DNA of 30,721 nucleotides from Candidatus Eiseniibacteriota bacterium (GCA_044222065.1 JBGAOA010000052.1:1-30721); one strand, 5' to 3'; shown: positions 1 through 30,721, counted from the stretch's first letter. Numbers and translations are program-made. Notes: a model not told the origin generated them from the letters alone.

Positions 1-1
1 G

Positions 2-1606
2 ATGGATGTCGAGCGCGGTGTTGTAGAGGCCGCGCACGTACGGCTTCACGAGCTCGTTCGTCTCGTAGTGGTAGATCGGCAGGAACGGCCCGTCGGCGAG
101 CAGCAGCGATTCGGCCTCGGCGAGCACCGTGAGCCGCTTCGCGGCGTCCAGCTCGAACGCGGCGCGGCGCAGCAGCGCGTCGTAGCGCGGGTCGCTCCAG
201 CCGGTGCGGTTGTTGCCGTCGCCCGTGCGGCCGAGGCCGAGGAACGTGACGGGATCGAGGAAGTCGCCGATCCACGAGCGCCGCGCGACGTCGTACTGCA
301 GCGTCGTCGTCGCCTGCAGGTACGAGCCCCACTCCTGGTTCGAGAGCGCGACGTCGAGCCCGAGTTCGCGGCGCCACATCGCCTGGATCGCCTCGGCGAT
401 GCGGCGGTGGTCCTCGCTTGTGTTGAACAGGATGTCGAACTTCGGGAATCCCTTGCCGCCCGGGAAGCCCGCCGCCGCGAGCAGCGCGCGCGCTCGTTCG
501 GGATCGAAGCCGAAGCCGCCCGGGGGCGCGTAGCCCGGGTAGCCGCGCGGCGTCATGTTGCCCCACGGTTCGCGGCTCTTCTTGAGCAGGTCGTTCGCGA
601 TCGCGTCGCGGTCGATCGCGAGGTTCAGCGCGCGCCGCACGCGCGCGTCGTCGAACGGCTTGCGCGTGACGTTGAACGAGTAGAAGTACACGCCCTGGTA
701 CGGGCCGCTCCGGTAGTCGGCGAAGCCGCGCAGGTACGGCACGAACTGCGTCGGGAAGTAGCCGCTCGGCACCCAGTCCACGACGCCCGACTTGTACAGG
801 TTCACGTTCGTGTTCAGGTCGTCGAGGCTGTACGCGACGATGCCCTCGAGCGGCACGTTCGCGGCGTTCCAGTAGCGCGGGTTGCGCTCGAAGACGAAGC
901 GGTCGTTCTGGCGCCAGTACTTGAGCCGGAACGGTCCATTGTTCACGAGGTGCTCGGGCCGCACCCAGCGCGGGCCGAACCGCTCGACCGTGGCGCGCGG
1001 GCACGGCAGCGCCGTGTAGAACTGCGTCAGGTACAGGAAGTACGCAGTCGGCGTCTCGAGCCTGACGATCAGCGTGCTGTCGTCGGGCGCGACGATGCCG
1101 ACGTCGTTCTCGTTCGTCGTGCGACCGAGGTTGAACGCCTCGGCGCCGCGGATCGGGTAGAGGAGCCCGGCGTAGCGCGCGGCCGTCGCGGGCCGCAGCA
1201 CCCGCAGCCACGACCAGCGGAAGTCGCGCGCCGTGAGCGGCTGCCCATCGCTCCACACGAGGCCCTGGCGCAGGTGGAACACGTACTCGCGGCCGTCGGC
1301 CGAGACTTCCCAGCGGTACGCCTGCCCCGGGATCGGCTCGAGCGTCTGCGGGTGTTCGCGCGTGAGGCCCTCGAACAGCAGCCGGCAGATGCGGCCGTCC
1401 GGCTGACCCACGGCGACGCCGGGATCGAAGCTCTCGGGCTCGGCGCCGTTCGTGAAGCGGAACACGCCGTCCGCGGGCGGGCGCACGCTGCCGAACCAGC
1501 GCGCGGACGAAGCCGGCGTTCCGCCGGGGCCGCGGCCGCAGGCGAGGGCGAGCGCGCCGAGAGCGAGCAGCGCGAGCGAAACGAAGGCGCGTCGGGGCGC
1601 GTGCAT
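2..1606 (-). CDS. oppA: Peptide ABC transporter substrate-binding lipoprotein (OppA/SBP family 5); runs off the window start
   Basis: Not in the ORF track because there is no stop in the window. Manual translation from ATG 1606 gives MHAPRRAFVSLALLALGALALAC (lipobox), NGAEPESFDP, LFEGL, WEVSADGREYVFHLR, WSDGQPLTARDF, NGPFRL, PFDDARVRRALNLAIDR, WIGDFLDP and LPIYHY. Confidence 0.9.
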   Translation of the reverse strand, partial: MHAPRRAFVSLALLALGALALACGRGPGGTPASSARWFGSVRPPADGVFRFTNGAEPESFDPGVAVGQPDGRICRLLFEGLTREHPQTLEPIPGQAYRWEVSADGREYVFHLRQGLVWSDGQPLTARDFRWSWLRVLRPATAARYAGLLYPIRGAEAFNLGRTTNENDVGIVAPDDSTLIVRLETPTAYFLYLTQFYTALPCPRATVERFGPRWVRPEHLVNNGPFRLKYWRQNDRFVFERNPRYWNAANVPLEGIVAYSLDDLNTNVNLYKSGVVDWVPSGYFPTQFVPYLRGFADYRSGPYQGVYFYSFNVTRKPFDDARVRRALNLAIDRDAIANDLLKKSREPWGNMTPRGYPGYAPPGGFGFDPERARALLAAAGFPGGKGFPKFDILFNTSEDHRRIAEAIQAMWRRELGLDVALSNQEWGSYLQATTTLQYDVARRSWIGDFLDPVTFLGLGRTGDGNNRTGWSDPRYDALLRRAAFELDAAKRLTVLAEAESLLLADGPFLPIYHYETNELVKPYVRGLYNTALDIH

Positions 1607-1700
1607 GAGGGCGCGCAGGATATCAGAGCGCACGCGCGCACCGCGGCGCGCGCGACGAGCGCGGCGCGGTACGCGCCGGGCCCCTCGCGCGCGAAGCCGC

Positions 1701-1706
1701 TAAGAT
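1701..1706 (+). promoter_or_regulatory. Putative -10 element (TAAGAT) 6 nt before the allB GTG; leaderless-type promoter
   Basis: TANNNT hexamer in an otherwise GC-only context, with no Shine-Dalgarno before the start codon. Confidence 0.45.
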
Positions 1707-1712
1707 GCGCGC

Positions 1713-3059
1713 GTGCCCCTCCGCGAACTCCACCTGCGCTGCCATCACACGGTGACGCCGAACGGCGTCATCGACGCGTTCGTGTCGGTGTTCGGCGGCC
1801 GCATCGATCGCGTCGTGCCGGCGAGCGAGCCGTTCTTCCACGACGCCGAAGACCTCGGCGACCGCTGGCTCCTCCCCGGGCTCGTGGACACGCACGTTCA
1901 CGTGAACGAGCCGGGCCGCACCGAGTGGGAGGGATTCGAGACGGCGACGCGCGCCGCCGCCGTCGGCGGCGTGACGACGATCGTGGACATGCCGCTCAAC
2001 AGCGTGCCGGCCACGACGACGGTGCCGGCGATGCGCGCGAAGTCCGCGGCCGCGCGCGGAAAGCTGTTCGTGGACGCCGGATTCTGGGGCGGCGTCGTGC
2101 CGGGGAACGGCCTGCACCTCGAAGGGCTCGCGCGCGAAGGCGTGCTCGGCTTCAAGTGCTTCCTCTCGCCTTCCGGCGTCGAGGAGTTCCCGCACGTCGA
2201 GGAGTGGGACCTGCGCGACGCGATGCCGCGGCTCGCGAAGCTCGGCCTGCCGCTGCTCGCGCACGCGGAGTCGCCGGGCGAACTGCGTGCGGCCGCACCC
2301 GGCGCCGACCGCCGCGCGCACGCGAGCTGGCTCGCGACGCGGCCGCCGCTCGCGGAGTTGCGCGCGATCCGGCTCGTGACCTCGCTCGCCCACGAGTTCC
2401 GCTGCGCGGCTCACGTCGTCCACCTCGCGTGCGCCGACGGCGCCGCGGAACTCGCGATGCTCAAGCGTTCGGGCGTGCCCGTCACGGTCGAGACCTGCCC
2501 ACACTACTTGTACTTCGCCGCGAACGAAATCCCGGACGGCGCGACCGAGTTCAAGTGCGCGCCGCCGATCCGCGAGGACCGTCACCGCGACGCGCTGTGG
2601 CGCGCGCTGCAGGACGGCACGATCGACCTCGTCGCCTCGGACCACTCGCCGTGTCCGCCTGCGCTGAAGGGCCGCGAGTCGGGCGACTTCTTCGGCGCCT
2701 GGGGCGGCATCGCCTCGCTCGAACTCGGACTCTCGGTCGTGTGGACCGCGGCGCGACTGCGCGGCGCCGGCGCCGCCGACCTCGCGCGCTGGATGAGCGC
2801 CGCGCCCGCGCGGCTCGCCGGACTCTCGCGCCGCAAGGGCGCGATCGCAGCGGGCTACGACGCCGACCTCGTCGTGTTCGATCCGAACGCCGAATGGACC
2901 GTCGAGCCGCGCTTCCTCCACCAGCGCCATCCCGTCACGCCCTACGCGGGGCGGCGGCTGCGCGGCCGCGTCGAGCGCACCTACCTGCGCGGCGAAGTCG
3001 CGTGGGACGGACGCGCGTTCCCCTCGCCGCGCGGCGTGCTGCTGCGGCGCGACGCGTGA
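1713..3059 (+). CDS. allB: Allantoinase (amidohydrolase superfamily)
   Basis: DTHVHVNEPGRTEWEGFETATRAAAVGGVTTIVDMPLNS, GFKCF (carbamylated Lys), HAE, HVVHL, ETCPHYL, FKCAPPIR, SDHSP and AWGGI; purine catabolism neighbours. Confidence 0.95.
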   Translation: MPLRELHLRCHHTVTPNGVIDAFVSVFGGRIDRVVPASEPFFHDAEDLGDRWLLPGLVDTHVHVNEPGRTEWEGFETATRAAAVGGVTTIVDMPLNSVPATTTVPAMRAKSAAARGKLFVDAGFWGGVVPGNGLHLEGLAREGVLGFKCFLSPSGVEEFPHVEEWDLRDAMPRLAKLGLPLLAHAESPGELRAAAPGADRRAHASWLATRPPLAELRAIRLVTSLAHEFRCAAHVVHLACADGAAELAMLKRSGVPVTVETCPHYLYFAANEIPDGATEFKCAPPIREDRHRDALWRALQDGTIDLVASDHSPCPPALKGRESGDFFGAWGGIASLELGLSVVWTAARLRGAGAADLARWMSAAPARLAGLSRRKGAIAAGYDADLVVFDPNAEWTVEPRFLHQRHPVTPYAGRRLRGRVERTYLRGEVAWDGRAFPSPRGVLLRRDA

Positions 3060-3106
3060 CGCTTCGCGCGTGACGCCCGCGCCGCGCATCGGGTAGCGTG
3101 CCGCGC

Positions 3107-4415
3107 ATGTCCGCGCACGGCGCTTCCGCGTTCGACTTCTCGGCCGCGACACTCGAGCGGCTGCTCGAGCGTCTCGCGCGCTTCGGAGCGTCTCGCGCGC
3201 TTCGGCGCGCCCGGACCGGGTGTCACGCGCTTCGTCTACGACGCGCACTGGCGCGAGGCGCAGGCGTGGCTTCGGGAGCAGGCGCGCGGGGCCGGGCTCG
3301 AGGCGACGGTGGACGGGGCGGGCAACGTGCTGTTCCACGCGCCCGAGGCGACGCCGGGCGATCTCGCGCGGCCCGTGCTTCTCGTCGGCTCGCACTTCGA
3401 CACCGTTCGCCACGGTGGCCGATTCGACGGCGCGTACGGCGCGGTCGCCGGGCTGATGCTCGCCGCGCACCGGCGCGGCCGCCCGGGGCTGCCGGTCGTC
3501 GGCTTCGCGACGTGCGAGGAGGAGCAGAGCCGCTTCGACTCGCACATGATGGGCGCGCGCAGCCTGCTCGGGCTCGTGGACGCCGCCGAACTCGACCGCG
3601 TGAAGGACGCGGACGGCGTCACGTGGCGCGCCGCGCTGCGCGAGATGCGCGCGAGCGGCCACGCGGCGGGTCTCGCCGACGGCGAACGCCCGTTCACGCC
3701 GGCGTTCCGCGCGAGCCACCAGCTGGAGCTGCACATCGAACAGGGGCCCGTGCTGGAGTCGGCCGGCCTCGAACTCGGCATCGTCGAGCACATCGCCGGC
3801 TACCGGCGCATTCGCGCGACGATCGACGGCGCCGCGCGCCACGCGGGCACGACGCCGCTCGCGCTGCGCCACGACGCGCTCGCAGCCGCCGCGGAACTCG
3901 TGCTCGCGGTCGAATCGCTCGCCCGCGACGCCGGCGAGCCGGCGATCGCGACGTGCGGGAACGCGCTCGTGGCGCCCGCGCTCTACAACGTCGTGCCGGG
4001 GCACTGCGAAGTGTGGATGGAGGCGCGGCACGTCGAGCCCCGCGCGCTCGACGTGCTCGCGCGCGCGATGGAAGATCGCGGCCGCGCGATCGCGGCCCGC
4101 CGCGGCGTCGCGATCGCGTTCGAGTCCGTCACGCGCCAGGAACCGCCCGCGCTCGCCTCGGGCCTCGCGGGCGCGGCCGAAGCGCTCGCGCGCGAGCGCG
4201 CGATCCGCCACCGGCGCATGGCGAGCGGCGCGGCGCACGACACGATGGAGTTCGCGCGCGCGGGAAGCCGCACGCTCATGCTGTTCGCGCCGAGCCGCGA
4301 CGGCATCAGCCACTCGCCGGACGAGCACACGGATACGGCCGCGCTGTGGCGCGGGCTCGAGTTCGCCGGCGCGCTGATCGGCCGCGTCGCGGACGGCGCG
4401 GCCGCGCGGGCATGA
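3107..4415 (+). pseudogene. allC: Allantoate amidohydrolase / M20 Zn hydrolase, frameshifted by a 19-bp tandem duplication at 3167-3204
   Basis: The C-terminal frame (ORF 3309..4415) has GSHFDT, GGRFDG, EEEQSRF, ELHIEQGPVLE, HAGTTP, SGAAHD and GISHSPDE. The N-terminus from ATG 3107 is in another frame. Deleting one repeat copy gives a continuous 429-aa protein reading LERLARFGAPGPGVTRFVYDAHWREAQAWL...VDGAGNV. Confidence 0.85.
3167..3204 (+). repeat. Exact 19-bp tandem duplication (gagcgtctcgcgcgcttcg x2)
   Basis: Read directly: 3167-3185 is identical to 3186-3204. Confidence 0.97.
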
Positions 4416-4924
4416 CGCTCGCCGCGCTGAACGCGCTGCCCGCGGACGAGGCGCGCGCGGCGTTCGAGCTCTGCTGCGGCGCCGCGCGGTGGGCCGCGGC
4501 GATGTGCGCCGCGCGCCCGTTCGAAGACCGCGCCGCGCTCGAGGCCGCGGCCGAGCGCGCGGCGGACGCCCTCGCACGCGCCGACTGGCTCGAGGCGTTC
4601 GCGCACCACCCGCGCATCGGCGACGTCGAATCGCTGCGCGTGAAGTTCGCGAGGACCGCCGCGTGGGCGGGCCGCGAGCAGGGCGGAACCGCCGGCGCGA
4701 GCGACGCGACGCTCGCCGCGCTCGCCGAGGGCAATCGTGCCTACGAGCGGCGCTTCGGCTACATTTTCATCGTGTTCGCCACCGACAAGAGCGCCGACGA
4801 GATGCTCGCGCTGCTGCGCGCGCGGCTCGGCAACGAGCCCGCGGACGAACTCGCGATCGCGGCCGGCGAACAGCGCAAGATCACGCGGCTGCGGCTCGCG
4901 AAGCTGCTCGGAGAGGCGTCCTGA
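4412..4924 (+). CDS. uraD: OHCU decarboxylase
   Basis: ATGA overlap with the allC stop. MTLAALNAL...CCGAARWA...RPF, AFAHHPRIG, EQGG, NRAYERRFGYIFIVFAT, EQRKITRLRL; 170 aa. Confidence 0.93.
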   Translation: MTLAALNALPADEARAAFELCCGAARWAAAMCAARPFEDRAALEAAAERAADALARADWLEAFAHHPRIGDVESLRVKFARTAAWAGREQGGTAGASDATLAALAEGNRAYERRFGYIFIVFATDKSADEMLALLRARLGNEPADELAIAAGEQRKITRLRLAKLLGEAS

Positions 4925-4967
4925 ACCGCGCGCGCACGCCGCGCGCGCTGCGTCCCGGAGGAATGCG

Positions 4968-5312
4968 ATGAGCGCGATCTCGACCCACGTCCTCGACCTC
5001 GCCCACGGCCGCCCGGCGGCGTCCGTGCCAGTGCGGCTCGAGGTGCACCAGGCGGCGCAGGGCTGGGTGCGGCTCGCCGAGGGGCTCACCGACTCGGACG
5101 GGCGCGCGAAGGACCTCGTGCCCGAGGGCGCGCGGCTCGACGAAGGCGTGTACCGGCTCACGTTCCTCACGGGCAACTACTACTCGCAGCACTCCGTGCG
5201 CTGCTTCCATCCCGAGGTGAGCATCGTGTTCCAGGTGCACGACGGCCGCCAGCGCTACCACGTGCCGCTGCTGCTGAGCCCGTGGGGGTACAGCACGTAC
5301 CGCGGCAGCTGA
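4968..5312 (+). CDS. uraH: 5-hydroxyisourate hydrolase (transthyretin-like)
   Basis: GGAGGA RBS at 4957-4962. ISTHVLD...GRPA, TDSDGR and the signature C-terminus YHVPLLLSPWGYSTYRGS; 114 aa. Confidence 0.96.
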   Translation: MSAISTHVLDLAHGRPAASVPVRLEVHQAAQGWVRLAEGLTDSDGRAKDLVPEGARLDEGVYRLTFLTGNYYSQHSVRCFHPEVSIVFQVHDGRQRYHVPLLLSPWGYSTYRGS

Positions 5313-5407
5313 CGCGCGGCGTTTCGCCCGCGCTCGCGCGCGTGGCAGAATGCCCGGCCTTTCCGCGGCGCGATGCGCGCGCCGCCCTCCACGGGAGGAC
5401 GCCCCGC

Positions 5408-6469
5408 TTGCCGCCTCGCCCGCCCGACTTCGACTTCTCGCGCTGGCCGCACATCGAGCGCGCCCGGCTCGCGGCGCGCGACATGCGGCGCCGCATCGAG
5501 AGCGCGCTCGAGGACAACTTCGCGCGCCTCGGCTCCTCGGACGTCAGCTTCGTCGTGTTCGGCTCGCTCGCGCGCGAGGAGTGGACCGAGCACAGCGACG
5601 TGGACTGGATGATGCTCGTGGACGGGCAGGCCGATCCGCAGCACGACCGCATCGAGCGCGAGTTCCGCGAGCTGCTGACGACGCTCGGCTGCGTGCCGCC
5701 CGGGCAGACCGGCATGTTCGGCGCGCTCGACTTCAGCCACGCGCTCATCCACGAGATCGGCGGCGAGGAGGACACGAACAGCAACATCACGAAGCGCGTG
5801 AGCCTGCTGCTCGAGGCGAAACCGATCGGCGGCGCCGAGGCGCTCGAGCGCGTCGTGCACGGCATCATCGCGCGCTACGTGGACGACGTGCTCGTCACGA
5901 CGCACCTGCGGTTCAACGAGCCGCGCGTGCCGCGGTTCCTGCTCAACGACATCGTGCGCTTCTGGCGCACCATGGCCGTGGACTACGCGAACAAGAAGCG
6001 CGCGCGGGCGACGGCCGGCTGGGCGCTGCGCAACTTCAAGCTGCGCATGTCGCGCAAGCTCATCTTCGCCGCCGGACTGCTGACCTGCTTCAGTTGCTCG
6101 ACGGAGCTGGCCGATGACTGGAAGGCCGCGGGACGCGACCCGGGCGACCTCGAGGCGGTGATGAACCGGCACCTGTTCGACTACGCGCGGCGAACGCCGC
6201 TCGACATCGTGGCGCGCGCGGCGGAGCGCCACGGGGGCGAAGCGCTGCTCGGCGAGCTGCTCTCGGCCTACGACCGCTTCCTCGAGCTGATCGGCGATGG
6301 CGACTCGCGTTCGGCGCTCCGCTCGCTCCGCCTGGAGCGGGCGACCGACGAGAATCCCGTGTGGGCCCGCGTGAATCAGATCTGCGGAGAGTTCGAGCAG
6401 GGCCTCGTCCGGCTGTTCTACGATTCCGACGCGTATCGCGGTCTGACGCGCAAGTACGGAGTGTTCTGA
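5408..6469 (+). CDS. Pol-beta superfamily nucleotidyltransferase with helical C-terminal domain (GlnD/GlnE/DUF294-like architecture), function unknown
   Basis: GGAGG at 5394-5398 precedes an in-frame TTG at 5408. FVVFGSLAREEW...SDVDW (GS plus DxD), LLLEAKPIG, FLLNDIVRFWRT and NFKLRMSRKL. Confidence 0.8.
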   Translation: MPPRPPDFDFSRWPHIERARLAARDMRRRIESALEDNFARLGSSDVSFVVFGSLAREEWTEHSDVDWMMLVDGQADPQHDRIEREFRELLTTLGCVPPGQTGMFGALDFSHALIHEIGGEEDTNSNITKRVSLLLEAKPIGGAEALERVVHGIIARYVDDVLVTTHLRFNEPRVPRFLLNDIVRFWRTMAVDYANKKRARATAGWALRNFKLRMSRKLIFAAGLLTCFSCSTELADDWKAAGRDPGDLEAVMNRHLFDYARRTPLDIVARAAERHGGEALLGELLSAYDRFLELIGDGDSRSALRSLRLERATDENPVWARVNQICGEFEQGLVRLFYDSDAYRGLTRKYGVF

Positions 6470-7227
6470 TGCGGCCGATCGGTTTCTCCACCGGTGCGCT
6501 CGCGTGCGGCGACTTCGAGTCGGCGCTGCGGATGCTGCGCGCGCCGGTCTACACGGCGTGCGAACTGTCCGCGCTGCGCGAGGAAGAGCTGGCGCCGCTG
6601 CTCGCGGCGCTCGGACGCCTCGACCTCGCGCGCTTCCGATACGTCGCGATCCACGCTCCGAGCCGGCTCGAGCGCCTCGCCGAGGCGGACGTCGTGCGCG
6701 CGCTCTCGAGCGAGGCCGCGCGCGAGCTGCCCGTCGTCTGCCACCCGAACGTGCTCGCGACGCCCGAGACGTGGCGTCCGCTCGGCCGGCGGCTGCTGAT
6801 CGAGAACATGGACAAGCGCAAACCGATCGGACGCACCGTGGCGGAACTCGCGCCGCTCTTCGAGGCGCTGCCGGACGCCGGCTTCTGCTTCGACCTCGGA
6901 CACGCCCGGCAGGTGGATCCCACGATGACGGTCGCGAGCGAGCTGCTGGACGCGTTCGGCGACCGGCTGCGGCAGCTGCACGTCAGTGAGGTGAACTCGA
7001 GCAACGTGCACGAGGCGCTCGGCCTGCCCGCGATCAGCAGCTTCCGCAAAATCGCGCGCCGCATTCCCGCGGGCGTGCCGCTGATCCTCGAGACGCCCGT
7101 CGGCGCGGACGCGCTCGAGTCCGAGCTGTCGCACGCGCTCGTCGCGCTCGGCGGCACCGACGAGATCCCGATGCGCAGCGGCCAGCACCTCGGCTGGTGT
7201 CCGGCGCCGACGCTCTGGAGGCGCTGA
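6469..7227 (+). CDS. AP endonuclease 2 / xylose isomerase-like metal-binding TIM barrel protein
   Basis: TGATG overlap with the NTase stop. IGFSTG, IHAP, CHP, IENM, FDLGH, LHVSE, NVH and LILET occur in the order expected for this fold; 252 aa. Confidence 0.8.
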   Translation: MRPIGFSTGALACGDFESALRMLRAPVYTACELSALREEELAPLLAALGRLDLARFRYVAIHAPSRLERLAEADVVRALSSEAARELPVVCHPNVLATPETWRPLGRRLLIENMDKRKPIGRTVAELAPLFEALPDAGFCFDLGHARQVDPTMTVASELLDAFGDRLRQLHVSEVNSSNVHEALGLPAISSFRKIARRIPAGVPLILETPVGADALESELSHALVALGGTDEIPMRSGQHLGWCPAPTLWRR

Positions 7228-7345
7228 GCCGGGCGTTCCGCTCGCGCGCGTGACCCCGTCGCGCTAACGTGCCGCGCGCCGGGCCGCACGCGTCACGAGG
7301 CACGCGCGCCGCGCTGACGCGCGCGCGGCCTGCGGAGCGCACCGA

Positions 7346-8692
7346 ATGGATCCGTCGTACTGGCATCGCGTCCAGTTCGCGTTCACGATCACCTACCACT
7401 ACCTGTTCCCCCAGCTCACGATGGGCCTCGCTCTGCTCATCGCGATCATGAAGTCGCTGGGGCTGCGCCCGGGCGGCGAGCGCTGGAACGACGCCGCGCG
7501 GTTCTGGATCCGGATCTTCGGGATCAACTTCGCGATGGGGGTCGTGACCGGGATCCCGATGGAGTTCCAGTTCGGCACGAACTGGGCGGCGTTCTCGCGC
7601 GCGGCGGGCAACGTGATCGGCCACACGCTCGGCATGGAAGGCCTGTTCGCGTTCTTCCTCGAGTCGAGCTTCCTCGCCGTGCTCGTGTGGGGCGAGCGCC
7701 GCGTCGGCCGCGTCGGCCACTGGCTGTCGTCGCTCGCGCTGTTCGCCGGCAGCTGGCTGTCGGGCTACTTCATCGTGACGACGAACGCGTTCCTGCAGCG
7801 ACCCGCCGGGCACGTCGTGGACGCCGACGGGACGATCCGGCTCGCCGACTTCGGGGCGTTCCTCTTCAACCCGTGGGCGATCGCGCAGTACGCGCACACG
7901 ATGACCGCGAGCGTCGTCACCGCGTCGTTCGTGGTCTCGGCCGTCGGCGCCTACTACGTGCTCGCCGGACGCGCGTCCGAGACCTCGCGCCGCTTCCTGC
8001 GCCTCGGCGTCGCGGCGGCGCTCGTTTCGAGCGTCGTCGTCGCGTTCCCGACCGGCGACCACCAGGCGAAGCTCGTCGCGCAGCACCAGCCGATCGCGCT
8101 CGCCGCGATGGAAGGCCGCTTCGAGAGCGGGCCGTACGCGAGGATCACGATCATCGGCCAGCCGAACCTGGCTGAGCGCCGCATCGACAACCCGCTCCAG
8201 GTGCCGGGCATGCTGAGCTTCCTCGCGTTCGGCGCGTTCCACACGAACGTGCCGGGGCTCGCCGAGTTCCCCGAGGACCACTGGCCCGACAACGTCGAGC
8301 TGCTCTACTACGCGTTCCACATCATGGTCGGCCTCGGCACGCTGCTCATCGGCGTCGCCGCGCTCGCGGCGTTCCTCGAGTGGCGCGGCCTGCTCGCGCG
8401 CGCACGCCCGGTGCTGTGGGTGCTCATGCTCGCGTTCCCGTTCCCGTACATCGCGAACACCGCCGGCTGGCTCACGGCGGAACTCGGACGCCAGCCGTGG
8501 CTCGTCTACGGGATCCTGCGCACGAAGGACGGTGCGAGCCCGCTCGTCCACCCGGGCAGCGCGCTGTTCACGCTGATCGGCTTCGCCGGCCTCTACCTGG
8601 TGCTCGGCCTCGCGTTCCTGTTCCTCGTCGGGCGCGAGATCGCCCACGGGCCCGACGCGCACGCCGCGGGGAAGGAGGCGGCCCGTGTTTGA
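7346..8692 (+). CDS. cydA: Cytochrome bd terminal oxidase subunit I (short Q-loop)
   Basis: RVQFAFTITYHYLFP (His19), FGINFAMGVVTGIPMEFQFGTNW, EGLFAFFLES, FHIMVG (Met393 equivalent) and GWLTAELGRQPW. Confidence 0.96.
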   Translation: MDPSYWHRVQFAFTITYHYLFPQLTMGLALLIAIMKSLGLRPGGERWNDAARFWIRIFGINFAMGVVTGIPMEFQFGTNWAAFSRAAGNVIGHTLGMEGLFAFFLESSFLAVLVWGERRVGRVGHWLSSLALFAGSWLSGYFIVTTNAFLQRPAGHVVDADGTIRLADFGAFLFNPWAIAQYAHTMTASVVTASFVVSAVGAYYVLAGRASETSRRFLRLGVAAALVSSVVVAFPTGDHQAKLVAQHQPIALAAMEGRFESGPYARITIIGQPNLAERRIDNPLQVPGMLSFLAFGAFHTNVPGLAEFPEDHWPDNVELLYYAFHIMVGLGTLLIGVAALAAFLEWRGLLARARPVLWVLMLAFPFPYIANTAGWLTAELGRQPWLVYGILRTKDGASPLVHPGSALFTLIGFAGLYLVLGLAFLFLVGREIAHGPDAHAAGKEAARV

Positions 8693-9731
8693 ACTGTGGT
8701 TCGGCATCGTGGCGCTGATGTTCACGGCCTACGTCGTGCTCGACGGCTTCGACCTCGGCGCGGGCGCGCTGCACCTGCTCGTGGCGAAGGACGACCGCGA
8801 GCGGCGCACCGTGCTCGCCGCGATCGGGCCGTTCTGGGACGCGAACGAAGTGTGGCTGCTCGCCGCGGGCGGCGCGCTGTTCGTCGCGTTCCCGCGCGCG
8901 CTGGCCGCGGGGCTCTCGGGCTTCTACCTCGCGATCTTCCTCGTGATCTGGTGCCTCGTGCTGCGCGCGATCGCGATCGAGTTCCGCTCGCACCTCACCG
9001 ACCGGCTGTGGCGCGGCTTCTGGGACGTCGTCTTCACGGGCGCGAGCGCCCTGCTCCCGGTGCTGTTCGGCGTCGCGCTCGGCAACGTGATCCGCGGCGT
9101 GCCGCTCACGGCGGACGGCTGGTTCCACCTGTCGCTGTTCACGACGTTCTCACCGTCGCCGCCCGTCGGGAGCCTCGACGCCTACACCGTGCTCGCGGGC
9201 GCGTTCGCGCTCGTGGCGCTCGCGGGCCACGGCGCGCTGTTCCTCGCGTGGCGCACGGACGGCGCCGTAGGCGGGCGCGCGCGCACGCTCGGCGCGCGCG
9301 CCTACGCGGCGCTCGCCGTGCTGTGGCCGCTCGCGACGTTCGCGACGTGGCGCGTGAACCCGTCGCTGTTCCAGGCGCTCCCGGCGCGCCCGCTCGCGTG
9401 GCTCGGCATCGCGCTCGCGCTCGCGGGGATCGTCGTCGTGTTCGCCGCCGGCGCGCGCCGGCGCCCGCTCGCGGCGTTCCTCGGCTCGTGCGCGTTCCTC
9501 GCGGGGATGCTCGGCGCGACCGCGGCCTGCCTGTTCCCGGTGCTGCTGTCCGCGATCGGCGATCCGGCGCGCTCGATCACCGCGCACGGCGGCGGCGCGA
9601 ACGAAGCCGGGCTCCGCACGGCGCTCGGCTGGTGGTCGTTGGGGATCCCGCTCGTCGTCGCGTACTTCACGCTGCTGTTCCGCATCCACCGCGGGAAAGC
9701 GGTTGCGGCGAACGACGGCGAGGGGTACTGA
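8685..9731 (+). CDS. cydB: Cytochrome bd terminal oxidase subunit II
   Basis: Overlaps the cydA end, with an AAGGAGG RBS. YVVLDGFDLGAG, IGPFWDANEVWL, FVAFP and LRAIAIEFR. Confidence 0.95.
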   Translation: MFELWFGIVALMFTAYVVLDGFDLGAGALHLLVAKDDRERRTVLAAIGPFWDANEVWLLAAGGALFVAFPRALAAGLSGFYLAIFLVIWCLVLRAIAIEFRSHLTDRLWRGFWDVVFTGASALLPVLFGVALGNVIRGVPLTADGWFHLSLFTTFSPSPPVGSLDAYTVLAGAFALVALAGHGALFLAWRTDGAVGGRARTLGARAYAALAVLWPLATFATWRVNPSLFQALPARPLAWLGIALALAGIVVVFAAGARRRPLAAFLGSCAFLAGMLGATAACLFPVLLSAIGDPARSITAHGGGANEAGLRTALGWWSLGIPLVVAYFTLLFRIHRGKAVAANDGEGY

Positions 9732-9738
9732 TCGCCGC

Positions 9739-10842
9739 GTGCGCCACTTCCCCTCGACGTCGCGCGCGCCTCGCGCCGCGCGCGTGCTCGCCGCCGCCGC
9801 GGCGCTCGCGCTGCTCGCCGCCGCCGGCTGCGGCGGCAAGTCCTCGACGGCGCCGCCGACCGCGGCGGGCGCGCGGCTCGGACTGAGCCTCAACACGACG
9901 GACTCGTCGCTGCTGAACCCGACGACGTTTCCCGATTCGATGCTCGATGCGCTCAATCGTGCAAAGGCCGCCGGCGTCACCGTGCTCGCGAACGTGCCGC
10001 AGTGGAGCGTGCTCGAACCGACGCCCGGCAACTGGAACCTCGGCGAGGCGACGATTTACTTCGACGTCGTGACCTCACTCGGCTTCCGCACTTACCTGAA
10101 CCTGCGCATCCTCGACACCGGCTCGCGGAACGTGCCGCCGGACGTCGCCGCCCTCGCGTGGGACGACACCGCGATGATCCGGCGCGTGGACGTCGTGGTG
10201 GACACGCTCGCGGCGTACGCGAACCGCTACCGCTGCCTCGCCGCGGCGTTCGGCAACGAGGTCGACGCGTACTTCGGGCAGCACCCGGCCGAGTTCGGAG
10301 CGTTTCTCGCGCTCTATCGCCGTGAGGTCGTGCGCTTCCACGCGCTCGCCCCGGGCGTGCCGATCGGCATCGTGACGACGAATCCGCTCGCGAACCCCGC
10401 CGCCGTGTACGGCGACTCGCTCAACGTGACGAGCGATGTCGTGCTGCACACGTTCTATCCGAGCGTGCCGGGTTCGTTCGACATGAAGCCGGTCGCGACG
10501 TTCGACGCCGACCTCGAGGCGGTCGTCGCGCGCGCGAACGGCAAGCCCGTCGCGTTCCAGGAGGTCGGCTTCTCGTCCGATCCGCTCGTGAACGGCTCGC
10601 CCGCCTCGCAGGCCGAAGCCGTGCGGCGCTTCCGGACGTGGCTCGCGCGCCAGCCGTCCTCGCGCGTGCCGTTCGCGAGCTGGTTCCTCTACACCGACTG
10701 GACCGCGATGACGCTCAACACGCTGTTCGGCTACTACGGCTTCAACACGCCCGAGTTCGGCGCGTTCCTCGGCTCGCTGGGCTTGCGCGACTCGCTCGGC
10801 CGCGCGAAGCCGGCGTGGGAGGAGTTCCGGACGCCGCGTTGA
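9739..10842 (+). CDS. Lipoprotein with putative clan GH-A glycoside hydrolase TIM barrel
   Basis: Lipobox LLAAAGC, WSVLEPTPG, FGNEVD (acid/base-like), HTFYP and FQEVGFSS (nucleophile-like). The start codon is uncertain. Confidence 0.6.
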   Translation: MRHFPSTSRAPRAARVLAAAAALALLAAAGCGGKSSTAPPTAAGARLGLSLNTTDSSLLNPTTFPDSMLDALNRAKAAGVTVLANVPQWSVLEPTPGNWNLGEATIYFDVVTSLGFRTYLNLRILDTGSRNVPPDVAALAWDDTAMIRRVDVVVDTLAAYANRYRCLAAAFGNEVDAYFGQHPAEFGAFLALYRREVVRFHALAPGVPIGIVTTNPLANPAAVYGDSLNVTSDVVLHTFYPSVPGSFDMKPVATFDADLEAVVARANGKPVAFQEVGFSSDPLVNGSPASQAEAVRRFRTWLARQPSSRVPFASWFLYTDWTAMTLNTLFGYYGFNTPEFGAFLGSLGLRDSLGRAKPAWEEFRTPR

Positions 10843-10845
10843 ACG

Positions 10846-12207
10846 CTACGCGCCGCCCTTCGCGCGCCGGCCGTTCAGCATCTTCACGAAGCTCCGCCCG
10901 CGCAGCTCCTCGAGCGTGAGCCCGGTCTCGAGCGCCTCCGCCTCAGTGAGCGCGCCGCACGACAGTCCGCGCAGGAAGAAGTTCAAGAGGCCCTGCCCGG
11001 TCGCGGCGTCGTCGAACACCGAGCCGAGCAGCGTCGCCTGCGCCGCCTTGTCCACGAACGCCTTGAGCCGCGCGGCCGCTTCGTCGCGTGCTTCGAGGAA
11101 GTACGCGAACACCGCCGCGTAGCGCGTCGGCAGCTGCGCGGGGTGCAGGTCCCAGCCCTGGTAGTAGGCATGGCGCAGCGAGTGGCGCACGTCGTCGTAG
11201 TGCTGCTTCCACGCGCCGTGCACCGCGGCGACGTTCGCCGCGCGCTGCGCGTCGGTGAGCGCGCCGCCCTCGGGCGCGCGGTGCGGCGCGACCGGCATGA
11301 CGGTCGTCGCGCCGTCCGAGATCGACACGCCCGTGCCCGCGAGCGTCACCTGCATGACGTGGCGCGCGAAGTCGCACGCGTCGTGGCCCGGCGCCTGGTA
11401 GCGCGCGGTGATGTTGCAGCTCGCGGTGTAGTCGTACACGCCGAAGTGCGCGCCGCGCACGCGGCCCCGGCCCGCGGCGACGAAGCCCGGCAGCGGCACG
11501 CCGCCGTCGGGGCCGAAGATCGTCTGCGGCGTCTCGACCATGAGTTCGATGGGGATCGCGCCCGGGGCGAGCCCGTTTCCGCGCTCGATCACTTCGAGCA
11601 CGTCCACGAACGTCGAGACCTGCTGCGCGCTCGTGATCTTCGGCAGCGTCACGCAGAAGTCGTTCGGCAGCTTCCCGCCGGTCGCGCGCGCGAGCGTGCT
11701 CACGTACAGATCGAGCGTGCGGAGCGCGCGGGGCGCCAGCTCCTCGGTGAGCGGTTTCACGCGGATGCCGATCGCCGGCGGCAGCAGGCGTTCGGCGAAC
11801 CCGCGCGCGGTTTCCTCGGCGTTCCGCACCGCCTGCGCGTCCTCTTCGGAGTCGAGCCGGTTGCCGTAGCCGTCCTCGAAGTCGATGCGGAAGTCCTCGA
11901 CCGGTTCGCGCTTCAGCTTCTCGACGACGCGCTCGTACACCGTGCGCTGGAACGCGGCGTCGCCGCCGAGCGCGAGCGCGCGCGCGAACGTGGCGGCGTC
12001 CGGCGCGTACTCCTCGAGGCTTCGCACGGCCGCGGCACCGAGCTTGCCCGTCAGCTCGGCGGTGAAGAGCTGGGCGCCGCCGTACACCGTGTGCACGGGC
12101 TGGCGATCCAGCCGGTCGCCGGGGTAGGCTCGCGCGGTCCTTCGATTCGCTTCCTGAAGCCGCGCGAGCGTTTCGCGCGTCCGATCGTCCGTCAGCACGC
12201 TGTGCAT
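10846..12207 (-). CDS. HpcH/HpaI aldolase / citrate lyase beta (CitE)-fold protein (DUF6986-like)
   Basis: RQPVHTVYGGA, EDFRIDFEDGYG, GIRVK, TLPK, ELMVETPQ, HFGVYDYTA, ISDGAT and QGWDLHPAQLPTRY; GGAG RBS; divergent from allE. Confidence 0.8.
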   Translation of the reverse strand: MHSVLTDDRTRETLARLQEANRRTARAYPGDRLDRQPVHTVYGGAQLFTAELTGKLGAAAVRSLEEYAPDAATFARALALGGDAAFQRTVYERVVEKLKREPVEDFRIDFEDGYGNRLDSEEDAQAVRNAEETARGFAERLLPPAIGIRVKPLTEELAPRALRTLDLYVSTLARATGGKLPNDFCVTLPKITSAQQVSTFVDVLEVIERGNGLAPGAIPIELMVETPQTIFGPDGGVPLPGFVAAGRGRVRGAHFGVYDYTASCNITARYQAPGHDACDFARHVMQVTLAGTGVSISDGATTVMPVAPHRAPEGGALTDAQRAANVAAVHGAWKQHYDDVRHSLRHAYYQGWDLHPAQLPTRYAAVFAYFLEARDEAAARLKAFVDKAAQATLLGSVFDDAATGQGLLNFFLRGLSCGALTEAEALETGLTLEELRGRSFVKMLNGRRAKGGA

Positions 12208-12272
12208 GCACGTTCTCCGGGTTGGGGCGCAGCACTCTAGGCGCTCGATCCGCCGAACGCGAGAGGATTTCG

Positions 12273-13019
12273 ATGCCGCAGAAGGGTCTCGTCACGAGCC
12301 GCGTCGCCGTCGAGCGGAACTTCGCCATCCTGCCGCCCGAGGGCGTTCCCGAGAGCGTGCTGCCCGACTGGTTCGGCACCGCGGCGCGCATCCACTGCTC
12401 GCCCGAAATGGGCGCGCGCTTCGCGCAGTACCTGCTCGAGCTGCAGCCCGGCGGCGGCACGCTCCAGCACCTGCCCGACGGCATCGAGTCGTTCTTCTAC
12501 GTGATCGAGGGCGGCGTGCGGCTCAAGCTCAACGGCGTCGCGCACGAACTCACGCGCGGCGGCTTCGCGTACCTGACCCCCGGCTCGAACTTCCAGATCA
12601 AGGCCGACGCCGCCGCGCGACTGCTGTGGCTCAAGAAGCGCTACGTGCCGTGCGCGACCGGCCACGCCGAGGACGTCGTCGGCAACGAGACGAAGATCGC
12701 GGGCGAGCCGTTCATGGGCGTCGAGGAGCTGCTGCTCAAGAAGCTCCTGCCGGACGAGGTCGCCTTCGACATGGCGATGAACGTGTTCACGTTCCCGCCC
12801 GGCTTCTCGCTCCCGATCACCGAGGTGCACGTGATGGAGCACGGCCTCTACATGCTCGAAGGTCAGGGCGTCTATTACCTCGGCGACCGCTGGCGCGAAG
12901 TGCAGGCCGGGGACTTCATCTGGATGGGGCCGTTCTGTCCGCAGTCGTTCTACGCGACGAGTTCGTCGCCCGCCCGCTACATCTACTACAAGAACGTCAA
13001 TCGCGACGTCGAGCTGTAG
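12273..13019 (+). CDS. allE: (S)-ureidoglycine aminohydrolase (bicupin)
   Basis: GAGAGGA RBS. GARFAQYL and EVHVMEHGLYMLEGQGVYYL...AGDFIWMGPFCPQ...YIYYKNVNRD; 248 aa. Confidence 0.93.
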   Translation: MPQKGLVTSRVAVERNFAILPPEGVPESVLPDWFGTAARIHCSPEMGARFAQYLLELQPGGGTLQHLPDGIESFFYVIEGGVRLKLNGVAHELTRGGFAYLTPGSNFQIKADAAARLLWLKKRYVPCATGHAEDVVGNETKIAGEPFMGVEELLLKKLLPDEVAFDMAMNVFTFPPGFSLPITEVHVMEHGLYMLEGQGVYYLGDRWREVQAGDFIWMGPFCPQSFYATSSSPARYIYYKNVNRDVEL

Positions 13020-13092
13020 CCCGCTCGATTTCGCCGCGAGCGCGGGACGCTCGCGCGCGCGCCGTCCTCTGGTTCGTGCGGTGCGCCGGTAC

Positions 13093-13098
13093 TAGAGT
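13093..13098 (+). promoter_or_regulatory. Putative -10 element (TAGAGT) 6 nt before the xdh ATG; leaderless-type promoter
   Basis: TANNNT followed by cccaac and ATG 13105; no Shine-Dalgarno. Confidence 0.45.
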
Positions 13099-13104
13099 CC
13101 CAAC

Positions 13105-15501
13105 ATGCCCGTTCGAACCCGAGTCTCACGCGTCTCCGTTCCGAGTCCCTCGAAACGCGCCCACGGCGGATCCGTCGGCCTGTCCATTCCGAAGCTCGAG
13201 GCGTGGGACAAGGTCACGGGCCGCTCGCTCTACGTGGACGACCTCGCGGTCGAGGGCGTGCTGCACGGCCGCACGCTGCGCTCGACCGTCGCCCGCGGCC
13301 GCATCCGCCGGATCGAGTTCGATCCGGCGTTCGACTGGCGCGGCGTGACGATCGCCGACTGGCGCGACGTCCCGGGCGAGAACGTCGTCGCGCTCATCGA
13401 GGACGACCAGCCGCTGCTCGTCGAGACCGAGATCCGCCACGCCGACGAGCCGATCCTGCTGCTCGCGCACGAGAGCGCCGAGCGCGCCGAGGCGGCGCTG
13501 CGCGCGATCCGCGTCGACGTCGAGCCGCTTCCGGCGGTGCTCACGATCGAGGACTCGCTCGCGAAGAAGGCGCTGCTCTACAAGGACGACAACGTCTTCA
13601 AGCGCATCCTCATCGAGCGCGGCGACCTCGACGCCGGCTTCGAGGCCGCCGACGTCGTCGTCGAAGGCACGTACGCGTGCGGGCACCAGGAGCAGCTGTA
13701 CATCGAGAACAACGGCATGATCGCCGAGCGCACGCCCGAGGGCGGCCTCTACGTGCGCGGCTCGCTCCAGTGCCCGTACTACGTGCACAAGGCGCTGCAG
13801 CGCGCGTTCGGGCTGCCGCCCGAGAAGGTGCGCGTCGCGCAGACCGTCACGGGCGGCGGCTTCGGCGGCAAGGAGGAGTACCCGTCCGTGATCGGCGCGC
13901 ACGCCGCCGTGCTCGCGTGGAAGAGCGGGCGGCCGGTGAAGATCGTGTACGACCGGCTCGAGGACATCGCGGCGACGACGAAGCGACACCCCGCGGTGAT
14001 GCGCTGCCGCACCGGCGTGTCGAAGGACGGCCGGCTGCTCGCGCACGAAGCGGACGTCGTGATGGACGGCGGCGCGTACCTGACGCTGTCGCCCGTCGTG
14101 CTGTCGCGCGGCGCGATCCACGCGGGCGGCCCGTACCGCTACGGCGCCGTGCGCATCCGCGCGCGCGCGGTCGCGACGAACACGCCGCCGAACGGCGCGT
14201 TCCGCGGCTTCGGCGCGCCGCAGACGCAGTTCGCCGCCGAGTGCCACCTGAGCCGCATCGCCGAGCGGCTCGGCATCGAGCCCGCGGAATTGCGGCGCCG
14301 CAACGGGGTCACGCTCGGCGACGTCACGCCGACGGGGCAGGTGCTGCGCGAGAGCGTCGGCGCGCTCGACTGCCTCGAGGCGACGCTCGCGGCGTCGGGC
14401 TACCGCGAGAAGCGCGCGCGCTTCGCGAAGGAGAACGCTGCCGCGGACGCCGCCGAGCGCGCGCCCGCCGCGCGCGGGCGCACGGCGCCGAAGCCGCTCC
14501 GGCTCGCCGGCGGCGCGAAGCGTCCGCTCGTCGAGCCCAGCTCCGTCGCCTCGCCCGCGCGCCGCGTGCGGCGCGGCATCGGACTCGCGCTCGTCTATCA
14601 CGGCGCAGGCTTCACGGGCAGCGGCGAGACGAAGCTCGCTTCGCTCGCGGCGATGGATCTGGCTCCGGACGGCCGCCCTCGCGTGCTCGTCTCGAACACC
14701 GAGATCGGGCAGGGGACGGTCACGGTGTTCTCGCAGATCGCCGGCACCGAGCTGCGCATCGCGCCGGAGCGCGTGATCGTCGAGACGCCCGACACCGCCG
14801 CGGTGCCCGACAGCGGCCCGACCGTCGCCTCGCGCACCGTGATCGTCGTCGGCGGGCTCATCGCGCAGTGCGCGCGCGGCATGCGCGAGCAGCTCGAGGC
14901 GTTCGCGCGCCGGCCGCTCGAGGGCGACGCGGCGTTCCAGCGCGTCGCGAAGCGCTGGCTCAAGGAGCGCGGCGCGCTGCGCGTCGAGCGCCGCTACCAG
15001 AAGCCCCCCGAGATCGACTGGAACGACGACACGTACCGCGGCGACGCCTACCCGGTGTTCGCCTACGCCGCGATCGCGGTCGAGGTCGAGGTGGACCTCG
15101 ACACGTGCGAGACGCGCGTGACGAACCTCACGACCGCGCAGGACATCGGGAAGGCGATCCACCCGGTGCTCGCCGCGGGCCAGATCGAAGGCGGCACGCT
15201 GCAGGGCCTCGGCTGGGCGCTGCTCGAAGAGCTGCGCTGGAAGGATGGCCGGGTCTGGAACCACCAGCTCACGAACTACATCATCCCGACGTCGGCCGAC
15301 GCGCCGCCGATGCGCACGATCATCGTCGAGAAGCCGTACTCGCGCGGGCCGTTCGGCGCGAAGGGCGTCGGCGAGCTGCCGATGGACGCGCCCGCGCCGG
15401 CCGTGATCGAGGCGATCGCGCACGCGACGGGCGCCCGGCTCGACGAGATCCCCGTGACGCCCGAACGGCTGCGGCGCGCGCTGGAGGAGCGCAACCGATG
15501 A
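13105..15501 (+). CDS. Xanthine dehydrogenase molybdopterin-binding subunit
   Basis: KVTG...YVDD, HQEQLYIE, GGGFGGKE, VLSRGAIH, AFRGFGAPQ, EIGQG, TVASR, GQIEGG and GAKGVGELP. These appear to match the bovine XO Gln767/Glu802/Arg880/Phe914/Glu1261 positions by eye. Confidence 0.92.
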   Translation: MPVRTRVSRVSVPSPSKRAHGGSVGLSIPKLEAWDKVTGRSLYVDDLAVEGVLHGRTLRSTVARGRIRRIEFDPAFDWRGVTIADWRDVPGENVVALIEDDQPLLVETEIRHADEPILLLAHESAERAEAALRAIRVDVEPLPAVLTIEDSLAKKALLYKDDNVFKRILIERGDLDAGFEAADVVVEGTYACGHQEQLYIENNGMIAERTPEGGLYVRGSLQCPYYVHKALQRAFGLPPEKVRVAQTVTGGGFGGKEEYPSVIGAHAAVLAWKSGRPVKIVYDRLEDIAATTKRHPAVMRCRTGVSKDGRLLAHEADVVMDGGAYLTLSPVVLSRGAIHAGGPYRYGAVRIRARAVATNTPPNGAFRGFGAPQTQFAAECHLSRIAERLGIEPAELRRRNGVTLGDVTPTGQVLRESVGALDCLEATLAASGYREKRARFAKENAAADAAERAPAARGRTAPKPLRLAGGAKRPLVEPSSVASPARRVRRGIGLALVYHGAGFTGSGETKLASLAAMDLAPDGRPRVLVSNTEIGQGTVTVFSQIAGTELRIAPERVIVETPDTAAVPDSGPTVASRTVIVVGGLIAQCARGMREQLEAFARRPLEGDAAFQRVAKRWLKERGALRVERRYQKPPEIDWNDDTYRGDAYPVFAYAAIAVEVEVDLDTCETRVTNLTTAQDIGKAIHPVLAAGQIEGGTLQGLGWALLEELRWKDGRVWNHQLTNYIIPTSADAPPMRTIIVEKPYSRGPFGAKGVGELPMDAPAPAVIEAIAHATGARLDEIPVTPERLRRALEERNR

Positions 15502-16115
15502 GCGAACCGCGCGTGACCCTGAACCTGAAGGTGAACGGCAAGCGCCGCCGCGTGAGCGTGCCGCCGATGAAGCGGCTTCTCGACGTGCTGCGCGAGGACG
15601 TCGGACTGCCCGGCACGAAGGAAGGCTGCGGCGAGGGCGAGTGCGGCGCGTGCAGCGTGCTGCTCGACCGCGCGCCCGTGAACTCGTGCCTCGTGCCCGC
15701 CGTGCAGTGCGACGGCGCGACGATCGTCACGGTCGAAGGGCTCGCGAACGGCTCGCGCCTCACGGCGCTGCAGCGCCGCTTCGTCGAGATGGGCGGCGCG
15801 CAGTGCGGCATCTGCACGCCGGGCATGCTCGTCGGCGCGGTCGCGCTGCTCGAGCGCTCGAACGGGCGCGTGCCGGGCGAGGACGAAGTGCGCGAGGCGC
15901 TCGCGGGCAACCTGTGCCGCTGCACCGGCTACCAGCGCATCGTGGACGCCGTGCGCGCCGCGGCCTCGGACGCGCGCCGCGGCACGCGCGCGAAGGCGCG
16001 GCCCGCGAAGAAGCGCGCGGCGAAGAAGCGCGCGGGCCGCAAGCCGGTCCGTCGCGCGCCGGGCCGCAAGCCCGCCGCGCGCGGCCGCCGCCGGGCGCGG
16101 AGCCCGCGGCGATGA
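15498..16115 (+). CDS. Xanthine dehydrogenase 2x[2Fe-2S] subunit with a basic K/R/A-rich C-terminal tail
   Basis: ATGA overlap and GGAGG RBS. GTKEGCGEGECGACSV, NSCL, QCGICTPG and GNLCRCTGY. Confidence 0.93.
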   Translation: MSEPRVTLNLKVNGKRRRVSVPPMKRLLDVLREDVGLPGTKEGCGEGECGACSVLLDRAPVNSCLVPAVQCDGATIVTVEGLANGSRLTALQRRFVEMGGAQCGICTPGMLVGAVALLERSNGRVPGEDEVREALAGNLCRCTGYQRIVDAVRAAASDARRGTRAKARPAKKRAAKKRAGRKPVRRAPGRKPAARGRRRARSPRR

Positions 16116-16984
16116 GGACCGCGCTCTCGACGCTCGAGGTCGTGCGCCCGCGCACGCTCGCCGACGCGCTCGCGGCGATGGCGGACGGGCGGTCGCGCCC
16201 GATGCCGATCGCGGGCGGCACCGACGTGTACGTCGCGCTCAACGCGGGCGCGCTCGCGGCGACGCACTTCCTCGACCTCGGCCCGCTCGACGAACTGCGA
16301 GGCGTTCGCGCCGCCGGGCGCGCGCTCACGTTCGGTGCGCTGACGACGTTCTGGGAGATCCGCAATCACGCGCTCGTGCGCCGGCGGCTCCCGTCGCTCG
16401 CGCAGGCGGCGGCCGAGATCGGGGCCTGGCAGATCCAGCACCGCGGCACGATCGGCGGTAATATCGCGAACGCCTCGCCGGCCGGCGACTCGCTGCCCGT
16501 GCTGCTCGCGCACGCCGCGACGGTGCGCGTCGCGTCGGTGCGCGGCGAGCGCGAGATCGCCTTCGACGCGCTCTACACCGGCTACCGCGCGCTCGCGATC
16601 CAGCCCGACGAGCTGATCGTCTCGGTCTCGGTGCCGCTCCCGCCGCGCGACGCGGTCGGCTTCTTCCGCAAGGTCGGCACGCGGCGCGCGCAGAGCATCT
16701 CGAAGGTGATGTTCTGCGGCCTCGCAACGTTCGGCGCCGACGGCCCGCTGAACGGCGTGCGGCTCGCGTTCGGCAGCGTCGCGCCGACGCCGGTGCGCGC
16801 GCGCGCGGCGGAGGCCGCGCTGCTCGCGGCGGGCTCGCCCGTGACGGGCGCGCACGCGGCGCGCGAGGCGCTCGCGCGCGACCTCGCGCCGATCGACGAC
16901 ATCCGCTCCGACCGCGAGTACCGCCTCGCCGTCGCCGGCAACCTGCTCGACCAGTTCCTGCGCGTTCTCGCCGCGCGGGCCTGA
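16112..16984 (+). CDS. Xanthine dehydrogenase FAD-binding subunit
   Basis: ATGA overlap. PIAGGTD, GALTT, QIQHRGTIGGNIANASPAGD, FRKVGTRRAQSISKV and PIDDIRSDREYR. Confidence 0.93.
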   Translation: MRTALSTLEVVRPRTLADALAAMADGRSRPMPIAGGTDVYVALNAGALAATHFLDLGPLDELRGVRAAGRALTFGALTTFWEIRNHALVRRRLPSLAQAAAEIGAWQIQHRGTIGGNIANASPAGDSLPVLLAHAATVRVASVRGEREIAFDALYTGYRALAIQPDELIVSVSVPLPPRDAVGFFRKVGTRRAQSISKVMFCGLATFGADGPLNGVRLAFGSVAPTPVRARAAEAALLAAGSPVTGAHAAREALARDLAPIDDIRSDREYRLAVAGNLLDQFLRVLAARA

Positions 16985-17161
16985 GCGCTCGCGGCCGCGA
17001 ACGGCGCGGCTCCGCGCCTCCCATTCCGGCCTTCAGCCTCGCCTTCGCTCCGCCGATAACCCCGACGCAGCCTTCCACTTGGGGCCCGAGGGAGCGGCTC
17101 GCCGCGCCGCGCCCGACGCCCGTCACGCCGAAGTGGTCACGCGCCGGAGGGGAGCGTCGGC

Positions 17162-17617
17162 ATGTCCCAGCATCATCCGTCCCAGAGCGAAATCGCGACC
17201 GCGCTCGCCCAGCTCGCCGACCGCGTCTCGCGCGCCGAAGAGGACACGCTCGATCCGTTCGTGACGCACACGCTGCGGGCGGCCGTGAACGCGCTCGAGT
17301 ACCACATTCCCGGGCTCGAGTCGCCGCCCGACACCGACGCCGCGCGCGGACTCCTGCGCGGCTCGGAAGCGGCGCTGCAGCGTGGCGACGCGCGCGAGGC
17401 GCTGTCGCGCGCGCTCCACGGACTGTCGTTCGCGCCGCACGATCCGCTGCTCTGGTACGCGGCCGGCTCGGCGTGCTTCGAGCTCGGCCAGGTCGAAGAC
17501 GCGCTCCGCATCCTGTGCCACGTGCTGTGGATCCACCCGGGGCATCGCGCGGCGCGCACCGACCTCGACGCCCTGACCGCGTTCTTCGAGGGCGAAGAGG
17601 GCGACCGGGCGGCATGA
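17162..17617 (+). CDS. Small TPR-like helical protein
   Basis: GGAGGGGAG RBS. ALQRGDAREALSRALHGLSFAPHDPLLWYAAGSACFELGQVEDALRIL...HPGH fits TPR periodicity. Confidence 0.7.
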   Translation: MSQHHPSQSEIATALAQLADRVSRAEEDTLDPFVTHTLRAAVNALEYHIPGLESPPDTDAARGLLRGSEAALQRGDAREALSRALHGLSFAPHDPLLWYAAGSACFELGQVEDALRILCHVLWIHPGHRAARTDLDALTAFFEGEEGDRAA

Positions 17618-18828
17618 AGCTGCTCTACATCGTGGACGGCCTCGAGGGCGCTTCGCTCTCGGAGCCGGGGCTGTGGCTCGGCGCGATCCTCACGCGCTGG
17701 GTCGAGCGCGGGCACGACGTGGACGTGATCGCCGTGCGTCCGCTCGAGCCGCACGAGCTGCCCGAGACGGTGCCGGGCGCGAACGTCGTGCGCGCGGCGC
17801 CCGACGACCTCGAGTTCCAGCTCGGCTGCGCGCTCGAGCGCCGGCCCGACGTGATCCACGTCGCCTCCACGCTGCCGTTCGGCGCCCGCGTCGTCGAGGC
17901 GATCGAAGGGCTGCCGCTCGTCGCCGACGTCCACGACTTCTGGCCGATCTGTCCGTCGCAGGACCTGCTCCGCCGCCCGCGCCTCGAGCCGTGCGCGGAG
18001 TGCTTTCCGTACCGCGGCTGCTCGGCGTGCGCCGGGCTTCCGCGCCTGCGCGACACCGAGGAGCGCCGGCTGCTGCTGCGCTCGGCGCGCGCGGTGCTCG
18101 CGCACACGGCGTTCCAGCGCGCGCGGCTCGCGGGCGGGCTCGGCCGCTACGTGGACGTGATCGGGTACGGGGCCGACGTCGAGCGCTTCCGCCCCGATCC
18201 CGATCCGCCGCTCTCGGCGGCGGTCGCCGAACTGTTCGCGACCCGCGACGTGCCGCGCATCCTGTGGCTCGGTCCGCCGACGACGGCGCGCGGCCGCGAC
18301 CAGCTGCTCGACGTGCTCGTGGCGCTCAACTCGCGCGTCCCCGGCGTCGAACTCGTGCTCGCCGGGCGCGACCCCGAGAATCCCGACCTCGAGGGCGTCG
18401 TGCGGCTCGAAGCGAAGCCGCTCGGGCTCGATGCCCGCATCCGGCTCGTCGAATCGGTGCCGGTTGGCGACCTGCCGGCGCTGTTCGCGAGCGCACGGGT
18501 GGCGATCGCGCCGTGGCAGGGCCCCGACGCCGGCGGCTGGTTCGCGCTGCACGCGCTCGCGAGCGGCGTTCCCGTCGTGAGCGCTTCGATCGGCTCGGCG
18601 CCCGAGTTCGTGCGCCACGCCGAGCGCGGCTACCTCGTCGCGCCCGGCGACGTGGCGGCGCTCGCGGGCGCGGCGGCCGCGCTGCTGAACGACGACCGCC
18701 ATCGCCGCACGCTCGGCGATCGCGCGCGGCACTTCGCCGAGCGCCACACGCTCGATCGCGCGGTGGACGAGCTGCTCGAGTTCTACTCGCGGCTCGCGAG
18801 CGGCTCCTCGCTGCGCGCGCTGGCGTAG
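17614..18828 (+). CDS. GT-B fold glycosyltransferase, family 4-like, with degenerate donor-binding motifs
   Basis: ATGA overlap with the TPR gene. MKLLYIV, RGHDVDVI, RPDVIHV, VHDFWPICP, GADVERFRP, ALASGVPVV and GYLVAPGDVAALA. Confidence 0.82.
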   Translation: MKLLYIVDGLEGASLSEPGLWLGAILTRWVERGHDVDVIAVRPLEPHELPETVPGANVVRAAPDDLEFQLGCALERRPDVIHVASTLPFGARVVEAIEGLPLVADVHDFWPICPSQDLLRRPRLEPCAECFPYRGCSACAGLPRLRDTEERRLLLRSARAVLAHTAFQRARLAGGLGRYVDVIGYGADVERFRPDPDPPLSAAVAELFATRDVPRILWLGPPTTARGRDQLLDVLVALNSRVPGVELVLAGRDPENPDLEGVVRLEAKPLGLDARIRLVESVPVGDLPALFASARVAIAPWQGPDAGGWFALHALASGVPVVSASIGSAPEFVRHAERGYLVAPGDVAALAGAAAALLNDDRHRRTLGDRARHFAERHTLDRAVDELLEFYSRLASGSSLRALA

Positions 18829-18955
18829 CCGGCGGTCCGCCGGAGCCCGGCGCCCGGTTCTGCTCCGGCCAGAACGCGTGTGCGATACTCCCGCGCGTTC
18901 TCTCCATGCTCACCACTCCGGCTCCCGCACCGCTCCCCGCGGCCTCGAGGCCGCG

Positions 18956-19786
18956 ATGATCCGCCGCGTCCCGGTCGGCCGCCTCGTCGCGCTCGCCGCC
19001 GTCCTCGCGGGCGCGTGGGTCGTGTTGCGCGACGGCGGGCAGCCGCGCTGGCGGACGCTCGAGCCCGGGATCGAGTTCGCGACGGTGCGCGGCGAGCCCT
19101 ACTGCCGCGCGGGCTCCGCGGCGATCGGCGTCGTGCGCGTGGATCCGTCGCGCGCGCGCTTCCGCGTCCGGCACTTCTCGCTCGAGTCGGAGCAGCGACC
19201 GCTCACGATCGTCGAGTGGCACCGGCGCGCGCGTCCGCTCGTCGTGTTCAACGCCGGCCAGTACTACCCGGACTTCTCGTACATGGGGCTGCTCGTGAGC
19301 GGGGGGCGCGTCGTCTCGAAGCGACTGCACGCCGAATTCCGCGCCGCGCTCGTCGCCGAGCCCGAGCGCGGCAAGCCCGCGGCGCACGTGCTCGACCTGT
19401 CGCGCGCGCCGCTCGATCCGTCGCATCCGGGGTGGGCCGAGGTCGCGCAGTCGTTCATGCTGTTCGACCGCGACGGCGCCACGCGCGTGCGCAAGAGCGA
19501 CAAGATTGCGAACCGCACGGCCGTCGGCGAGGACGCCGCGGGCCGCATCGTGATCGCGACGAGCGAGGGGGCGTACACGCTCGCGGACTTCGCGAACGTG
19601 CTGCGGCACGCGCCGCTCGAACTCACGCACGCGATGAGCATGGACGGCGGGCAGGAGGCCGAGATGCTCGTCGAGGCGCGCGGCTTCCGCTGGGCGAGCT
19701 TCGGCGGCTGGAAGCGCGGCGGCGGCTCCGACGCCCCGGGCGCGAGCGTCCCGCTGCCGGCGGTGATCGAGGTGCACGGGCGATGA
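18956..19786 (+). CDS. Phosphodiester glycosidase (NAGPA-like) family exported protein
   Basis: N-terminal hydrophobic helix, WRTLEPGIE, VVRVDP, FNAGQY, NRTAVG and AMSMDGG. Confidence 0.72.
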   Translation: MIRRVPVGRLVALAAVLAGAWVVLRDGGQPRWRTLEPGIEFATVRGEPYCRAGSAAIGVVRVDPSRARFRVRHFSLESEQRPLTIVEWHRRARPLVVFNAGQYYPDFSYMGLLVSGGRVVSKRLHAEFRAALVAEPERGKPAAHVLDLSRAPLDPSHPGWAEVAQSFMLFDRDGATRVRKSDKIANRTAVGEDAAGRIVIATSEGAYTLADFANVLRHAPLELTHAMSMDGGQEAEMLVEARGFRWASFGGWKRGGGSDAPGASVPLPAVIEVHGR

Positions 19787-20394
19787 GCGCTCGCGCCGCC
19801 GCGTCCGCGCGCGAGCGCGGCCCCGCATTCCCGTGCGCGGTGTGTCGCGCGCCGGTGCGGCGAAGCGTGCGCGCGGGCGGCGGGCTCCAGATCCTGTGCC
19901 CGCGCTGCCGCTATCGGCTCTACGACTACCCGCGTCCGTGCGTCGGATTCGTCGTCGTGAAGAACGACGCCGTGCTGCTTCTCCGGCGCGGCGAGCCGCC
20001 GAAGAAGGGCTGGGTGGACCTGCCGGGCGGATTCCTCGAGCCGAACGAGGACCCCGAGTCCGGCGCGCGGCGCGAGCTTCGGGAAGAGACCGGGCTCATG
20101 CTCGGCCGCGCCGACTTCCTCGGACTCTACTGGGACACCTACGGCCTGCCCGGGTTCGGGCGCTTTCCGACCATGAACTTCTACTGGATCGGGCGGTGGC
20201 GGTCGGGCGTGCCGCGCGCGGGCGACGACGCGGCGTTCGCGGATGGGGTGCCGATCTCGGGGCTCGCGGCGCGCGCGCCGCGCTTCGCCTGGGCGCACAT
20301 GCGTCGCGCGCTCGCCGACGCGCGCGCGTGGACTCGCGGGCGTCGTCCGGCGGCGGCCGCTCCCGGCCGGACGCGGCGCTCGCGACGCGCTTGA
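19783..20394 (+). CDS. NUDIX hydrolase with N-terminal zinc ribbon
   Basis: ATGA overlap. CAVC...CPRC, Nudix box GGFLEPNEDPESGARRELREETGL and AGDDA. Confidence 0.88.
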   Translation: MSARAAASARERGPAFPCAVCRAPVRRSVRAGGGLQILCPRCRYRLYDYPRPCVGFVVVKNDAVLLLRRGEPPKKGWVDLPGGFLEPNEDPESGARRELREETGLMLGRADFLGLYWDTYGLPGFGRFPTMNFYWIGRWRSGVPRAGDDAAFADGVPISGLAARAPRFAWAHMRRALADARAWTRGRRPAAAAPGRTRRSRRA

Positions 20395-20591
20395 GGCTCG
20401 CGCACGCCGCGGCGCGCGGTGTATGCTACCGCCGGTTTTTCGGGGTCGCCCCTTGTCGAGCAACGCCCAGCCGCCCCGAGGCCAGACGCCGCCCCCGCTC
20501 GGGCGGCGTTTCCACGGCAGCCCACCTGCCGGGAGATCCGGTGCCCGTGAGCTCCGACTTCGCCGGCTGACGATGCGAAGGAGAAGGCTCG

Positions 20592-22100
20592 ATGACGGCG
20601 CCTCGTGAAGAAACTCTGGTGAACGGCGCGGAGACCGCGGAAGGCAGCGCGGTTCGCACGCTCCACAACTACATCGGCGGCCGCTGGTCGCGCTCCGACT
20701 CGACCGACGTCGGCGAAGTCCGCAACCCGGCGACCGACGAGCTGCTCGCGCAGGTTCCGCTCGGCGCCGCCGCCGACGTCGACCGCGCCGTGCAGGCCGC
20801 GGCGAAGGCCTTCCCGCGCTGGCGCGCGACGCCGCCGGTGAACCGCGCGCGCTACCTGTTCAAGCTGAAGGACATCCTCGAGCGCCGCTTCGAGGACCTG
20901 TCGCGCACGGTAACGCTCGAGCACGGCAAGACGCTCGAGGAGTCGCGCAGCAGCGTCCGGCGCGCGATCGACAACGTCGACCTCGCGTGCGGCATCCCGA
21001 CCCGCATGATGGGCCAGTCGCTCGAGGACATCGCGACCGGCATCGACTGCACGACCGTTCGCCAGCCGATCGGCGTGTTCGCGGCGATCACCCCGTTCAA
21101 CTTCCCGGCGATGGTTCCGATGTGGTTCCTGCCGCACGCGATCGCGTGCGGGAACACGTACATCGTGAAGCCGAGCGAGCGCGTGCCGCTGTCGCAGATG
21201 ATCATGTTCGAGTGCATGCACGACGCGGGGATCCCCGAGGGCGTCGTGAACCTCGTGCACGGCGCGAAGCCGGCCGTGGACGCGATCCTCGACCATCCCG
21301 GCATCGCCGGCGTGTCGTTCGTCGGATCGACGCCGATCGCGCACTACATCTACAAGCGCGGCGCCGAGCACGGAAAGCGCGTGCAGGCGCTCGGCGGCGC
21401 GAAGAACTTCGTGCTCGTCATGCCCGACGCCGACATGGACCGCGCGGCGCAGGTCTCGACCGAGTCGTGCTTCGGCTGCGCGGGCGAGCGCTGCCTCGCG
21501 AACAGCGTCGTGCTCGGCGTGGGCGAGGGCTACGAGAAGATCCGCGACCGGCTCGTCTCCGAGGCGAAGAAGATCGTCGTCGGCGACGGACAGGAGCCGA
21601 ACGTCACGATGGGCCCCGTGATCTCGAAGGCGCACCGCGAGAAGGTGCTCGCCTACATCGACAAGGGCGTCGCCGAAGGCGCGAAGCTGCTGCTCGACGG
21701 CCGCGGCTACAAGGATCCGAAGAACCCGCAGGGCTACTACATCGGCCCGACGATCTTCGACGAGGTGAAGCCCGAGATGACGATCGGCCGCGAGGAGATC
21801 TTCGGCCCCGTGCTCTGCATCATGAAGGCGAAGGACTTCGACGAAGCCGTCGAGATCGTCCGCCGTCACGAGCTCGGGAACGCGACGAGCATCTTCACGT
21901 CGAGCGGCAAGGCCGCGCGCGAGTACCGCTATCGCGTCGAGCCGAGCATGCTGGGCGTGAACATCGGCGTCGCGGCGCCGATGGCGTTCTTCCCGTTCGG
22001 CGGCTCGAAGAACAGCTTCTTCGGCGACCTCAAGGCGCACGGCGCGGACTCGATCGAGTTCTTCACCGACAAGAAGGTCACGATCACGCGCTGGTTCTGA
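20592..22100 (+). CDS. mmsA: CoA-acylating (methyl)malonate-semialdehyde dehydrogenase
   Basis: AAGGAG RBS. ITPFNFPAMVPMW, KPSERVP, SFVGSTP, RVQALGGAKN, GCAGERC, EEIFGPV and APMAFFPFGG. Confidence 0.93.
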   Translation: MTAPREETLVNGAETAEGSAVRTLHNYIGGRWSRSDSTDVGEVRNPATDELLAQVPLGAAADVDRAVQAAAKAFPRWRATPPVNRARYLFKLKDILERRFEDLSRTVTLEHGKTLEESRSSVRRAIDNVDLACGIPTRMMGQSLEDIATGIDCTTVRQPIGVFAAITPFNFPAMVPMWFLPHAIACGNTYIVKPSERVPLSQMIMFECMHDAGIPEGVVNLVHGAKPAVDAILDHPGIAGVSFVGSTPIAHYIYKRGAEHGKRVQALGGAKNFVLVMPDADMDRAAQVSTESCFGCAGERCLANSVVLGVGEGYEKIRDRLVSEAKKIVVGDGQEPNVTMGPVISKAHREKVLAYIDKGVAEGAKLLLDGRGYKDPKNPQGYYIGPTIFDEVKPEMTIGREEIFGPVLCIMKAKDFDEAVEIVRRHELGNATSIFTSSGKAAREYRYRVEPSMLGVNIGVAAPMAFFPFGGSKNSFFGDLKAHGADSIEFFTDKKVTITRWF

Positions 22101-22107
22101 GGCCGCG

Positions 22108-22830
22108 ATGAGCCGCATCGCGAATCACACGGACGCCCGCTTCCGGGGCGTCCGTGTTTTCGTTTCGACGCTCGCGATCGGGCTAGCGTCGGCGGTGTCG
22201 CACGGCGTCGCGGCCGCGCACGGAGCGGACACGCTCTCGGCGGCGCCCGCCGCGACCGTGTCGCCGATCCCCGAGTGGTCGCGGCTCGCGCCCGCGCGCG
22301 AGCAGGTCACGGCACTCGCGCTCGCGATCGGCACGCACCCGATCCGCGTGAACGGGCGCTTCGGCGTCGTCGAGATCAGCAAGCCGTGGATCGACTCGAC
22401 CGGCGTCGGTTCGCTTGAGTCCTCGCGCCGCCCGTCGCGCAAGGCGCTCATCGTGCTGAAGGGCGCGCCGAGCGAACCCGCGCCGCCGGACCTGCTGCCG
22501 TGGGAAGCGATCGACAGGATCGAACTCGGCGAGAGCCAGTGGCGCGCGGGCGCCGCCTGGGGCGCCGCGGCGTGGCTCGTCGCGAACATCGCGGTCGCTC
22601 CGTGGGCCGCGTGGCTGCTGCTCACCGACGAGTCGGAGCGCTCGGGCGCGACGGCGCTCGTCGTCGGCTCGCTCGTGGCCTCGATGGGAATCGGCGCCGC
22701 GCTCGGCTCCTCGTCCCGCAAGTACCGCACGCTGTACCTCGCGCCCGGTTACGTGCCTCCGCTCGACACCCGCGACGTCGTGCGCAAGCGACGTCCGGAC
22801 CGCAGCCGCGTCACGCCCGAGGGGCCCTGA
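22108..22830 (+). CDS. Hypothetical exported/membrane protein
   Basis: Fills the mmsA-nitrilase gap. It has an N-terminal signal-like segment and two Gly/Ala-rich hydrophobic helices near the C-terminus. Confidence 0.6.
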   Translation: MSRIANHTDARFRGVRVFVSTLAIGLASAVSHGVAAAHGADTLSAAPAATVSPIPEWSRLAPAREQVTALALAIGTHPIRVNGRFGVVEISKPWIDSTGVGSLESSRRPSRKALIVLKGAPSEPAPPDLLPWEAIDRIELGESQWRAGAAWGAAAWLVANIAVAPWAAWLLLTDESERSGATALVVGSLVASMGIGAALGSSSRKYRTLYLAPGYVPPLDTRDVVRKRRPDRSRVTPEGP

Positions 22831-22907
22831 GCGCGCGGCGTCCGCGCGCGCGCGGCGGCGGCGACACGCCTCACCTCGAACACACGACGAACTCTCCGGA
22901 GACTCCG

Positions 22908-23774
22908 ATGCCTCGAAAGCTCGTGGGCGGTCTGATCCAGTGCGCGAACCCGCTGAACGACGAATCGCAGCCGGTCGCGAAGATCAAGCAGGCGATGTTC
23001 GACAAGCACGTTCCGCTGATCGAAGAGGCGGGGAAGAAGGGCGTCCAGGTGCTGTGCCTGCAGGAGATCTTCAACGGGCCCTACTTCTGCCCCGGGCAGG
23101 ACAAGCGCTGGTACGAGGCGGCGGAACCGGTGCCGGGTCCCACGACCGACGCGGTCGCGAAGATCGCGGCGAAGTACAAGATGGCCGTCGTCGTGCCGGT
23201 GTACGAGAAGGACATGCCGGGCGTGCTCTACAACACCGCCGCGGTGTACGACGCCGACGGCAGCTACCTCGGCAAGTACCGCAAGAACCACATCCCGCAC
23301 ACGTCGGGGTTCTGGGAGAAGTACTTCTTCAAGCCCGGCAACCTCGGCTACCCGGTGTTCGAGACGCGCTACGCGAAGGTCGGCGTGTACATCTGCTACG
23401 ACCGGCACTTCCCCGAGGGCGCGCGCGCTCTCGGCCTTCACGGCGCCGAGATCGTTTTCAACCCGAGCGCGACGGTGGCGGGGCTGTCGCAGTACCTGTG
23501 GAAGCTCGAGCAGCCGGCGCACGCGGTCGCGAACGGCTACTTCATGGGCTGCATCAACCGCGTCGGCACCGAGGCGCCGTGGAACGTCGGCAAGTTCTAC
23601 GGCTCGTCCTACTTCGTGGACCCGCGCGGCGGCTTCCTCGCGCAGGCGAACGAGGACGACGACGCGGTCGTCGTCGCCGAGATGGACTTGGACGTGATCG
23701 ACCAGGTGCGCGCGACGTGGCAGTTCTTCCGCGATCGCCGTCCCGAGACCTACGAACCGCTCGTCGACCTGTGA
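22908..23774 (+). CDS. Nitrilase-family beta-ureidopropionase (N-carbamoyl-beta-alanine amidohydrolase)
   Basis: GGAG RBS. E-K-C triad motifs LQEIFNGPYFC, KYRKNHIP, FWEKYFFKPG and ICYDRHFPEG, plus WKLEQPAHAVANGY and WQFFRDRRP; near dihydropyrimidinase. Confidence 0.88.
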   Translation: MPRKLVGGLIQCANPLNDESQPVAKIKQAMFDKHVPLIEEAGKKGVQVLCLQEIFNGPYFCPGQDKRWYEAAEPVPGPTTDAVAKIAAKYKMAVVVPVYEKDMPGVLYNTAAVYDADGSYLGKYRKNHIPHTSGFWEKYFFKPGNLGYPVFETRYAKVGVYICYDRHFPEGARALGLHGAEIVFNPSATVAGLSQYLWKLEQPAHAVANGYFMGCINRVGTEAPWNVGKFYGSSYFVDPRGGFLAQANEDDDAVVVAEMDLDVIDQVRATWQFFRDRRPETYEPLVDL

Positions 23775-23832
23775 GCGCGCGCGGCGGGCCGGTCGAGCGA
23801 CCGGGCCGCCGAACGCGCGGGGAGACCTCGCC

Positions 23833-24510
23833 GTGAACTCGCCGTTCCCGACCACCTTCGTCGCCTCCGGCCGCTACGCCGTCTTCCACAGCGGCGCGCC
23901 GTGCGGCGAGGACGCGTGGCAGGTCGAGCACGCGGGCGACGTGCTGATCGTCACCGGCGTGCAGGAACTCGCGGCGCCGTTCCCGTTCCCGAACCGGCAG
24001 GAGTACCGCGTCACGCTCTCGCCCGCGTGGCGTCCGCTCGCGCTCGAGATCGCGTGGCACGTCGGAGCGCGCACGCTCGTCGCGCGCCACGCGGCGGACG
24101 GCGCGCGCTGGCGCGTGCGCATCCAGGCGGACGGACAGGTGCGCGAGCAGGAAGGCGACTTTCCGGACGCGTGCGAGGTCGAGTTCACGACGCCGCTCTT
24201 CGTCCAGTTCATGCTCGCGCGCCGCGACTTCCAGGTCGGCGGCGAGCACGAGTTCCCGGTGCTGCGGATCGGCCCGCCGTACATGGCGGTGAGCCCCGAG
24301 CGCATGCTGCTGCGCTGCGTCGAGCGCGGCGTGTTCGACTCGCCGCGCGGCCCCGTCGCGGCGAAGCGCTACGCCGTGAGCCTGCCGCCGCGCGGCGAGG
24401 ACGAGGGCTACACGCTGTGGGCCGACGAGCACGACGTCGTGCTCGCGACGTTCGAGGGCGCGGAGCCGCGCACGCCGTGGATGACGCTCGTGGAGCACCG
24501 GCGCGCGTGA
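23833..24510 (+). CDS. Hypothetical beta-strand-rich protein (possibly putative glycolipid-binding-domain-like)
   Basis: GGGGAG RBS and GTG start, host-like codon usage, GTGA overlap with the next gene. The family guess is weak. Confidence 0.65.
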   Translation: MNSPFPTTFVASGRYAVFHSGAPCGEDAWQVEHAGDVLIVTGVQELAAPFPFPNRQEYRVTLSPAWRPLALEIAWHVGARTLVARHAADGARWRVRIQADGQVREQEGDFPDACEVEFTTPLFVQFMLARRDFQVGGEHEFPVLRIGPPYMAVSPERMLLRCVERGVFDSPRGPVAAKRYAVSLPPRGEDEGYTLWADEHDVVLATFEGAEPRTPWMTLVEHRRA

Positions 24511-24932
24511 GCGCGGATCGCGCTCCGCGCGTGACGCGCGTCGTCGAGACCGCGCTCTACGTGGACGATGTCGAGCGCGCGGTCGCGTTCTACCGCGACG
24601 TGCTGGGCCTGCGCGCGATGGGCGAGGGCCCGCGGCTCGTGCCGATGGACGCGGGCGCCGGCACGCTGCTGCTGCTGTTCCGGCGCGGCGCGACGCGCGA
24701 GGGCCTCGAGTTCCCGGGCGGCTGGATCCCGCCGCACGACGGCGCGGGACCCGCGCACTTCGCGCTCGGCATCGCGCTCGAGGACGTCGAGGCGTGGGAG
24801 GCGCGCCTCGCCGCGCACGGCGTCCAAGTCGAGAGCCGCGTGTCGTGGTCGCGCGGCGGACGGAGCCTCTACTTCCGCGATCCCGATGGCCACTCGGTCG
24901 AACTCGTCACGCCGGGGACGTGGGAGACGTAA
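24507..24932 (+). CDS. VOC/glyoxalase family protein
   Basis: VETALYVDDVERAVAFYRDVLGL, PPHDGAGPAHFA and GGRSLYFRDPDGHSVELVTPG; 141 aa. Confidence 0.9.
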   Translation: MSADRAPRVTRVVETALYVDDVERAVAFYRDVLGLRAMGEGPRLVPMDAGAGTLLLLFRRGATREGLEFPGGWIPPHDGAGPAHFALGIALEDVEAWEARLAAHGVQVESRVSWSRGGRSLYFRDPDGHSVELVTPGTWET

Positions 24933-26374
24933 TGAGGCCGGCGGCGGCGGGCGAATCCCGTTGGTGCCGTCTGCCCTCGGGAGTAGCTTCCCTATTCGGA
25001 CCCGAAATCTCGGAGGCTGCCGTGCCGCTCGCATGCGATTCGGAATTCGGCTTTCCCACGGAACTCCATCCGTCCGGCTCGAACTCGGAACCTCGTGGCA
25101 ACCGCCGCGGCTTCTCGGCCTCGGCGCTCGGCCTCGCGCTCGTGATCGCCGTTGGCGCGATGGCGGCGGGCGCGGCGCGAGCTCAACAGTGTTCCGCGCC
25201 GCTCGGGCCCTGCGCCACGTGCTTCACCTCGATTCTCGGAGCGCGCTGGTGCGGGGCGTTCCCGTATCGGGTCGATTACTACTACGCGGCGAGCATTCCG
25301 TCCGGCTCGCGGATCATCTCGGCGGTGGAGTGGGCGGTCGCCGAATGGAACTTCGACACGTTGTACGGAAACCAGATCCCGATCTGGTTCGACAATCAGG
25401 GAGGGAACCAGCTTTCGATAGAAAAGGGTTCGATCGACGGCCCGGGTGGCAGGCTGGCGGAGATGCGGCCCATCGTCGGCATTCTCGGGAATTTCACGAG
25501 CACCGCGATCCTGTTCGACAGCGCGGAAGACTGGGAGCACATGCCGACGAACGACATTCATCAGATCGCGCTGCACGAATTGGGGCACGTGCTGGGGCTT
25601 GGACACGTCCCGTGTTCCCTCCCCGGCTGCTCGAACCTGCTCATGTATCCCTGTCAGAACTCCAACGCCGTCATCGACGGCAGTGCGCACTCGTCGCTTC
25701 AGTGCATCTATGGCGACCTCATCGAATCCCCCTGTCAGTCCTTGTTCGGCCGCTTCGTCCGGGCGTTCCTCGAACAACCGGACGCCATCACCCTCGTCAA
25801 GGGCACCTGTCGCGGCTGTGCCGGCAGTTGCTGGAGCGGACCCCAGCCGGAGCCGGTCGACGCGACACTGGCGGGCCTGACGTATGAACTCGCCGTCAGT
25901 TCGAACGGGGGCGCATACACGACTTTTGCGACGATCGACGACTCGCAGTGGATCAACAACCGCTACACGCGCACGTTTTCCGAGTCGTGGTCGGCCGCAA
26001 CGATTCGTACGACGATCCGAAACGGTGCGTCGCTCGTGGATCAGGTCTACTCGTATCCTCCCGTCGACATCGTCGTGACGACCGCAGTTCCGGAGGCGGA
26101 GCAGGGCTCATCGTCCATCGTCTTCGCGAAGCCGAACCCGTCACGGGGCAAGGTCGTACTCACGTCGCGAGCGCGTGACGTCGCATCGATCGTGATCTGC
26201 GACGCTCAGGGCCGCGTGATTCGGGCGCTCGATCCGCATCCGCTCGAGTACGGCGGTGCGCTGGAGTGGGACGGTCGGGACGCCGCCGGCCGAGCGGTGG
26301 GCAACGGCATCTACTTCGTGCGCGTCTCGACCCGAGGGACTCAGCATTCTTGCCGCGTGGTCATGGCTCGCTGA
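24932..26374 (+). CDS. Secreted matrixin/metzincin-like Zn metalloprotease with C-terminal FlgD-Ig-like domain
   Basis: HELGHVLGLGH (25574-25606) plus Met-turn LLMYP; signal-like RRGFSASALGLALVIAVGAMAAGAARA; C-terminal PNPSRG...DAQGRVIRAL...WDGRDAAGRAVGNGIYFVRV. The true start may be downstream, e.g. GTG 25022. Confidence 0.82.
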   Translation: MRPAAAGESRWCRLPSGVASLFGPEISEAAVPLACDSEFGFPTELHPSGSNSEPRGNRRGFSASALGLALVIAVGAMAAGAARAQQCSAPLGPCATCFTSILGARWCGAFPYRVDYYYAASIPSGSRIISAVEWAVAEWNFDTLYGNQIPIWFDNQGGNQLSIEKGSIDGPGGRLAEMRPIVGILGNFTSTAILFDSAEDWEHMPTNDIHQIALHELGHVLGLGHVPCSLPGCSNLLMYPCQNSNAVIDGSAHSSLQCIYGDLIESPCQSLFGRFVRAFLEQPDAITLVKGTCRGCAGSCWSGPQPEPVDATLAGLTYELAVSSNGGAYTTFATIDDSQWINNRYTRTFSESWSAATIRTTIRNGASLVDQVYSYPPVDIVVTTAVPEAEQGSSSIVFAKPNPSRGKVVLTSRARDVASIVICDAQGRVIRALDPHPLEYGGALEWDGRDAAGRAVGNGIYFVRVSTRGTQHSCRVVMAR

Positions 26375-26408
26375 CCGAGCCCTCTCCGCGCGCCGCTCGC
26401 GGAACATT

Positions 26409-26436
26409 CGAGCCGGGGCCTTGCGGCCCCGGCTCG
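26409..26436. terminator. Perfect 12-bp hairpin between convergent genes; probable terminator or RNA-stabilising stem
   Basis: cgagccggggcc-ttgc-ggccccggctcg. The loop reads GCAA (GNRA) on the minus strand, and there is no strong U-tract. Confidence 0.6.
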
Positions 26437-26460
26437 CGTACGTGAACCGGCGTTGTCGTG

Positions 26461-27009
26461 TCAGCGAGGCATGAGCACGCGGTCCACGACGTGGATGACT
26501 CCGTTCGACTGCATCACGTCGTAGGTCGAGATGTCGGCGACGCTGCCCTGCTCGTCTTTCACGACGATGTTGCGCGGGCCGTTCATCATCGCCCACAGCT
26601 TCCCGCCGCTGACGGTCGGGATCGTCGCCGTGCCGCCGCCGGCCTTGATCGCCTTCTCGAGGTCGGCCGCCGACCAGCGGCCCGACGCGACGTGGTACGT
26701 GAGCACCTTCGTGAGCGCCGGCTTCGCTTCGGGCTTGAGCAGTCCTTCGACCGTGCCGCCCGGCAGCGCGGCAAACGCCTCGTTCGTCGGCGCGAAGACC
26801 GTGAACGGACCCTTGCCCTTGAGCGTCTCGACGAGCCCAGCGGCCTTGACCGCGGCGACGAGCGTCGTGTGGTCGGCCGAGTTCACGGCGTTGTCCACGA
26901 TGTCCTTGCTCGCGAACATCGCCTGGCCGCCGACGAGGATCGTGGCGAACGAGACCGAAGCGGCGAGCAGCGCGCACGCCGTGAGCGAGACCGCAGCGAA
27001 CTTCTTCAT
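26461..27009 (-). CDS. Secreted fasciclin (FAS1) domain protein, MPT70/MPT83-like
   Basis: MKKFAAVSL signal peptide, [46 protein letters not shown] and [14 protein letters not shown]. Confidence 0.94.
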
Positions 27010-27090
27010 GATTCGAACCCCCGTGTGTGAGTGGTGGAGTGTCGGTTCCGGTGGCGGCGCCGCAGCGGCGCCGATCTCACCTTCGCCCGC

Positions 27091-27120
27091 ACTACGGAGC
27101 GGGGGAGCGATCGGATGAGG
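27091..27120 (-). promoter_or_regulatory. ECF (SigK-type) promoter for the fasciclin gene: TCATCC-N15-CCGTA
   Basis: The minus strand reads cctcatccgatcgctcccccgctccgtagt, 26/30 identical to the copy upstream of the sigma gene. Confidence 0.8.
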
Positions 27121-27240
27121 GGGGCTTCGAGGCGGCGCCGTCGCGCCGACGCGCGAACGGGAGCGCGGCGCGGAGCGGCCGGTGGCCCTCATGCGCGATT
27201 TCCGGTGATGCCGGCACGCCCGCGCGAGGGGGCGTGGCCA

Positions 27241-28074
27241 TCAACCCCCGAGCTTGCCCACCATGACGACGGGTCCGCCCGGGGCATCCGGGGTCGGCGC
27301 GCCGCCTTCGGCCTCGAGCGAGAGGCCGAACGCCGCGATCGCCTCGGCGCCCGCGACGTGGTCGAGCCGAACGATCGCGCGGCCGCTCGCATCCGCGCGC
27401 ACGAGCCCGAGGCTCTTGGCACCCGCGGCCGTGATGCCCCACAGCTCGTAGTCGTGGCCCGCGGGCGCGGTCGCGTTCTCGCATACGAGCACGGCGCGAC
27501 CGCTCGCGGGATCGAACGTCACGCGCGCGGCGATTCCGGTCTTCGCGTCGGGCGTCGGCGCGAGCGCGACGGTCTTCGCGCCGGGTGCATCCAGCAGTTG
27601 CGCCCACGCGCGCTCGTCGTCGAGCTGCTTCTGGAGCCGCGCCGCCTGCTCGCGCGCGGTCGCGAGCTGCGCGCCCAGTTCGTTCGACGCCCGCCACGCG
27701 AGCACGCTCGTCACGGCGAGCACCGCCGCGGCGGCCGCCCACGCGAGCGTGCCGAACGAGACGCGCGGACGCGGGCGCAGCGCGAGCGGCGGCTTCGGCG
27801 CCGCGGCACGCGCGGCCGCCGCGTCCGATGCCGTGCGCTTCGGCTCCGCCATCACCGCTTCGAGCACGCGCGTGCGCAGCGCCGCCGGGGCGCGATGCTG
27901 CGGCGCCGCGTGCGCGAGCAGCTCCGCGCCTTCCGAGAGCCGCGCGAGTTCCGCCTCGCACACCGGGCAGCCGGCGGCGAGATGCGCCTCGAGTTCCGCG
28001 CGCTCGGCGGGCTCGATCGCGCCGAGCACCATCGCGGCGCACAGCTCCAGGTGCTGTTCGCGATGCGCGCTCAC
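27241..28074 (-). CDS. Anti-sigma factor, RskA-like (zinc-binding N-terminus, TM helix, extracytoplasmic domain)
   Basis: GTGA overlap with the sigma stop. LGAIEPAERAELEAHLAAGCPVC, PAALRTRVL, TM AWAAAAAVLAV, DYELW, SLGLV and FGLSLEAEGG..P.GPVV. Confidence 0.88.
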   Translation of the reverse strand: MSAHREQHLELCAAMVLGAIEPAERAELEAHLAAGCPVCEAELARLSEGAELLAHAAPQHRAPAALRTRVLEAVMAEPKRTASDAAAARAAAPKPPLALRPRPRVSFGTLAWAAAAAVLAVTSVLAWRASNELGAQLATAREQAARLQKQLDDERAWAQLLDAPGAKTVALAPTPDAKTGIAARVTFDPASGRAVLVCENATAPAGHDYELWGITAAGAKSLGLVRADASGRAIVRLDHVAGAEAIAAFGLSLEAEGGAPTPDAPGGPVVMVGKLGG

Positions 28075-28640
28075 GACACGGCCTCCTCGCTCATCAGTTC
28101 GCGCAGGCGCAGGAGCCCCTGCCGCGTCCACGACTTCACGGTGCCGAGCGGCGCCGCGAGGCGCTCGCTCACCTCCGTCTGCGACAGGCCGCCGAAGTAG
28201 GCGAGTTCGAGCGCCTGCCGCTGCGGCGGGGCGAGGCGCTCGAGTGCGGCGCGCACGCGCGCAGACAGCATGCGCTGACCGGCTTCGACCGAAGCGTCGT
28301 CCGCCGGCGCGGCCGGCTCCGCGCCCGACGCGGTCTCGGCGCGGTCGCGCGAGGCGCGGCTGCGGATGCGGTCGATCGCGCGGCTCCGCACGAGCGTGAC
28401 GAGCCATGCGCCGACCGTGCCGCGCGCGGCGTCGAACGATCCGGCCGAGCGCCACGCCTGAACCCACGCCTCCTGCACGACGTCCTCCGCGTCCGCTGAG
28501 CGCCCCGTGATCCGGAGCGCCAGCGAGTACAGCAGGTCCCCGTGACGGTCGAGCAGCTCGGCGAGCGCGCGGGCGTCGCCGGCGCGCAGGCGCTCGATGC
28601 ACTCTCGATCGCGGCTGGGGTCGTGGATCGCAGGGCTCAC
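28071..28640 (-). CDS. ECF RNA polymerase sigma-70 factor, SigK-like
   Basis: GDARALAEL, AEDVVQE, FDAARG...WLVTLVRSRAIDRIR and LELAYFGGLSQTEVSERLAAPLGTVKS; GAGG RBS. Confidence 0.93.
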   Translation of the reverse strand: MSPAIHDPSRDRECIERLRAGDARALAELLDRHGDLLYSLALRITGRSADAEDVVQEAWVQAWRSAGSFDAARGTVGAWLVTLVRSRAIDRIRSRASRDRAETASGAEPAAPADDASVEAGQRMLSARVRAALERLAPPQRQALELAYFGGLSQTEVSERLAAPLGTVKSWTRQGLLRLRELMSEEAVS

Positions 28641-28660
28641 GGTTCCTCGCTGACGATCGG

Positions 28661-28690
28661 ACTACGGAGCGGCGCGCCGATCGGATGAGG
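28661..28690 (-). promoter_or_regulatory. Autoregulatory ECF promoter for the sigma/anti-sigma operon: TCATCC-N15-CCGTA
   Basis: The minus strand reads cctcatccgatcggcgcgccgctccgtagt and ends 20 nt before the sigma GTG. Confidence 0.8.
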
Positions 28691-28847
28691 CCCGCTCGCG
28701 GCGAGGCCCGTCCGGGTCGCGGCACGATAGGCATCGGCCGGGTCCCCGGCAAGCGCCGATCGCGGTATTGTCCGCGAGCCGAAGGACCGAAATCGCATCG
28801 GACCGAATCGCCCGGCGCGCCGCGCCGGACGTCGAAGGAGGAGTCAC

Positions 28848-30248
28848 GTGGGTCTGCTGATTCGTGGTGGTGAGGTCGTCACCGCGTCGGAGCGCTTTGC
28901 GGCCGACGTCCGGTGCGAGGGCGGAAAGATCGTGGCGCTCGGCGAGAAGCTCGCGCCCGCGACCGGCGACGAGACGATCGACGCGGCGGGCAAGCTCGTG
29001 ATGCCAGGATTCATCGATCCGCACGTCCACATGGAGCTGCCGTTCATGGGCACGGTGTCGGCGGACGACTTCGAATCGGGCACGGCCTCGGGGCTCGCGG
29101 GCGGCGTCACGTCCATCATCGACTTCTGCATTCCGGGCCGCGGCCAGTCACTGCTCGAAGGGCTCGAGATCTGGAAGCAGCGTTCGGCGAAGGCGTGTGC
29201 GGACTACACGTTCCATATGGCGATCACGGGCTGGGGCGAGAACACCGCCGCCGAGATGAAGGAAGTCGTCGAGAAGCACGGCATCACGTCGTTCAAGGTG
29301 TTCATGGCGTACAAGAACGCGATCATGGTCACCGACGACGAGCTGTACCAGGTGATGAAGACCGCGGCGCAGCTCGGCGCCGTCGTCACGGTGCACGCCG
29401 AGAACGGCGACGCGGTGTTCCACCGCCAGAACGAACTCGTGGCGGCGAAGAAGCTCGGGCCCGAGTACCACCCGGTCTCGCGCCCGAGCGAGGTCGAAGG
29501 CGAGGCGACGAACCGCGCGCTCATGATGGCGCGCCTGCACGGCGCGACCGCGTACATCGTGCACATGACCTGCCGCGAGGCCGTCGAGGCGCTCGTGCGC
29601 GCGAAGACCGAAGGTCAGCGCTGCTTCGGCGAGACGTGCCCGCAGTACTGGCTGCTCGACGACACCGTGTTCACGAAGCCCGACTTCGGCGGCTCCGCGT
29701 ACGTGATGAGCCCGCCGATCCGCCCGCGCGGCAAGGGCCACCACGAGTCGCTGTGGACGGCGTGCGCGAACGGCATGATCGACTCGGTCGGCACCGACCA
29801 CTGCCCGTTCACGCACGAGCAGAAGCGGATGGGCAAGGACAACTTCATGCTCATTCCGAACGGCGCCGCGGGCATCGAGGACCGCCTGTCGCTCATGCAC
29901 ACGTACGGCGTGGTCGAGGGGCGCTTCGACGTGCACCGCATGGTCGCGCTCGGCAGCACGAATCCGGCGCGCATCTTCGGGCTCGCGAACAAGGGCAAGG
30001 TCGCGGTCGGCGCGGATGCCGACCTCGTCGTGTTCGACCCGAACGCGAGCGGCACGCGCGGCGCGAAGCAGCACCACTCGCGCGCCGACCGCAGCGTGTT
30101 CGAGGGCTTCGCCGTGAAGGGCGCGCCGACGCACACGATCGCGGGCGGCAAGGTGCGCTACGCGAACGGCAAGTTGATGACCGAGAAGGGCGCCGGCCGC
30201 TTCATCGCGCGCAAGCCGAACCCGCTCGATCGCGGCAAGGGCGTTTGA
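28848..30248 (+). CDS. hydA: Dihydropyrimidinase (D-hydantoinase)
   Basis: AAGGAGGAG RBS. DPHVHMELPFMG, GGVTSIIDF, SFKVFMAYK, VHAENG, YIVH, YVMSPPIR, TDHCPF and IPNG. Confidence 0.95.
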   Translation: MGLLIRGGEVVTASERFAADVRCEGGKIVALGEKLAPATGDETIDAAGKLVMPGFIDPHVHMELPFMGTVSADDFESGTASGLAGGVTSIIDFCIPGRGQSLLEGLEIWKQRSAKACADYTFHMAITGWGENTAAEMKEVVEKHGITSFKVFMAYKNAIMVTDDELYQVMKTAAQLGAVVTVHAENGDAVFHRQNELVAAKKLGPEYHPVSRPSEVEGEATNRALMMARLHGATAYIVHMTCREAVEALVRAKTEGQRCFGETCPQYWLLDDTVFTKPDFGGSAYVMSPPIRPRGKGHHESLWTACANGMIDSVGTDHCPFTHEQKRMGKDNFMLIPNGAAGIEDRLSLMHTYGVVEGRFDVHRMVALGSTNPARIFGLANKGKVAVGADADLVVFDPNASGTRGAKQHHSRADRSVFEGFAVKGAPTHTIAGGKVRYANGKLMTEKGAGRFIARKPNPLDRGKGV

Positions 30249-30282
30249 CGCGAACGGCGGACGTCGCGCCGACGGAGGCCAG

Positions 30283-30721
30283 ATGGCGGAGCCGAAGCCG
30301 CTGGGCGAGATCCTCCTGGACAAGCAGGACCATGCCGCGCTCGATGCCCTGATCGCCGCCGTCGGCGCCGGGGATGCCGTGGCGTTTATCGGCGCAGGCA
30401 TGAGCGCACGCGTGAAGTACGACGACTGGTCCGGCCTGCTCGGAAAGCTGTGGGACGCCGCACGCAAGCGTGTGTCGAACGCGCAGTCGCTCGGCAATAC
30501 ACTCGAGAAGGACAGCGACATCACCTGGCGCGCGGACGTCTATCGAAGCTTGCTCTCGAACGAGGGGGAACGGGAGTACTTCCAGTTATTGCGCGAGCAC
30601 TTCGGACCCAACGGCAAGCGGGATGCGGCGCTCGATGCCATCGCGCGGCTGCCGTTCTCGCACTTCCTGACGACGAACTTCGACGGTTCGCTCGAAGAAG
30701 CGCTTGGTAGAGCGCATCCCG
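30283..30721 (+). CDS. SIR2-family (SIR2_2-type NADase-like) protein, 3' end outside window
   Basis: Not in the ORF track. GGAGG RBS, then MAEPKPL...DAVAFIGAGMSARVKYDDWSGLLGKL...IARLPFSHFLTTNFDGSLEEAL, carrying the GAGxS, WxxL and TTNFD motifs. Confidence 0.85.
   Translation, partial: MAEPKPLGEILLDKQDHAALDALIAAVGAGDAVAFIGAGMSARVKYDDWSGLLGKLWDAARKRVSNAQSLGNTLEKDSDITWRADVYRSLLSNEGEREYFQLLREHFGPNGKRDAALDAIARLPFSHFLTTNFDGSLEEALGRAHP

Follow-up and report, generated by a model that had tools for sequence, protein, structure and literature searches.

Within a 30,721-nt stretch of DNA from a Candidatus Eiseniibacteriota bacterium (hereafter the window), two adjacent open reading frames of 353 and 252 amino acids occupy positions 5408 to 7227 of the plus strand. 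We refer to them as gene 1 and gene 2, and the features of the module and its surroundings are as follows.

5393..5399, plus strand: Shine-Dalgarno-like GGGAGGA, 8 nt 5' of the gene 1 TTG, read from the sequence
5408..6469, plus strand: gene 1 (PDC-M70A), TTG start, 353 aa; predicted pol-beta nucleotidyltransferase with a C-terminal helical bundle, GlnE/DrrA type
5558..5605, plus strand: catalytic motif of gene 1, F51-G52-S53...R56-x-E58...D64-x-D66, invariant in the alignment
6455..6466, plus strand: C-terminus of gene 1, Y350-G351-x-F353, with Y and G specific to the barrel-partnered clade
6467..6471, plus strand: TGATG stop/start overlap (putative translational coupling), read from the sequence
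6469..7227, plus strand: gene 2 (PDC-M70B), ATG start, 252 aa; predicted TIM barrel of the AP endonuclease 2 superfamily
5313..10845, no strand assigned: block holding the pair, cydAB and a lipoprotein-like ORF of 365 aa, between uraH and a DUF6986 gene; outside the module

As an earlier note on this DNA had proposed, the module is real, its two genes are coupled through the TGATG overlap, and it carries a ribosome binding site of its own ahead of the TTG. We favor this TTG over a later ATG because the match to the PDC-M70A profile starts at residue 11 of gene 1. Both genes have a coding-type GC3 (0.95 for gene 1 and 0.93 for gene 2) like that of their neighbors, and neither a sigma-70 promoter nor a clear terminator was found around the pair. 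Among the 8,000 candidates scored, we identified 2,123 homologs of gene 1 and 2,946 of gene 2.

The earlier note had also presented the module as undescribed, a proposal that it tied to the pair matching no system already described, and such a match does exist in the form of the PADLOC catalogue entry PDC-M70, a predicted candidate. Gene 1 matches PDC-M70A (E 8.7e-117, residues 11-353 on profile positions 17-355 of 355) and gene 2 matches PDC-M70B (E 4.9e-91, residues 1-228 on positions 1-228 of 238); both proteins are matched over their length, and the two genes are adjacent and on the same strand, as the entry specifies. The pair is thus a member of the catalogued PDC-M70 candidate and not a new system. 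The sections of Payne et al. drawn on here (bioRxiv, 10.1101/2024.01.29.577857) describe PDCs as 145 predicted systems located inside BREX, DISARM or type I RM loci, which were put into PADLOC for future study, and those sections treat PDCs as predictions and report no tests of them. The window copy departs from this definition in that it lies within no such locus. In the literature we searched, we found neither the name PDC-M70 nor a description of the gene pair, and this includes the passages of PMC8649781 and PMC7824862 that the search covered.

A scan of GTDB yielded 400 confirmed relatives, and we examined the best 80 of these loci. The barrel gene lies directly downstream of the transferase gene in all 80 (77 whole, and 3 cut by contig ends that still show the start of the barrel), so that the co-occurrence elsewhere, which the earlier note had set as a check, is found. 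The two genes overlap by 1 nt in 56 of the 80 loci and by 4 nt in 6, abut in 10 and are joined in some other way in 8. No third conserved gene stands beside the pair across these best 80 of 400 loci, and we rejected a third component of the module on that ground. The neighbors that do recur, nrdJ at 17 and a carboxyltransferase gene at 13 of the same loci, mark insertion sites in Terriglobales. Hosts of the pair are mostly Acidobacteriota, with others among Planctomycetota, Alphaproteobacteria, Myxococcota and Elusimicrobiota. A close form of the pair is present in 3 of 300 other Acidobacteriota sampled and in 0 of 400 Pseudomonadota sampled. With patterns that reach close relatives only, neither gene was detected in IMG/VR viral contigs, nor gene 1 in GenBank phages. 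The pair is an obligate, patchy and mobile two-gene module.

In the window, the pair does follow uraH, as the earlier note had remarked, although the adjacency is incidental, because the pair, cydAB and one further open reading frame interrupt the purine cluster here. A full match to the pair is found in none of 24 same-family genomes, 19 of which carry uraH, and in none of 40 relatives. A DUF6986 gene lies within 1.5 kb after uraH in 16 of 29 relative loci, and neither the pair nor cydA is seen there at any of the 29. The suggestion that the pair regulates nitrogen-scavenging or purine enzymes did not survive this comparison, and we reject a role in the purine cluster, since relatives with the same cluster lack the pair, which is patchy and sits in a block separating uraH from its usual neighbor.

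The only Pfam matches of gene 1 are N-terminal ones to NTP_transf_2, DUF294 and Polbeta, in agreement with the earlier statement that HD, ACT and CBS domains are lacking. The pol-beta GS...DxD site that had been recognized there is upheld across the family, with G52, S53, R56, E58, D64 and D66 intact in all 82 barrel-partnered homologs; no third conserved carboxylate was identified in gene 1. A broad gene 1 profile aligns with GlnD at an hhalign probability of 87% (E 4e-6), with GS, DxD and LLE in register. Here the LLE at residues 134-136 falls on NLQEARLL of GlnD, which vindicates the proposed likeness of LLLEAKPIG to the LLEAR motif, whereas the likeness of NFKLRMSRK to N-x-K was not recovered: W205-A-L-R-N falls on GGLRD of GlnD instead. 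GlnD NCBIfam models score only 10-15 bits on gene 1 against cut-offs of 631-1010, and a PDB sequence search returned weak N-terminal matches only. Among proteins of 715-2040 aa, no fused gene 1 was found, which is weak evidence.

Structural comparison extends this kinship. The AF2 model of gene 1 (pLDDT 90.6) resembles the AMPylase domain of DrrA most closely (Z 14.6, 260 aligned residues, rmsd 4.5), followed by the AT and AR domains of GlnE (Z 13.9 and 13.6), although for a largely helical protein a Z of about 14 barely clears the range in which the tool advises caution. Further down the full-length ranking come ANT (Z 6.9) and HalB (Z 5.6), and aminoglycoside transferases, MNTs and HalB all stay at or below Z 7.3. 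Foldseek returned the same top three in the same order. GlnD, GlnE and DrrA modify protein tyrosines. The helical bundle of gene 1 has a HEPN-like fold with no conserved histidine after residue 115, and the parts of PMC3710099 used here describe HEPN-like domains of GlnD, GlnE and DUF294_C that are without the R-x4-6-H motif, as well as the modification of a protein tyrosine by DrrA. By features, clusters of class I adenylate cyclases also come close to gene 1, at scores of 0.82-0.83 that serve as leads only. These comparisons support gene 1 as a predicted stand-alone transferase of the GlnD/GlnE type with the fold of the GlnE and DrrA protein AMPylases, a fold that does not by itself dictate the substrate.

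Gene 2 matches AP_endonuc_2 in Pfam (E 1.8e-8), and its AF2 model has a pLDDT of 91.8, with a low-confidence tail at residues ~233-252. Its sole NCBIfam match is to CbiR (E 4.3e-6, 26 bits against a cut-off of 105), a phosphodiesterase of the AP endonuclease 2 superfamily according to the portion of PMC7733943 consulted; the nfo family model is not among its NCBIfam matches at E<=1. Residues H62, H92, E112, D142, H145, H171 and H181 are invariant in 200 of 200 homologs, and E208 is kept in 199. The earlier count of 8 of the 9 endonuclease IV (EndoIV) ligands therefore holds across the family, and the aspartate of the DRH motif is the one replaced, by Ser in 182 of 200 homologs and by S, G, N or A in all 200. 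The position of E174 is acidic in 195 of 200 homologs, S65 (HAPS, against HAPY in EndoIV) is S in 197 and T in 3, and E32, S34, R37, D115, R117 and S173 are invariant and specific to the gene 2 family. A weak local alignment to two Nfo sequences (E 0.037 and 0.36) places H92, E112, D142, H145, H171, H181 and E208 on EndoIV motifs, while H62 is mapped by motif only (HAPS against HAPY); the mapping follows the numbering of E. coli EndoIV.

The fold scores of gene 2 are unable to separate epimerases (Z 19.9-18.8) from EndoIV (18.4-17.6), and an alignment of the gene 2 profile with 10 UlaE-type proteins gave no usable register. Sugar epimerases are not known to have the two extra histidines, and H62 and H92 are predicted from the conserved motifs to give gene 2 an EndoIV-like extra metal site. 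The barrel is predicted to be a metal phosphodiesterase.

The earlier note had called for a check of enrichment in defense islands. We scanned 319 representatives of the 379 genes lying within three genes of the pair, as called with a simple in-house caller, and carried the matches over to cluster members. PADLOC matches at E<=1e-25 were obtained for 22 of the 379 neighbors, in 20 of the 80 loci, leaving 60 loci with none. They comprise type I and II RM parts, Mrr, a retron RT, JetA, CapP, HNH and several PDCs. Housekeeping-like matches were dropped before the counts were made, namely two ABC ATPases, a DprA-like protein, a kinase, an adenosine deaminase and UvrD beside the pair, and three ABC ATPases and one kinase in the controls. 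In the latter, 20 evenly spaced regions from five of the same genomes, 2 of 117 genes and 2 of 20 regions matched. By a one-sided Fisher test the enrichment reaches p 0.050 by gene and p 0.064 by locus, the latter comparing 16 of the 53 loci with good coverage to 2 of the 20 control regions, with loci that are not independent in either test. Some individual copies have defense genes close by: one on a Mesorhizobium plasmid lies amid SIR2-HerA, PDC-S08, BilA-D and Shango genes, one on a Sinorhizobium plasmid has AbiEii two genes away, and one (L026) is near type I RM genes. The window copy has no defense neighbor and a host-like GC. The association of the pair with defense genes is thus modest; the enrichment is present at p ~0.05, but it does not extend to the 60 loci without matches or to the window copy.

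Related transferases with other partners bear on the function of gene 2. Sister transferases stand at 24-33% identity (E 2e-10 to 4e-35), and plasmid matches at 25-31% identity led us to a sister clade. In the best 80 metagenome loci of this clade, many of them near-copies, an HD gene adjoins the transferase in 67 of the 72 loci with room for one and is missing nearby in 5; the other 8 lie on contigs of insufficient length. Among the 5, L204 does have an HD gene at a distance of 930 bp, leaving 4 such loci, and at L205 and L207 the HD gene lies beyond an inserted dGTPase. A histidine phosphatase follows in 27 of the 80 sister loci and the barrel in none, and conversely the sister-clade HD profile has no match in the 80 PDC-M70 loci. 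The idea that the barrel occupies a position taken elsewhere by an HD domain is thereby supported. The sister HD-NTase(-phosphatase) module is also the sole cargo of a 4.5-kb E. coli plasmid. Systems of the dNTPase-NTase kind were reportedly described by Nicastro et al. in 2023, and that account may describe the gene 1 family.

We built a quick, unrooted IQ-TREE phylogeny from 160 rows thinned to 101 at 75% identity. It sets the 56 barrel-partnered rows (SH-aLRT 93) apart from the HD group (96), in a sampling biased by the origin of the two sets of rows in two different queries. Five more distant transferases, all from Acidobacteriota, have further partners: HD and HAD (L261), HD (L262), NT5C and 2H within a 34.5% GC island inside a 68-74% GC region (L263), an exonuclease of the DEDDh type (L264), and an Eco57I methylase with a fused 2H-like domain (L265), the 2H assignments in L263 and L265 resting on weak Pfam matches (E 0.005-0.08) plus motifs. 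On a Mycobacterium plasmid (L117) the transferase instead follows an OLD-like ATPase, and some copies are solitary (L139). What is new here is that among sister transferases the barrel is swapped for HD, 2H or DEDDh partners, accompanied by HAD or histidine phosphatases. The partners encountered most often are phosphoesterases whose folds are unrelated, which makes the barrel itself a probable phosphoesterase.

The barrel occurs in 7 genomes of a 301-genome Acidobacteriota sample, in 4 with a close transferase adjacent and in 3 without, and all 4 close transferases in the sample keep their barrel. Two of the 3 barrel-only loci retain the last transferase codons immediately before the barrel: in L266 the barrel is intact with all ligands, behind a remnant that ends in FGVF-stop with a TGAATG junction, and in L268 a frameshifted barrel stands behind a stub ending YGVF-stop. 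The third, L267, has a 5'-truncated barrel only, and at L077 both genes are broken, possibly through assembly errors. Loss of the transferase before the barrel, an asymmetry that rests on two relics, is in keeping with a transferase that is toxic and an antidote that does no harm, and the transferase may thus be the toxin of the pair.

The sister clade is of interest here for its resemblance to Clover. In all 13 sister HD sequences checked, HD-x-G-H-x4-H-x2-E reproduces the spacing of H117, D118, H126 and E129 in CloA. The sister HD family is nevertheless distinct from CloA: at E<=0.01 its PDB matches have 2q14 at their head, and the 473-aa 9p8s-v entries, which we take to be CloA, are not among them. 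According to the parts of the Clover report used here (PMC12265719), the dGTPase CloA is the toxin and the NTase CloB makes the inhibitor p3diT. A CloA-like HD, together with loci without an adjacent HD, points to the opposite polarity in the sister clade.

How does the pair compare with other known systems? It shares with GlnD, GlnE and DrrA a pol-beta core and HEPN-like helical bundle over ~260 residues, with GS, DxD and LLE aligning on GlnD. It differs from GlnD and GlnE in that gene 1 is a single 353-aa domain to which Pfam adds neither HD nor ACT nor a further transferase domain, that the putative eraser is encoded separately and has a different fold, and that the pair is patchy and mobile. 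Gene 2 has the TIM barrel and 8 of the 9 metal-ligand positions of EndoIV (Nfo) and CbiR, although with Ser at the DRH aspartate position and HAPS in place of HAPY; we rejected an assignment as Nfo proper, as gene 2 lacks one of the nine ligands, the HAPY tyrosine and an nfo model match. Clover and Hailong are likewise two-gene pol-beta NTase modules, and the sister clade has the dNTPase-NTase layout of Clover, whereas the PDC-M70 loci (n=80) have no HD or membrane partner and place the NTase first. Membership in Clover was rejected, with no HD gene in the window pair or in any of the 80 loci. In a search for CloB, no transferase stood beside a dGTPase at 33 loci inspected (three plasmid, 30 genome). 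Hailong was rejected too, as HalB gives 14.4 bits against a cut-off of 190 and the partner is a soluble barrel, not the membrane protein HalA, and so was MNT-HEPN (type VII TA), as the gene 1 bundle lacks the R-x4-6-H motif. DarTG, in which a toxic writer is followed by an enzymatic eraser, is a phage defense system; it differs in ADP-ribosylating DNA and in folds unrelated to those of the pair.

We favor a reading in which gene 1 would modify a hydroxyl of a cellular protein with an NMP, probably AMP, and would probably be toxic, while gene 2, as a metal phosphodiesterase, would remove the NMP mark. The pair would then work as a toxin-antitoxin switch of the writer/eraser kind, with phage infection as its probable trigger. 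Both enzyme activities, the toxicity of the transferase and protein as the substrate are what we infer, and we assign a probability of 0.4 to a toxic writer of NMP marks on protein that is paired with a phosphodiesterase eraser and is likely anti-phage. In its favor are the three protein-tyrosine NMP enzymes that are the best full-length folds for gene 1, with all others far lower, the match to GlnD, the obligate coupling, the eight invariant EndoIV-type ligands, the exchange of partners among sister transferases, the order of gene loss and the defense context. The reading retains from the earlier note the NMP-transferase coupled to a mark-removing phosphodiesterase, including the GlnD/GlnE type and the EndoIV-type site, but neither the novelty of the module nor its role in nitrogen metabolism.

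Alternatively, gene 1 may make a diffusible nucleotide (a cyclic or linear dinucleotide, or something alarmone-like) or extend a nucleic-acid end, the product being toxic or signaling to a receptor of the host, and gene 2 may destroy the product, with writer and eraser as in the favored reading but no mark on a protein. We consider this unlikely, and several observations agree with it: the monoesterases that accompany sister transferases (the histidine phosphatase, the HAD of L261 and the NT5C of L263) resemble a nucleotide breakdown chain and suit a small-molecule product at least as well, 2H and DEDDh enzymes act on cyclic or oligo-nucleotides and are among the partner types, adenylate cyclase clusters are feature neighbors, and the loss asymmetry fits equally well. 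However, every one of the top structural matches over the full length is a protein NMP-transferase, and no conserved receptor or effector gene stands beside the pair. It is quite unlikely, in our view, that the pair follows the logic of Clover and Hailong, with gene 1 constitutively making an inhibitory nucleotide and gene 2 a toxic effector, either a nuclease or a hydrolase of the nucleotide pool, freed when phage disturbs the signal. The intact barrel of L266 would be expected to be lethal, if expressed, after deletion of its transferase; the gene order is opposite to that of Clover, the HAPY of EndoIV is HAPS in gene 2, and the barrel is absent among the effector classes named in the extended figure of PMC12265719 that we used. 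What speaks for this logic is the dNTPase-then-NTase layout of the sister clade with its CloA-like HD..H..E spacing, the weak structural and HMM proximity of HalB to gene 1, and the EndoIV-like barrel itself, two copies of which have a C-terminal extension, in one case with a weak GIY-YIG match.

A regulator outside defense, reversibly NMPylating a metabolic enzyme in the manner of GlnD and GlnE and possibly serving purine or nitrogen scavenging, would suit the kinship of gene 1, the long residence beside nrdJ or the carboxyltransferase gene in Terriglobales and the majority of loci without defense neighbors. It is nonetheless very improbable against the absence of the pair from same-family genomes that mostly have uraH, the rarity of its close form in other Acidobacteriota and Pseudomonadota, the lack of a sensor domain, the many unrelated insertion sites and the plasmid copies in defense islands. 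The slimmest chance goes to gene 2 as a sugar isomerase or epimerase acting with gene 1 as a sugar or antibiotic nucleotidyltransferase. Epimerase-like structures do tie with or slightly lead EndoIV, and a glycosyltransferase cluster holds one distant transferase (L116), yet the invariant H62 and H92 suggest an additional metal site like that of EndoIV, unrelated phosphoesterases stand in for the partner at other loci, and no conserved sugar-pathway gene is nearby.

The protein-NMP writer/eraser reading can be set in a broader proposal, which we regard as doubtful when taken whole: PDC-M70 may be a branch of an uncharacterized, widespread immune family of GlnE/DrrA-fold nucleotidyltransferases with at least four plug-in phosphodiesterase folds (EndoIV-type barrel, HD, 2H and DEDDh). 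In this branch, phage would trigger a protein AMPylase toxin, and a de-NMPylase with the endonuclease IV fold would reverse its effect. No de-NMPylase of that fold was found in the literature searched, nor was a published test or mechanism of PDC-M70. The pair itself is already catalogued, and a mechanism for it can now be tested, as our analysis predicts the toxic gene, the key residues and the role of the barrel and is directly testable in these respects. If true, the Legionella effector DrrA would have in PDC-M70 a relative from bacterial immunity, the known activities of the endonuclease IV fold would come to include de-NMPylation, and phage defense would gain a switch based on reversible NMPylation of protein.

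Barrel genes (PDC-M70B, endonuclease IV-like) related to gene 2 of the pair varied in length among the loci that we collected, and some loci carried additional pieces of the gene:

L004, 6002-6206: additional barrel-gene fragment, upstream of the intact pair
L039, 7533-7739: additional barrel-gene fragment, upstream of the intact pair
L029, 3417-4622: extended barrel, 401 aa in total, with about 160 additional C-terminal aa
L043, 9035-10240: extended barrel, 401 aa in total, with about 160 additional C-terminal aa

Because barrel fragments precede the intact pair in L004 and L039, these loci suggest that the same site was hit by insertion repeatedly. The extended L029 barrel gave a weak GIY-YIG match (E 0.0027), and no such match was found for that of L043. 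We also observed a hotspot with variable cargo between the barrel gene and nrdJ in Terriglobales (L001, L002, L004, L019, L020, L025, L040, L051 and L078). Its cargo included a retron-type RT, Mrr with an ATPase, calcineurin-STAND (PDC-S60), DUF3644 and Schlafen-NB-ARC-TPR, and a PD-(D/E)XK gene often lay upstream of the pair.

The window itself holds several genes outside the pair:

9745-10842, plus strand: lipoprotein-like ORF of 365 aa, belonging to the inserted block that carries the pair
10846-12207, minus strand: DUF6986 gene, weakly matching malate synthase and the HpcH barrel
24794-26374, plus strand: protein that, by eye only, looks secreted and bears a zinc-protease motif (HELGH) and, at its C-terminus, a sorting-type domain

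DUF6986 adjoins uraH in 16 of 29 relative loci and is likely the glyoxylate-using step in purine breakdown. By eye, the 365-aa ORF, which matched no Pfam family at E≤0.01, looks similar to a glycoside hydrolase barrel.

More distant Acidobacteriota transferases were found with other partners:

L263, 3487-5627: three-gene cassette of NT5C nucleotidase, transferase and 2H-like phosphoesterase
L264, 3225-4851: DEDDh exonuclease-like gene overlapping the transferase start
L265, 3775-7055: transferase coupled to a 756-aa protein

The L263 cassette, at 34.5% GC in a region of 68-74% GC, looks like a recent acquisition, and the 756-aa partner in L265 combines an N-terminal 2H-like domain with an Eco57I-type methylase domain.

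The sister transferases, a separate clade related to gene 1 (L113, L140-L219), follow an HD dNTPase-like gene of about 350 aa and often precede a histidine phosphatase:

L113, E. coli plasmid NZ_CP092257.1, 4131-4499 with 1-684, and 711-1706: HD gene and sister transferase
L205 and L207, 3154-4497, minus strand: Dgt-type dGTPase gene, inserted in reverse orientation between HD gene and transferase

We found the HD-transferase layout in 67 of the 72 loci with room among the best 80 metagenome loci (L140-L219); in loci related to L205 and L207, the HD gene is displaced or absent. The L113 plasmid, 4.5 kb and Rop-bearing, carries the module as its sole cargo, and the scanned portion of its HD gene gave only a weak PADLOC dGTPase match (E 1e-8). 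The module has a layout like that of Clover, the CloA dGTPase and CloB NTase defence system, with a different HD family. In the ESM Atlas, the nearest non-family neighbor of gene 1 was a 272-aa Pseudomonadota cluster (rank 15, score 0.85, 180 shared features), whose size would suit a candidate CloB. We consider the HD and sister transferase module a good candidate for a defence system in its own right.
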